DNA of 32,000 nucleotides from Thermofilum adornatum. Its GTDB lineage: Archaea; Thermoproteota; Thermoprotei; Thermofilales; Thermofilaceae. Numbering within the stretch: position 1 is the stretch's first letter; each line of letters begins with the position of its first letter. Where the stretch lies: positions 1,500,001 through 1,532,000 of the forward strand of contig NC_022093.1 of assembly GCF_000446015.1 (NCBI RefSeq), read 5' to 3'. Both the position numbers and the translations under genes were made by a program. The notes under the pieces are model-generated. The model was not told the DNA's origin. It saw only the letters and a list, made by a program, of their open reading frames with translations, and made no database searches. Shown piece after piece: positions 1 through 32,000 of the stretch.

Positions 1-180
1 CATATAGAGGTAACAGACCTTGTCGCCAACAATAGAGACAGCTGCTTTTCTAGTAGCCACAGATAAGGACAAAGTGTAAAAGCTTTGATAAACAGAGGTT
101 TCATGTAGCATTGCCCATCCAAGGATAGCTAGGACAACTATAGAGGAAATAACCAAAGAAACAAGCAGAACTTTAATCAT
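1..180 (-). CDS. Small membrane or secreted protein, N-terminal part only (gene runs off the left edge)
   Basis: Absent from the ORF track because the window truncates it. ATG at 180-178 lies 13 nt after the upstream stop and is preceded by AGGGGTGG (SD-like). It reads MIKVLLVSLVISSIVVLAILGWAMLHETSVYQSF... and stays open to position 1. The N-terminus is a hydrophobic helix. Confidence 0.45.
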   Translation of the reverse strand, partial: MIKVLLVSLVISSIVVLAILGWAMLHETSVYQSFYTLSLSVATRKAAVSIVGDKVCYLYM

Positions 181-193
181 TCTAGCCACCCCT

Positions 194-1003
194 CTATAGA
201 TCTTTCCTTTTGAATCTCAAGAAGATCAACCCCCCTAAGAACATGAGAGAGAATATAGAAGAGGCGAGTATTTCCCATGGACTTGGCAGGGGGTTTTGTC
301 CAGGCATAGGTATCGTTGACTGTGTATACATCAGGTAATAATAGTTGTAAGTGTATGGAGAGAGAAATGAAAAAATCCAAGTAACTGTGTACATCGCTTG
401 GTAGTATTGGGGTGGGAGATTACCGTAGTAAATGATGGATACCAGGATGCTGAGAAAAAGAGGAACAAAGAAGGCAAGCATTGTTCCAAGGAAGGAGGCT
501 AGCCCTTCTCGCCCAGATATAGCTAGAAATAGAACGAATGTCCCATGGACGGATAATTCTGCCAAGATGTAGATAAGCTGAAGGTATAACGTAGAGCTCG
601 ACAAAGCTTTTGGGGCGACGGTGATTACTATCATGAGGAATGTGGAAAGAAGAACAAGCGCCGGCAAGAAGACTACCACGAGAAACGTGCTGGCAAGGTA
701 TTTTGTCCTCTTAAGTGTATGGGCCAGGTAGAGCTCTGCCTCGCCTGACGAGATTTCCCTCGCTGCGCGGGAAGCCTGGATACTCGAGAAGATCTTATAA
801 ATAATGATTGCGATGAAGAGTGGCCCGTAAAGCCACAGTGAAAATGTTTGCCCGGCGCCAAAAATTATGAGGAAGACTGCCAGCAGTAAGTTGGACACGA
901 TTATTGCAACAACGTAGGATGACAGATATCTATTCGCCGTGAAGGAGGCGTGTTCGTAAATTTTCCTAAGATCTACTCCCAACGATCTTACCATACAGGT
1001 CAC
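194..1003 (-). CDS. Polytopic membrane protein, probable ABC-2-type permease partner of the upstream ATPase
   Basis: 269-aa ORF with about six hydrophobic helices and no soluble domain. Its start overlaps the ATPase 3' end by 17-38 nt, depending on start choice (ATG 1003, ATG 994 or TTG 982). The permease role is inferred from context only. Confidence 0.6.
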   Translation of the reverse strand: MTCMVRSLGVDLRKIYEHASFTANRYLSSYVVAIIVSNLLLAVFLIIFGAGQTFSLWLYGPLFIAIIIYKIFSSIQASRAAREISSGEAELYLAHTLKRTKYLASTFLVVVFLPALVLLSTFLMIVITVAPKALSSSTLYLQLIYILAELSVHGTFVLFLAISGREGLASFLGTMLAFFVPLFLSILVSIIYYGNLPPQYYQAMYTVTWIFSFLSPYTYNYYYLMYTQSTIPMPGQNPLPSPWEILASSIFSLMFLGGLIFLRFKRKDL

Positions 1004-1877
1004 CCAGACTGGCGGTTTTAAAACTAAAACCGGTTACAATCTGGCCTAGTTCGGAAAGGAGCCCCTCAAATGACTTATAGTATTCCGGCTCAACCGCCAC
1101 CTCTAACAAGCTTTTGTCTACCTTCTTGACAAGCTTTATGTAGGGCTTTTCTATAAGAATTCTGGCCAGAGTATTGATGTCTCGTGTTTCAATTGTAAAG
1201 ACGGCTTCCGTCATGTATTTTTTCCATAGGTCCCCCAAATATCCATAGTCGAGTACCATACCCTTGTCGATGAAGACACAATAGCTTGAGACCTCCTGGA
1301 GCTCTGGGATTATGTGAGAAGAAATTATCATAGAAACCCTCAGCTCCTTATGGAGAAGCTTTAAAAGCTCAAGAATCTCTCGCCTCGACGCAGGGTCAAG
1401 GTTTGCAGTTGGCTCGTCTAGAACCAGGAGCTCGGGGTCTCCCAGGAGGCTCTGAGCTATGCCTACCCGCTGTATATATCCCCTTGACAATTCGCCAATC
1501 TTTGTGTCAAGCACCTTTTCGAGTCCCACGAGCCTAACTAAGCGGTTGAGGTCGGTCTTACCTACCTTCCTGAGTCTTGCCAGGTGCTCTAAAAAATCTT
1601 CAACAGGCAGATCCATCGGGTAGACAGGTTTCTCAGGCATAAACCCTATTCGCTTTCTTACTTCTTCTCTTCTAAACGGGTCTTCTCCGAAAACAGTTAA
1701 ATTACCCTTTGTTGGCCTAAGAAAACCCATGATAAGCTTCATCGAAGTGGTTTTACCAGCGCCATTCGGTCCCAAGAATGCAGTAATGCTCCTTTCGGGA
1801 ATCGTGAAGGACGCCTCTCTTAAGGCCACCGTGTTCCTGAACCTTTTGGTTACGCCGCTGAACTCTACTATAGCCAT
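966..1877 (-). CDS. ABC transporter ATP-binding protein (ABC-2/COG1131-like)
   Basis: Walker A GPNGAGKTT, ABC signature LSRGYIQRV, Walker B LLVLDEPT and H-loop SSHI, plus a C-terminal extension of about 80 aa. The ATG overlaps the MoxR stop (TAATG) and GGGGAGG lies upstream. Confidence 0.9.
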   Translation of the reverse strand: MAIVEFSGVTKRFRNTVALREASFTIPERSITAFLGPNGAGKTTSMKLIMGFLRPTKGNLTVFGEDPFRREEVRKRIGFMPEKPVYPMDLPVEDFLEHLARLRKVGKTDLNRLVRLVGLEKVLDTKIGELSRGYIQRVGIAQSLLGDPELLVLDEPTANLDPASRREILELLKLLHKELRVSMIISSHIIPELQEVSSYCVFIDKGMVLDYGYLGDLWKKYMTEAVFTIETRDINTLARILIEKPYIKLVKKVDKSLLEVAVEPEYYKSFEGLLSELGQIVTGFSFKTASLGDLYGKIVGSRS

Positions 1878-2944
1878 TACTTGCCTCCCCTAGCCACCTT
1901 TCTCGCGAGTTCCAGGCCTTCACTTATCACAGATAAGCGAGCCTTAAATCCTCCGCCCCTCTCGATTACAGTCTCTAGGTTTGGTATAACCCTGTGGTTG
2001 AGAACGTAGTAAGAGGCTTGGTCTATATCCTCTACTGTTACAGTCTCCGAGCCCCTTAACGTGGCAAGCACTTTTGAGAGCCTAAGCAAGGCTATCGTAG
2101 CCCTAGGGCTAGCTCCAAGCTCGAAGTACCTAGAGATAGAGTCGAAGGTCTCAGGCCTAGTCGCCCTCACCAGGGACACAGCATAGTTTAGGGTTGAGCT
2201 GTCGACCTTCACGTTCCTTGCAATGTATTCTTGGGCCGCTATTATCCATGCAGGCTCAACCACTTTTTCTAGGTCTTCCAGTGGCTCAGTCAGCCTGTAA
2301 AGATGTAGCTCGCTTATCTTCCTCTCCTCTTCTAGGCTAGAAGGATAACCCATAAACACCCTTACCATGAACCTGTCAAGCTGGGCCTCGGGAAGGGGAT
2401 ACGTGCCCTCTTGCTCGACCGGGTTCTGCGTGGCAAGTACAAAGAAGAATTTGCCGGCTTCTCTGTCTTCAAGCCTGTAGGTTTTGCCCCCGATCGTGAC
2501 TTCTCTCTCCTGCATTGCCTGTAAGAGCGCCGACTGTGTTCTCGGTACGGCCCTGTTGATCTCGTCTGCTAGAACTATGTATGCAAAAATTGGTCCAAAC
2601 CTTGTCTCAAACTCTCTGCTTGCAACGTTGAATATCTGGGACCCAGTTATATCGGCAGGCATGAGGTCTGGCGTGAACTGTATACGTGAGAAGCCCACAA
2701 AGGGGACACCATTAATCGTGAATTTGTCTTTATCTGACAAGCCAAGGGTCTTCCCAAGCGCCTTAACCAGGGTTGTCTTTGCGATGCCTGGAACACCCTC
2801 CAGCAAGACATGTCCATTTGCTAGTAGGGTTGCAAGCACTATCCTTTTTTCATCTGGGTAGCCGACTACAGCCCTGTTCAGCTGTCTCAAGATATCTAGG
2901 GAGCATTGCCTTATTGAATCGGCATCAAGCCTCATGGTGGCCAC
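1877..2944 (-). CDS. MoxR-family AAA+ ATPase
   Basis: Walker A GVPGIAKT and Walker B LADEINRA. ATQNPVEQEGTYPLPEAQLDRF is the typical MoxR (COG0714) sensor region. Length is 355 aa. Confidence 0.9.
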   Translation of the reverse strand: MATMRLDADSIRQCSLDILRQLNRAVVGYPDEKRIVLATLLANGHVLLEGVPGIAKTTLVKALGKTLGLSDKDKFTINGVPFVGFSRIQFTPDLMPADITGSQIFNVASREFETRFGPIFAYIVLADEINRAVPRTQSALLQAMQEREVTIGGKTYRLEDREAGKFFFVLATQNPVEQEGTYPLPEAQLDRFMVRVFMGYPSSLEEERKISELHLYRLTEPLEDLEKVVEPAWIIAAQEYIARNVKVDSSTLNYAVSLVRATRPETFDSISRYFELGASPRATIALLRLSKVLATLRGSETVTVEDIDQASYYVLNHRVIPNLETVIERGGGFKARLSVISEGLELARKVARGGK

Positions 2945-2977
2945 TTCATTAAGTATATTACAATAACAATCGTGACA

Positions 2978-2985
2978 TTTATATA
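2978..2985. promoter_or_regulatory. TATA box (TTTATATA / TATATAAA) in the 70-bp divergent intergenic region, possibly serving both directions
   Basis: It is the only strong TATA-like element between the MoxR ATG (2944) and the GTG at 3015. It ends 30 nt before 3015 and starts 34 nt from 2944. The element is nearly palindromic. Confidence 0.4.
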
Positions 2986-3014
2986 GGTTATTTAAGAATC
3001 ATTTCGGGGTTCTC

Positions 3015-3869
3015 GTGGAAAAGAAGTTTTACAGCATAGACGAGCTGAAAAATGCAACGATAATTGACTCGGAGGGCCTTCTATACGGCTATGTCGAAGA
3101 CATAACTATCGAAGAATCCAATGCCAAGCTAGTTGCCTACACCCTGTTCAAGATAAACGAGCCAGCTATAAACGTTGAAAAGCTTAAGTCTATCCTCTCT
3201 AGCCGTGTCTCTTTGGAAGGCAATGAGCCCCTCGAAACCCTTGTGGCTCTAGCAAGGAAAGAAAACATAGAAATACCTTGGCAGGTTACCGAGAAGGAGG
3301 TCAAATGGATAAAAGGCTACGTCCCCTTGTCTGAAGTGGTACTCATCGACTCAAAGCAACTTTTCATTGACGATACAAGAGTTCACATCAAAATTGTTCT
3401 CCTCTCTACCCCCCGAGAGGCAATTTTCCGCGGGCTCCCAGTAAACCCCAACAGTCAAACCTACAGGCCTCAGCATGTACTCGGCAAACTTGTCATTAGC
3501 GCTTCTCGTGGCATTTTGGGTGTAGCAGAGGAAATCGTTGTGAGTCCAGGAATGCTCGGCTTTAGGGTCTACCGGGTGAGGAGCAGGAAAAAAGTTGTCA
3601 ACTGGATAGCTTTTACTGCCCATGTTAAGAGGATGGGCCTAAAGGAAGCCTACGAAAAACTCGTAGAATTTAGAGACCCATACAAGTACAGCAAGGTAGA
3701 CCTCTCATTGACCAACGAGATTGAACAGCTCCTAGAAGGAATGAAGGAGAAGGAGAAAATACTTGGAGCCATGCAGAACTATATAGAGACCGAGGAAGCA
3801 GGAACAGAATACGTAGACATTCCATATAGCGAAATAGTAAGGGTTGGGGAATTTGTCATCTCGAGATAG
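3015..3869 (+). CDS. Hypothetical protein with two PRC-barrel-like segments (tentative)
   Basis: 284-aa ORF with a GTG start. ATIIDSEGLLYGYVEDITIEE and GKLVISASRGILGVAEEIVVSPG resemble PRC-barrel core strands. No catalytic motif is visible. The next gene overlaps it by 26 nt. Confidence 0.35.
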   Translation: MEKKFYSIDELKNATIIDSEGLLYGYVEDITIEESNAKLVAYTLFKINEPAINVEKLKSILSSRVSLEGNEPLETLVALARKENIEIPWQVTEKEVKWIKGYVPLSEVVLIDSKQLFIDDTRVHIKIVLLSTPREAIFRGLPVNPNSQTYRPQHVLGKLVISASRGILGVAEEIVVSPGMLGFRVYRVRSRKKVVNWIAFTAHVKRMGLKEAYEKLVEFRDPYKYSKVDLSLTNEIEQLLEGMKEKEKILGAMQNYIETEEAGTEYVDIPYSEIVRVGEFVISR

Positions 3870-4749
3870 GCTCTGCACTATCGCTAGGACATACGCCTTG
3901 CTTGGACAAGCAAAAGCCACATCCATGGAACTGGGGGTAAGCAAGTCCAGATTCCTCGGAATCGGGATCGAATACGCGGATCGTAGGGAATACCAGGACA
4001 CAGACGACGTCAGGTACGTGGACTGGACCCTCACAGCTAGATCCATAAATCCAAATACTGGAGAATACAAGCCATACACCAAAGTGTTCCACGTCGAACA
4101 AATGAAGAACTTAATCCTCGTCGCAGACCTCACAGACTCGATGCTCATATACGAGAAGATAGCCTCCCTATTCTACATATCCTCACTAATCCTCGAATTA
4201 TCACACAGACTCTCAGACAAGGTGAGCCTCGTAGCCCTCGCACATAAACCCAGGCTCTACACGGGACTCAAGGGGAGACAAGCGATACATCTACTCGAAC
4301 AAATAATATGTAACAGCTCGCAGACAGGCGGGAACACACCGCTAAGCGCCGTCCTGAGCACCGTCAAAGCTTATGCAAAGAAAAATACCACGCTCACAGT
4401 AATTACCGACTACGCGCACGACCCAGAGGAATTCTCCATGCTGGCAAAGCTGAAAAACACGCTAATGACGCCCACAGCCATATACCTCGTAGCCCATATG
4501 TGGGAAACACAGCTACCGGCAACAGGCACCACGGCGACCCTTTTGGACCCGGAAACAGGCACTCTCATCACTGGCAGACTAGAAGAAGTATACAAGGCAA
4601 TAAACACTCACATCACCCACGTCCAGGCGATCCTCTCGAAAGCCAGGATAAGTCACCTGGAAATACAGGGAATAGGCGACGCACAGATGCGAACAGTCAA
4701 AATAATAGAGACATACCTAAAAGCAAGACAGCTAGCAATAAACGTATAA
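3844..4749 (+). CDS. DUF58 family protein (vWA-like fold, classical MoxR partner)
   Basis: REYQDTDDVRYVDWTLTARS matches the DUF58 signature (Y-x-x-GD-x-R-x-IDW-x-x-x-AR). LILVADLTDSM is a MIDAS-like D-x-T-x-S. The TTG start overlaps the upstream gene. Confidence 0.8.
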   Translation: MGNLSSRDRLCTIARTYALLGQAKATSMELGVSKSRFLGIGIEYADRREYQDTDDVRYVDWTLTARSINPNTGEYKPYTKVFHVEQMKNLILVADLTDSMLIYEKIASLFYISSLILELSHRLSDKVSLVALAHKPRLYTGLKGRQAIHLLEQIICNSSQTGGNTPLSAVLSTVKAYAKKNTTLTVITDYAHDPEEFSMLAKLKNTLMTPTAIYLVAHMWETQLPATGTTATLLDPETGTLITGRLEEVYKAINTHITHVQAILSKARISHLEIQGIGDAQMRTVKIIETYLKARQLAINV

Positions 4750-4766
4750 CTTAGCGCGCTGAAAAA

Positions 4767-5477
4767 TCAAAAGCCATATTGAGGTTTCGTAGCTATCACG
4801 TAGATGTTTTGGCTCCTGCGTTTAAAAGGTGAATAGTAACCCTTCGAAATGATCTTGAGCCCTGCTTCTTGTAAGAGGTGAACCAGCTCTTCTAATGTGT
4901 ATAGGTAGTATATCCTTGTATATGTGCTTTTTCTCGTCTTCCACTTAACAGAGTATCTACGCGGGTATCCAGTTTGACCAAGACATGTTCTTATCATATT
5001 TATCAAGGTCTGTAGAACAAATTGTGTCTGCCTCCACGACCACACTGTAGCTATTAAGAGGCCCCCGCGCTTTAACACAGCGTTTAGCTGGCGCGCCAGA
5101 AAACCCGTGAGGATCGGGGGTATATGGTGAAGAGATGCGATCGCAAGGATGGTGCTGAATGATTTTTCTCGAAAGGGTAAAAAAGACATGTCGGCTACGA
5201 TTTGATCTGCTGGAACATTTTTTCTCTCCGCTATTTTCTTAGCCAGCCTTATCATGGACGGCGAGTAGTCTAGGCACACGACGTAGGACTGTGTCTTTTT
5301 AGCGGCTTCAACACCATTAATGCAGGCGCCCGAGCCGAGATCGAGGATAATGCCGGGACGACTTATCAGGGCTATCGGCCACGGCTTGTTTCTCCACGAA
5401 GTGTATCCCTCAGCTATAGCTGTGTAGCTGTTCCTAGTTACAAGGGTGTCATAGAGGTAACTTTTCGCCCCAAACAC
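4767..5477 (-). CDS. Class I SAM-dependent methyltransferase
   Basis: Motif I ILDLGSGACINGVEAA, acidic loop CLDYS, post-II ADMSFLPFREKSFSTILAIASLHHI and RGGLLIATVW. GTG start at 5477. Confidence 0.75.
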   Translation of the reverse strand: MFGAKSYLYDTLVTRNSYTAIAEGYTSWRNKPWPIALISRPGIILDLGSGACINGVEAAKKTQSYVVCLDYSPSMIRLAKKIAERKNVPADQIVADMSFLPFREKSFSTILAIASLHHIPPILTGFLARQLNAVLKRGGLLIATVWSWRQTQFVLQTLINMIRTCLGQTGYPRRYSVKWKTRKSTYTRIYYLYTLEELVHLLQEAGLKIISKGYYSPFKRRSQNIYVIATKPQYGF

Positions 5478-5893
5478 GTCACCATGCCCACTAATGCAAA
5501 AATGTTCCTATCAAAATCTTTAACGCTTCTTCCTTGAAATCTTAGAGACATACAGGTACATCATCATGTAGCGAACATCCCTGTGAGTAACTAACACCCC
5601 TGTACCACCCCTATTATTTGCCTTCTATCCAGCTTTTTACTCAATATGCCAAGCATGGACCAGGAAGCTTCTTCCCATCGGTGTTATGCTAGCGCTGTGG
5701 AAACCACGCATGTTAACTTTTTTTAGAAAGTAATAAAAGGTAATAAAAATACACACCTTCTCTTATTGTGGTAAACCGTTTACATGTATATTGTCTGCGC
5801 GCATAGCTTAAGCTAGTTTCGTGTGCTTTTGAGAAACCCATAAAGGTTCATAAATGTGTTCTAGGTAGGTCTTTATAATAGGGCATGAGCGCT

Positions 5894-6760
5894 CTAGGGT
5901 TTCTGGGATTGGCTTTCCTCTTTTATGAGCATTAGGATTTTGTCTGGTATCAGGTATTGTTTGCCACAGTTGTTGCATATTATTTCCCTTTGCCTTTTGT
6001 CTAGGAGGGTTTGAGCACCGCAATTTGGACACTTCACGGTTATTGTCTCGTCGGGGTTTAGGATGAATTCTCTCGCGTATGACCGGTACACCGTATATTG
6101 CTTGACCAGGCTGTATAGGTTTTCCTTGAAGCTGTTTTTCGCGGCTTCATCTTTAAACTCTAGGACAACTGTATCGTCGTTTCTCGGCTTTAAAACTAGG
6201 GAACTTGGAACGGCTCCATCGATTATGGTAATGTCTTCTAGGGGTATATCGATGGATGCTTCATCATAGTCATTTAGAAAGCTGAGAAAGAGGGCAGCGA
6301 CCATCATAGTCATAGGCAAGGCGTACAGAAAAAGAAAGATCGTGTTCGTAGCGTTGTAAGAGGAAAAATAGTAGAGGGCAGGTAAAAAGACTTGGAATAA
6401 AATTAGAGGCAATAGAGCAAAGAGAAGGGGCATAACTCTCTTCAAAGTGGGGCTAGTGGTCTTCGACAAAACCACTGGGAGGCGGCCCAGCATATAAGAC
6501 AGGTGTATGATCCTCTTATTTGTCAACAACAGGTCTCCCAGGACAAGCTTTTTACCGCTCTCCAGGTTATCGCCTTCACCTTTTTCAATGTATGCCAAAA
6601 CTTTTTCGTATACGTGAACTACTCTTTCATCGGGGGTCAAAGTTATAAACTCTCTCCATTTCTCCTTCTCTTGTCCCCCATAGTTAGTAAAGTCTACTTT
6701 GAATCTGATTAGTGAAGCACCATGAGAATGAACTTGCAACGCTGGGATAATGTTCCTCAT
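5894..6760 (-). CDS. Membrane protein: PH/GRAM-like domain interrupted by a TM hairpin, with a C-terminal zinc ribbon
   Basis: GKKLVLGDLLLTNKRIIHLS has the PH/GRAM-type pattern (lTnkRli). Two long hydrophobic helices follow (PLLFALLPLILFQVFLPALYYF; IFLFLYALPMTMMVAALFLSFL). Then comes IDIPLEDITIIDGA...VLEFKDEAAKNSFKENL, and finally CPNCG-x12-CNNCG. Confidence 0.55.
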   Translation of the reverse strand: MRNIIPALQVHSHGASLIRFKVDFTNYGGQEKEKWREFITLTPDERVVHVYEKVLAYIEKGEGDNLESGKKLVLGDLLLTNKRIIHLSYMLGRLPVVLSKTTSPTLKRVMPLLFALLPLILFQVFLPALYYFSSYNATNTIFLFLYALPMTMMVAALFLSFLNDYDEASIDIPLEDITIIDGAVPSSLVLKPRNDDTVVLEFKDEAAKNSFKENLYSLVKQYTVYRSYAREFILNPDETITVKCPNCGAQTLLDKRQREIICNNCGKQYLIPDKILMLIKEESQSQKP

Positions 6761-6890
6761 AGCTCAATACACTTATATGTTTAGACGTTTGGGATACTAA
6801 TATAATTTTATCACAAATGGACTGTTGCATCTTAAGCGTGAAAATTTTTCAGTTAGCTCGTAAAGGATATAGGTCACATAGTTTAGATAG

Positions 6891-7724
6891 ATGTGGCCCG
6901 CTATGTCCATAGAAGTAAGGCCGCTGAAAAGCCCCCAAGAGTTTAGGCAGGCAATAGAAGTCCAGCGTTCCGCTTGGGGCATGCCTGACATCGAGGTTAT
7001 ACCTACAAGGATACTCATCGCCATATCTAGGAACAGCGGTATCGTTCTTGGAGCATTCGACGGGGACAGGCTTATAGGCTACTCGTTTGGCTTCCTCGCG
7101 AGGGACAAGTATGGCCTCTACCTTTACAGCCACCACACGGGCGTAGCGAAAGAGTATGAGGGACAGGGCGTCGGCTTCCTCCTGAAGATGAAGCAGAGAG
7201 AATATGCCCTGAAAATGGGCCTGTCAAGGATAAAGTGGACCTTTGACCCCTTGCAGGCCAGAAACTCTTACTTCAACTTTACAAAGCTCGGAGCAATCGC
7301 GAGGGTTTTTTACCAGAACTATTATGGCGAGCTTTTCGACGAGCTTAACTATGGCTTGCCCACGGATAGGGTCATAGCTGAGTGGTTCATAAAGAGCAAG
7401 CGTGTAGAGAACAGGTCTAGCGGCAAAATTGTAGCTCCAGCCCTAGAAGACTCACAGGTCTCCCTCGAAGTCTACAGAGGCAGGCCCCGCCTAGTAAGGG
7501 TCTATGCACCAAAAGTCTTGCTCAAGATACCCTCAGACATCAATAACGTGAAGGCTAAAAATCCCAGGCTTGCTCTTTCATGGCGTATGTCGCTAAGAAG
7601 AGCACTAAGCTTCTACCTCGGAAAGGGTTACATTGCCTGCCACTATGTTAGGATAGATGAGAACTATGGTGCCCATGTCCTACTAAAAAAGAGCCTAAAA
7701 AATATACTTGGAGACGAATACTAG
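6891..7724 (+). CDS. GNAT-superfamily acetyltransferase-like protein (COG3375-type)
   Basis: The sequence IEVQRSAWGMPDIEVIPTRIL...GVAKEYEGQGVGFLLKMKQREYALKMGLSRIKWTFDPLQARNSYFNFTKLGA matches the conserved COG3375 predicted-acetyltransferase pattern, including the Q/R-x-x-G-x-G/A acetyl-CoA loop. The start could be ATG 6891 or ATG 6903. Confidence 0.65.
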   Translation: MWPAMSIEVRPLKSPQEFRQAIEVQRSAWGMPDIEVIPTRILIAISRNSGIVLGAFDGDRLIGYSFGFLARDKYGLYLYSHHTGVAKEYEGQGVGFLLKMKQREYALKMGLSRIKWTFDPLQARNSYFNFTKLGAIARVFYQNYYGELFDELNYGLPTDRVIAEWFIKSKRVENRSSGKIVAPALEDSQVSLEVYRGRPRLVRVYAPKVLLKIPSDINNVKAKNPRLALSWRMSLRRALSFYLGKGYIACHYVRIDENYGAHVLLKKSLKNILGDEY

Positions 7725-7733
7725 AAAAAATTT

Positions 7734-8987
7734 TTAGACCTTTTCCAGTGCCTTGTCGACTCTAACGACTCCATACCCGTAGAGGTCGTCGTAGCCGGCA
7801 GAGCCGAGATCCTCGGCAGTAACATGTAGCAAGCCCCTAACGGTACTCGTCGAAGAGTCGTTGAAGGTTCCAGGCGGTAAAGGCGGCAACCCTTTTGCAA
7901 GCCTCGCTGCCTGTATAAGGGCTACTGTTGCGCTGACGTGTGGCGTTGCCATAGATGTCCCGCTGAGAGTAGCATATGTATTGTCCGGGTATGTGCTTAG
8001 AATATTTACACCAGGCGCCGCTACTTCCGGCTTTCTGTTGCTCCAGCTTGGAACATTATTGCTAGAGTCAATTGCGCCCACAGCTATGACTTCTGGATAT
8101 GCCGCTGGATAGCTGGGAGACGATGCACCATCATTCCCGGCCGCAGCGACGATGGTGATTCCCCAGTTGTATGCGGTCTGGATAGCTGTGTGGAGCTCTT
8201 CAGGAGCGCTTGAGCCTCCAAGGCTCATCGAGAAAACTTCAGGAGCGTCGTCATCGGGGTCTCCAACTATCTTGCCGTCACTATCCTTGTCTATGACCCC
8301 GTCTGGACCCTTTATTGCGAGGTCGATTGCTATTACTAGGTCGCTCCAGCTACCGGAGCCAGATGCCCCAAGGACTCTAAGCATGTAGATTTCGACTTTG
8401 GAAGCTACACCGACTACTCCAATGTTGTTATTTAGTGCCGCAATTGTTCCACTTACATGAGTCCCGTGGCCATTTAGGTCGGTGTATTTCGTTGAGATAC
8501 GGCCATTGAGCACCGAGACGCCCCACTTTATGTTTCCAACGAGGTCAGGATGATCCGTGTCGATACCTGTATCAAATATCGCCACCTCTATTTCAGAGTT
8601 CCCATCCCCATTGACGTCAACCCAGCCAGACGTAGTACCCCAAACATTCGGCGCACCAATTCTCTGTACTCCCCACGGTATAGACTGGGGCGGCTGAGAG
8701 CTAGGCTTCCCCATTAAACTCATAACGCCGTCCTGGCTCACATGCTTAACGCCTTTAAGATGAGCAATATGTCCAGCCGCACCCACAGGAACCCTTACAA
8801 CCGCAACAGGGAAACTATCAGCAATATAGACTACTTCACCCCAGACAAGTTGCAGAGACTTCGGGTCAAAGTTTTCGCGGTCTATTGTGATAAGGTATGT
8901 TGCGAACTGGGAATCTGCATGCGCAAGGAGGACCAATGGTAGCTGTGCAATCAGTAAAAACAGCAAGAGGCTGGTTACTTTTTTCAT
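7734..8987 (-). CDS. Secreted subtilisin-like serine protease (S8 family) with N-terminal propeptide
   Basis: Signal peptide MKKVTSLLLFLLIAQLPLVLLAHA. Catalytic Asp in AIFDTGIDTDH, His in GHGTHVSGT, Ser in SGTSMATPHV. A TATA-like TTATTTTATATGG lies about 20-28 nt upstream. Confidence 0.92.
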   Translation of the reverse strand: MKKVTSLLLFLLIAQLPLVLLAHADSQFATYLITIDRENFDPKSLQLVWGEVVYIADSFPVAVVRVPVGAAGHIAHLKGVKHVSQDGVMSLMGKPSSQPPQSIPWGVQRIGAPNVWGTTSGWVDVNGDGNSEIEVAIFDTGIDTDHPDLVGNIKWGVSVLNGRISTKYTDLNGHGTHVSGTIAALNNNIGVVGVASKVEIYMLRVLGASGSGSWSDLVIAIDLAIKGPDGVIDKDSDGKIVGDPDDDAPEVFSMSLGGSSAPEELHTAIQTAYNWGITIVAAAGNDGASSPSYPAAYPEVIAVGAIDSSNNVPSWSNRKPEVAAPGVNILSTYPDNTYATLSGTSMATPHVSATVALIQAARLAKGLPPLPPGTFNDSSTSTVRGLLHVTAEDLGSAGYDDLYGYGVVRVDKALEKV

Positions 8988-9171
8988 AGCAGTTCTCTTC
9001 CATATAAAATAATAAATGTTTTATTTCTTTACAAATGTAAAATTATAAGGTTCATCATCATGGTAAAACTAAATTATTTCTTCGTTTAAAGATAAAATCT
9101 TTTTAAAAAATTGGTTCAAAATCTTAGCACGCTTGTCTGCGCATCTATGGCAATTCTTGAAATAGTGGTAA

Positions 9172-9429
9172 ATGGTAATACTTAGTAGTATGGCTAATGT
9201 GAAGATAAGCTTACCCGAAGCCGTCTTTAAAAGAGTAGACGATATATCCAGGTCAATGAAAATAAGCCGCAGCGAGCTCATCACTAGAATCCTAGTCGAG
9301 GCCCTAGGTGTAGAGGCTGACAGGGACCCTCCTAAGTATCCTGCTCTCATATCGAAGCCATACAAAGAGGGGCACTACAGGCTTAGATCTCCTAGGTACC
9401 CAGGCAGAACAATAAAAGAGAGTGGATAG
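9172..9429 (+). CDS. Ribbon-helix-helix (CopG/MetJ-like) DNA-binding protein
   Basis: MANVKISLPEAVFKRVDDISRSMKISRSELITRILVEAL shows the beta-strand/helix/helix RHH pattern. The likely true start is ATG 9190. A possible partner gene begins 14 nt downstream. Confidence 0.6.
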   Translation: MVILSSMANVKISLPEAVFKRVDDISRSMKISRSELITRILVEALGVEADRDPPKYPALISKPYKEGHYRLRSPRYPGRTIKESG

Positions 9430-9442
9430 TTGAAGAGGTTGA

Positions 9443-9916
9443 AGAAGAGTAAGGATAAGCTATTACTTTGCTGAAGACAGGTACATAGAGTTGGGCGAAA
9501 AGATTCCAAATATACCTATCGTACATCTCATTATAAAGGTCGGTAGAAAGCGGGCGAGTGAACCAGCAATAGTTGATATGGCTTTGATGGTGGCATTTAT
9601 CCAAACATGGAAATAGTAAAGATGTTTGAGGGTCTAAGCCACCAACAAAAGTTTTCCTGGAAAACCCATCTACGGCTTATCAGAGTTTGAGGTTTATACG
9701 GCTGAAGCCTTCCTTTATCAAGTAGGAAGTCTGACAAGTCGCGGAGATATTAAAGTTTACATTCCCACAGAGCCCGAGCTTCTCACGGGAGAAGTATTGA
9801 TAGGAAGGGAGATTTTAAACAGCAAGGCTCACTCCATAATTTTGGATATGAAGAGCAAACAAAACGCTAATAGAGCTACCATAGGTTCAACAAAAAGAGT
9901 ACAGTTCCCTATATGA
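9443..9916 (+). pseudogene. Possible decayed retropepsin-like (clan AA aspartic protease family) gene
   Basis: A single frame is open over 9443-9613 and 9638-9916, interrupted by TAG, TAA and TAA within 9614-9637. Neither piece has a usable start. The pieces read ...IPIVHLIIKVGRKRASEPAIVDMALMV... and ...GDIKVYIPTEPELLTGEVLIGREILNSKAHSIILD..., resembling small archaeal aspartic proteases, but D-T-G is replaced by D-M-A. Confidence 0.3.
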
Positions 9917-11339
9917 TCGATTTCACAGGCTTTAAATTGTGAAGCTCGTAGAGCCTTGCTAGAACATTGTCGAGCCTTTCGAGCTGGTCTCCTTCTAGCC
10001 CCTTGGGGGTATGCTTTGCGAGGATTTCTTGGACTTTTGCATGTGCCTTCTCAAGTAGGCTTACTCCCTTAGTTTTTGTTCTGGGCCCTAGATCCCATAT
10101 ACTTGGAATGTATATCTCCTTCCTGTAGTTCTGCCTCGTATGCTTGAGCGCCAAGAAGTTTCCCCTCTTATCTAGCACGCCTTCTCCTAAGACCTGCAAG
10201 GCCATATTGTCTTTTTCGAAGCCCCTCGCGAGTCTATCTGCAACTAATATTGCTTCACTGTCCAGGACAAGTTTTTCTAGAGACTGCACGCTTTCATACT
10301 CAAGCATCCCGGCTCCTGACACTATGTCGAAGCCCGCCATCGCCGCGACCACAGCAGTGTATGTCGTCTCTGCCCCCGCTTGGTAGTCTACCAGCTTAGA
10401 GTCGCTCAAAGCCATGTATGTATGTGTAGGTAGGTCAAGGAGCCTCGCAACGTCTCTATATCCGAGACTTATGAGGACAGCTTCCGGAGAAGTTATAGAT
10501 GCTGTCCCATAGTATGGGTGAATCATCGTGGGGCTACCACCGTATATTATCGGCGCTCCTGGTCGGACTGCCTGGGATATAACTATCCCGCTCAGGTTCT
10601 CTGCGTGGTGCTGTACCAATGCGCCATATATTGTCACAGGTGATGTTGCGCCTAGACCCGGCATCGATATGAGCTCGGCTGGAACGTTTAGCCTAGCAAG
10701 GTCTACAAGGTTCCTCGACGTCACGGTGCTCCAGGACAGGGGAGGTGTGGGGCATATGTCAAATATTGCGAAGGGCTTTTCTGCGTAGTCTTCCCTTATG
10801 CTTGCAAGCATATCTACCATTAGCGGGAGGTTTTCCACCGTAAATGCGCCAGTAACCACTGGCTTCGTGGAATACTTTAGGACAACGTACAGCCTAACAG
10901 CATCTCTCACTTCTACTGGTACGTCTGAAGGCACAAGGGCAGTGCTCTGAGCCCTCAAGCCGGGCGATGCATCGACAAGGGTTACAAGATTCTTTAGGTC
11001 TATAAGGGTAGGGTTTCTAGGCTCCGACGATCCGTAGTCAAGGATACGGATCGCCGCAGACCCTGGGTCAAAGATCCTCGCCCCCTCTCCAAGGACTCCT
11101 ACAAGGTTTCCTTCTCGGTCATAAAGCCTTATTCTCCTTGGCACCGTCTTCAGCGAATCCTCGACAAGGCTCTCAGGCAAAACAACCCTTCCATCCTTCC
11201 TGACACCACCAGCCTTGACAACTATCTCTTCTACGCTTTTATCTTCGAAGAACACTCCAACGGTGCCCAGAACCCTGAGTGCCTCGGCATGTAGTTCTTC
11301 TGCCTCATCCCTGCTAAGCAGGGATAGGTTTGGCTTCAT
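9909..11339 (-). CDS. MttB-superfamily methyltransferase (trimethylamine methyltransferase family, non-pyrrolysine type)
   Basis: The N-terminus LSRDEAEELHAEALRVLGTVGVFFEDKSVEEIVVKAGGVRKDGRVVLPESLVEDSLKTVPRRIRLYDREG fits the MttB (COG5598) family. The 476-aa ORF is uninterrupted with no in-frame TAG. An ATGA overlap links it to the upstream corrinoid gene, and GAGGAGGGGTGGAG (SD) lies upstream. Confidence 0.85.
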   Translation of the reverse strand: MKPNLSLLSRDEAEELHAEALRVLGTVGVFFEDKSVEEIVVKAGGVRKDGRVVLPESLVEDSLKTVPRRIRLYDREGNLVGVLGEGARIFDPGSAAIRILDYGSSEPRNPTLIDLKNLVTLVDASPGLRAQSTALVPSDVPVEVRDAVRLYVVLKYSTKPVVTGAFTVENLPLMVDMLASIREDYAEKPFAIFDICPTPPLSWSTVTSRNLVDLARLNVPAELISMPGLGATSPVTIYGALVQHHAENLSGIVISQAVRPGAPIIYGGSPTMIHPYYGTASITSPEAVLISLGYRDVARLLDLPTHTYMALSDSKLVDYQAGAETTYTAVVAAMAGFDIVSGAGMLEYESVQSLEKLVLDSEAILVADRLARGFEKDNMALQVLGEGVLDKRGNFLALKHTRQNYRKEIYIPSIWDLGPRTKTKGVSLLEKAHAKVQEILAKHTPKGLEGDQLERLDNVLARLYELHNLKPVKSII

Positions 11340-11995
11340 CTAGCTCCACCCCTCCTCTTTGCAAGCATCTCTTTTACTATCCTGACAGACTCGAACGCGT
11401 CCCTACCCCAGACATCTGCTCCTATCTCTCTTACCCATTCCTCAGTTACAGGCGCACCCCCAGCTATTACAATGACCTTTTCTCTAATACCCCTCTTCTT
11501 AAGCTCTTCTATAACGTTTCTCTGCTCAAGCATCGTTGTAGTCATGAGCGCACTCATCCCGACAACGTCCGCGTTATACTTCTCGGCGGCCTCTGCGAAC
11601 CTCTCCGGAGGCACATCAACGCCAAGATCTATAACCTGGAAGCCCTCAGCCTCGAAGACAGCCGCTGCCAGATTCTTGCCAAGCTCGTGTATGTCTCCCC
11701 TCACAGTGCCAAACACAGCTACACCCGTAACCGGAACATCAGATGACCCCTTGATGTGTGGCCTTAGAACATCCATGCTAGCCCTGAAAGCCTCAGCCGA
11801 CGCGACCAACTCGGGGATAAAGTATTCGCCCTTCTCGTAGAGCTCCCCCACGCGCCTCATCGCTGGAACAAGTATGTTCGAGATTATTTCTCTGGGAGAC
11901 AGCCCCTCTTCCAATAGCTTTTGGGTAGCATCAGAAGCAAGCCTATCATCGCCGTCGACAATAGCCCTGTATAGCACTTCGCTAGCATCTGACAT
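11336..11995 (-). CDS. Corrinoid (cobalamin-binding) methyl-carrier protein, MtbC/MttC-like
   Basis: An N-terminal helical cap is followed by a Rossmann B12-binding domain. The D-x-H-x-x-G motif is present (GDIHELGKNL), followed by GFQVIDLGVDVP and MSALMTTT. Confidence 0.88.
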   Translation of the reverse strand: MSDASEVLYRAIVDGDDRLASDATQKLLEEGLSPREIISNILVPAMRRVGELYEKGEYFIPELVASAEAFRASMDVLRPHIKGSSDVPVTGVAVFGTVRGDIHELGKNLAAAVFEAEGFQVIDLGVDVPPERFAEAAEKYNADVVGMSALMTTTMLEQRNVIEELKKRGIREKVIVIAGGAPVTEEWVREIGADVWGRDAFESVRIVKEMLAKRRGGAR

Positions 11996-12022
11996 AGGAA
12001 TTCTGGGTCCAAGTGAGAAACC

Positions 12023-12034
12023 GATTTTTAAACT
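12023..12034 (-). promoter_or_regulatory. TATA-like element (minus strand GTTTAAAAATC) for the corrinoid/MttB operon
   Basis: An AT-rich box is centred about 34 nt upstream of the ATG at 11995, inside the 210-nt gap after the TorD-like gene. It suggests this gene pair has its own promoter. Confidence 0.35.
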
Positions 12035-12205
12035 TGTCTACTTCATTACTATAGAGCATGAAAAATTCAGAGCGCGCTCGGCATACTGAAACAAGTCTAT
12101 GAATCTATCATGCACCATGCGTGGCCCTTATGCCAAGTACAATTTTAGTTTAAAGCTCTCTCAGAGCCTTCACACGCTACAAAAAATAAAAAATCAATTG
12201 TTCTA

Positions 12206-12832
12206 CTAGCAAAACTTGGACTCCTCAAAAAAGGCCCGTTCCGAGGCTACAAATTCCCGTAGTAGCCTAGCCGTACCTCTATAGTTTTCTAGCTTAGCGT
12301 TTTCCTCGAGACACCTCGAATATCCATCGGCCCACTTTTCAATGTGTTCCCGGAAAAGCTTCTCTTGGAGGCACAGATACTCTGGTTGCCGGGTACTAGA
12401 CGCGACGAGGTAGTACATTAGTTCGAGCTCTAGGGCTACATGCTCCAGGGGCAAGCCGACGTCCGGGGCCCTGTCTAGGCAGGCTTCGCGGTAAATCCTT
12501 AGAAGCGAGTCATAGTTGTGGCCGTAGATCGTTCTCTCACCAGTCGCCCAGTATGTCTCGAAGGGGGGACACTTGAGCTCTGGATAGTCGTTCACGAAGA
12601 GCCGAGTATACTCTCCTTTCAGGTCTCCCTGTGAGTTTTCCCAGGCAGTTATCCATGCATCTACAAATTTGTCTATTGTCTCGGGATTCATCTTGACTAA
12701 AGAGACTTGTCTGACGGCTGGCAACAGTGTTTTTAGCTCGTTCTGGGATTCGATGTCGCTCGGAGTATAGAGGGCTAGGCTCAGAACCTTGTACAGTAGT
12801 GCTCTCTCCTCAAAAATCTTTGGACTTAACAA
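12206..12832 (-). CDS. TorD/DmsD-family redox enzyme maturation chaperone
   Basis: EYTRLFVNDYPELKCPPFETYW and LPLEHVALELELMYYL match the TorD family pattern (ey-rLF...cpPyeS-y; pDHia-eLef). TTG start preceded by GGAGAGGT. It is the last gene of the oxidoreductase operon. Confidence 0.75.
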   Translation of the reverse strand: MLSPKIFEERALLYKVLSLALYTPSDIESQNELKTLLPAVRQVSLVKMNPETIDKFVDAWITAWENSQGDLKGEYTRLFVNDYPELKCPPFETYWATGERTIYGHNYDSLLRIYREACLDRAPDVGLPLEHVALELELMYYLVASSTRQPEYLCLQEKLFREHIEKWADGYSRCLEENAKLENYRGTARLLREFVASERAFFEESKFC

Positions 12833-12885
12833 TTTTGACTACCTCTCCAAATAGAAAGGAAAAAGAAAAAATATTTAATTTATTT

Positions 12886-13731
12886 TCACCAGGGTAGCTC
12901 CATTGCGCCGGCGTATACAAGGAGATACCGTGCTAGGAAGCTTTGCAGGATGAGTAGGACTGCAAGTATGAGGAGGTTTGTCTTTGAAGGCTTCTTCTTG
13001 TTGTAGAAGTACACAGCGAATGGTCCAATGAAGCCCAGCAGGTACAGCAGGAGTGTTGCCCACATGTACTCGGTCAACATTAGCTCAACAGAGAACATGA
13101 AAGCCTCAGTCGAGATGTTTGCCAGTGCGAAGTAGAGCGTCATAGTTACGAATGCCAAGAGGGTTGTGATCATCGAGAAGTTGACGAGCTCGCCCGGTAC
13201 ATCCTTTTTAAGAATATAGGCTACCAGTGCATAGAGGCCTACTCCGCTGGAGAGGGCTACGAGGAGGAAAAGCAGTGGTGTAGCTGGGCTCCTCCACAAG
13301 TGGATAGAGCTACGGGCAAGCAGTGTACCAGTATAGGTCATGACGAGGAACGAGAATATAGAGCCCAGTGTTCCCAGGATCTTCATAATCTTCTCGTTAG
13401 CGGCGTAGGGTAGCTTTATGAGTCCGGGTAGAGCGAAGAGCCCCCCGAAAAGCAGTGCAAAAACGTTGAAGAATACGCCCCACGTCATAACTGAGCCAAG
13501 GTTCGGTGTAAGCATGGTGTAGAACGCGGCCTCGGGCTTGCCGAGGTGTGTTATCAGTACGAGTAGACCAAGTAGCAGGGATACCATGCCCGCGAGGGCC
13601 GCCTTGATGTTGAATTCCTTCTCTCCCTTTAGGTAGTAGAGGAAAGCTATGATGAAGGTTGCTACACCCATTCCTCCAAACGTCAAGTCTAGCACTATTT
13701 TAATATCCCAAGCGTGTTGCGGCTCTATCAT
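12886..13731 (-). CDS. NrfD/PsrC-type integral membrane anchor subunit
   Basis: 281 aa with about 8 TM helices, directly downstream of the Fe-S subunit. GAGGTGAGG (SD) lies upstream. Position and topology are as in PsrC/NrfD. Confidence 0.75.
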   Translation of the reverse strand: MIEPQHAWDIKIVLDLTFGGMGVATFIIAFLYYLKGEKEFNIKAALAGMVSLLLGLLVLITHLGKPEAAFYTMLTPNLGSVMTWGVFFNVFALLFGGLFALPGLIKLPYAANEKIMKILGTLGSIFSFLVMTYTGTLLARSSIHLWRSPATPLLFLLVALSSGVGLYALVAYILKKDVPGELVNFSMITTLLAFVTMTLYFALANISTEAFMFSVELMLTEYMWATLLLYLLGFIGPFAVYFYNKKKPSKTNLLILAVLLILQSFLARYLLVYAGAMELPW

Positions 13732-13737
13732 TCATCC

Positions 13738-14340
13738 TCACCTCTTCCTCATGGGAAGAATATAAAACACCTTCGGCTTTGTCCCCTCCTCCTTCTTGAA
13801 TACAGTAGTTGCGCCAGAGTTGACCAGCTTGGATATGGCACTGTTGGGGTCGTCGAGGTCTCCAAACAGCCTTGCACCTGTCGGGCACGTAGTCACACAT
13901 GCAGGATCCATACCCTTCTCCAGTCTGTGCTCGCAGAACGTGCACTTGTCAATCGACCTCAAGTATGGGTCCCAGAACCTGGCACCGTACGGGCACGCTT
14001 GGACGCAGTACTCGCATCCAATGCATTTTGTCTTGTCTACTAGAACAATGCCGTCCTTTGTCTTGAAGCTTGCACCTGTCGGACATACAGAGACACAAGG
14101 CGGGTTCTCGCAGTGCTGGCAAATCATGTGGGTATAGTAGACGGCTACGTTGGGGTATGTTCCCACAATATAGGTGTTAACGTAGGTTCTCTTCTTGAAG
14201 TTCTCAAGAGCCGGCAGACCTTCCGCGATAGCTTTGAATGCTTGCTCCCTGCGGTTCTCGGCTATGCATGCCATCACGCAGGCTCCACACCCGACACATT
14301 TGTTCAGGTCTATTACCATTCCATACCTAGCCATACCCAT
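13738..14340 (-). CDS. 4Fe-4S ferredoxin-type electron-transfer subunit (PsrB/DmsB-like)
   Basis: Four cluster motifs: CVGCGACVMAC, CQHCENPPCVSVCP, CIGCEYCVQACP and CTFCEHRL...CVTTCP. GAGGGGTGA (SD) lies upstream. Confidence 0.9.
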   Translation of the reverse strand: MGMARYGMVIDLNKCVGCGACVMACIAENRREQAFKAIAEGLPALENFKKRTYVNTYIVGTYPNVAVYYTHMICQHCENPPCVSVCPTGASFKTKDGIVLVDKTKCIGCEYCVQACPYGARFWDPYLRSIDKCTFCEHRLEKGMDPACVTTCPTGARLFGDLDDPNSAISKLVNSGATTVFKKEEGTKPKVFYILPMRKR

Positions 14341-14347
14341 TCACCCC

Positions 14348-16873
14348 TCATGCCTTCTCAACACGAACAACAACTTCCTGTGACATGATTCCACCCGCCA
14401 CGGGGTCAGCCTTTACACCTGTCAAAGTATGGTATGGTACACCGAACTTGGTAAAGTGCAGTGCCTCGCTCTTGTGGCCAAAGTCGCTTGAGACCCAGAT
14501 AGTGTCTTCTCTGACAAGGTCTGTCGGGAAGGCGACAGCCTCCACGCTGGCTCCCGTCTCAACACTTATCAGCTTTATCTTGTCGCCCTTCTTTATGCCC
14601 AGGCTCTCAGCAACGCTCCTGTTTATCCATGCCATCCTCTTAAACTCGGGGGTCAGCACTGACAGGAACGGCTCGTCGGCAGTAGACGTGTGCGTCATGG
14701 TGGGGACACGCCCATACACCACATAGAAAGTTGTCTTCCCGTCGGCCTTGCCGTATACCTCTGGCTCTGCCCATGCAACTATGGGATCCCAGTACGGCTG
14801 GTAGCCCTTCTTTGCCTTTATGTTGTTCAATGCGAAGCTAAATATCTCGATCCGTCCAGACGGGGTTAACAGCTGGCCGTTTAGCGTCTTCTGTATCATT
14901 TCCTTGCGGAGCGTCACAGCGTCCTTGACAACGATGAGTCCCTCGCTCTCGAGCTTAGCTACGTCGAGGTTCCTCGCCGAGGCTTGTACCTTGCGTATGC
15001 CTTTTACCCCTTCTTTTTCGTATGCATCTTTGAGCTTTGCTCCCATTGCCTGTGGGTCAGCGGCTCCTAGTGCTTTTGCGAAGTTTACCCAGAACTTGTT
15101 ATAGTAGTCCTCGCCTAGACGTTTCACTATGCCTACGACGATGTCTATAACGTGTCGTGTGTCGTAGAGTGGTTGCACGGCGGCCACACGTGTATGGAAG
15201 CCTAGCACGGGCGCATAAGCCATTCCATAAAGGGGATCATCCCTTTCAAGGAAACTATGCTCGGGCAATACTATGTCGGCGTATAGAACAGTATCGTTCG
15301 GATAAATGTCTACAGCAATAACCTTCTCCAGTTTCTTGAAGGCATTCCTCCACCTTGTAGAGTCGGGGCCTGTCATAGCTAGGTTTGTAGTAAACAGGAA
15401 AACAGTCGAGATCTTGTAGGGGTCTCCCTTCTCGATGGCGTCTAGGAAGCCCTGGAAAGTAAAGCCCTTAGAGGCCATGGCTACGCCCTGCTTTGTCCCC
15501 CATATTCTCATTACGCTTTCCTCGCTGACGTCTGGAGTTGGTGTAGCTGTGCTACCAACACCTGTAATTATTATTCCGTCCTTAATTAGGCCACCAACAA
15601 GGGCATTGAGGATAGCTGCTGCCCTCCACGTCATAACGCTGTTCTTATACTTGGGGTCGTGCCACCCAGTGTCTACTGCGGCTGGCCTAGTCTTTCCGAA
15701 CTCTATTCCGACTTGCCTAATTGTAGCGGCGGGTATGCCGGTTATTTTCTCTGCCCATTCTGGAGTATAATCTGCTACTTTTTCCTTGAGGATCTGGAAG
15801 ACGGGCTTTGCCTTCTTGTCTCCAACCGTAAACTCGCCCTCGAGTGCGGGCAGTATAGCTTCTTCGTGCTTGACTGCCTTGTTCTGTGCAAGGTCCCAGA
15901 CAAGGTACTTGATCTTTCCAGCAGCGTCAGTTCCCGCAGTTAAAGGCGTGCCGTCTTCTGCTACAAGCATCGGTGCGTTTGTAAACTTTCTCAGGAAGTC
16001 TGCGTCGTAGAGCCCCTCAGAAATTACGACGTTGATTAGTGCCAGTAGGAAGGCTAGGTCTGTTCCAGGCCTTATTGGGAGCCAGAGGTCAGCCTTGGCG
16101 GCTGTCTCGCTGAAACGCGGGTCAACAACTACGAGCTTGTAGTTTCCTATTTTCTGGCCTGCCCGTGTCCCGTGCACCACTGAGATGCTTCCAAAGAAGT
16201 TTCTCCTTATAACAACGAGATACTTTATGTTTTCGTAGTCTGTGAGGATCTGAGCGTGAGTGCCTACACCGATAGCACTAGACCATCCGAAAGCTTTGGG
16301 GAAGAAGCATGCCCCTCCGGGTATTCCTATAGCATTGGGAGTGCCAATAGTTTCTGCAAAGGCCTTCATTAAAGGCTCAAGGTAGAGACAGAGGGGCCAG
16401 CCCCCGATCATGGCAACTTCCTTTATTCTTCCCTCAGAGATCAGCTTCTTCAAGTGAGAAGCCACAGCGTCGAGCGCCTGGTCCCAGCTTGCCTCCGTGA
16501 AGCCGGTGAAACTGCCCCTCTGTCCGGGGTCGTTCCTGATAAGCGGCTTTTTCAGCCTGTCCGGGTTATATGTCCTAAACAGTGCAGACTGGCCCCTCGC
16601 ACATATTTTACCAAGGTTTATAGGCCCCTTTGGATTACCCTCAATCTTCTCAATCTTGCCGTCTCTAACCCTAACCAATAGCTGGCACGCTGCAGGACAC
16701 ATCATGCATATTGTGGGAACCCACTTCTCCTCTCCCTGGGCTTCAGTTCTCTGTGTTTGGGGCTTGAGAAGCCTAAGTGTAGGTGTGGACATGGTTGCTG
16801 TTACGCCGACGATCCCAGCGGCCTTGAGGAATTCTCTGCGGCTTAAACTGGTTCTGCTGGTTGTATCGGTCAT
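14348..16873 (-). CDS. Molybdopterin (bis-PGD) oxidoreductase catalytic subunit, TAT-exported, Psr/Phs/Ttr/Arr-like; substrate unknown
   Basis: Twin-arginine signal SRREFLKAAGIVGVTA. N-terminal Fe-S motif CMMCPAACQLLV...ICARG. 841 aa with an A-B-C-chaperone gene order. The candidate Mo/W ligand Cys is in PGGACFFPKAFG. Confidence 0.88.
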   Translation of the reverse strand: MTDTTSRTSLSRREFLKAAGIVGVTATMSTPTLRLLKPQTQRTEAQGEEKWVPTICMMCPAACQLLVRVRDGKIEKIEGNPKGPINLGKICARGQSALFRTYNPDRLKKPLIRNDPGQRGSFTGFTEASWDQALDAVASHLKKLISEGRIKEVAMIGGWPLCLYLEPLMKAFAETIGTPNAIGIPGGACFFPKAFGWSSAIGVGTHAQILTDYENIKYLVVIRRNFFGSISVVHGTRAGQKIGNYKLVVVDPRFSETAAKADLWLPIRPGTDLAFLLALINVVISEGLYDADFLRKFTNAPMLVAEDGTPLTAGTDAAGKIKYLVWDLAQNKAVKHEEAILPALEGEFTVGDKKAKPVFQILKEKVADYTPEWAEKITGIPAATIRQVGIEFGKTRPAAVDTGWHDPKYKNSVMTWRAAAILNALVGGLIKDGIIITGVGSTATPTPDVSEESVMRIWGTKQGVAMASKGFTFQGFLDAIEKGDPYKISTVFLFTTNLAMTGPDSTRWRNAFKKLEKVIAVDIYPNDTVLYADIVLPEHSFLERDDPLYGMAYAPVLGFHTRVAAVQPLYDTRHVIDIVVGIVKRLGEDYYNKFWVNFAKALGAADPQAMGAKLKDAYEKEGVKGIRKVQASARNLDVAKLESEGLIVVKDAVTLRKEMIQKTLNGQLLTPSGRIEIFSFALNNIKAKKGYQPYWDPIVAWAEPEVYGKADGKTTFYVVYGRVPTMTHTSTADEPFLSVLTPEFKRMAWINRSVAESLGIKKGDKIKLISVETGASVEAVAFPTDLVREDTIWVSSDFGHKSEALHFTKFGVPYHTLTGVKADPVAGGIMSQEVVVRVEKA

Positions 16874-16897
16874 ACAATATATTGTTTGTTATTAATC

Positions 16898-16906
16898 AAT
16901 ATAAAT
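16898..16906 (-). promoter_or_regulatory. TATA box (minus strand ATTTATATT) of the oxidoreductase operon
   Basis: It is centred about 29 nt upstream of the ATG at 16873, which implies a leaderless or near-leaderless mRNA. Confidence 0.5.
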
Positions 16907-17049
16907 GATTATGTAAAAATATTAATATTCCTAGACTTGAATATCGTTTTTCATACATATATTTTTAATAACATGTTTTTTGGGATCCCCTATTTCTTCC
17001 TCTTCTGTGGAGCGTCATTATAAGCTGAAGTAGTTCGCTTGTCTAGGTT

Positions 17050-17065
17050 GTTGACGTGCGTCAAC
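17050..17065. promoter_or_regulatory. Palindromic operator candidate 1: GTTGACG-TG-CGTCAAC
   Basis: 7-bp perfect arms with a 2-nt centre. It abuts the upstream (BRE) side of the TATA box at 17066-17076. Confidence 0.5.
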
Positions 17066-17076
17066 TTTATATATTT
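17066..17076 (+). promoter_or_regulatory. TATA box (TTTATATATTT) of the DUF438/HTH operon
   Basis: Canonical archaeal TATA, about 32-40 nt upstream of the GTG at 17108. Confidence 0.55.
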
Positions 17077-17099
17077 GACTCTAATTCATTATTGTTGGC

Positions 17100-17115
17100 G
17101 ATGACACGTGTCAAC
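17100..17115. promoter_or_regulatory. Palindromic operator candidate 2: GA-TGACACGTGTCA-AC
   Basis: A perfect 12-bp palindrome at 17102-17113 overlaps the GTG start (17108). It shares G-(T/A)-TGAC-N4-GTCAAC with site 1. The two centres are exactly 50 bp apart. Confidence 0.5.
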
Positions 17116-18424
17116 AAATTTGGAAAAGATAGAGACCTTGAAAACAATTATCAAGCTATTGCATGAGGGGAAAAGCGTCCAGGAGCTAAAGGAACAATAT
17201 TCAGATCTTCTTAGACAGGTTTCACCCTTGGAGATACCATTCCTGGAACAACAGCTAGTAAGAGAAGGACTTGTGTCGGTGAACGATATACTTAAACTGT
17301 GCGATCTACATGTAGAGCTTTTCAGGGAGTCACTCGAAACCAGGACACTACAAGGTGTGCCCAGTGGTCATCCACTGGACCTCCTAATGAAGGAAAACGA
17401 CTGGATTGCAAAGAGGGCCGAGATCCTTGGAATGTATGCCTCCTCTCTATTGGCGGCAGATCAGGCCAGGACTCCTGGTCTTCTGGAAAACATTAACAGG
17501 ATTCTAGGTGACCTGAAAAAGTTGAGGCTACATTACAGGAAGCTCCAGATGATAGTTTTTCCCTACCTTGAGAGGAGGGGCATCATCGCTGTTCCAAGAG
17601 TCCTCTGGGGAAGAGAAGACCAAGCACTCCGCAAACTACGTGAATTGTCAACAGAGATCGATTCCAAGCTGAAGAGCAAAGAAGCTATAGACCACAAAAA
17701 CCTTGCTGGCCGCCTCTTAGAGCTCTCCCGTGAAATACAGGACTTGGCTTTTCGAGAAGCCAAGATTCTGTTCCCAGCACTCTGGACATTGCTTGGCGAA
17801 GGAGAGTGGGTTGCGATACACGAAATTGCCGGCGAATTCGGCTACATTGTGGATGTCGACATACATGCTTGGAAACCTAACGTTGAGCCCGTACTGCCCT
17901 ACCAAATCAAGCCTATAATAACAGATGAACAGCTAGCAAGGGTTCCCGAAGAATTCAGACAAGTCGTCGCCGAAAAACTGGTGCCAGACGACTATCAAGT
18001 AAACCGAGATGGAGACCTAAACCTGTCGACGGGTTTCCTGGACAAAGTTGAATTAGAAGGCATATTCAAGGCTCTTCCACTAGAGATAACCTTTGCCGAC
18101 ACAAACAGGCGAGTCAGGTTATTCACCAAGAGCGAGACAGCAGAAGGGTTCCCCAGGGCGAAAACAATTATTGGCAGGAGGCTAGAGTTCTGCCACCCAC
18201 CAAGGCTCGAAAACTATGTGAAACTAAACGTCGAAAAATTAGAGCGAGGCCAAGAGAGATACAGGGTCTTCTGGACCAGGATGGGAGACAGGATACTCCG
18301 AGTAATTGTTTCTAGGGTAAACGATTCGAATGGACAGCTAGTAGGCATCCTGGAGATAGTCGAAGACTTCACTGAAATTCTTAATAACAGAGACGAAATA
18401 TTAAAGAAAGTAGTGGTACTCTAG
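17108..18424 (+). CDS. DUF438 / hemerythrin-like / PAS domain protein (COG2461-type putative sensor)
   Basis: The N-terminus IETLKTIIKLLHEGKSVQELKEQYSDLLRQVSPLEIPFLEQQLVREG is DUF438-like. The central part has H/E-rich helices (LCDLHVELFRE, LRLHYRKLQMIVFPYLE, FREAKILFPAL). The C-terminal part ITFADTNRRVRLFTKS...IIGRRLEFCHPPR...FWTRMGDRILRVIVSRVNDSNGQLVGILEIVEDFTEI is PAS-like. Confidence 0.75.
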   Translation: MSTNLEKIETLKTIIKLLHEGKSVQELKEQYSDLLRQVSPLEIPFLEQQLVREGLVSVNDILKLCDLHVELFRESLETRTLQGVPSGHPLDLLMKENDWIAKRAEILGMYASSLLAADQARTPGLLENINRILGDLKKLRLHYRKLQMIVFPYLERRGIIAVPRVLWGREDQALRKLRELSTEIDSKLKSKEAIDHKNLAGRLLELSREIQDLAFREAKILFPALWTLLGEGEWVAIHEIAGEFGYIVDVDIHAWKPNVEPVLPYQIKPIITDEQLARVPEEFRQVVAEKLVPDDYQVNRDGDLNLSTGFLDKVELEGIFKALPLEITFADTNRRVRLFTKSETAEGFPRAKTIIGRRLEFCHPPRLENYVKLNVEKLERGQERYRVFWTRMGDRILRVIVSRVNDSNGQLVGILEIVEDFTEILNNRDEILKKVVVL

Positions 18425-18426
18425 CC

Positions 18427-18831
18427 ATGAGAAGCATATTTGAACTTGCATACCGGTACATCGAGCCCGCAGTAAGGAGACAGCTCGTCCTCGAGCTCTA
18501 CAAAAGAGGCGTAGACAGGCGCAGAATAGTAGAACTCGTCGGCATATCGTCCTCGCTCGTTACCCGTTACATAGCTGGGCAAAGAGGCAACATGCTCGAC
18601 CTAACCCCCTACAGGGACGTAACCATGCTTATATCTCAACTCGCCGAGAAATCTATGGGCATGTCAAAGGAACAAGTAGAGGAACAAATATACCGCATTG
18701 TGCTCTACTTTTTGTCCCACAAGTATTTCTGCAATGTGCACCGTGTTCTTGTACCGGACATAGACCCGACAAAATGCCAAATATGTCCAAGCCTCTTCAA
18801 AAACTCTTCTCTAAGCCCAGAGCTTAGATAG
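18427..18831 (+). CDS. Small HTH transcriptional regulator (COG2522-like) with C-terminal Cys/His cluster
   Basis: RRRIVELVGISSSLVTRYIAGQRG is a helix-turn-helix of the gls-s-vS-Y--gkRG type. The C-terminus CNVH-x13-CQIC could bind a metal. It starts 2 nt after the DUF438 stop. Confidence 0.55.
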   Translation: MRSIFELAYRYIEPAVRRQLVLELYKRGVDRRRIVELVGISSSLVTRYIAGQRGNMLDLTPYRDVTMLISQLAEKSMGMSKEQVEEQIYRIVLYFLSHKYFCNVHRVLVPDIDPTKCQICPSLFKNSSLSPELR

Positions 18832-18894
18832 ATGACTCAAAGTAGCATTTTTCTATATCAAGAAGGACAATGGATATTACGGCATTTAATTACG

Positions 18895-19145
18895 TTAGAT
18901 TAGGTCTACTTCTTCGAGATCCCCGAGTTTAGCCTGTTTTGCCTTGAGCCGTCTTCTTCTCTGCCTTACCCATACAAGTGCCTCATTAATACTTGGAGCC
19001 CTCAAAATGGCTAGCTCGTTTTCCCTTGCCTCTACAATAACGTATCCGCTTTCTTTGATGCCATATTTTTCCCTAAATATCTTGGGATAATTATTTGTCC
19101 CTTTGGGCCCACTTTCAGTTTTTGTTTAACCCTTTGGTAATACAT
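18895..19145 (-). pseudogene. AbrB/SpoVT (MazE/VapB-like) antitoxin-type gene with a 1-nt frameshift
   Basis: Frame 1 from ATG 19145 reads MYYQRVKQKLKVGPKGQIIIP and then stops early. A second frame has no start but reads PKIFREKYGIKESGYVIVEARENELAILRAPS...LEEVDLI*. Joined, they give a canonical looped-hinge AbrB motif. The shift is at a C3 run (plus strand cttgggat, 19081-19088). Confidence 0.55.
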
Positions 19146-19269
19146 ATTAGACCAAGGATAAATAACTTACCCTGACTCCATTATTACTAAAGATTTACTC
19201 TAAAATGTTGTTAACGTGGCCCTTTACTTATACCCTTGGTCTACCAAACCAAAATAGGAAGGTTGTTTT

Positions 19270-20700
19270 CTAACGAGTTTCCTTTAATAGGAGTGGGTTT
19301 GCCATTGCCTTGACGACTGCCTCTTCTGACAGAGGGTCGTCGGTGGGATAGTCTGGGTCCATGAGTAGGGGCAGGGCGAAAACATCTTCAGTTGTGAGCA
19401 TTATTGGTATATCTTTCGTATACAAGTTGTCTTCTATTAGGTCGACCTTGATTGGCCCCCTGGCTGTAAGAAATAAGAGTAGAGAGTTGTTGCCTCCCTC
19501 AACCTTTACTCTTAGCTTGTCAGCTCTGGCTATTATCCTCGTGGTCTTTATGCCTGCCCGTTTGCCGTTGCCCTCGGCCTCGTACTCAATCAGGGGTCCA
19601 TTAGGCCCGCTTGTTATTACCACTCTTCCCTGCCTGATCGCATCGAGGAATGCCTCCTCCGTCAAGCTCTCCATGTATAACAATGTTGTCGGCTCGCCCA
19701 GCCTGGGGATCCCCTCCTCGTGCCTTATCTTGTGGGCATCGCTCCCACCAATAGCGACCACGTTTCTACCGCTACTAAGAAGCTCGACGTACTTCCTCAG
19801 GGAGAGATAGTTAAAGTACTCCCACATTGTCTGCCAAGCCTCCATCACCCAGACTTTTTCCCAGTTCCCCAACAGCCAAGGATAGTCCGGCTTTGGGTGA
19901 TTGATTGACGCGATGTAGCCATACTTCTCGGCCAGCTCTATTATCTTGGTCATATCACTCTCAGTTCTCGCGCGGAAGTCTATCCATTTCCGCACACCAA
20001 ACAGGTTCATGTGCCCATAATACGTGGTTATCTCCATCCCGGGAAAGATTTTCACCGGCCCCCCAATTTCCAGGCATTCCCGCACGTGGCTGATAGTATT
20101 GTGATCCGTAAGTGCGACAAAGTCTAGACCCTTCTCGCGGGCCTTTTCAGCTATCTCCCAGACCTCAGCATCCCCATCACTGTGAACCGAGTGCGTGTGA
20201 AGGTCTCCCTTGTACCACCTTACTCCACCATACGGAACGGATGTGCTTGTTGTTCTCCTGTATGTATATTCCTCCTCGAAGCCCCTCATATCCACGGAAA
20301 TAGCGTAGTCGCAGCCACATGACGGAACCTTGTAAAGCCCAAGGACAATGTGCCACGTTCCAGGCTTTACCTCGCCGGGAAGGTAGCCAGGAGTAGCATA
20401 GCGTTCCCCAACTACTATCTTCTTTTTTGCTGTCCCGCTCCACCCCCTAAAGGCTTCTGGCTCAGCAGGGAAGTCTACCCTGCCAGGAGAAAACAGGCCG
20501 ATGTCTATTTCGCATACCCCAGTGTCTTTTGCCCTGTAGCTGTACTCTATTACGATGGACTTTACGCCAGAAGGGACATCCATAGGTATAAGCAGGAAGT
20601 CGCTCTTTTCCTTGTCCTGGGGGCTAATAGTCCCCCTTAAATCTAGACGAGATATGCTCACAAAATAGAATCGTTTTATTCCCCTAAATGTTTTTTGCAA
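19270..20700 (-). CDS. CehA/McbA-family PHP-domain metallohydrolase with N-terminal beta-sandwich domain
   Basis: WYKGDLHTHSVHSDGD and FVALTDHNT are PHP metal-binding motifs, and GGSDAH occurs later. The N-terminal roughly 150 aa (..FRGWSG...PGYLPGEVKPGTWHIVLGLYKV..) is typical of this family. Confidence 0.75.
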   Translation of the reverse strand: MQKTFRGIKRFYFVSISRLDLRGTISPQDKEKSDFLLIPMDVPSGVKSIVIEYSYRAKDTGVCEIDIGLFSPGRVDFPAEPEAFRGWSGTAKKKIVVGERYATPGYLPGEVKPGTWHIVLGLYKVPSCGCDYAISVDMRGFEEEYTYRRTTSTSVPYGGVRWYKGDLHTHSVHSDGDAEVWEIAEKAREKGLDFVALTDHNTISHVRECLEIGGPVKIFPGMEITTYYGHMNLFGVRKWIDFRARTESDMTKIIELAEKYGYIASINHPKPDYPWLLGNWEKVWVMEAWQTMWEYFNYLSLRKYVELLSSGRNVVAIGGSDAHKIRHEEGIPRLGEPTTLLYMESLTEEAFLDAIRQGRVVITSGPNGPLIEYEAEGNGKRAGIKTTRIIARADKLRVKVEGGNNSLLLFLTARGPIKVDLIEDNLYTKDIPIMLTTEDVFALPLLMDPDYPTDDPLSEEAVVKAMANPLLLKETR

Positions 20701-20750
20701 ATATGGCAGTCAAATTAAATGTAAACGAGACCTTTTCGGCAAGCGTGTCA

Positions 20751-21146
20751 TCAATTTTTCTTTTCTACCCCAAAATACCTCCTTATATCTCGCTTGGCGA
20801 GGATGAGAAACACAGCTAGAGAGTATAATACGCCGAGAAGGCCCCATAGGTCTCCCACGAGAATAGTCGAAACACTGACTATGAGTACCATGGCTTCGAT
20901 GATAAATGTTAGCCACCATGCCCACGAGCCGCCAATCAAGAGGCTTGTCCCGACGACAAGTCCAAAGAAACTTGCTAGGAGTGCAGTTATTCCCATAATT
21001 GCGTTTTCAACTTTGTAGGAAAAACATGTAAGAAAGATTATACCAGATACAAAGCCGAGAAGGCCAAGCAATAGGTGGAAAACAGAGATACACATGATAA
21101 TCTTAGGTTTACCCCCCAAAAATTGGGCAAGTTTTTCCGTGTACAC
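20751..21146 (-). CDS. Small four-TM membrane protein, paralog of 28604-29056
   Basis: 131 aa. GGSWAWWLTFIIEAMVL...GDLWGLLGVLYSLAVFLILAKRDIRRYFGV aligns with GKGWAWWLTVILEALGL...GDPTSLIGLLIAALILWYMFKPHVKDFFGV in the other copy. Confidence 0.65.
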   Translation of the reverse strand: MYTEKLAQFLGGKPKIIMCISVFHLLLGLLGFVSGIIFLTCFSYKVENAIMGITALLASFFGLVVGTSLLIGGSWAWWLTFIIEAMVLIVSVSTILVGDLWGLLGVLYSLAVFLILAKRDIRRYFGVEKKN

Positions 21147-21195
21147 GTGTCTGAAACAAAGAAAAATGATTTAAGATTTTTTCATGAGAAGAGAT

Positions 21196-22035
21196 TTACA
21201 CATGCTTGTTCAGCCAGTCAGCCAGATCCCTGAACACTTTTTCCTTCTCAACTTCGTTGAAGATCTCGTGTAGCATACCATCATAAATCTTTAGGGTCTT
21301 GTCCTGTACGCCTAGCCCCTCAAAAAGCATCTTAGAAGCCTCAACAGGGACAAGGCAGTCCCTAGACCCATGCATCACAAGCGCCGGGACCCTTATCTTT
21401 TGAATGGCATCCCTGGCACCCAAGACCCCGCGGGAAAACTCGAATAGAAGCTTCATCGTCACCTCTTTTAGTACAAGGGGGTCCTCAATGTACCTCTTGC
21501 CCACCTCTGGATCCGTTGACAGGCACTCAACCTTAACGGGCAACTTCACCCTAGACTTTGGAGCCATCTTGCTCATCAACGAGACCATTATTCTGTCCCT
21601 GGTAGATGCCTCCAGCTGGACAGCGGCGCCGCTCGTTATCAGCCCGTTTATTTTGTCTCCTAGAACGCTGGCGGTATGAACAGCTATGAGGCCGCCCATG
21701 CTGTGTCCAAGGAGGAATACCTTCTTGTTTGGGAAAAATGTCTTAACACTCTCAAAAAATGCGACGGTGTCTTCTACAAAGTTTTCGAATTTGTCGATGT
21801 AGCCTTTTTCTCCTTGGCTTTTGCCGTGGCCCCGTAAGTCATACATGTAGAGCGCGTACCCGTTTTGTGCTAGAAAGTTTCCAAGATTATGGTAGCGGCC
21901 CGTATGCTCTGCGAAGCCGTGTACACCAACTATGATCGCCTTCGGGTCTCCCTGGGGAATCCACTTCCTGTAGATCGTAGAAAGACCTGTGGATAAACGG
22001 ATGCTTTCCTCGCTCACGTATTTCTTTACTGTCAA
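21196..22035 (-). CDS. Alpha/beta hydrolase (lysophospholipase / monoacylglycerol lipase-like, COG2267)
   Basis: VGVHGFAEHTGRY, nucleophile elbow GHSMGG, and C-terminal HGSRDCLVP...MLHEIF (Asp/His). The TTG at 22035 abuts a TATA-like TTTAAATATTTTT (22037-22049). The real start may therefore be GTG 22017, giving a leaderless mRNA. Confidence 0.85.
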   Translation of the reverse strand: MTVKKYVSEESIRLSTGLSTIYRKWIPQGDPKAIIVGVHGFAEHTGRYHNLGNFLAQNGYALYMYDLRGHGKSQGEKGYIDKFENFVEDTVAFFESVKTFFPNKKVFLLGHSMGGLIAVHTASVLGDKINGLITSGAAVQLEASTRDRIMVSLMSKMAPKSRVKLPVKVECLSTDPEVGKRYIEDPLVLKEVTMKLLFEFSRGVLGARDAIQKIRVPALVMHGSRDCLVPVEASKMLFEGLGVQDKTLKIYDGMLHEIFNEVEKEKVFRDLADWLNKHV

Positions 22036-22178
22036 AAAATATTTAAACCGTTTGCCACCTAAATGCCATTGCGACGTAAATTGTGTTCAAAGTTTTTGAG
22101 CCACAAATAAGAAACTATGCCAAATAACGTATCTTCTTTCGACAAAAATTTATATTCTACCTCAAAGCAATCCTACAC

Positions 22179-22880
22179 ATGGTCACAACCAGCGAAATAC
22201 TCTGGACGCTAGGCCTCTTTGCATGGGTAATGTTCGTTGTAACAGTCATTGCCAAAGCCACCTACAACTTCTTTGTAAAAAGGGGAAACCCCCAACGCGT
22301 AGCAATATACTATGCTAGAAAAGTCATACACATACTTGCTGGAGGCGCAGTATCGGTAATTATAGCATACCTACCAATATTCTCCTCCCCACTAATGCCC
22401 TTCATAATGGCACTCGTCCTCGCACTCCTAACATACCTCCCACACAAGACAGGCAAACTGATGTACTGGTTCCAGGACCCCGAAAACATCTACGAGGTCG
22501 ACTTCTGCATAGCCTGGGGCATATTCACAGCCCTTGGCTGGTACGCGGGCAAACAGCTAGGCTTCCAGAACCCCTTCCTCTTCCCAGCCCTACCACTCCT
22601 CATAATGGCCGTAGGAGACGGGGTCACAGGCATAGTCAGAAACAAGCTCTTCAAGAGAAGGGTGAAGCATTGGAGCGGCAACCTAGCAATGTTCATCGTT
22701 TCAGCCGCAATGGCCATCGTCATGGGCTTCGGCATACCAGGAATACTTTCGGCACTCCTAGGAAGCATAGTCGAAAAGTTTGAATACGTCGGGAAAATAA
22801 GGCTAGACGACAACATAACCGTCCCCACAGTATCCTTCTTAACACTATACGCCCTAATGCTCTTACGCCCAACTCCATAG
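22179..22880 (+). CDS. Polytopic membrane protein, dolichol/polyprenol kinase-like (COG0170-like, tentative)
   Basis: About 6-7 TM helices. YYARKVIHILAGG and AVGDGVTGIVRNKL...KHWSGNLAMF resemble the CTP-dependent polyprenol kinase motifs. TATA AAATTTATATT lies about 25-30 nt upstream of the ATG. Confidence 0.45.
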   Translation: MVTTSEILWTLGLFAWVMFVVTVIAKATYNFFVKRGNPQRVAIYYARKVIHILAGGAVSVIIAYLPIFSSPLMPFIMALVLALLTYLPHKTGKLMYWFQDPENIYEVDFCIAWGIFTALGWYAGKQLGFQNPFLFPALPLLIMAVGDGVTGIVRNKLFKRRVKHWSGNLAMFIVSAAMAIVMGFGIPGILSALLGSIVEKFEYVGKIRLDDNITVPTVSFLTLYALMLLRPTP

Positions 22881-23066
22881 CACCCAAAAATTGTCTGAAA
22901 AATCAAACAACATTTCCAAGTGTTTTCTTGAAATCGCATTATTCGTGTGGTAATGGATTAGAAAAAAGATTGTATAGAAGAAGTTTTCATGTTTGAATCT
23001 ATACTACGCAGAGAATTTATCTTATGAGAAAACCTTGGAGAAGAGATTAACTAGTAGAAAGAAAAA

Positions 23067-23621
23067 TTACAGCTGGTTGGCTATTTCTTTTGGTAGTCCT
23101 TTTTTGCTTATTTCTTCGTGGCTTATTTCGAGTACCTTGGTGGGCTCCTTTATTCCTTTCGACTTGATCTGTGCGAATAGTTCCTCCATGAATAGGCCAG
23201 GTTCGCTCGCCTTTGTTGTCTGTGTGCCTGTTGCTGTCGATGGGTCGCCGCGCCACTCGCCCTTGGTTGTTGTGTATATTCCGCAGGAGGGGCTTCCCTT
23301 TATGCCTATGACGATGTACTGGGCGCCCTTGCCTGTGAGCTCCTGGAGTAGGGTTAGTGTTGGCTCTAGGATGTGTCTGCAGTGTGCCCTGTAGTTTGGT
23401 GTGTCGTACTGGTTTTTGGTCATCCACCAGCGGTTCATGCCTAGGTATGTTGCTTCTGGGCAGGGTAGCTGTACTATGCCGTATCCCTTGTCTACGAGTA
23501 GCTTTACTAGTGATTCGACTGTTCCCTTGTGGCTGGCTAGACCTGGGGCCACGGTGTTCTGGTTTAGTATGCAGTGCGCTACGACTGCTATCTTCATTCC
23601 TCTAGCGTCTCCCATGGACAT
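23067..23621 (-). CDS. DUF523/YbbK-like protein (TudS-type Fe-S fold family)
   Basis: AHCILNQN...VQLPCPE...GIKGSPSCG reproduces the three-Cys pattern of DUF523 (sCLlG / CPE / SPSCG). The likely start is MKIAVV near 23597. Confidence 0.5.
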   Translation of the reverse strand: MSMGDARGMKIAVVAHCILNQNTVAPGLASHKGTVESLVKLLVDKGYGIVQLPCPEATYLGMNRWWMTKNQYDTPNYRAHCRHILEPTLTLLQELTGKGAQYIVIGIKGSPSCGIYTTTKGEWRGDPSTATGTQTTKASEPGLFMEELFAQIKSKGIKEPTKVLEISHEEISKKGLPKEIANQL

Positions 23622-23631
23622 CCTTGATTCC

Positions 23632-25509
23632 CTACTCTAGCTTTAGCCTGTTCCTTATGCGCCTAGTTGCCTCTGAGAGCTCGCTTATCCCGAGCTCTTT
23701 TAGTGTCTCGTCCCGAGGTATGCCGTACTGGTCCCAGCCAAGGTAGTCGAAGTACTCTTTTTTCTGTTTCTCGAGCTCTGTCCTATCCACTGCCTTGCCC
23801 TTGAATGGCCCAGACGGAAGTGGCTCGTAGAACCTGGGCGGGTTGTCGTCGTGTATCCTGGGGTCCCAATAGAGGTCTGGCCCTCCGAGGAGGAGTAACA
23901 CTCTCTGGAGGGAAACTATTCTCCTGGCGTGCTCCCTGAACCATTTTTCGCTAGAGATTTCCCAGCCTGTTATTGCTGTCAGGAATTGGTATGGCAGGTC
24001 GTCTACGGCGTTGAAGGAGCATATGACCGCGGAGTCCTCAAATGCAGCTGTGAACTCGCCCCAAGCCTTCTCTACTGGCAACCTTGGCGGGCTTGTGTGG
24101 TCTCCTCCCTGTACGCCTACAGCATAGGTAAAAGCCTGTGGGAAGTCTTTTCCGCTCCTCGCGCCGTGGGCACCTATGCCTATACCCTTTACGTGTACGG
24201 CGTAGCGCGACAGGTCTTGTCCCTTTAATTTGCTCAGCTTGTCTGCGGCCCTTGCTACTCCCTCTGCTAGTATATCTCCTATGCCCTTCCTGTAGGCTAT
24301 TGCCTCGAGTAGCCTTGCGAACGCCTCGGTGTCTCCCCATTTCAGGTCGAAGCCTACCTCTTCCCTTGTGAGGATCCCCTTCTCGCATAGCTCGGCGGCG
24401 AAGCCGGCAACGTTTCCTGTCTGTATGCCGCACAGGCCTAGGTCGTCTGCTAGGCTCGAGAGGTATATGTTTCCCCTAGGCTCGAAGACGCCGAGGTTGG
24501 GGCCTAGGTACGCCTGTAGCTCGTAGTCCGGCCCGTCCGTAACTGTACCATTGTATTTCCCACCGATTAGCCTCGAGATCTTCATACATGTTGATGGGCA
24601 GCCATAGTCTCCCCAGTACCTCTTGACCCAGTGTGCCTCATAGTTGTTTACGCCCATTGTCCTGGCATCGTGCCACTCTTCCTGCCAGTTCCTTATCGGC
24701 TCGCTACTCGTAAGGTTTGCTACCTCGTATCCACCGCTGCTTGTCCCCCACTGTTTCCAGAAAATGTTCTGGTTCAGCCTGTTCCACGCCTCCCTTACCA
24801 GTAGCTTTACCCATTCTGGGTGCTTGGCCGGCGGCATGGGCCCAAAGCCCTTGGCTACCACGGCCTTGAGCTTCTTGGACCCCATTACAGCCCCGTACCC
24901 GCCGTAGCCCGCTGCATGTGTAAGCTTTGCCATTACAGCGGCTGTCCTGACCATATTTTCTCCGGCTGGCCCTATGTAGACGAAGGAGGGCTCCTTTGTC
25001 AAGCCCACGTGGGCAAGGTTTTTCCTCTTGAGCTCGCCCCAGACCTCGCTGAAGAGCTTCTGGAACGTTTCCCTGCCCCTGAGGCCCCATAGGTGCTCTG
25101 CAGACCTAACCTCGACCTTTTCTCCCTCTATATAGATGTATACGGGGTCCTTCGAGGCTCCCTTTACTATGAGGCCGTCGTAGCCTGCGGCCCGTAGCTC
25201 GATTGCAAGCTCGCTTGACACTACAGAGCCCACGACGCCGTTTGTCTGAGGAGACTTGCCCGAGACAGCGAGCTTTACGCCTGGATAGTAGCCGGTCAGG
25301 GGACCTGTCAGGAATAGTAGGAGGTTTTCGGGCCCCAGCGGGTCCACTTGTTCCCACTTGTGCCCGAGCTCTTTCCAGAGGATGTACGCAGCTAGGCCCC
25401 TGCCCCCTATGAACTTGTAGGCTGTCTCTTCGTCGAGCTCTATTACCCTGTCTTTGTCTCTTGAGAGGTCTACCTCTAGTATTTTCCCGTTATAGCCGGG
25501 TATGTTCAT
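23632..25509 (-). CDS. aor: Aldehyde:ferredoxin oxidoreductase family tungsto/molybdopterin enzyme
   Basis: The N-terminus GKILEVDLSRDKDRVIELDEETAYKFIGGRGLAAYILWKEL is the classic AOR N-terminal domain. 625 aa. An ATGA overlap links it to the upstream ferredoxin gene, and GGTGGTGAG (SD) is present. Confidence 0.9.
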   Translation of the reverse strand: MNIPGYNGKILEVDLSRDKDRVIELDEETAYKFIGGRGLAAYILWKELGHKWEQVDPLGPENLLLFLTGPLTGYYPGVKLAVSGKSPQTNGVVGSVVSSELAIELRAAGYDGLIVKGASKDPVYIYIEGEKVEVRSAEHLWGLRGRETFQKLFSEVWGELKRKNLAHVGLTKEPSFVYIGPAGENMVRTAAVMAKLTHAAGYGGYGAVMGSKKLKAVVAKGFGPMPPAKHPEWVKLLVREAWNRLNQNIFWKQWGTSSGGYEVANLTSSEPIRNWQEEWHDARTMGVNNYEAHWVKRYWGDYGCPSTCMKISRLIGGKYNGTVTDGPDYELQAYLGPNLGVFEPRGNIYLSSLADDLGLCGIQTGNVAGFAAELCEKGILTREEVGFDLKWGDTEAFARLLEAIAYRKGIGDILAEGVARAADKLSKLKGQDLSRYAVHVKGIGIGAHGARSGKDFPQAFTYAVGVQGGDHTSPPRLPVEKAWGEFTAAFEDSAVICSFNAVDDLPYQFLTAITGWEISSEKWFREHARRIVSLQRVLLLLGGPDLYWDPRIHDDNPPRFYEPLPSGPFKGKAVDRTELEKQKKEYFDYLGWDQYGIPRDETLKELGISELSEATRRIRNRLKLE

Positions 25510-26015
25510 TTCTCACCACCATACATTGTCTCGTAGAGCCTTTGTGCTACGGCCTCGGGCAGGGTAGAGTATATCTTGAAGGATACGCTCCGGTAGGGCA
25601 CGACCCTCAGGGCCCCGTAGCCCGCTTCTTGGCAAGCCTTTACGCATTCTGGCTCGCCCCCGCAGAGGTCGCATACAAGTGCCTTTCTCGTCTTCGGGTG
25701 TAGCCTCATGACCTTTCCCGGGCATGCACGTACACAATCTCCACAGCCCGTGCATTTCTCCTCGTCGACTAGCACTGCCCCAGTAGAGTCGTCTACCCTC
25801 AGGGCTGAGTACTTGCATGCCTTCACGCATGGATAGTCCCTGCACTGTGTGCAGAGGTGTGGGACGTCTACTCCTGGGAAGAACTCGAATACCCTTATTC
25901 TGCTTGCCTCTGGCCAGACTGTTCCCTCGTGTTTTAGGCTACATGCAACTTCGCAGAGCCTGCAGCCTGAGCATTTTAGTGGGTCACGTAGAATAAAGAT
26001 AGGTTGCCTTGACAC
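25506..26015 (-). CDS. Four-cluster [4Fe-4S] ferredoxin-like electron-transfer subunit, co-transcribed with AOR
   Basis: 16 Cys in four motifs: CSGCRLCEVAC, CTQCRDYPCVKAC, CTGCGDCVRACP and CDLCGGEPECVKAC. No signal peptide. GTG start at 26015. Confidence 0.85.
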   Translation of the reverse strand: MSRQPIFILRDPLKCSGCRLCEVACSLKHEGTVWPEASRIRVFEFFPGVDVPHLCTQCRDYPCVKACKYSALRVDDSTGAVLVDEEKCTGCGDCVRACPGKVMRLHPKTRKALVCDLCGGEPECVKACQEAGYGALRVVPYRSVSFKIYSTLPEAVAQRLYETMYGGEK

Positions 26016-26037
26016 GTTTTCTGGTTACGCATAGCTC

Positions 26038-26046
26038 ATATTAAAA
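26038..26046 (-). promoter_or_regulatory. TATA box (minus strand TTTTAATAT) of the ferredoxin/AOR operon
   Basis: It is centred about 27 nt upstream of the GTG at 26015, which implies a leaderless transcript. Confidence 0.5.
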
Positions 26047-26093
26047 CTGTTTGCTACATGTTTGGGGAAGTGATTGAATTTTTTCGCGGGTTT

Positions 26094-26727
26094 TTATTTG
26101 CCGAGCACCTGTAAAAATGTGTTTTTGACCTCTGAGATGCTGGGCAGTGAGCCAATGATTAACGGTTCCATCTCTGCTCTCCAGCTGTCTTCTATCTGTG
26201 TGACTGCTGAGAAGAATTCTTCTGTGCTAAAACTGAGGTTGTAGAACTGTAGCTTTGCTTCAAGTAGCCCCAAGTCTATGCTGATGCCTCTGTGTATGAG
26301 GAACCATGCGTCGTAGAGGTCTCGTGGGCTTTTCCTCACGTAGAAGGCCCTCAACTTTTCTGCCAGTGCCTCTTTTAGGTCTAGGCCCCAAAGGTATACA
26401 ATGGGTATGCCATATAGGGGCTCGTCCAGCCTGACACTTATAGGTTTTAGCAATGGTTTTTCCCTATGCTGATATCTAGGCGTACATAGCTGGTGTCTTT
26501 TTCTGTCCTGTAGAGCGGCCCCTTGACAGCTACACGTATAGTCAATGTGTATATGTCATCTTTTAGTACCTCCGCTGTGCTTTCGGCTCCGAATAGCCTT
26601 AGAGCTTCAGGTATCTCTCTTGCTTTGTTTGTGGAAATATTAGTGCTTGGAGGTACCTTTTCTCCTCCTGCCAAGGCTCCAGCTTTCTCAGCCTGGCTAT
26701 CTTTATTATTTCTTCTCCACGTAGCAT
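26094..26727 (-). pseudogene. AbiEii/DUF1814 nucleotidyltransferase toxin gene, broken into three frames
   Basis: Piece 1 (26727-26599, 42 aa, not in the ORF track) reads MLRGEEIIKIARLRKLEPWQEEKRYLQALIF.... Piece 2 (26674-26447) reads ...VKGPLYRTEKDTSYVRLDISIG.... Piece 3 (26453-26094) reads ...LKEALAEKLRAFYVRKSPRDLYDAWFLI..., the typical AbiEii C-terminus. The pieces lie in three different frames, and no intact GGTaL/GS-x-D NTase motif is visible. Confidence 0.6.
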
Positions 26728-27205
26728 TTTATCCACCTCGCCACTCTCTTGGTGCGGTAGCTCCGAAGGCCAAGGAATGCCTCCGAGATTTTGAGGATTT
26801 TCTCTTTGTCAAGCTGGTTCAAAACGCTGGGGTCTGGGCTCCCACCGAAATACACAGTGTCTAGCACAGCTTTTTCGGGAGTAGCGACGAACACGTAGCT
26901 ATTAGCCCTAGCTAGGCGCTCGTAACCGAAAAAGAGTTTCCCACTTATTTTCCTGTACCTTATACCGAGCTCACGTAGCCAGGCTGGACGCTTAGTAGTC
27001 ACTGCTTCCACTGTGCTTGAGACCTGGTCTATGAGGCCTCTTAGGTAGAGGGCCGAGTGCATTGACACGTATGACGGCTCTATGAGCTGTGAGGCAATGA
27101 TGAATGTGTCATGCGTAAACGCTATGGATCCTTTGCTAGTTGCCTTATGCTGTAAACTAGCCTGCCGCTGGACAGGGCATGGTCGCGTATCTCGTATATC
27201 TTCAT
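26706..27205 (-). pseudogene. AbiEi-type antitoxin/transcriptional regulator gene with an N-terminal frameshift
   Basis: ATG 27205 gives MKIYEIRDHALSSGRLVYSIRQLAKDP*, stopping at 27124-27122. The adjacent frame continues SIAFTHDTFIIASQLIEPSYVSMHSALYLRGLIDQV..., the AbiEi core motif psYiS--sAL--hGL. The ORF track reports only the 120-aa C-terminal part starting at GTG 27068. Confidence 0.55.
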
Positions 27206-27216
27206 TGTTTTATCGT

Positions 27217-27234
27217 GGTAACAGTTTTGTTACC
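27217..27234. promoter_or_regulatory. Inverted repeat GGTAACA-GTTT-TGTTACC between the TATA box and the AbiEi start (candidate autoregulatory operator)
   Basis: Perfect 7-bp arms with a 4-nt spacer. It lies between the TATA-like element (minus TTTATATG, 27253-27260) and ATG 27205, over the expected transcription start. Confidence 0.45.
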
Positions 27235-27322
27235 TGGATAAAACTTTTCACCCATATAAAAGCCTTAGTAGCGATAAAGGGGGTTTAACAGTTATATAGC
27301 AAGCATTTACCAACAAGTCTCA

Positions 27323-28001
27323 ATGATAGTGGAGCGGGAGATACTTTGTTTCCAGGGGGGGCAAAACAGAGAGGTGCAGAGACAAGATTGCAGTTGAGGA
27401 GGAATACGAGCTTTATATAAATGGGTCCAGGCAGGCTTCGTACATGTGTTCTCCAAATAATATAGAGGAGCTGGCCTACGGCTTCCTAGCAGAGCGGAGC
27501 TCAAAGCCTAAGTCTCCTACACAAATAAGGATTGAGAATGGAAAGATAAAGGTGGATGAAGAGCTGGTTGAGGCGGTCTTCACGAGGAGGGAAGCCAGGT
27601 TCCCTGTCGAAAAGATAATTTCTGCTGTCGAGGCTTTGTACACTAGGGGTTCGGCTTTTCGGGAAACGGGGGCTTTTCACTGTGCGCTTTGCTTTATGCC
27701 AAGCGGCGAAGTATTGTTCCATGTTGAGGACGTTAGCAGGCACTGTGCCGTGGACAAGTGTATAGGGTTCCTGGCAAAGTCAAATATTGAACCCTCAGCT
27801 GTGGGATTTGCCGTGTCCTGTAGGCTCACAAAGAGCATCGTCGAGAAGCTTGCCTCGGTGGGGGTAAGGCTTGTAGCATCAAAGGCGGCTCCCACCCTTC
27901 AGGGAATACAGGTCGCCGAGCAGAACGGTATAACTCTGATAGGCTTCGCTAGGAATAATAGGTTCAACATTTATACGCATCCAGAAAGAATAATTTTTTG
28001 A
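27323..28001 (+). pseudogene. fdhD: FdhD-like sulfurtransferase gene interrupted by a +1 frameshift in a G7 tract
   Basis: The C-terminal part reads FRETGAFHCA...VEDVSRHCAVDKCIG...LVASKAAPTLQGIQVAEQNGITLIGFARNNRFNIYTHPERI, which is the FdhD pattern (TGG-HAA, EDvGRHNAvDK, SAPT, TLvGF-R). The frame is open upstream to 27330 (..KTERCRDKIAVEEEYELYINGSRQASY..) with no start. ATG 27323 in another frame reads MIVEREILCFQGG up to the G7 run (27355-27361). Six Gs would fuse the two frames. Confidence 0.65.
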
Positions 28002-28032
28002 CCAAGAGAGGGAGCCCAACTATAACTTGTTT

Positions 28033-28438
28033 CTACCCAGTTTCATGGCTAGAGAGCTCCACTTCTCTTAGAAGGAGCCTAATAGCCCCGTGTAGTACCT
28101 GGAGCTCTTTCTCGCCTAGACCCGTATCCTGTATCTCTGCAAACCTGTGACCACAGTTCTTACAGACATAGACCCTTACAGAGCTTCCAGGGGCAACATA
28201 GACCTCGAAGTTGCCGCGTCCCTGCCTCCCACAGCTTGGACAAGTATATGGCTCGATATCTTTTTCGTGGCCACATATGCATCTGGCTTTTGTCTCCCTA
28301 GAAATATACGTGAGTTCGGGCTTTTCGCGAACAAGAATAAGTGTCGGCTTCTGGCATAAGTTGTGCCTCGCGGTTCAATGCTTCTCGAAGTCCGTGCAAC
28401 TGCTTTTCTATAATATCTTTTGGTTGTAGCATAGGCAT
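28033..28438 (-). pseudogene. Zinc-ribbon protein gene with an apparent frameshift
   Basis: ATG 28438 opens a 46-codon frame (MPMLQPKDIIEKQLHGLREALNREAQLMPEA...) that stops at 28300-28298. An overlapping frame is open for about 118 codons with no start codon. It encodes CICGH-x8-CPSCG and VCKNCGH and ends at 28035-28033. The minus strand is missed by the ORF track. Confidence 0.45.
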
Positions 28439-28603
28439 TAATGATAATAATGATGAATCTTAAATATCATTTATGTACATGTATTTTAATTAATTGTATT
28501 AAAAGCCGATATTTTCCATTGAAAATAACGACGTCCTGCATTAAAAAATTTTTAAAGCCAAAAGTGTTAAATACAGGTAAAATAAAAATATATTGATAGA
28601 AAT

Positions 28604-29056
28604 ATGCAACCCGGAGCACAGATAGCTTTTACTCCTCCTCCGCCGCCGCGTCAAAGACCAACTGGAATAACTGTCCTTGCCCTACTCAACTTTATTGGTG
28701 GAGGACTAGCAATCCTATTAGGGATAGTTTTCATTGCTGCCGGACCTATAATGGCACAAATCGCATCGGGCCTGCCACCAATATTTTCTGTTTTAGTTGG
28801 TGCCCTAGGAATAGGCTTCCTCATCGCTGGTTTGATAGGGCTCGTGGTTGGCTGGGGGCTTTGGACGGGCAAGGGATGGGCATGGTGGCTAACAGTGATC
28901 CTTGAAGCGTTGGGGCTTCTAAGCGGATTGGCTGGAACAGCCAGGGGAGACCCCACGTCGCTTATCGGATTGTTGATCGCTGCCTTGATACTTTGGTACA
29001 TGTTTAAGCCGCACGTGAAGGACTTCTTCGGGGTCAAGGTTTCCTTCAGTACCTAA
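28604..29056 (+). CDS. Small four-TM membrane protein with Pro-rich N-terminus, paralog of 20751-21146
   Basis: 150 aa. N-terminus FTPPPPPRQRPTG. It shares the GxGWAWWLT-x-I-x-EA ... GD ... FGV C-terminal architecture with the 131-aa protein. Confidence 0.65.
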   Translation: MQPGAQIAFTPPPPPRQRPTGITVLALLNFIGGGLAILLGIVFIAAGPIMAQIASGLPPIFSVLVGALGIGFLIAGLIGLVVGWGLWTGKGWAWWLTVILEALGLLSGLAGTARGDPTSLIGLLIAALILWYMFKPHVKDFFGVKVSFST

Positions 29057-29061
29057 AACAA

Positions 29062-29081
29062 TTTTTTTTCTTTCACTTTTT
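29062..29081 (+). terminator. Oligo-T archaeal terminator candidate
   Basis: T8 followed by TTTCACTTTTT begins 6 nt after the stop at 29056. Confidence 0.5.
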
Positions 29082-29117
29082 ACACGTTAATTTAATTTCT
29101 ATGCTTATCATTGACTC

Positions 29118-29477
29118 TTGGGGCTCATATTGTCATATGAATACAGGCTGAGTGTGCCTTCAGAGCCCGTAGACATAAAGGCAAAGATAAAGACTCTTCG
29201 CTCCGCGCTGGGCCCGGGCGAGGAAGGAGACAATCTAGCCGTGTGGACGGGGAACATATTGGCAAGGTATCTTTGGAGCCACTGGGGCGAGACGCTTAGG
29301 CACGAGGGTGTGTCTTGGCAGATGTTTATGTCTATGCTTAAGGAGGCTACCGGTTTTATAGTTCAATGGGCTTTACGGGACGCTATAGCGTGGGACGAGC
29401 TCATCAGGAGAATAATTGAGACGCTGGAGAGAAAGAAGAAAAGCGACATCACTAGGTTTCTTGCTGGCCTTTCTTGA
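29118..29477 (+). CDS. Hypothetical protein
   Basis: 119-aa ORF with only a TTG (or internal GTG) start and no recognisable motif. Its 3' end overlaps the convergent ABC ATPase gene by 26 nt. Its coding status is uncertain. Confidence 0.35.
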   Translation: MGLILSYEYRLSVPSEPVDIKAKIKTLRSALGPGEEGDNLAVWTGNILARYLWSHWGETLRHEGVSWQMFMSMLKEATGFIVQWALRDAIAWDELIRRIIETLERKKKSDITRFLAGLS

Positions 29478-30195
29478 CAAAGCTGGCTATGAGCTCGCTG
29501 TACTTTTCAGGAGTATAGATGCCCAAGAGTTTCCCACTATACATCCGGGCAACTCTGTCACAGTTCCATATAAGCTCGAGGTTGTGGGTAACCATTATTA
29601 TTGTCATTCCTAGCTCTCGGTTAAGCCTCTTGAAGAGATCCATAACTATTTGGCTGTTCGCCGCGTCGAGGTTCCCTGTCGGCTCGTCCGCTAGCAAAAC
29701 CCTTGGGCTACCAACGATGGCTCTAGCAATTGCTACTCTTTGTTGTTCTCCACCGCTTAGCTGTGTTGGGTACTTGTATGCAAGCATCTCTATCCCGACT
29801 GTCCTCAGCGCTTCCAGGGCTAGCCTCCTCCTCTCGGCCTTAGGCATACCGCGCTTCACTAGTGGTAGCTCTACATTTTCGAGGACGTTCAGCCTAGGTA
29901 TAAGGTAGAAAAGCTGGAATACGAAGCCAACAGTCTTGTTCCTGTACCTGCTCAGCTCAGAGTCGCTCCTTATTGCCGTCAGCTCTGTACCGTCGACATA
30001 TATCTTGCCCCTCGTGGGCCTGTCTAGGCCCCCAATCAAGTGCAACATAGTTGTCTTCCCGCTACCGCTTGGACCAACTATTGCGAAGAACTCGCCCTTC
30101 CTGACTGTCAGCGAGACTCCTCCCAGCGCTATTGTCTCGCTAGGTGGTTTACCGTAGATCTTCCAGACTTCCTCGAGCCTGATAATTTCACTCAT
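29452..30195 (-). CDS. ABC transporter ATP-binding protein, MacB/LolD-type (COG1136)
   Basis: Walker A GPSGSGKTT, Q-loop, signature LSGGEQQRVAIARA, Walker B LLADEPTGNLD and H-loop VTHN. It overlaps the permease gene by 8 nt. Confidence 0.92.
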   Translation of the reverse strand: MSEIIRLEEVWKIYGKPPSETIALGGVSLTVRKGEFFAIVGPSGSGKTTMLHLIGGLDRPTRGKIYVDGTELTAIRSDSELSRYRNKTVGFVFQLFYLIPRLNVLENVELPLVKRGMPKAERRRLALEALRTVGIEMLAYKYPTQLSGGEQQRVAIARAIVGSPRVLLADEPTGNLDAANSQIVMDLFKRLNRELGMTIIMVTHNLELIWNCDRVARMYSGKLLGIYTPEKYSELIASFVKKGQQET

Positions 30196-31369
30196 ACCTC
30201 AACGCCTCTACAGGGTTCAGCGAAGCGCCCCTCCTTGCAGGTATGAATGCCGCCAAAACATTTGAAGCAAGTGGTAGAAGGGCGGCCAGCAGAATGGTGT
30301 TCAGAGACAAGACGGGGGAAATTACTATTCCGAATGCAGAGACCTTCATGAAGTTGGAAGCCATATAGGCAAGGGAAAGGCCGATGAACACGCCTATCGA
30401 GGAGACGATTGCAGTCTCTAGAAGGAAAATTATCAAGATGTCTCTGCTTGTATATCCAAGCGCCTTGAGGATGCCTATTTCCTTTGTCCTCTGGGTCACG
30501 CTTATCGTCGTGCTGTCAAAGATCCAGAGCGCCGTCACGCCCATCCCAACCGCAGATATAATTGCAACAAATGCTTGTAGCGCGCCTACAAGCATGGTAA
30601 ACTGTTTCACCATGGCCGCGGCAGAGATGATTCTTGCACCTGGCGGAGCCAGAGCCCTAATGTTCTCGGTGATCGCGTCTAGCCTGTTGAGGTCATCTAC
30701 TAGGACTATGGCTACTGGATAGTTCCTCGTTTTACCTATAAACGTGAAGTAAGCGTCGGGGTCCATGTAGATTGTTGCTGTCTGGAACTCGTGCCCCATA
30801 GACATGGAGGAGCTTGTCTGTTCAAGGAGGCCTGTGACAAACAGCTGGATCGTTTTTCCGCTAACCCTCACTGTAAGAGTCGACCCGACATCAAGTAGCT
30901 TCCTGCCGGTTCCCGGGTCCATCCAAAGGTTATATGAGGCTAAGACCCCCAGCCCTTTTGGAAAGGATTCGCCCTCAGCTACAGCTTTCCTCATGTCTGA
31001 CACGCCGAGGTATCTCGGCAAGAAGTCTGGATCTACAGCTACTATGCTTACTTGTTGCTCCCCTTTCTCGGTATAAACAGTTCCAGAAGCCATGAGGATG
31101 CCATGTGCGTTCCTAACGCCAGGTATGCTTTTGAAGTAGGCTATGTCTGCATCTGTTAACCCGGTTGGTCCACCTATAACAAATACACTATCTGCCGCTA
31201 TGGTTGACTGTAGCTGCTCGACAAATGCTTTCTGGAAGCTTTCCCCAACCCCTAGAGCGAGGCTTAGGGCAAGAACGGCTATAAGTACTCCGAGAACGGC
31301 TCCTACGGCTCTTCCCTTCTTTTCCTTGATGCTTGTATAGGAAATATAGAAATAGTCAGACAGGTTCAT
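30188..31369 (-). CDS. ABC transporter permease, FtsX/MacB-type (COG0577)
   Basis: An N-terminal TM helix is followed by a large extracytoplasmic domain and then a C-terminal FtsX module (RTKEIGILKALGYTSRDILIIFLLE with 3 TM helices). Confidence 0.88.
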   Translation of the reverse strand: MNLSDYFYISYTSIKEKKGRAVGAVLGVLIAVLALSLALGVGESFQKAFVEQLQSTIAADSVFVIGGPTGLTDADIAYFKSIPGVRNAHGILMASGTVYTEKGEQQVSIVAVDPDFLPRYLGVSDMRKAVAEGESFPKGLGVLASYNLWMDPGTGRKLLDVGSTLTVRVSGKTIQLFVTGLLEQTSSSMSMGHEFQTATIYMDPDAYFTFIGKTRNYPVAIVLVDDLNRLDAITENIRALAPPGARIISAAAMVKQFTMLVGALQAFVAIISAVGMGVTALWIFDSTTISVTQRTKEIGILKALGYTSRDILIIFLLETAIVSSIGVFIGLSLAYMASNFMKVSAFGIVISPVLSLNTILLAALLPLASNVLAAFIPARRGASLNPVEALRYE

Positions 31370-31379
31370 TAGCTAACCC

Positions 31380-32000
31380 CTACTTTTTAGCCCTTCTCCT
31401 ATATGCGGCAAATGCAACCGCTACAATGATTATTAGTGTAAGGGCTATGAGTAAAGAATTGTCTCTGAAATTGGAGGCTTGCTGAGTAGAGCTACTTGTT
31501 GTAGCCGGGGAGACATTTATTAAGACTGTTCTTTCGGTGTTCATGACTCTGCCATAGGCATCCCTGTATGTTACAATGAATTTTACCTCCTGGACTCCTT
31601 CCAGTGTAGCCTTGAAGCTGAATGGTAGAGACGTTAAGACCTGTGGATTGAGCTGTCCCAGATACGTGTAGGTTGACCTTAGAGGTGCTAGTCCCTGAGA
31701 TGCCGTTGCAGAAACGTTTACTCCGTATACTGGGAAAGAGCCGTCGTTTATGAGTCCCACTGCGACAATGACGTTTCCCCCTACCTGCGGGCTCTGTGGC
31801 ACAATGTCTGTCGAAGTTATTGTTACCCTAGAGGTTTGTGCAATATAGAAGGAGAATGTTCCAGCCGTATTTACGACTCCGCCGCCTTCAACAGTGTATA
31901 GGGCCTGGTACGAGACAGTCTCGCTGCTTGAGGCCGTCGTTGGGACAGACACGGAAATCGGTATTGTTTTTACTTCTCCTGGCCGGAGATCACCGATGCT
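31380..32000 (-). CDS. Cell-surface beta-sandwich repeat protein (COG1361/CARDB-like), C-terminal part with TM anchor; gene runs off the right edge
   Basis: The frame stays open upstream of the tracked Met to position 32000 (..GDLRPGEVKTIPISVSVPTT..). Patterns such as GNVIVAVGLINDGSFPVYGVNVS and VKFIVTYRDAYGR are typical of archaeal S-layer-domain proteins. The C-terminus is LLIALTLIIIVAVAFAAYRRRAKK. Confidence 0.6.
   Translation of the reverse strand, partial: SIGDLRPGEVKTIPISVSVPTTASSSETVSYQALYTVEGGGVVNTAGTFSFYIAQTSRVTITSTDIVPQSPQVGGNVIVAVGLINDGSFPVYGVNVSATASQGLAPLRSTYTYLGQLNPQVLTSLPFSFKATLEGVQEVKFIVTYRDAYGRVMNTERTVLINVSPATTSSSTQQASNFRDNSLLIALTLIIIVAVAFAAYRRRAKK

What the first reader, a model, noticed from the sequence alone, without database searches (positions are those of the whole stretch)
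9909..11995. Non-pyrrolysine MttB-superfamily methyltransferase plus corrinoid protein in a crenarchaeote-like genome
The MttB homolog is a continuous 476-codon ORF with no in-frame amber codon. It therefore belongs to the non-Pyl branch, whose characterised members demethylate quaternary amines such as glycine betaine, proline betaine or carnitine rather than trimethylamine. It is translationally coupled (ATGA overlap) to a DxHxxG corrinoid protein. The window contains no MT2-type methyltransferase (methyl-corrinoid to CoM or THF) and no RamA-type reductive activator. The methyl acceptor and the physiological role in this apparently non-methanogenic thermophile-type genome are therefore open.
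Basis: partly seen in the sequence, partly recalled or inferred. Interest (0 to 1): 0.65.

Follow-up and report, generated by a model that had tools for sequence, protein, structure and literature searches.

The report
Orphan MttB-type methyltransferase and corrinoid partner
A Thermofilum-type hot-spring archaeon carries an intact, conserved gene pair for a vitamin-B12 protein and the enzyme that loads a methyl group onto it; the pair belongs to an uncharacterised branch whose relatives sit beside methionine-making enzymes, so it probably feeds methionine synthesis from an unknown methyl donor, not betaine breakdown.

Summary
Window 9909-11339(-) is an uninterrupted 476-codon MttB-superfamily gene (PF06253, E 7e-73). 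It overlaps by ATGA a 219-aa His-on corrinoid protein gene (11336-11995). No MT2 or RamA lies in the window. The host is a Thermofilum relative (74% identity to T. pendens).

The protein is not like the characterised betaine enzymes:
- The four glycine-betaine-binding residues of MtgB (Y97/R312/H348/F356) and the catalytic Gly110/Pyl334/Tyr364 of MttB are replaced by Ser94/His306/Leu311/Ser341/Glu349.
- This signature is near-invariant in 118 homologues and shared by most of 86 related genomic loci.

In those loci:
- 28 bacterial clusters encode a MetH-type homocysteine methyltransferase, usually with a MetH reactivation domain.
- Six archaeal loci, in at least three gene arrangements, encode a MetE-type catalytic protein next to the pair.
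- One locus has a URO-D-type MT2.

Best reading (confidence about 0.45): this is the methyl-loading half of a corrinoid-dependent homocysteine methylation system, with an unknown donor that is not a betaine. Its partner and activase are unlinked or missing in Thermofilum.

The T. pendens homologue (2010) and the bacterial cluster (2022) are already in the literature. This is a new member of a known but biochemically uncharacterised kind.

The parts
11336..11995 (-). Corrinoid (cobamide-binding) protein gene, 219 aa: helical cap domain plus Rossmann B12-binding domain, with His103 as the lower ligand
   Evidence: PF02607 E 1.9e-23 and PF02310 E 2e-31. Motif DIHELG at residues 101-106, SAL at 148-150 and GG at 179-180, with the canonical 41 and 28 residue spacings. 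TIGR02370 scores 204.9 bits against a cut-off of 215.3. dN/dS against T. pendens is 0.074.
9909..11339 (-). MttB-superfamily substrate:corrinoid methyltransferase (MT1), 476 aa, no pyrrolysine; pocket signature Ser94/His306/Leu311/Ser341/Glu349; TAG stop codon
   Evidence: PF06253 E 6.6e-73. PDB matches MtgB 6.7e-55 and MttB 1.8e-44. The signature is near-invariant in 118 homologues and shared by most of the 86 related loci examined. dN/dS against the 84% relative is 0.086.
11336..11339 (-). ATGA overlap: the MttB start codon shares bases with the corrinoid gene's stop codon (translational coupling)
   Evidence: Read directly from the sequence. Overlap or zero spacing between the two genes is also seen in T. 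pendens, Zestosphaera and a Thermoprotei MAG.
11344..11357 (-). Shine-Dalgarno-like GAGGAGGGGTGGAG run ending 4 nt before the MttB ATG
   Evidence: Read directly from the sequence. Its function as a ribosome-binding site for an internal operon gene is inferred.
12024..12032 (-). TATA-box-like TTTAAAAAT about 33 nt upstream of the corrinoid gene ATG, within the 210-nt gap after the upstream chaperone gene. It suggests a separate transcription unit with a very short leader.
   Evidence: Read directly from the sequence. Promoter function is inferred from archaeal promoter architecture and was not tested.
9889..9898 (-). T-rich run (CTTTTTGTT) directly after the TAG stop; a likely archaeal terminator signal
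   Evidence: Read directly from the sequence; function inferred.

Best explanation
**What the two genes are.** They form one small operon. It encodes the methyl-loading half of a corrinoid-dependent methyl-transfer system. The MttB-family TIM-barrel enzyme (MT1) binds a small methylated donor and transfers its methyl group to Co(I) of the cobamide held by the 219-aa His-on corrinoid protein.

**Clade and donor.** The enzyme belongs to an uncharacterised clade of the superfamily with pocket residues Ser94, His306, Leu311, Ser341 and Glu349. The donor is therefore neither trimethylamine activated through pyrrolysine nor glycine betaine or another carboxylated quaternary amine bound in the MtgB manner. 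It remains unknown. A cationic N-methyl compound that pairs with the conserved Glu is my guess.

**Acceptor.** The methyl-Co(III) protein is then most likely demethylated by a zinc thiol-methyltransferase that methylates homocysteine to methionine. This would regenerate methionine for the SAM cycle in a nutritionally dependent heterotroph without needing methyl-folate or methyl-pterin.

**What differs in Thermofilum.** That second enzyme and any Co(II)-reactivating protein are not linked to the pair.

**Shown versus inferred.** Shown: family, motifs, clade, selection, and gene linkage in relatives. Inferred: the acceptor in Thermofilum, the nature of the donor, and the physiological role.
For: **Family and intactness**
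- PF06253 and the B12-binding domains match, with complete cobamide-binding motifs.
- Both genes are under strong purifying selection within Thermofilaceae (dN/dS about 0.07-0.09).
- The pair is conserved in T. pendens and in the 84%-identical relative L004. In Infirmifilum SLHALR2 the MttB gene is intact but the corrinoid gene is split by a duplication.

**Distinct clade**
- Identity to both MtgB and Pyl-MttB is 29-30%.
- The positions equivalent to MtgB Y97/R312/H348/F356 (functions) and MttB Gly110/Pyl334/Tyr364 are S/H/L/S/E. In 118 homologues the counts are S 118, H 114, S 117 and E 115. Most of the 86 loci keep the signature. A neighbour-joining tree separates this clade by a long branch.

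**Conserved context across the clade (86 loci)**
- An adjacent corrinoid protein occurs in 51 loci.
- A MetH-type homocysteine S-methyltransferase (PF02574, E 2e-67) occurs in 28 loci.
- A MetH reactivation domain (PF02965) occurs in 32 loci. These usually form a tight co-directional operon, corrinoid protein, Hcy-Smt, activation domain, MttB.
- RACo occurs in 10 loci.

**Archaeal relatives carry a MetE-type catalytic protein instead**
- A same-strand operon core-MetE, corrinoid protein, MttB is found in a Thermoprotei MAG.
- A convergent arrangement with a divergent RACo is found in Zestosphaera, Sulfolobales and Desulfurococcaceae MAGs.
- A convergent arrangement is also found in a Jordarchaeia MAG (PF01717, E 8e-33).
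- These proteins keep GSFP, HxC and DCG motifs. I read these as the MetE homocysteine and zinc sites. That mapping is from my own knowledge of MetE; the residue list is.

**Literature**
- Two unrelated homocysteine-methylating folds linked to one MT1 clade is the main argument.
- Williams et al. 2022 independently proposed methionine synthesis with an unknown donor for the bacterial cluster.
- Core methionine synthases are known to take methyl groups from corrinoids.
Against: - In the window, and in T. pendens, Infirmifilum and the 84% relative, only the pair is present. No homocysteine methyltransferase or activase is adjacent.
- No Thermofilum-labelled protein appeared among the 120 best homologues of the Zestosphaera RACo or core-MetE. 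This is weak evidence, because the lists are truncated and mostly unnamed.
- One relative (L007) has a URO-D-type MT2, RACo and an amino-acid permease next to glycine-cleavage genes. This looks catabolic rather than biosynthetic.
- The Ignisphaera aggregans orthologue of the core-MetE lies in a pterin-biosynthesis cluster, not next to a corrinoid protein. That enzyme group may therefore use methyl-pterin.
- Roughly 25-30 of the loci show no partner gene at all, although many of these are short contigs.
- No biochemistry exists for any member of the clade.
Confidence: 0.45

Rival explanations
1. Catabolic or assimilatory demethylation of a quaternary amine. MT1 would demethylate a betaine-like osmolyte. 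The methyl group would go through an unlinked MT2 to a C1 carrier or thiol cofactor, as a carbon, energy or nitrogen source.
For: - All six characterised pyrrolysine-free members are quaternary-amine demethylases.
- Leu at the Pyl position is shared with MtgB.
- One relative (L007, 53% identity) has the classical corrinoid protein, MT1, RACo and URO-D MT2 set, with a permease and glycine-cleavage genes.
- APC-type permeases flank the cluster in three bacterial loci.
Against: - None of the four MtgB substrate-binding residues is kept. This includes the Arg conserved in all characterised acidic quaternary-amine enzymes.
- No pterin-binding or MtrH-type MT2 recurs among the neighbours of 86 loci, whereas homocysteine methyltransferases do.
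- From general knowledge, Thermofilum is a peptide- and sugar-fermenting sulfur respirer with no known C1 oxidation or methanogenesis pathway. This was not tested here.
Confidence: 0.2
2. A split, MetH-like methionine synthase in which the MttB-type barrel replaces the folate domain and binds a methylated pterin (methyl-THF or an archaeal methyl-pterin) rather than an external methyl compound.
For: - In the bacterial operons the MttB homologue accompanies exactly the other three MetH modules: Hcy, Cob and activation.
- The clade's pocket holds an invariant acidic residue plus His and Ser. Pterin-binding TIM barrels typically have this kind of pocket (my own knowledge).
- The I. aggregans core-MetE orthologue lies among pterin-biosynthesis genes.
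Against: - Bacteria with the cluster also encode a normal folate-dependent MetH, which argues for a different donor.
- No member of PF06253 is known to bind pterins.
- Permeases adjacent in four loci suggest an imported substrate.
Confidence: 0.12
3. The pair delivers methyl groups to another acceptor: a low-molecular-weight thiol, a metal or metalloid such as arsenic or selenium, or a macromolecule. The acceptor step would use an unrecognised MT2 or would be non-enzymatic.
For: - No recognisable MT2 is linked in any Thermofilaceae locus.
- Acceptor modules vary across the clade: MetH-Hcy, core-MetE and URO-D. The MT1 and corrinoid protein unit is therefore portable.
Against: There is no positive evidence. 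Neighbours of the pair differ in every Thermofilaceae genome examined. The adjacent Psr-like operon in the window is not conserved next to the pair elsewhere.
Confidence: 0.13
4. An evolutionary remnant. The pair has lost its partners and no longer works in Thermofilum.
For: - Partner genes are absent from all Thermofilaceae loci.
- In Infirmifilum SLHALR2 the corrinoid gene is broken by a 22-bp tandem duplication at the DxH codons.
- In two other Thermofilaceae genomes the MttB gene has no adjacent corrinoid gene.
Against: - Both window ORFs are intact, with all motifs and clade-invariant residues.
- dN/dS is 0.07-0.09.
- Translational coupling, a TATA-like box and a Shine-Dalgarno-like run are retained.
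Confidence: 0.05

Closest known systems
[quoted passage not shown] 2022, Environ Microbiol, PMC9324843)
   Same: - By my comparison this is the same MT1 clade: 41-49% identity, a shared Ser/His/Leu/Ser/Glu pocket and one clade in the neighbour-joining tree.
- The cognate corrinoid protein is of the same type.
- The function proposed in the paper is the one I adopt: methionine synthesis from an unknown methyl donor.
   Different: - The window has only the MT1 and the corrinoid protein. There is no Hcy module and no activation domain.
- The host is an archaeon.
- In the archaeal relatives the Hcy module is a MetE-type protein and the activase is RACo, not MetH-derived modules.
- I could not check directly that the paper's sequences are in my clade, because its supplement is not held.
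MtgB/MtgC glycine betaine:corrinoid methyltransferase system (Desulfitobacterium hafniense; PDB 2QNE, 9YCE)
   Same: - Same superfamily and length.
- Best solved-structure match (E 7e-55).
- Leu at the pyrrolysine position.
- Shares the SDSK...DxQAG loop and is paired with a cap plus Rossmann corrinoid protein.
   Different: - Only 29.9% identity.
- Y97, R312, H348 and F356 become S94, H306, S341 and E349.
- No pterin-type MT2 (MtgA) and no RamA nearby.
MttB/MttC trimethylamine methyltransferase of Methanosarcina barkeri (PDB 7XCL-7XCN)
   Same: - Same superfamily.
- The GAGMLE segment is identical.
- The corrinoid protein has the same His-Asp-Ser/Thr ligand triad.
   Different: - No UAG or pyrrolysine; Leu311 takes its place.
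- Gly110 and Tyr364, which activate pyrrolysine, are both Ser.
- 29.0% identity.
- TIGR02369 scores 299 bits against a cut-off of 525.
- The host is not a methanogen.
Core (folate-independent) methionine synthases MesA/MesB/MesC and core-MetE (Price et al. 2021, PMC7857596; Deobald et al. 2020, PMC7005905)
   Same: - Same logic as proposed here: a MetE-type catalytic domain takes the methyl group from a corrinoid protein and methylates homocysteine.
- MetE-type proteins sit next to the corrinoid protein and MttB pair in six archaeal relatives.
   Different: - The predicted donors for the Mes enzymes are CoFeSP or MtrA of central C1 pathways. Here a dedicated MttB-type MT1 would load the corrinoid protein.
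- No such MetE-type gene lies in the window.
- I did not test whether the linked archaeal proteins belong to MesA, B or C.
MtgBCDE of Ruegeria pomeroyi (Mausz et al. 2025, PMC12478193)
   Same: One corrinoid protein is shared between an MttB-family MT1 and the homocysteine module of a split MetH. This links methyl-amine demethylation and methionine synthesis.
   Different: - That system is aerobic, uses glycine betaine, and routes methyl groups through a pterin-binding MtgD to and from folate.
- Its corrinoid protein is phylogenetically distinct.
- Here the pocket is not MtgB-like and no pterin module is seen.

Membership tests
MttB superfamily (PF06253, TIM-barrel substrate:corrinoid methyltransferases) | Full-length match to the family profile above the curated threshold | tested here: met
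   245.9 bits against a gathering score of 25, E 6.6e-73, residues 3-462. Full-length PDB matches to MtgB and MttB.
Pyrrolysine-dependent trimethylamine methyltransferase MttB (TIGR02369) | In-frame UAG encoding Pyl334, with Gly110 and Tyr364 that activate it; score above the equivalog cut-off | tested here: not met
   No internal stop. Pyl334 aligns with Leu311, Gly110 with Ser94 and Tyr364 with Ser341. TIGR02369 scores 299 bits against a cut-off of 525. The gene's own stop codon is TAG.
MtgB glycine betaine methyltransferase | Aromatic pair Y97/F356 (cation-pi contact with the quaternary N) and R312/H348 (carboxylate binding) | tested here: not met
   The aligned residues are S94, E349, H306 and S341 in the window protein and in nearly all of 118 homologues.
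Characterised acidic quaternary-amine methyltransferases MtpB, MtcB, MtyB, MthB | Conserved Arg equivalent to MtgB R312 that pairs with the acidic group; phylogenetic grouping with these enzymes | tested here: inconclusive
   The Arg is replaced by His306 (conservation statement). The sequences of these four enzymes were not available to me, so no tree including them could be made.
Methylotrophic cognate corrinoid proteins (TIGR02370 type) | Cap domain plus Rossmann domain with DxHxxG, 41 residues, SxL, 26-28 residues, GG (His-on/base-off binding) | tested here: met
   PF02607 plus PF02310. D101/H103/G106, S148/L150 and G179-G180 with spacings of 41 and 28. The TIGR02370 score of 204.9 is just under its 215.3 cut-off.
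Ser/His/Leu/Ser/Glu clade of MttB homologues linked to homocysteine methyltransferases (bacterial cluster of Williams et al. 2022) | Sequence membership of the clade (shared pocket signature, tree position) | tested here: met
   The signature SHLSE is identical to that of 57 of 86 loci, and near-identical variants account for most of the rest. The window protein nests in the clade in the neighbour-joining tree. Identity to the bacterial members is 41-49%.
Ser/His/Leu/Ser/Glu clade of MttB homologues linked to homocysteine methyltransferases (bacterial cluster of Williams et al. 2022) | Gene cluster also encodes a homocysteine methyltransferase and a corrinoid reactivation protein | tested here: not met
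   None in the 32-kb window, nor next to the pair in T. pendens, Infirmifilum or the 84% relative. Elsewhere in the genome: not testable here.
Complete methylotrophic MT1-CoP-MT2-RamA system | MT2 (URO-D, pterin-binding or MtrH type) and an ATP-dependent activase (RACo/RamA) in the genome | not testable with these tools
   Only 32 kb of the genome is available. Homologue lists for RACo and core-MetE show no Thermofilum name but are truncated.

The most novel reading that the evidence does not exclude
The Ser/His/Leu/Ser/Glu clade of MttB proteins, present in at least several hundred bacterial and archaeal species genomes, is the donor-activating module of a folate-independent, cobamide-dependent methionine synthase. 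It would draw methyl groups from a still unidentified environmental or metabolic methyl compound. The archaeal form (RACo + corrinoid protein + MttB + MetE-type catalytic protein) would be an independently assembled version of the bacterial split-MetH form. In Thermofilum the loading module would work with an unlinked acceptor enzyme and without a RamA-type activase.
Probability: 0.35. Interest if true: 0.7.

Novelty: new member of a known kind. Interest (0 to 1): 0.45.

Why it matters
Only six substrates are known for the thousands of pyrrolysine-free MttB proteins, and all are acidic quaternary amines. This clade has a different, strictly conserved pocket. It keeps company with homocysteine methyltransferases in many phyla.

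Identifying its methyl donor would do two things:
- add a new route to methionine that bypasses folate;
- change how 'mttB' hits are read in metagenomes, where they are routinely scored as trimethylamine or betaine use, or as evidence of methylotrophy.

Thermofilum species are cultured and their proteins should be thermostable. The window pair is therefore a practical entry point for biochemistry. For Thermofilum itself, the system would be one of the few anabolic functions retained by an organism that depends on other archaea for growth factors.

Tried and rejected
**Hypothesis rejected**
- A functional link with the adjacent Psr/Phs-like molybdoenzyme operon, for example TMAO or DMSO reduction feeding the methyltransferase. 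The adjacency is absent in T. pendens, Infirmifilum and the 84% relative. A 210-nt gap with its own TATA-like box separates the two units.

**Searches that led nowhere**
- Whether Thermofilum encodes RACo or a core-MetE elsewhere:
  - Homologue searches with the Zestosphaera proteins returned no Thermofilum-labelled hit, but only the best 120 are listed and most hits are unnamed.
  - A cluster look-up of ten unnamed NCBI hits returned no names.
- The T. pendens genome paper (Anderson et al. 2008) is not held. My recollection that it mentions a methylamine:corrinoid methyltransferase is own knowledge only.
- The supplements of Price 2021 and Williams 2022 held nothing usable.
- A PDB sequence search with the linked core-MetE found no solved relative.
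- There is no tRNA and no Rfam family in the window, so no tRNA-Pyl and no riboswitch.
- Looking up the window protein itself found only a 3.6-kb metagenome contig, so the source strain was not identified.

**Not done**
- Structure prediction was not run. The tools return no coordinates, so pocket geometry could not have been checked.


Full report
**1. The observation**

Window 9909-11339(-) is one 476-codon ORF with no internal stop. Window 11336-11995(-) is a 219-codon ORF. The two overlap by ATGA, and a GGAGGGGTGGAG run ends 4 nt before the downstream ATG.

The long ORF matches Pfam MTTB (PF06253) over its whole length (E 6.6e-73). The short one carries B12-binding_2 and B12-binding domains. 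The corrinoid protein has the complete motif D101-x-H103-x-x-G106, 41 residues, S148-x-L150, 28 residues, GG.

Against solved structures the best matches are glycine betaine methyltransferase MtgB (9YCE/2QNE, E about 1e-55) and pyrrolysine-containing MttB (7XCL, E 2e-44). Pyl334 of MttB aligns with Leu311. The gene ends in TAG, so amber is a stop codon here.

No MT2, RamA/RACo or MetH-type activation domain is present in the window. This holds for Pfam scans of every ORF of at least 110 aa and for a six-frame search with purpose-built HMMs. The window has no tRNA genes and no Rfam matches.

**2. Host and surroundings**

The closest homologues are an ENA metagenome protein (97%), Thermofilum sp. 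MAGs (84%), T. pendens (74%), Infirmifilum (66%), other Thermofilaceae (59-65%) and Zestosphaera (57-58%). Window G+C (0.44-0.56) fits the 47.9% reported for T. uzonense.

Upstream on the same strand lies a Psr/Phs-like molybdopterin oxidoreductase operon with a TorD-like chaperone (12206-16873). It is separated from the pair by 210 nt containing a TATA-like TTTAAAAAT about 33 nt before the corrinoid gene ATG. This adjacency is not found in T. pendens, Infirmifilum or the 84% relative. I therefore treat the pair as its own transcription unit.

The conserved unit in Thermofilaceae is just corrinoid gene plus MttB gene, overlapping or abutting. Both genes are under strong purifying selection (dN/dS 0.086 and 0.074).

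**3. What kind of MttB protein it is**

Picking et al. 2026 showed that MtgB binds glycine betaine through Y97 and F356 (cation-pi) and through R312 and H348 (carboxylate). R312 is conserved in MtcB, MtpB, MthB and MtyB. All known substrates of pyrrolysine-free members are acidic quaternary amines. Li et al. 2023 showed that Gly110 and Tyr364 flank Pyl334 in MttB.

In a MAFFT alignment these hot-spot positions are Ser94, His306, Leu311, Ser341 and Glu349 in the window protein. Among 118 homologues with down to about 43% identity, the counts are:
- S in 118 of 118;
- H in 114;
- L, I or M in 117;
- S in 117;
- E in 115.

The window protein is 29.9% identical to MtgB and 29.0% to MttB. The NCBIfam equivalog model for Pyl-MttB scores far below its cut-off. 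The protein is therefore a bona fide superfamily member, but it belongs neither to the MttB nor to the MtgB-type substrate classes. Loss of the Arg, and a conserved Glu where MtgB has the cation-pi Phe, argue against a carboxylated betaine bound in the known manner. The real substrate cannot be read from the sequence.

**4. Context in relatives**

Gene neighbourhoods fetched for individual homologues showed the following.
- Thermofilaceae have only the pair, or the MttB gene alone next to a RuBisCO gene.
- Zestosphaera has a divergent RACo activase and a convergent 331-aa MetE-type catalytic protein (PF01717 above the gathering score) flanking the pair.
- A 53% relative has corrinoid protein, MttB, RACo, URO-D-type MT2 and an amino-acid permease.
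- A Thermoprotei MAG has a tight same-strand operon, MetE-type protein, corrinoid protein, MttB.

The 80 best were kept. These came from Thermoproteota, Asgard archaea and Bathyarchaeia, and at 41-49% identity from many bacterial phyla: Krumholzibacteriota, Chloroflexota, Aminicenantes, Acidobacteriota and others.

I called ORFs in all loci, built HMMs from the session's protein sets, clustered the neighbours and identified the recurrent clusters with Pfam. Counts within 5 kb of the MttB gene, in 86 loci:

| Neighbour | Loci |
|---|---|
| Corrinoid protein | 51 |
| MetH reactivation domain (PF02965) | 32 |
| MetH-type homocysteine S-methyltransferase (PF02574, E 2e-67) | 28 |
| RACo | 10 |
| MetE-type protein (strong HMM hits) | 5 |
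| URO-D | 1 |

- The five strong MetE-type hits exclude the Jordarchaeia one, which Pfam later confirmed at E 8e-33.
- The usual bacterial arrangement is a compact co-directional operon: corrinoid protein, Hcy-Smt, activation domain, MttB.
- A variant is RACo, Hcy-Smt, corrinoid protein, MttB.
- No pterin-binding or MtrH-type MT2 formed a recurrent neighbour cluster.
- 78 of the 86 loci have the window's pocket signature or a variant differing only at position 311 or by Gln at position 306. The neighbour-joining tree puts the window protein inside this clade, next to the archaeal members linked to MetE-type proteins and far from MtgB and MttB.

**5. Interpretation**

One MT1 clade is linked, in different lineages and gene orders, to two evolutionarily unrelated homocysteine-methylating modules. 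These are the MetH Hcy domain in bacteria and the MetE catalytic domain in archaea. The clade is also linked to two unrelated reactivation devices, the MetH activation domain and RACo. The simplest common denominator is the pathway: methyl donor to Co(I) corrinoid protein to homocysteine, giving methionine.

The archaeal MetE-type proteins retain GSFP, HxC and DCG motifs. I take these to be the homocysteine and zinc sites listed by Price et al.; the mapping rests on my own knowledge of MetE.

This is the hypothesis that Williams et al. 2022 proposed for the bacterial cluster, 'using an unknown methyl donor'. It fits the known ability of core methionine synthases to use methyl-corrinoids. It also fits the roseobacter system, in which one corrinoid protein serves both an MttB-family enzyme and the MetH Hcy module.

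For the window itself I can only transfer this by homology:
- The loading module is intact and constrained.
- The acceptor enzyme and any activase are not in the 32 kb, nor next to the pair in any Thermofilaceae genome seen.
- I could not inventory a whole Thermofilum genome.

**6. Caveats and rivals**

- The 53% relative with a URO-D MT2, a permease and glycine-cleavage genes shows that the module can serve other acceptors, possibly in catabolism.
- The Ignisphaera aggregans orthologue (50% identity) of the MetE-type protein lies among pterin-biosynthesis genes. That enzyme group may use methyl-pterin in some hosts.
- The MttB barrel might itself bind a methyl-pterin, giving a MetH with a swapped donor domain. 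However, bacteria with the cluster also have ordinary MetH.
- Decay is visible in some Thermofilaceae. Infirmifilum SLHALR2 has a 22-bp tandem duplication that breaks the corrinoid gene at the DxH codons. Two genomes lack an adjacent corrinoid gene.
- The window genes nevertheless show no sign of decay.

I put the homocysteine-directed reading at about 0.45, quaternary-amine catabolism at 0.2, a methyl-pterin donor at 0.12, another acceptor at 0.13, and a dead remnant at 0.05.

**7. Novelty**

Rother and Krzycki already listed the T. pendens gene as a pyrrolysine-free MttB homologue of unknown function in 2010. To my recollection the 2008 genome paper also remarked on a methylamine:corrinoid methyltransferase, but that paper is not held. 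The bacterial cluster and its methionine hypothesis were published in 2022.

In the searched literature I found none of the following:
- the clade-wide pocket signature set against the 2023 and 2026 structural work;
- the archaeal version with a MetE-type partner and RACo;
- the placement of the Thermofilum pair in that clade.

The finding is therefore a new member of a known, biochemically uncharacterised kind. It is moderately interesting, mainly because it offers thermostable proteins from cultured organisms with which to identify the unknown methyl donor.

Noticed in passing
window 12206-16873 (-): A four-gene molybdopterin oxidoreductase operon: an 841-aa catalytic subunit with a TAT signal (best match PhsA/PsrA-like, below cut-off), a 4Fe-4S subunit, an NrfD-type membrane subunit and a TorD/DmsD-like chaperone. 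It is probably a sulfur, polysulfide or thiosulfate reductase. Its position next to the methyltransferase pair is not conserved in relatives.
   Followed up: partly
window 17108-18831 (+): A DUF438 + hemerythrin + PAS protein (438 aa) is followed, with overlap, by a small HTH protein. The two are divergent from the molybdoenzyme operon. They may form a redox or O2/NO sensor-regulator pair.
   Followed up: no
window 9172-9904 (+): A ribbon-helix-helix (CopG/antitoxin-like) gene at 9172-9429 is followed by a decayed gene at about 9521-9904. The decayed gene is 37% identical to an intact 146-aa protein in the 84% relative (L004) but is interrupted by three in-frame stops. This is a degraded toxin-antitoxin-like module convergent on the MttB gene.
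   Followed up: partly
window 23632-26015 (-): An aldehyde:ferredoxin oxidoreductase family (tungstopterin) gene overlaps a 4Fe-4S protein gene. This is the most G+C-rich part of the window (0.54-0.56).
   Followed up: no
window 26094-26453 (-) and 27444-28001 (+): An AbiEii toxin fragment covers only profile positions 123-226 of 238. An FdhD/NarQ homologue covers only positions 95-236 of 237. Both look truncated.
   Followed up: no
L003 9600-9720 (Infirmifilum sp. SLHALR2, CP182482.1): The corrinoid gene carries a 22-bp tandem duplication (TCGGAACCGTTAGGGGCGACAT, twice) exactly at the codons for the DxH cobalt-ligand motif. It shifts the frame and splits the gene into cap and Rossmann ORFs. 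This is either a pseudogene or an assembly error.
   Followed up: partly
L005 10001-12943 and L009 5629-8431 (Thermofilaceae MAGs): The MttB homologue has no adjacent corrinoid gene and is followed on the same strand by a RuBisCO large-subunit gene (PF00016 plus PF02788).
   Followed up: no
L093 10001-16520 (Ignisphaera aggregans): The orthologue (50% identity) of the MetE-type protein that neighbours the pair in Zestosphaera lies here in a pterin-biosynthesis cluster: GCHY-1, MptE-like, Pterin_bind, DHNA and Fae. No corrinoid protein or MttB is nearby.
   Followed up: partly
L032, L033, L051, L052, L060, L070, L081 (Chloroflexota/Anaerolineae MAGs): Two or three MttB paralogues lie in tandem with different pocket signatures (GSALS/GSATS at 24-26% identity to the window protein; AHLCE at 36-38%). 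This suggests arrays of donor-specific MT1 enzymes sharing one corrinoid protein.
   Followed up: no
L019-L028, L040 (Krumholzibacteriota and related MAGs): Downstream of the corrinoid protein, Hcy-Smt, activation domain, MttB operon there is a recurrent trio: an isochorismatase-family hydrolase, a thioredoxin-reductase-like flavoprotein, and a protein of about 320 aa without a Pfam match. They may process the unknown methyl donor or its product.
   Followed up: no
L007 14427-16055; L046 5890-7368; L049 5491-6879; L083 11458-12828: APC-superfamily amino-acid/organocation permease genes flank the cluster in one archaeal and three bacterial loci. This hints at an imported amino-acid-like or cationic substrate.
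   Followed up: no

Follow-up and report, generated by a model that had tools for sequence, protein, structure and literature searches.

The window, by which we mean the whole 32-kb stretch of Thermofilum sp. DNA analysed, carries a two-gene operon on the forward strand that is preceded by two related palindromes. The first gene encodes a sensor-type protein, which matched the uncharacterised protein PF0695 (PDB 3CAX) at E = 3e-56 and for which 441 homologues were found, in Thermoproteota and Korarchaeota. The second gene starts 2 nt past the sensor stop codon and encodes a small HTH protein. Divergent from this pair lies an oxidoreductase operon with genes for a catalytic subunit, a 4Fe-4S subunit, an NrfD-type membrane subunit and a TorD-like chaperone; the catalytic subunit gave a weak, sub-threshold match to a TAT signal. 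The features and their coordinates are given in Table 1.

Table 1. Features of the sensor/HTH locus and its divergent neighbour in the window
Feature	Position	Strand	Remarks
Psr/Phs-type molybdopterin oxidoreductase operon	16873 down to 12206	-	
TATA-like sequence of the oxidoreductase operon	near 16897-16904	-	located by eye
Candidate operator O1 (site 1)	17050..17065	.	GTTGAC-GTGC-GTCAAC, GTTGACGTGCGTCAAC
TATA box of the sensor-regulator operon promoter	17066..17076	+	TTTATATATTT; read from the sequence, putative function
Shine-Dalgarno-like element	17097..17102	+	GGCGAT; in orthologues GGTG, just 5' of the O2 left arm
Candidate operator O2 (site 2)	17100..17115	.	GATGAC-ACGT-GTCAAC, GATGACACGTGTCAAC
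Sensor-type protein, 438 aa	17108..18424	+	DUF438 + hemerythrin + PAS_10 (Pfam)
HTH protein, 134 aa	18427..18831	+	presumed operator-binding regulator; C102-x2-H105-x11-C117-x2-C120 invariant
Oligo-T tract	18848..18852	+	17 nt past the HTH stop codon; judged from sequence, a likely terminator of archaeal type for the operon

Both palindromes had been pointed out in an earlier sequence-only reading of this DNA, and their sequences and coordinates proved exact; they are two related dyads. O1 has perfect 6-bp arms, GTTGAC and GTCAAC, on either side of a non-palindromic GTGC spacer, and the TATA box follows directly on its 3' side. O2 is symmetric at 14 of its 16 positions, and its core, TGACACGTGTCA, is a perfect 12-bp palindrome. 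This second site extends over the short 5'UTR, the GTG start codon of the 438-aa ORF (17108-17110, which are positions 7-9 of the 12-mer) and codons 2-3. Within the window the statistics are modest. Exact TGACNNNNGTCA was found twice against 0.35 expected, and 7 of 100 shuffled windows contained at least two exact matches. TGAC-N4-GTCA occurred only at O1 and O2, and these were also the only sites found in the window when the 16-mer was allowed up to two mismatches, which did not amount to enrichment. A search of the window for TTGACN4GTCAA with the same tolerance gave a sole further match with one mismatch, at 14412 within an oxidoreductase ORF. Because shuffled windows reached two matches in 7 cases of 100 and the relaxed 16-mer was not enriched, the window alone is suggestive, not compelling.

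Orthologous sensor and HTH gene pairs were gathered by exact-protein look-ups, a genome scan and a metagenome scan with the HTH alignment. They came from Thermofilum strains, Fervidicoccus, Desulfurococcaceae, Staphylothermus marinus F1, Desulfurococcus amylolyticus, Zestosphaera, Ignisphaera, one Sulfolobales metagenome-assembled genome and two Korarchaeota. At least 19 lineages, belonging to Thermoproteota and Korarchaeota, had the pair, among unrelated neighbours, and the same dyad was found in at least 17. A comparison of orthologous promoters had been proposed in the sequence-only reading as the trial of its claim, and the motif turned out to be conserved: the 19 representative loci compared (197,437 bp) contained 19 exact matches to TGACN4GTCA, each of them inside a sensor/HTH promoter window (2,725 bp in total), where base composition predicts 0.04 matches (2.9 for the 197,437 bp overall). 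Chance occurrence of the palindromes is ruled out by this enrichment across lineages. No further promoter-located copy of the motif was found in the window or in any flank examined, the longest of which (those of S. marinus and D. amylolyticus among them) reached +/-10 kb. The motif was kept down to 48% identity of the sensor and 34% identity of the HTH protein, while the flanking intergenic DNA could not be aligned. Among the Thermofilum strains the arms were invariant and the first two spacer positions of O1 varied (GT, AT, TT, AA).

The gene pair itself was a constant unit. In every context examined a gene for an HTH protein with the CHCC signature followed the sensor gene, or adjoined it in two lineages, and the two genes lay 0-4 nt apart or overlapped across the lineages, those of L033 being divergent. 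The palindromes went along with such rearrangements. In lineage L031, where the order is HTH gene and then sensor gene, one palindrome stood at the start of each gene, and in L033 two palindromes occupied the spacer of about 75 bp between the divergent genes, one of them over the sensor ATG. Around the pair the gene content differed everywhere, with BREX genes, DNA polymerase B, ribosomal proteins, superoxide reductase and nitroreductase among the neighbours.

A further indication came from the two Korarchaeota lineages, in which the site at the corresponding position reads TTTACC-ATAC-GGTAAA or TTACC-ACGT-GGTAA. Both arms had changed in concert (TTGAC to TTACC), and the position and the dyad were kept. 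Given the phylogenetic footprinting and this covariation of the half-sites, the reading of the palindromes as conserved dyad operators, candidate sites for a dimeric regulator, is strongly supported, in agreement with the earlier proposal that they are dyads of the kind a dimeric protein binds.

The position of O1 relative to the core promoter was nearly invariant. From the T of TGAC to the first base of the TATA octamer there were 14 nt in 12 of the 13 lineages having site 1, the exception being Fervidicoccus with 17 nt; the Korarchaeota sites keep the 14-nt register, and a TATA-like octamer was present at the equivalent place in all orthologous promoters. The right arm of O1, GTCAA(A/C) or sometimes GTAAA, coincides with the 6 bp that adjoin the TATA box on its 5' side. 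Owing to the fixed distance between TGAC and TATA, this arm fills the BRE hexamer, so that the assignment of site 1 to the BRE position made from the sequence of a single strain holds across lineages. Features by which archaeal promoter-occluding dyad operators are recognised include a fixed overlap with BRE/TATA, with the transcription start region or with both, and conserved arms with a variable spacer; the overlap with BRE/TATA was found at O1, and conserved arms with a variable spacer were found as well. Lineages L024, L025, L028, L029, L040 and L042 had site 1 only. In L025 and L028 the start codon lies 29 nt after the start of the TATA box, a distance consistent with leaderless mRNAs.

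O2 was similarly fixed, with the start codon as its reference point. TGAC stood 6 nt from the start codon in all 10 lineages with a site 2 covering that codon; in these the start codon, GTG or ATG, occupies positions 7-9 and is followed by TCA-A(C/A/T). In L031 and L046 the palindrome was located just 5' of the start codon and did not cover it. L038, L048 and L053 had site 2 only. The lineages with site 2 showed a distance of 40-44 nt between TATA box and start codon, from which transcription is predicted to start at about 17096 +/- 3; the 5'UTR would then be about 10-14 nt long and O2 would lie at about +4 to +20. The sequence-only reading had placed O2 over the expected transcription start as well as over the start codon. 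The perfect 12-bp palindrome over the GTG stands, whereas relative to the transcription start the site is probably just downstream.

The distance between the sites did not behave in the same way. The centres are 50 bp apart in this strain, as had been observed earlier, but the suggestion drawn from it, of five helical turns, binding to the same DNA face and possible looping, did not extend to the other lineages. The centre-to-centre spacing was 48, 50, 51, 53, 53 and 62 bp by lineage, and the presence of both sites varied, at least six lineages having site 1 only and three site 2 only. Conserved helical phasing or looping is ruled out by this range of spacing and by the frequency of single-site lineages. 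Since both spacing and site number vary, the 50-bp same-face geometry is a property of this strain and not a design rule.

The protein encoded next to the sensor belongs to a small family, with 284 representatives at E <= 1e-3 among 1.84 billion proteins, and its members are annotated merely as 'transcriptional regulator' or 'hypothetical'. In Pfam the 134-aa protein scored 20.5 bits with HTH_23 (cut-off 24.6) and was below threshold with HTH_3 and HTH_31 too, some homologues narrowly exceeding the Pfam threshold; no NCBIfam model matched it. A sequence search of the PDB returned spurious zinc-finger and HigA matches only (E > 0.09). With the structural model (pLDDT 80), Foldseek found no significant neighbour in the PDB, and the weak neighbours were XRE types (HigA, ClgR, C proteins). 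Near the C-terminus a C-x2-H-x11-C-x2-C pattern was present in 18 of 18 aligned homologues. Distant relatives formed two groups, HTH-CHCC proteins of about 120 aa and proteins of about 303 aa with a ThiN domain joined to this module. By hhalign the 134-aa protein aligned with residues 5-129 of one of the latter, P0244, at a probability of 98.1% and E = 9e-14. The proteins of this longer type matched Pfam ThiN at E = 8e-24, and CxxH...CxxC is common to both groups. No ThiN domain was found in the 134-aa protein by Pfam. As the module is homologous to the N-terminus of HTH+ThiN proteins, the protein is most aptly viewed as a ThiR-type DNA-binding module that stands alone and comes from an uncharacterised family.

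HTH+ThiN is the architecture of ThiR, the archaeal thiamine regulator, and ThiR reportedly binds palindromic operators in vitro. The likeness comprises an HTH module of about 125 aa with CxxH...CxxC, the archaeal setting and palindromic promoter operators. The system described here differs in having no ThiN domain, the putative sensing part being a separate hemerythrin/PAS protein encoded immediately upstream, and in its operator sequence and regulon; no thiamine genes were seen in any flank examined here. ThiR operators stand upstream of genes for thiamine biosynthesis or transport, and all the motif copies found here stood at the sensor/HTH operon.

The adjacent 134-aa HTH protein, also the candidate of the sequence-only reading, is most likely the binder of O1 and O2, because the motif follows the gene pair through changes of gene order and because half-site and recognition helix change together. 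In the Korarchaeota, whose arms read TTACC, the recognition helix of the partner HTH protein carries S(V/A)AA(V/I)SRY, compared with SxSL(V/I)TRY in the crenarchaeal proteins. An analysis of specificity residues gave no clean split of motif-bearing and motif-less HTH homologues within Thermoproteota; of such contrasts, only the Korarchaeota one is informative.

The operators might instead belong to a regulator whose gene lies elsewhere, such as a CRP/FNR (HcpR/FNR-box-like) protein or another global redox regulator, which would control the sensor operon while the adjacent HTH protein acts on other targets. The box of the bacterial regulator HcpR, wyTTGACnnnnGTCAArw, is associated with NO and redox stress genes including hemerythrin-like genes, and predicted HcpR regulons often contain hemerythrin genes (PMC1274295). 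Its core, TTGAC-N4-GTCAA, and its 5-4-5 dyad geometry are identical to those found here. In addition, the motif tracks the 5' end of the sensor gene at least as well as the HTH gene, and no motif was found with the HTH homologues that have no sensor (L030, L034 and L036). We nevertheless regard a distant regulator as unlikely. No CRP/FNR-type gene was seen in the 32-kb window or in any flank examined, the HTH gene of L031 has a palindrome of its own at its start, the Korarchaeota half-site changes along with the recognition helix of the linked HTH protein, and the HTH module is homologous to a palindrome-binding type. The HcpR boxes also differ in being bacterial activator sites bound by cNMP-domain proteins of about 230 aa, none of which is linked to the sites here, whereas in the archaeal case the position of the sites relative to TATA/BRE points to promoter occlusion. 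The resemblance to the HcpR box is most likely convergent.

With the adjacent protein as the probable binder, we propose that O1 and O2 are dimer operators through which the HTH protein represses its own two-gene operon in response to a signal, and we give this reading a probability of about 0.65. A homodimer of the HTH protein would recognise the dyad TTGAC-N4-GTCAA. Bound at O1, the dimer would compete with TFB/TBP for the BRE and TATA box and exclude them; bound at O2, over the Shine-Dalgarno-like element and the start codon, it would block recruitment of RNA polymerase or early elongation. Negative autoregulation would be expected because occupancy of O1 excludes TFB/TBP and occupancy of O2 blocks RNA polymerase. 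A signal that lowers the affinity for the operators would de-repress the operon, and this signal (probably oxygen, peroxide, NO or iron status) may be sensed by the hemerythrin/PAS partner, by a metal site of the regulator itself, or by both. What we infer in this model is which protein binds, whether it represses, where transcription starts and which signal is sensed.

Palindromic operators over archaeal core promoter elements, together with autoregulation, are already well known. The archaeal repressors NrpR and those of the TrmB type act from one or two palindromic operators that lie across core promoter elements, at TATA/BRE and the transcription start, and keep the pre-initiation complex from assembling or RNA polymerase from being recruited; they differ from the present case in protein family, motif and effector (2-oxoglutarate, sugars). 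The closest worked example is MsvR of methanogens, a redox-sensitive autorepressor linked to oxidative stress, whose own promoter contains two or three dyad boxes; these extend over BRE/TATA and a transcription start and are conserved ahead of every homologue (PMC3729527). Binding at these boxes prevents TBP/TFB from binding and is itself dependent on redox state and cysteines, and in one species the boxes lie in a divergent intergenic region that is common with a redox operon (PMC3729527). The likeness to MsvR is functional only, consisting in own-promoter boxes that cover BRE/TATA and are conserved at homologues. MsvR is of an unrelated family (ArsR-type wHTH + V4R), recognises TTCG-N7-9-CGAA, occurs in methanogens only and works with no separate sensor protein. 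Searches of Pfam and NCBIfam with the 134-aa protein gave no match to V4R or MsvR.

The same protein could act at O1 in the opposite sense, as an activator stabilising TFB/TBP at a weak BRE, O2 then being a separate brake or non-functional. Ptr2 and TFB-RF1 are activators that recruit or stabilise TFB/TBP. O1 is more widely conserved than O2 and locked to the TATA register, many lineages are without O2, and the right arm reads GTAAA in several lineages, nearer to an A-rich BRE, all of which would suit an activator. Its geometry, however, is that of a known repressor: O1 covers the BRE hexamer and is not upstream of it, as in the case of MsvR (PMC3729527). O2, where present, is in the classic position for blocking RNA polymerase, and the lineages with O2 as their only site make sense only for repression. 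Activation from O1 thus appears quite unlikely.

It is very unlikely that site 1 alone is an operator and that site 2 is kept for translation, as a Shine-Dalgarno element, start codon and N-terminal codons or as an mRNA hairpin. Since the right half of O2 is coding, for Ser-Thr/Asn/Ile after the start codon, and a Shine-Dalgarno-like GGTG stands by its left half (GGCG in this window; GGTG in L004, L005, L008, L010, L032, L038 and L048, and absent before site 1), part of its conservation could reflect translation, and several lineages manage without site 2. Against this, sites 1 and 2 share their dyad in every lineage, TGAC has been retained in the left arm although it is non-coding there, and in L031 and L046 the palindrome precedes the start codon. 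Codons 2-3 were fixed and the next eight or so residues variable, and since conservation of the protein ends at codon 3, the right arm appears to be constrained as DNA. A site-2 RNA hairpin is ruled out by its calculated stability, which is -2.9 kcal/mol at 37 C, with no structure left at 70-85 C. Site 1, for its part, is not transcribed.

The sequence-only reading had suggested that the divergent Mo/W (Psr/Phs-like) oxidoreductase operon is under the control of O1 and O2 too and is thereby coupled to the sensor. This is likewise very unlikely: the 234-bp intergenic region is common to both operons in this strain and its closest relatives, and control of a divergent operon has a precedent in MthMsvR (PMC3729527), but the oxidoreductase adjoins the pair only where it is itself at least 94% identical (L016 and L018-L020), is already replaced in L001 (sensor 95% identical) and is absent in all other lineages, some 150 bp or more separate the sites from its TATA-like sequence, and no copy of the motif is found near its promoter.

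Autorepression by the HTH protein thus remains the preferred reading, and the genes near the pair bear on its signal. Downstream of the pair in L053 and L054, and on the same strand, are genes for a rubrerythrin (after a 28-nt gap), a peroxiredoxin and a ZIP transporter. In D. amylolyticus (L040) a gene for superoxide reductase is found 1 kb upstream of the pair, and in Ignisphaera (L046) a rubrerythrin gene is near it. Because of these rubrerythrin, peroxiredoxin and superoxide reductase neighbours, and of the hemerythrin domain of the sensor, the signal is probably oxygen or peroxide, with NO or iron status as conceivable alternatives. More tentatively, the pair may be a two-protein switch in which a di-iron hemerythrin/PAS sensor controls in trans a stand-alone ThiR-type HTH protein whose Cys3-His site would hold Zn or Fe-S. 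Such a switch would span Thermofilales, Desulfurococcales, Fervidicoccales, the Sulfolobales metagenome-assembled genome and Korarchaeota; we consider it possible, at odds well short of even.

The literature searched contained no paper with the motif string, COG2522 was never mentioned in it in a relevant way, and a search for PF0695 gave unrelated matches only; the portions of the DUF438 literature covered by the search contained nothing on a sensor/HTH system. The motif, the regulator family and the hemerythrin/PAS pairing therefore appear undescribed in the literature searched. To our knowledge, very few transcription-factor/operator pairs have been defined for Thermofilales, Desulfurococcales and Korarchaeota, and we know of none for an oxidative or redox response. 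What is defined here is an operator consensus, TTGAC-N4-GTCAA (TTACC-N4-GGTAA in Korarchaeota), together with a fixed promoter geometry. With a candidate regulator and a candidate sensor, the latter from a family with a structure (3CAX) and no assigned function, two families of unknown function, the DUF438/hemerythrin/PAS proteins and the small HTH-CHCC proteins, become a directly testable system. With its promoter-proximal operator arm equal to the BRE, the promoter offers a clean case for competition between a regulator and TFB. If the tentative two-protein switch is real, the operator of the regulator would double as the BRE of its own promoter, the system would be the missing oxygen/peroxide (or NO/iron) regulator of anaerobic hyperthermophilic Thermoproteota, and rubrerythrin and peroxiredoxin would be its co-regulated outputs in some lineages.

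A natural deletion variant of the sensor locus, from a Thermofilum-like contig (L019; see the table), retains site 1, the TGAC-N4-GTCA palindrome upstream of the sensor gene, together with the TATA box (GTTGACGTGCGTCATC). Site 2, the palindrome over the start codon, is missing along with approximately the first 170 sensor codons, and a 281-aa ORF remains. In L026 and L027, where the sensor is shortened, the truncated gene has no palindrome upstream, and these loci are either decayed or else remodelled. The divergent palindrome of the Korarchaeota orthologues, L044 and L050, keeps the TATA-box register of site 1; the recognition helix of the partner HTH protein also differs in these two loci.

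Features of the window and of the loci compared with it
Feature	Location	Strand	Remark
MttB-family methyltransferase (476 aa) adjoining B12-binding corrinoid protein (219 aa)	window 9909-11995	-	
Aldehyde:ferredoxin oxidoreductase (AOR family, 625 aa) and 4Fe-4S partner	window 23632-26015	-	
FdhD/NarQ-family protein	window 27444-28001	+	1.4 kb from AOR genes
Natural deletion variant	L019:3153-3998		Thermofilum-like contig
Sensor reduced to C-terminal PAS part (residues ~264-438), then intact HTH gene	L026:1962-2857; L027:3489-4384		
Divergent palindrome TTTACC-N4-GGTAAA, or TTACCACGTGGTAA	L044:3946-3965; L050:2470-2485		Korarchaeota orthologues
Different 8-6-8 palindrome CATAACCT-N6-AGGTTATG	L034:2190-2211		~95 nt upstream of solitary HTH-CHCC gene
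Sensor-HTH pair, then rubrerythrin (28-nt gap), peroxiredoxin (AhpC/TSA), ZIP metal transporter	L053:3670-7355; also L054	all same strand	

The solitary HTH-CHCC homologue of L034 has neither a nearby sensor nor the TGAC motif. Another member of the HTH family, P0191 (222 aa), carries approximately the first 67 residues of the family fused to another sequence, which by eye resembles a flavodoxin fold; a Pfam search with P0191 gave zero matches. It may result from a frameshift that fused the gene to a redox gene next to it.

The approximately 115 bp upstream of site 1 (window 16935-17049) can be aligned across Thermofilum strains, including L001 despite its replaced left neighbour, and the homology breakpoint lies near 16935. 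Neither an ORF nor a motif was obvious in this segment. Outside the promoter, the sole match to TTGAC-N4-GTCAA with one mismatch (TTTACACCTGTCAA, window 14412-14425) falls within the oxidoreductase catalytic-subunit ORF, in its 3' part; this match is probably due to chance.

The MttB/corrinoid pair is a methyl-transfer module in the Thermofilum genome, located directly next to the oxidoreductase operon. Taken together, the AOR genes, the FdhD/NarQ gene and this Psr/Phs-like operon make the region rich in Mo/W-pterin enzymes and in genes for maturation.

In L053, as in L054, only site 2 is present (GTTGACACATGTCAAC over the ATG). A nitroreductase gene is divergent from the sensor-HTH gene run in both loci. 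Such an arrangement suggests an oxidative-stress operon.

Follow-up and report, generated by a model that had tools for sequence, protein, structure and literature searches.

The archaeal thiamine regulator ThiR, the described protein closest to the smaller member of the gene pair considered here, reportedly binds palindromic operators at its target promoters. ThiR-type proteins are single fused polypeptides of about 303 aa, in which an N-terminal HTH part is followed by a C-terminal ThiN domain (PF10120). The ThiR of P. furiosus is PF0601 according to PMC10746257, which cites Rodionov et al. (2017, J Bacteriol 199:e00743-16) for this regulator as its reference 117. The solved relatives of the larger member are PF0695 of P. 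furiosus (PDB 3CAX) and the C-domain of SMU_1151c (PDB 2QKP), two structural-genomics entries titled 'uncharacterized protein', and the title of the PF0695 entry records neither function nor partner. Among bacterial regulators, those of the IscR/NsrR (Rrf2) and SufR types offer a comparison of another kind, IscR having a ligand set of three Cys and one His. The next sections compare these systems with a two-gene locus in the window, i.e., the whole 32,000-nt stretch of Thermofilum adornatum DNA that was analyzed.

Domain composition of the two proteins

Both genes lie on the forward strand, with coordinates, sizes, and spacing exactly as first described. The upstream gene (17108..18424, GTG start) encodes a 438-aa DUF438/hemerythrin-like/PAS_10 protein, and the downstream gene (18427..18831, ATG start) encodes a 134-aa protein consisting of a ThiR-type DNA-binding module. 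Two bases (18425-18426) separate the stop codon of the former from the start codon of the latter, and the two ORFs are in different frames. One-component regulators carry sensor and DNA-binding domain in a single polypeptide; because a stop codon stands between the two ORFs, the pair could only be a split form of such a regulator.

The three domains that the earlier note had assigned to the large protein all score above their Pfam cut-offs: DUF438 (PF04282) at residues 11-77 (~17138-17338; E 2e-21, 76 bits vs a cut-off of 25, and 80.8 bits when the N-terminus was scanned alone), Hemerythrin (PF01814) at residues 88-225 (~17369-17782; E 6e-8, 33.7 bits vs 25.3), and PAS_10 (PF13596) at residues 317-422 (~18056-18373; E 5e-17, 63 bits vs 22.1). 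The same Pfam scan returned no DNA-binding or catalytic domain, in agreement with the absence of an output domain proposed at first. The three domains occur together in at least 429 homologues, in some of which the hemerythrin match is rated merely 'weak', and the AF2 model gives the helical bundle of the hemerythrin-like domain a pLDDT of 85-97. DUF438 proteins had been described as lacking an experimentally established function, and indeed no paper assigning one was found in the searchable literature; their occurrence correlates with growth temperature (bioRxiv 10.1101/271569).

The complete AF2 model of the 438-aa protein (pLDDT 87) matches PDB 3CAX with a TM of 0.85 in Foldseek, and the sequence matches the same entry with an E of 3e-56, PDB 2QKP being matched as well. 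The C-terminal domain of the model resembles 2QKP (TM 0.82, Foldseek) and then the PAS domains of FixL, Aer2, DosP, and NifL and LOV domains, with a probability of 1.00. PF0695 corresponds to the hemerythrin-like plus PAS_10 part, residues 84-422, and its motifs GHP, EN, HY, FPYxERRG, FREN, SEGEW, and CHPP are all kept in the 438-aa protein, whereas the DUF438 N-domain is present only in the latter.

A small helical domain at the N-terminus, with a hemerythrin-like four-helix bundle after it, is an arrangement shared with RIC/YtfE/ScdA. The di-iron ligands of RIC, a protein functionally linked to Suf, are four His and two Glu in the order H...HxxxE...H...HxxxE (PMC12720416), a pattern that appears not to be conserved in the 438-aa protein, which also lacks ScdA_N and has PAS_10 in addition. 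Its family keeps, among others, C65, D66, H68, H88, E96, H142, E155, D171, E217, and E231 invariant, together with C362-H363-P364. Thus, H88 and H142 are the only invariant His of the hemerythrin-like region, with H68 slightly upstream; residue 146 (H142+4) varies, and the positions of the third and fourth His of RIC (H167 and H211) hold no invariant His, as judged by position rather than by direct alignment with RIC. Since the canonical di-iron ligands (H, HxxxE, H, HxxxE/D) thus seem to be incomplete, metal binding by this domain is uncertain. A search of residues 1-91 for ScdA_N, up to an E of 10, returned DUF438 only, plus chance-level DUF433, MerR_1, and DUF2802. A RIC-like identity was not adopted for the 438-aa protein in view of the missing ScdA_N match and the noncanonical ligands.

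The HTH of the 134-aa protein spans residues 17-50 (~18475-18576) and is backed by HTH_3 matches in relatives and by an all-helical AF2 model (pLDDT 88), the HTH_23 match of the protein itself reaching 20.5 bits, under the Pfam threshold of 24.6. Both the HTH and the Cys/His cluster reported in the earlier note are present, but the spacing of the latter is C-x2-H and not C-x3-H: the motif reads C102-x2-H105-x11-C117-x2-C120 (~18730-18786), and all four residues are invariant in 100/100 aligned relatives. No Pfam or NCBIfam model covers the protein. Foldseek comparison of its model with the PDB gave no match at E<0.9 and hence no solved relative of the whole fold, and sequence and profile searches of the PDB returned generic HTH pieces only.

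The relationship to ThiR was found by hhalign, in which the 134-aa family aligns with the N-terminus of the ThiN-fused protein P0226 over 122 columns (probability 99.4%, E 1e-21). Indeed, the N-terminal ~130 residues of these proteins, archaeal like the pair, align with the whole of the 134-aa protein, and the C-x2-H...C-x2-C motif is found in the ThiN-fused proteins P0204, P0226, P0244, and P0248. In contrast to ThiR, the small protein ends at residue 134 with no match to ThiN, and its predicted operator sequence and regulon are different. By these alignments the 134-aa protein is a stand-alone copy of the ThiR N-terminal DNA-binding module and, because the ThiN domain is missing, not a ThiR. 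Neither the window nor any of 16 related loci has thi genes beside the pair. A ThiR-like fragment in locus L019 adjoins a Thi4-like gene, thi4 being identified from its sequence.

Conservation of the pair and of its palindromes

The two genes are strongly co-conserved, as a check of gene neighborhoods proposed in the earlier note now confirms. In loci reached through the small protein, by use of a five-sequence alignment that retrieves close relatives only, a DUF438 gene lies immediately upstream on the same strand in 12/12 evaluable genome loci. Conversely, all five loci reached through DUF438 proteins have a small-gene homologue (124-150 aa) immediately downstream, at a spacing of -1 to 3 nt. 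Adjacency, common strand, and start/stop coupling are kept in Thermofilum, Fervidicoccus, Desulfurococcales, Ignisphaera, Zestosphaera, and Korarchaeum, and in one further locus and lineage the two genes are divergent. No fusion of DUF438/hemerythrin/PAS to the small-protein module was seen among the best 150 family members. Apart from the two genes themselves, the compared neighborhoods have no gene family in common; elsewhere the pair has unrelated neighbors, namely BREX/R-M genes, a copper ATPase, ABC transporters, and a rubredoxin-like gene. A toxin-antitoxin reading was considered and dropped, given the sensory folds in the large protein and the unrelated chromosomal contexts, generally with no linkage to mobile elements.

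The sole conserved cis-element among the pair loci sits on the promoter of the pair itself. In the window, the candidate operator O1, a perfect palindrome GTTGACGTGCGTCAAC with a TTGAC-N4-GTCAA core (17050..17065), abuts a TATA-like box TTTATATAT (17066..17074, forward strand) that precedes the start codon by ~42 nt, where the promoter would be. A second candidate operator, O2 (ATGACACGTGTCAA, 17101..17114), lies 50 bp from O1 and is centered exactly before the GTG start codon (17108-17110). A run of five T on the forward strand (18848..18852), 17 nt past the stop codon of the small gene, may serve as an archaeal oligo-T terminator, and Rfam gave no match in 16000-20000.

In 14/17 nonredundant loci an O2-type palindrome falls on the start of the DUF438 gene in an identical register, and the second codon is TCA in every DUF438 gene that carries it. 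A second copy is found at about -51, beside the TATA box, in 6 of the 17 loci; O1-like copies are centered at -50 to -53 in L001, L003, L006, L011, and L015, and TATA-like boxes stand at -37 to -44 in L001, L003, L006, L011, L016, and L108. The 160 kb of pair loci contain the exact sequence TGACNNNNGTCA 17 times (2.4 expected), always at the DUF438 start or up to ~120 bp upstream of it and nowhere else. The TTGAC-N4-GTCAA motif is present in 19/19 loci with DUF438 vs 0/8 without it, a count that excludes two later loci, L110, which has the motif, and Korarchaeum, where the architecture is the same but another palindrome, TTTACCATACGGTAAA, lies directly against TTTATAAA.

Upstream of the pair, and divergent from it, lies an operon resembling Psr/Phs (12206-16873, reverse strand). 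It encodes a PsrA/PhsA-like Mo-oxidoreductase bearing a TAT signal and, after it, a 4Fe-4S subunit, NrfD, and a chaperone of the NarJ/TorD type. The pair therefore does face an anaerobic respiratory-type operon, as the earlier note had observed in proposing that the pair is a local O2, NO, or redox switch for this molybdopterin oxidoreductase operon. Such a switch would find support in the shared 234-bp intergenic region (16874-17107), in the location of O1 inside it, and in the nature of the neighbor, a PsrABC-like respiratory enzyme with TAT signal and chaperone. However, a Mo-oxidoreductase homologue is missing within ~6 kb at every other pair locus, and homologues of molybdopterin oxidoreductase, PsrB, and NrfD are found in 0/16 other nonredundant pair loci within 5-6 kb. 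Moreover, O1 and O2, at a distance of 177-241 bp from the psrA start codon, are close to the TATA box of the opposite promoter. The window has one other near-match (14412-14425), which is inside the psrA coding sequence and within chance expectation. Regulation of the Psr operon by the pair was thus rejected on comparative grounds, the conserved palindromes being confined to the pair's own promoter, and the local-switch proposal appears very unlikely. From sequence comparison, the pair looks like a self-regulating signaling module that is not tied to the neighboring respiratory operon.

A sister clade beside Fe-S biogenesis genes

A sister clade of the small protein adjoins suf/nifU genes of Fe-S biogenesis. 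Every sister-clade locus that extends 1.5 kb or more to each side encodes SufB/SufD, cysteine desulfurase, or NifU nearby, and 49/80 loci are directly adjacent to Fe-S biogenesis genes. None of the 80 loci contains DUF438; the sister clade stands alone, with no partner sensor. Its loci carry a related palindrome, TTAAC-N4-GTTAA, with 64 occurrences vs 1.4 expected, which lies directly upstream of the small gene in 54/80 loci and otherwise mostly at a separated sufB start. This 5-4-5 palindrome is 30-85 nt upstream of the clade's own gene and is also found at suf starts. The Cys3His site of the small protein is invariant across all clades.

Like IscR, NsrR, and SufR, the proteins of this family are small HTH proteins in which three Cys and one His or other ligand are clustered toward the C-terminus. 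Those bacterial regulators are autoregulated, as the sister clade would be, whose gene is first in, or divergent to, Fe-S biogenesis genes. The linkage of a hemerythrin-type protein to the small HTH protein of the DUF438-bearing clade likewise recalls the NsrR-ytfE (RIC) circuit. The resemblance is a functional analogy only, with no relationship in sequence or fold and with a cluster that is putative here: neither Pfam nor NCBIfam gave an Rrf2 or SufR match for the small protein, and its model matched NsrR (5N07) in Foldseek with an E of 6.6 over 41 columns only. No description of an archaeal regulator of suf or Fe-S biogenesis was found in the searchable literature.

Regulator, partner, and signal

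The best explanation, held tentatively and with somewhat less than even confidence, is that the two genes form a self-contained, autoregulated operon acting as a split one-component regulator. The 134-aa protein would be the DNA-binding half, recognizing TTGAC-N4-GTCAA palindromes, probably as a dimer. With O1 abutting the TATA box and O2 covering the start codon and the predicted transcript start, occupation of both operators would block the access of TBP, TFB, and RNA polymerase, and the operon would be repressed. The 438-aa protein, presumably made in near-equal amounts through start/stop coupling, would act as the signal-input half in place of the fused ThiN of ThiR; it may bind a metal or small ligand as a readout of O2, NO, redox, or iron status and alter the DNA binding of the regulator through a putative protein-protein contact. 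The sensor/output pair envisaged in the earlier note is upheld in part: the pairing is conserved, and the idea of a split one-component system is strengthened by the ThiR-type proteins, in which this DNA-binding module is joined to the ligand-binding ThiN. Either of the two proteins may be the sensor.

In favor of a sensor role for the large protein, the modeled PAS fold resembles those of FixL, Aer2, DosP, and NifL, and an output domain is absent. Against it, no target beyond the pair's own operon is visible in 160 kb of flanks, a result that suits a regulator and its regulated effector at least as well, and the small protein may itself be the sensor because the sister clade is partnerless and Cys3His is invariant in all clades. 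The site would then hold an Fe-S cluster (alternatively a redox-sensitive metal), and the small protein would leave its palindromes when this cofactor is lost or damaged; the 438-aa protein would be the controlled product, a protein for iron, O2, or NO handling or for repair and not a signal transmitter, on the pattern of NsrR controlling ytfE or IscR controlling isc. This arrangement, the main rival of the split reading, is possible but less likely than not. It draws on the suf-linked sister clade, whose start and neighboring suf starts carry the cognate palindrome and which, as a dedicated Fe-S biogenesis regulator lacking a partner, would most simply sense through its own Cys/His site, on the likeness of Cys3His to the ligand set of IscR, on the invariance of the four residues in 100/100 relatives, on the DUF438 promoter as the only visible operator target, and on the interaction of hemerythrin-type di-iron RIC proteins with Suf proteins (PMC12720416). 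Yet ThiR-type proteins keep Cys3His although their signal is presumably read by ThiN, so that the site may be structural zinc; start/stop coupling implies that regulator and effector are made in near-equimolar amounts, which would be unusual for such a couple; and the large protein has a sensory PAS fold with no recognizable enzyme domain, no ScdA_N similarity up to E 10, and RIC outside its top 50 fold matches.

The adjacency could also have no regulatory meaning, the small protein being a zinc-stabilized DNA-binding protein with other targets and the palindrome either the site of an unrelated factor or an RNA hairpin that masks the start codon for translational control or thermosensing. O2 would indeed be transcribed and includes the start codon, and a thermosensor would suit the association of DUF438 with growth temperature (bioRxiv 10.1101/271569). 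The O1 copies, however, are upstream of the TATA box and hence outside the transcript, a stem of just 5 bp with a 4-nt loop would have to work in a hyperthermophile, the same 5-4-5 palindrome in the sister clade precedes the clade's own gene by 30-85 nt and is also present where suf genes start, and the motif co-occurs strictly with the pair (19/19 with DUF438, 0/8 without). This reading is very improbable.

The comparison bears on two groups of proteins. The ThiR DNA-binding module is a reusable archaeal unit that occurs fused, split, or on its own and whose 5-4-5 palindromic operators can be predicted; in DPANN and marine archaea, its suf-linked sister clade is a candidate for the control of Fe-S cluster biogenesis. 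For the DUF438/hemerythrin/PAS proteins, which are common across thermophiles, the analysis supplies an obligate partner, a predicted operator, and a circuit that could be tested with two small recombinant proteins and ~80 bp of DNA. A broader proposal, rather unlikely at present, is that the HTH/Cys3His module defines an undescribed archaeal family of Fe-S-cluster (or iron) sensors, comprising the suf/nifU and DUF438 clades and functionally equivalent to bacterial IscR, SufR, and NsrR. Its members would act on suf/nifU operons through TTAAC-N4-GTTAA in one clade, and in the other would both control the DUF438/hemerythrin-like/PAS protein through TTGAC-N4-GTCAA and cooperate with it. If true, this would amount to an O2-, NO-, or iron-responsive circuit by which hyperthermophilic archaea meet Fe-S damage, and DUF438 proteins would for the first time have a functional context.

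The conserved gene pair

The gene of the large protein (17108-18424, + strand; 438 aa, GTG start) is followed, two bases after its stop codon, by that of the small protein (18427-18831, + strand; 134 aa, ATG start). The three domains that an earlier note had proposed for the large protein, namely DUF438 (residues 11-77, 76 bits), a hemerythrin-like (Hr) domain (Hemerythrin, residues 88-225, 33.7 bits, slightly over the 25.3 cut-off) and a PAS-like domain (PAS_10, residues 317-422, 63 bits), all match above cut-off in Pfam and, as also claimed there, Pfam finds no output domain. Nothing sets it apart from other members of the DUF438/Hr/PAS_10 family, in which at least 429 close homologues have all three domains in common. 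The nearest solved structure is that of the uncharacterised PF0695 of P. furiosus (3CAX, E 3e-56), which, unlike the large protein, has no DUF438 part. The AF2 model (pLDDT 87, pTM 0.81) gives a TM of 0.85 on 3CAX, and its C-terminal domain resembles the sensory PAS domains of FixL, Aer2, DosP and NifL. The searched literature mentions DUF438 solely as a domain whose function is unknown and which correlates with growth temperature (bioRxiv 10.1101/271569).

A genome scan seeded by the small protein, in an archaeal locus sample that leans to Thermoproteota and Korarchaeota, returned 14 loci, 12 of which have a full DUF438/Hr/PAS gene directly upstream on the same strand; frameshifts interrupt one of the 12 (L012). 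Of the remaining two, one ends at a contig edge and the other is a distant ThiR-like fragment that has a Thi4-type gene as its neighbour. Conversely, in all five look-ups begun from DUF438 proteins (Fervidicoccus fontis, Desulfurococcaceae, Ignisphaera, Korarchaeum and one metagenome contig), a small-protein homologue of 124-150 aa lies immediately downstream, with spacings from an overlap to 3 nt. One additional lineage has the two genes adjacent but divergent. Lack of co-conservation had been set beforehand as a refuting result; that refutation fails, because the partner gene adjoins in loci found from either protein. In an all-against-all comparison of flanks, the pair is the sole conserved unit.

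Some neighbours have a metal or oxidative-stress flavour, with no theme shared across loci: a rubredoxin-type RUBY_RBDX gene divergent to the pair in Ignisphaera (L004:5429-5764, - strand), and YHS and P-type ATPase sequences downstream of it in a Desulfurococcaceae MAG (L003:7785-10417, + strand). In the window, the pair is divergent to the operon of a PsrABC/Phs-like complex, which encodes a TAT-signal-bearing Mo-oxidoreductase, a 4Fe-4S subunit, NrfD and a chaperone of the NarJ/TorD type. Directly downstream of this operon are an MttB-family (trimethylamine methyltransferase-like) gene and then a gene for a B12-binding corrinoid protein (9909-11995, - strand); Thermofilum is a hyperthermophilic archaeon and not a methanogen. 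On the other side, 438 bp separate the pair from a convergent CehA/McbA-family PHP metallohydrolase gene (19270-20700, - strand; 476 aa, NCBIfam NF038032, 189 bits), which does not adjoin the pair at other loci. In this interval, at 18895-19145 (- strand), two adjacent short ORFs of 37 aa (beginning MYYQRVKQKLKVGPKGQIIIPRYLG) and 36 aa (ending RAPSINEALVWVRQRRRRLKAKQAKLGDLEEVDLI) resemble an AbrB/VapB-type antitoxin gene that has been disrupted. Further away, the region of the window's GC maximum (0.56) holds a gene for a 625-aa aldehyde:ferredoxin oxidoreductase (23632-26015, - strand; AFOR_N/AFOR_C), upstream of which is a 4Fe-4S dicluster ferredoxin-like gene.

Palindromes at the DUF438 promoter

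The start codon of the large-protein gene is central to a 14-nt palindrome, operator candidate O2 (17101-17114, ATGACACGTGTCAA; half-sites TTGACAC and GTGTCAA). A second copy, O1 (17050-17065, GTTGACGTGCGTCAAC), directly abuts a TATA-like box (17066-17074, TTTATATAT). Archaeal repressors classically have one site over the TATA/BRE and another where the transcript begins. The palindrome is centred exactly before the first start-codon base in 14 of 17 non-redundant loci, its non-coding half is conserved equally to its coding half in the upstream-region comparison, and every DUF438 gene with a start-codon palindrome has TCA as its second codon. Six loci, the window included, have the second copy centred 50-53 bp upstream and abutting a TATA-like box.

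Across 160 kb of these loci, exact TGACNNNNGTCA was found 17 times (2.4 expected), always on the DUF438 start or within about 120 bp upstream, and never in loci without a DUF438 gene. Motif matches in the window are O1, O2 and one chance-level site inside psrA. In a Korarchaeum sp. MAG that has the pair (L108:4860-5000), TTGAC-N4-GTCAA is replaced by another perfect palindrome, TTTACCATACGGTAAA, which abuts the TATA box TTTATAAA, so that the layout is kept; this change suggests that operator and regulator have co-evolved.

The small protein and its relatives

The small protein gives sub-threshold HTH matches only (HTH_23, 20.5 bits, Pfam), and a 99%-identical Thermofilum sp. protein is named "transcriptional regulator" in a public collection. 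Its Cys/His motif is C102-x2-H105-x11-C117-x2-C120, which corrects the C-x3-H read earlier. An exhaustive profile search gave 294 representative clusters and a search of a larger collection 1941 proteins, a family covered by no model in Pfam or NCBIfam. P14, Y48 and the four Cys3His ligands are invariant in alignments of 50 and 100 members. The AF2 model is confident (pLDDT 88), and no solved structural relative of it was found. In a related family of 214-237 aa (P0276, P0292, P0293, P0302 and P0305), the HTH module occurs in two tandem copies, each ending in C-R-I-C in place of C-x2-H...C-x2-C. Residues 1-67 of P0153 (222 aa) are like the N-terminus of the Ignisphaera small protein and are followed by flavodoxin-like sequence that has no Pfam match; P0153 is either a genuine fusion or a chimera produced by assembly or a frameshift.

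The module occurs in three contexts, of which coupling to DUF438/Hr/PAS proteins defines the window's clade. In proteins of about 303 aa (P0204, P0226, P0244 and P0248), the entire module, Cys3His motif included, is fused to ThiN (hhalign 99.4%, E 1e-21). This is the domain make-up of ThiR, which regulates thiamine genes in archaea (Rodionov et al. 2017, as cited in PMC10746257). The small protein shares its DNA-binding module but lacks ThiN, and thiamine genes are absent near the pair; on these features it is not a ThiR. At L019:4471-5729, a distant partial match adjoins, convergently, an ORF of 261 aa whose sequence, with an FAD-binding GAGPAG motif, resembles that of a Thi4 thiazole synthase.

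The third context is a suf-linked clade of 115-125-aa members from DPANN and marine archaea, a candidate archaeal regulator of Fe-S biogenesis. Among its 80 metagenome loci (within L022-L107), which contain no DUF438, SufB/SufD, cysteine desulfurase or NifU lies within 5 kb in 56, and Fe-S genes are directly adjacent in 49 (33 co-oriented just downstream, 14 divergent); every locus with 1.5 kb or more of flank on each side has such genes. Members first in, or divergent to, the operon are seen at L022:3885-8372 and L025:3869-6365. The palindrome TTAAC-N4-GTTAA was found 64 times in 366 kb (1.4 expected), just upstream of the small gene in 54 of the 80 loci and otherwise mostly at a separated sufB start; at L025:3869-4000, a unit of ~20 nt, TATAGTTTAATAAAATTAAA, is directly repeated once, upstream of a clade member. 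The 5-4-5 palindromes of this clade and the window's differ by one base per half-site, as expected of homologous DNA-binding domains. Of the indirect evidence for binding of the small protein to 17050-17065 and 17101-17114, this resemblance is the strongest.

Models for the pair

We favour, at somewhat less than even confidence, a split one-component regulator that represses itself. The small protein would bind O1 and O2 and repress its own operon, and the co-translated large protein would provide the signal input, as the counterpart of the ThiN domain fused in ThiR. The input role is suggested by the strict co-occurrence of both genes, their start/stop coupling (which implies equimolar synthesis), the sensory PAS fold and the absence of an enzymatic or output domain. 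The main rival, somewhat less probable and not exclusive of this model, reverses the roles: the small protein's own Cys3His site, which may hold an IscR-like Fe-S cluster, would do the sensing, and the DUF438 protein would be the effector under its control, like ytfE in the NsrR-ytfE circuit; the resemblance to IscR, NsrR and SufR is one of analogy only. The partnerless suf-linked sister clade, the invariant ligands and the DUF438 promoter as sole visible target in the scanned loci fit self-sensing, but ThiR-type proteins retain the same motif. Two further points speak against this rival: RIC has a canonical di-iron pattern of four His and two Glu (PMC12720416), which the large protein, compared by position in the family alignment, seems to lack, and similarity to the RIC N-domain was not found.

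Control of the Psr operon by the pair is highly unlikely: the earlier note asked whether the pair tracks Psr-like operons, and homologues of the window's PsrA, PsrB and NrfD are absent within 5-6 kb of the pair at every other locus. That the palindrome is an RNA hairpin, or its association with the pair a coincidence, is similarly improbable.

No description of the pair, its operator or the suf-linked clade was found in the searched literature. We rate the split regulator as a ThiR-type regulator whose sensor is encoded separately. It seems unlikely that the small-protein family consists of Fe-S-sensing archaeal regulators; if true, such a family would be more novel than a variant of the ThiR type.
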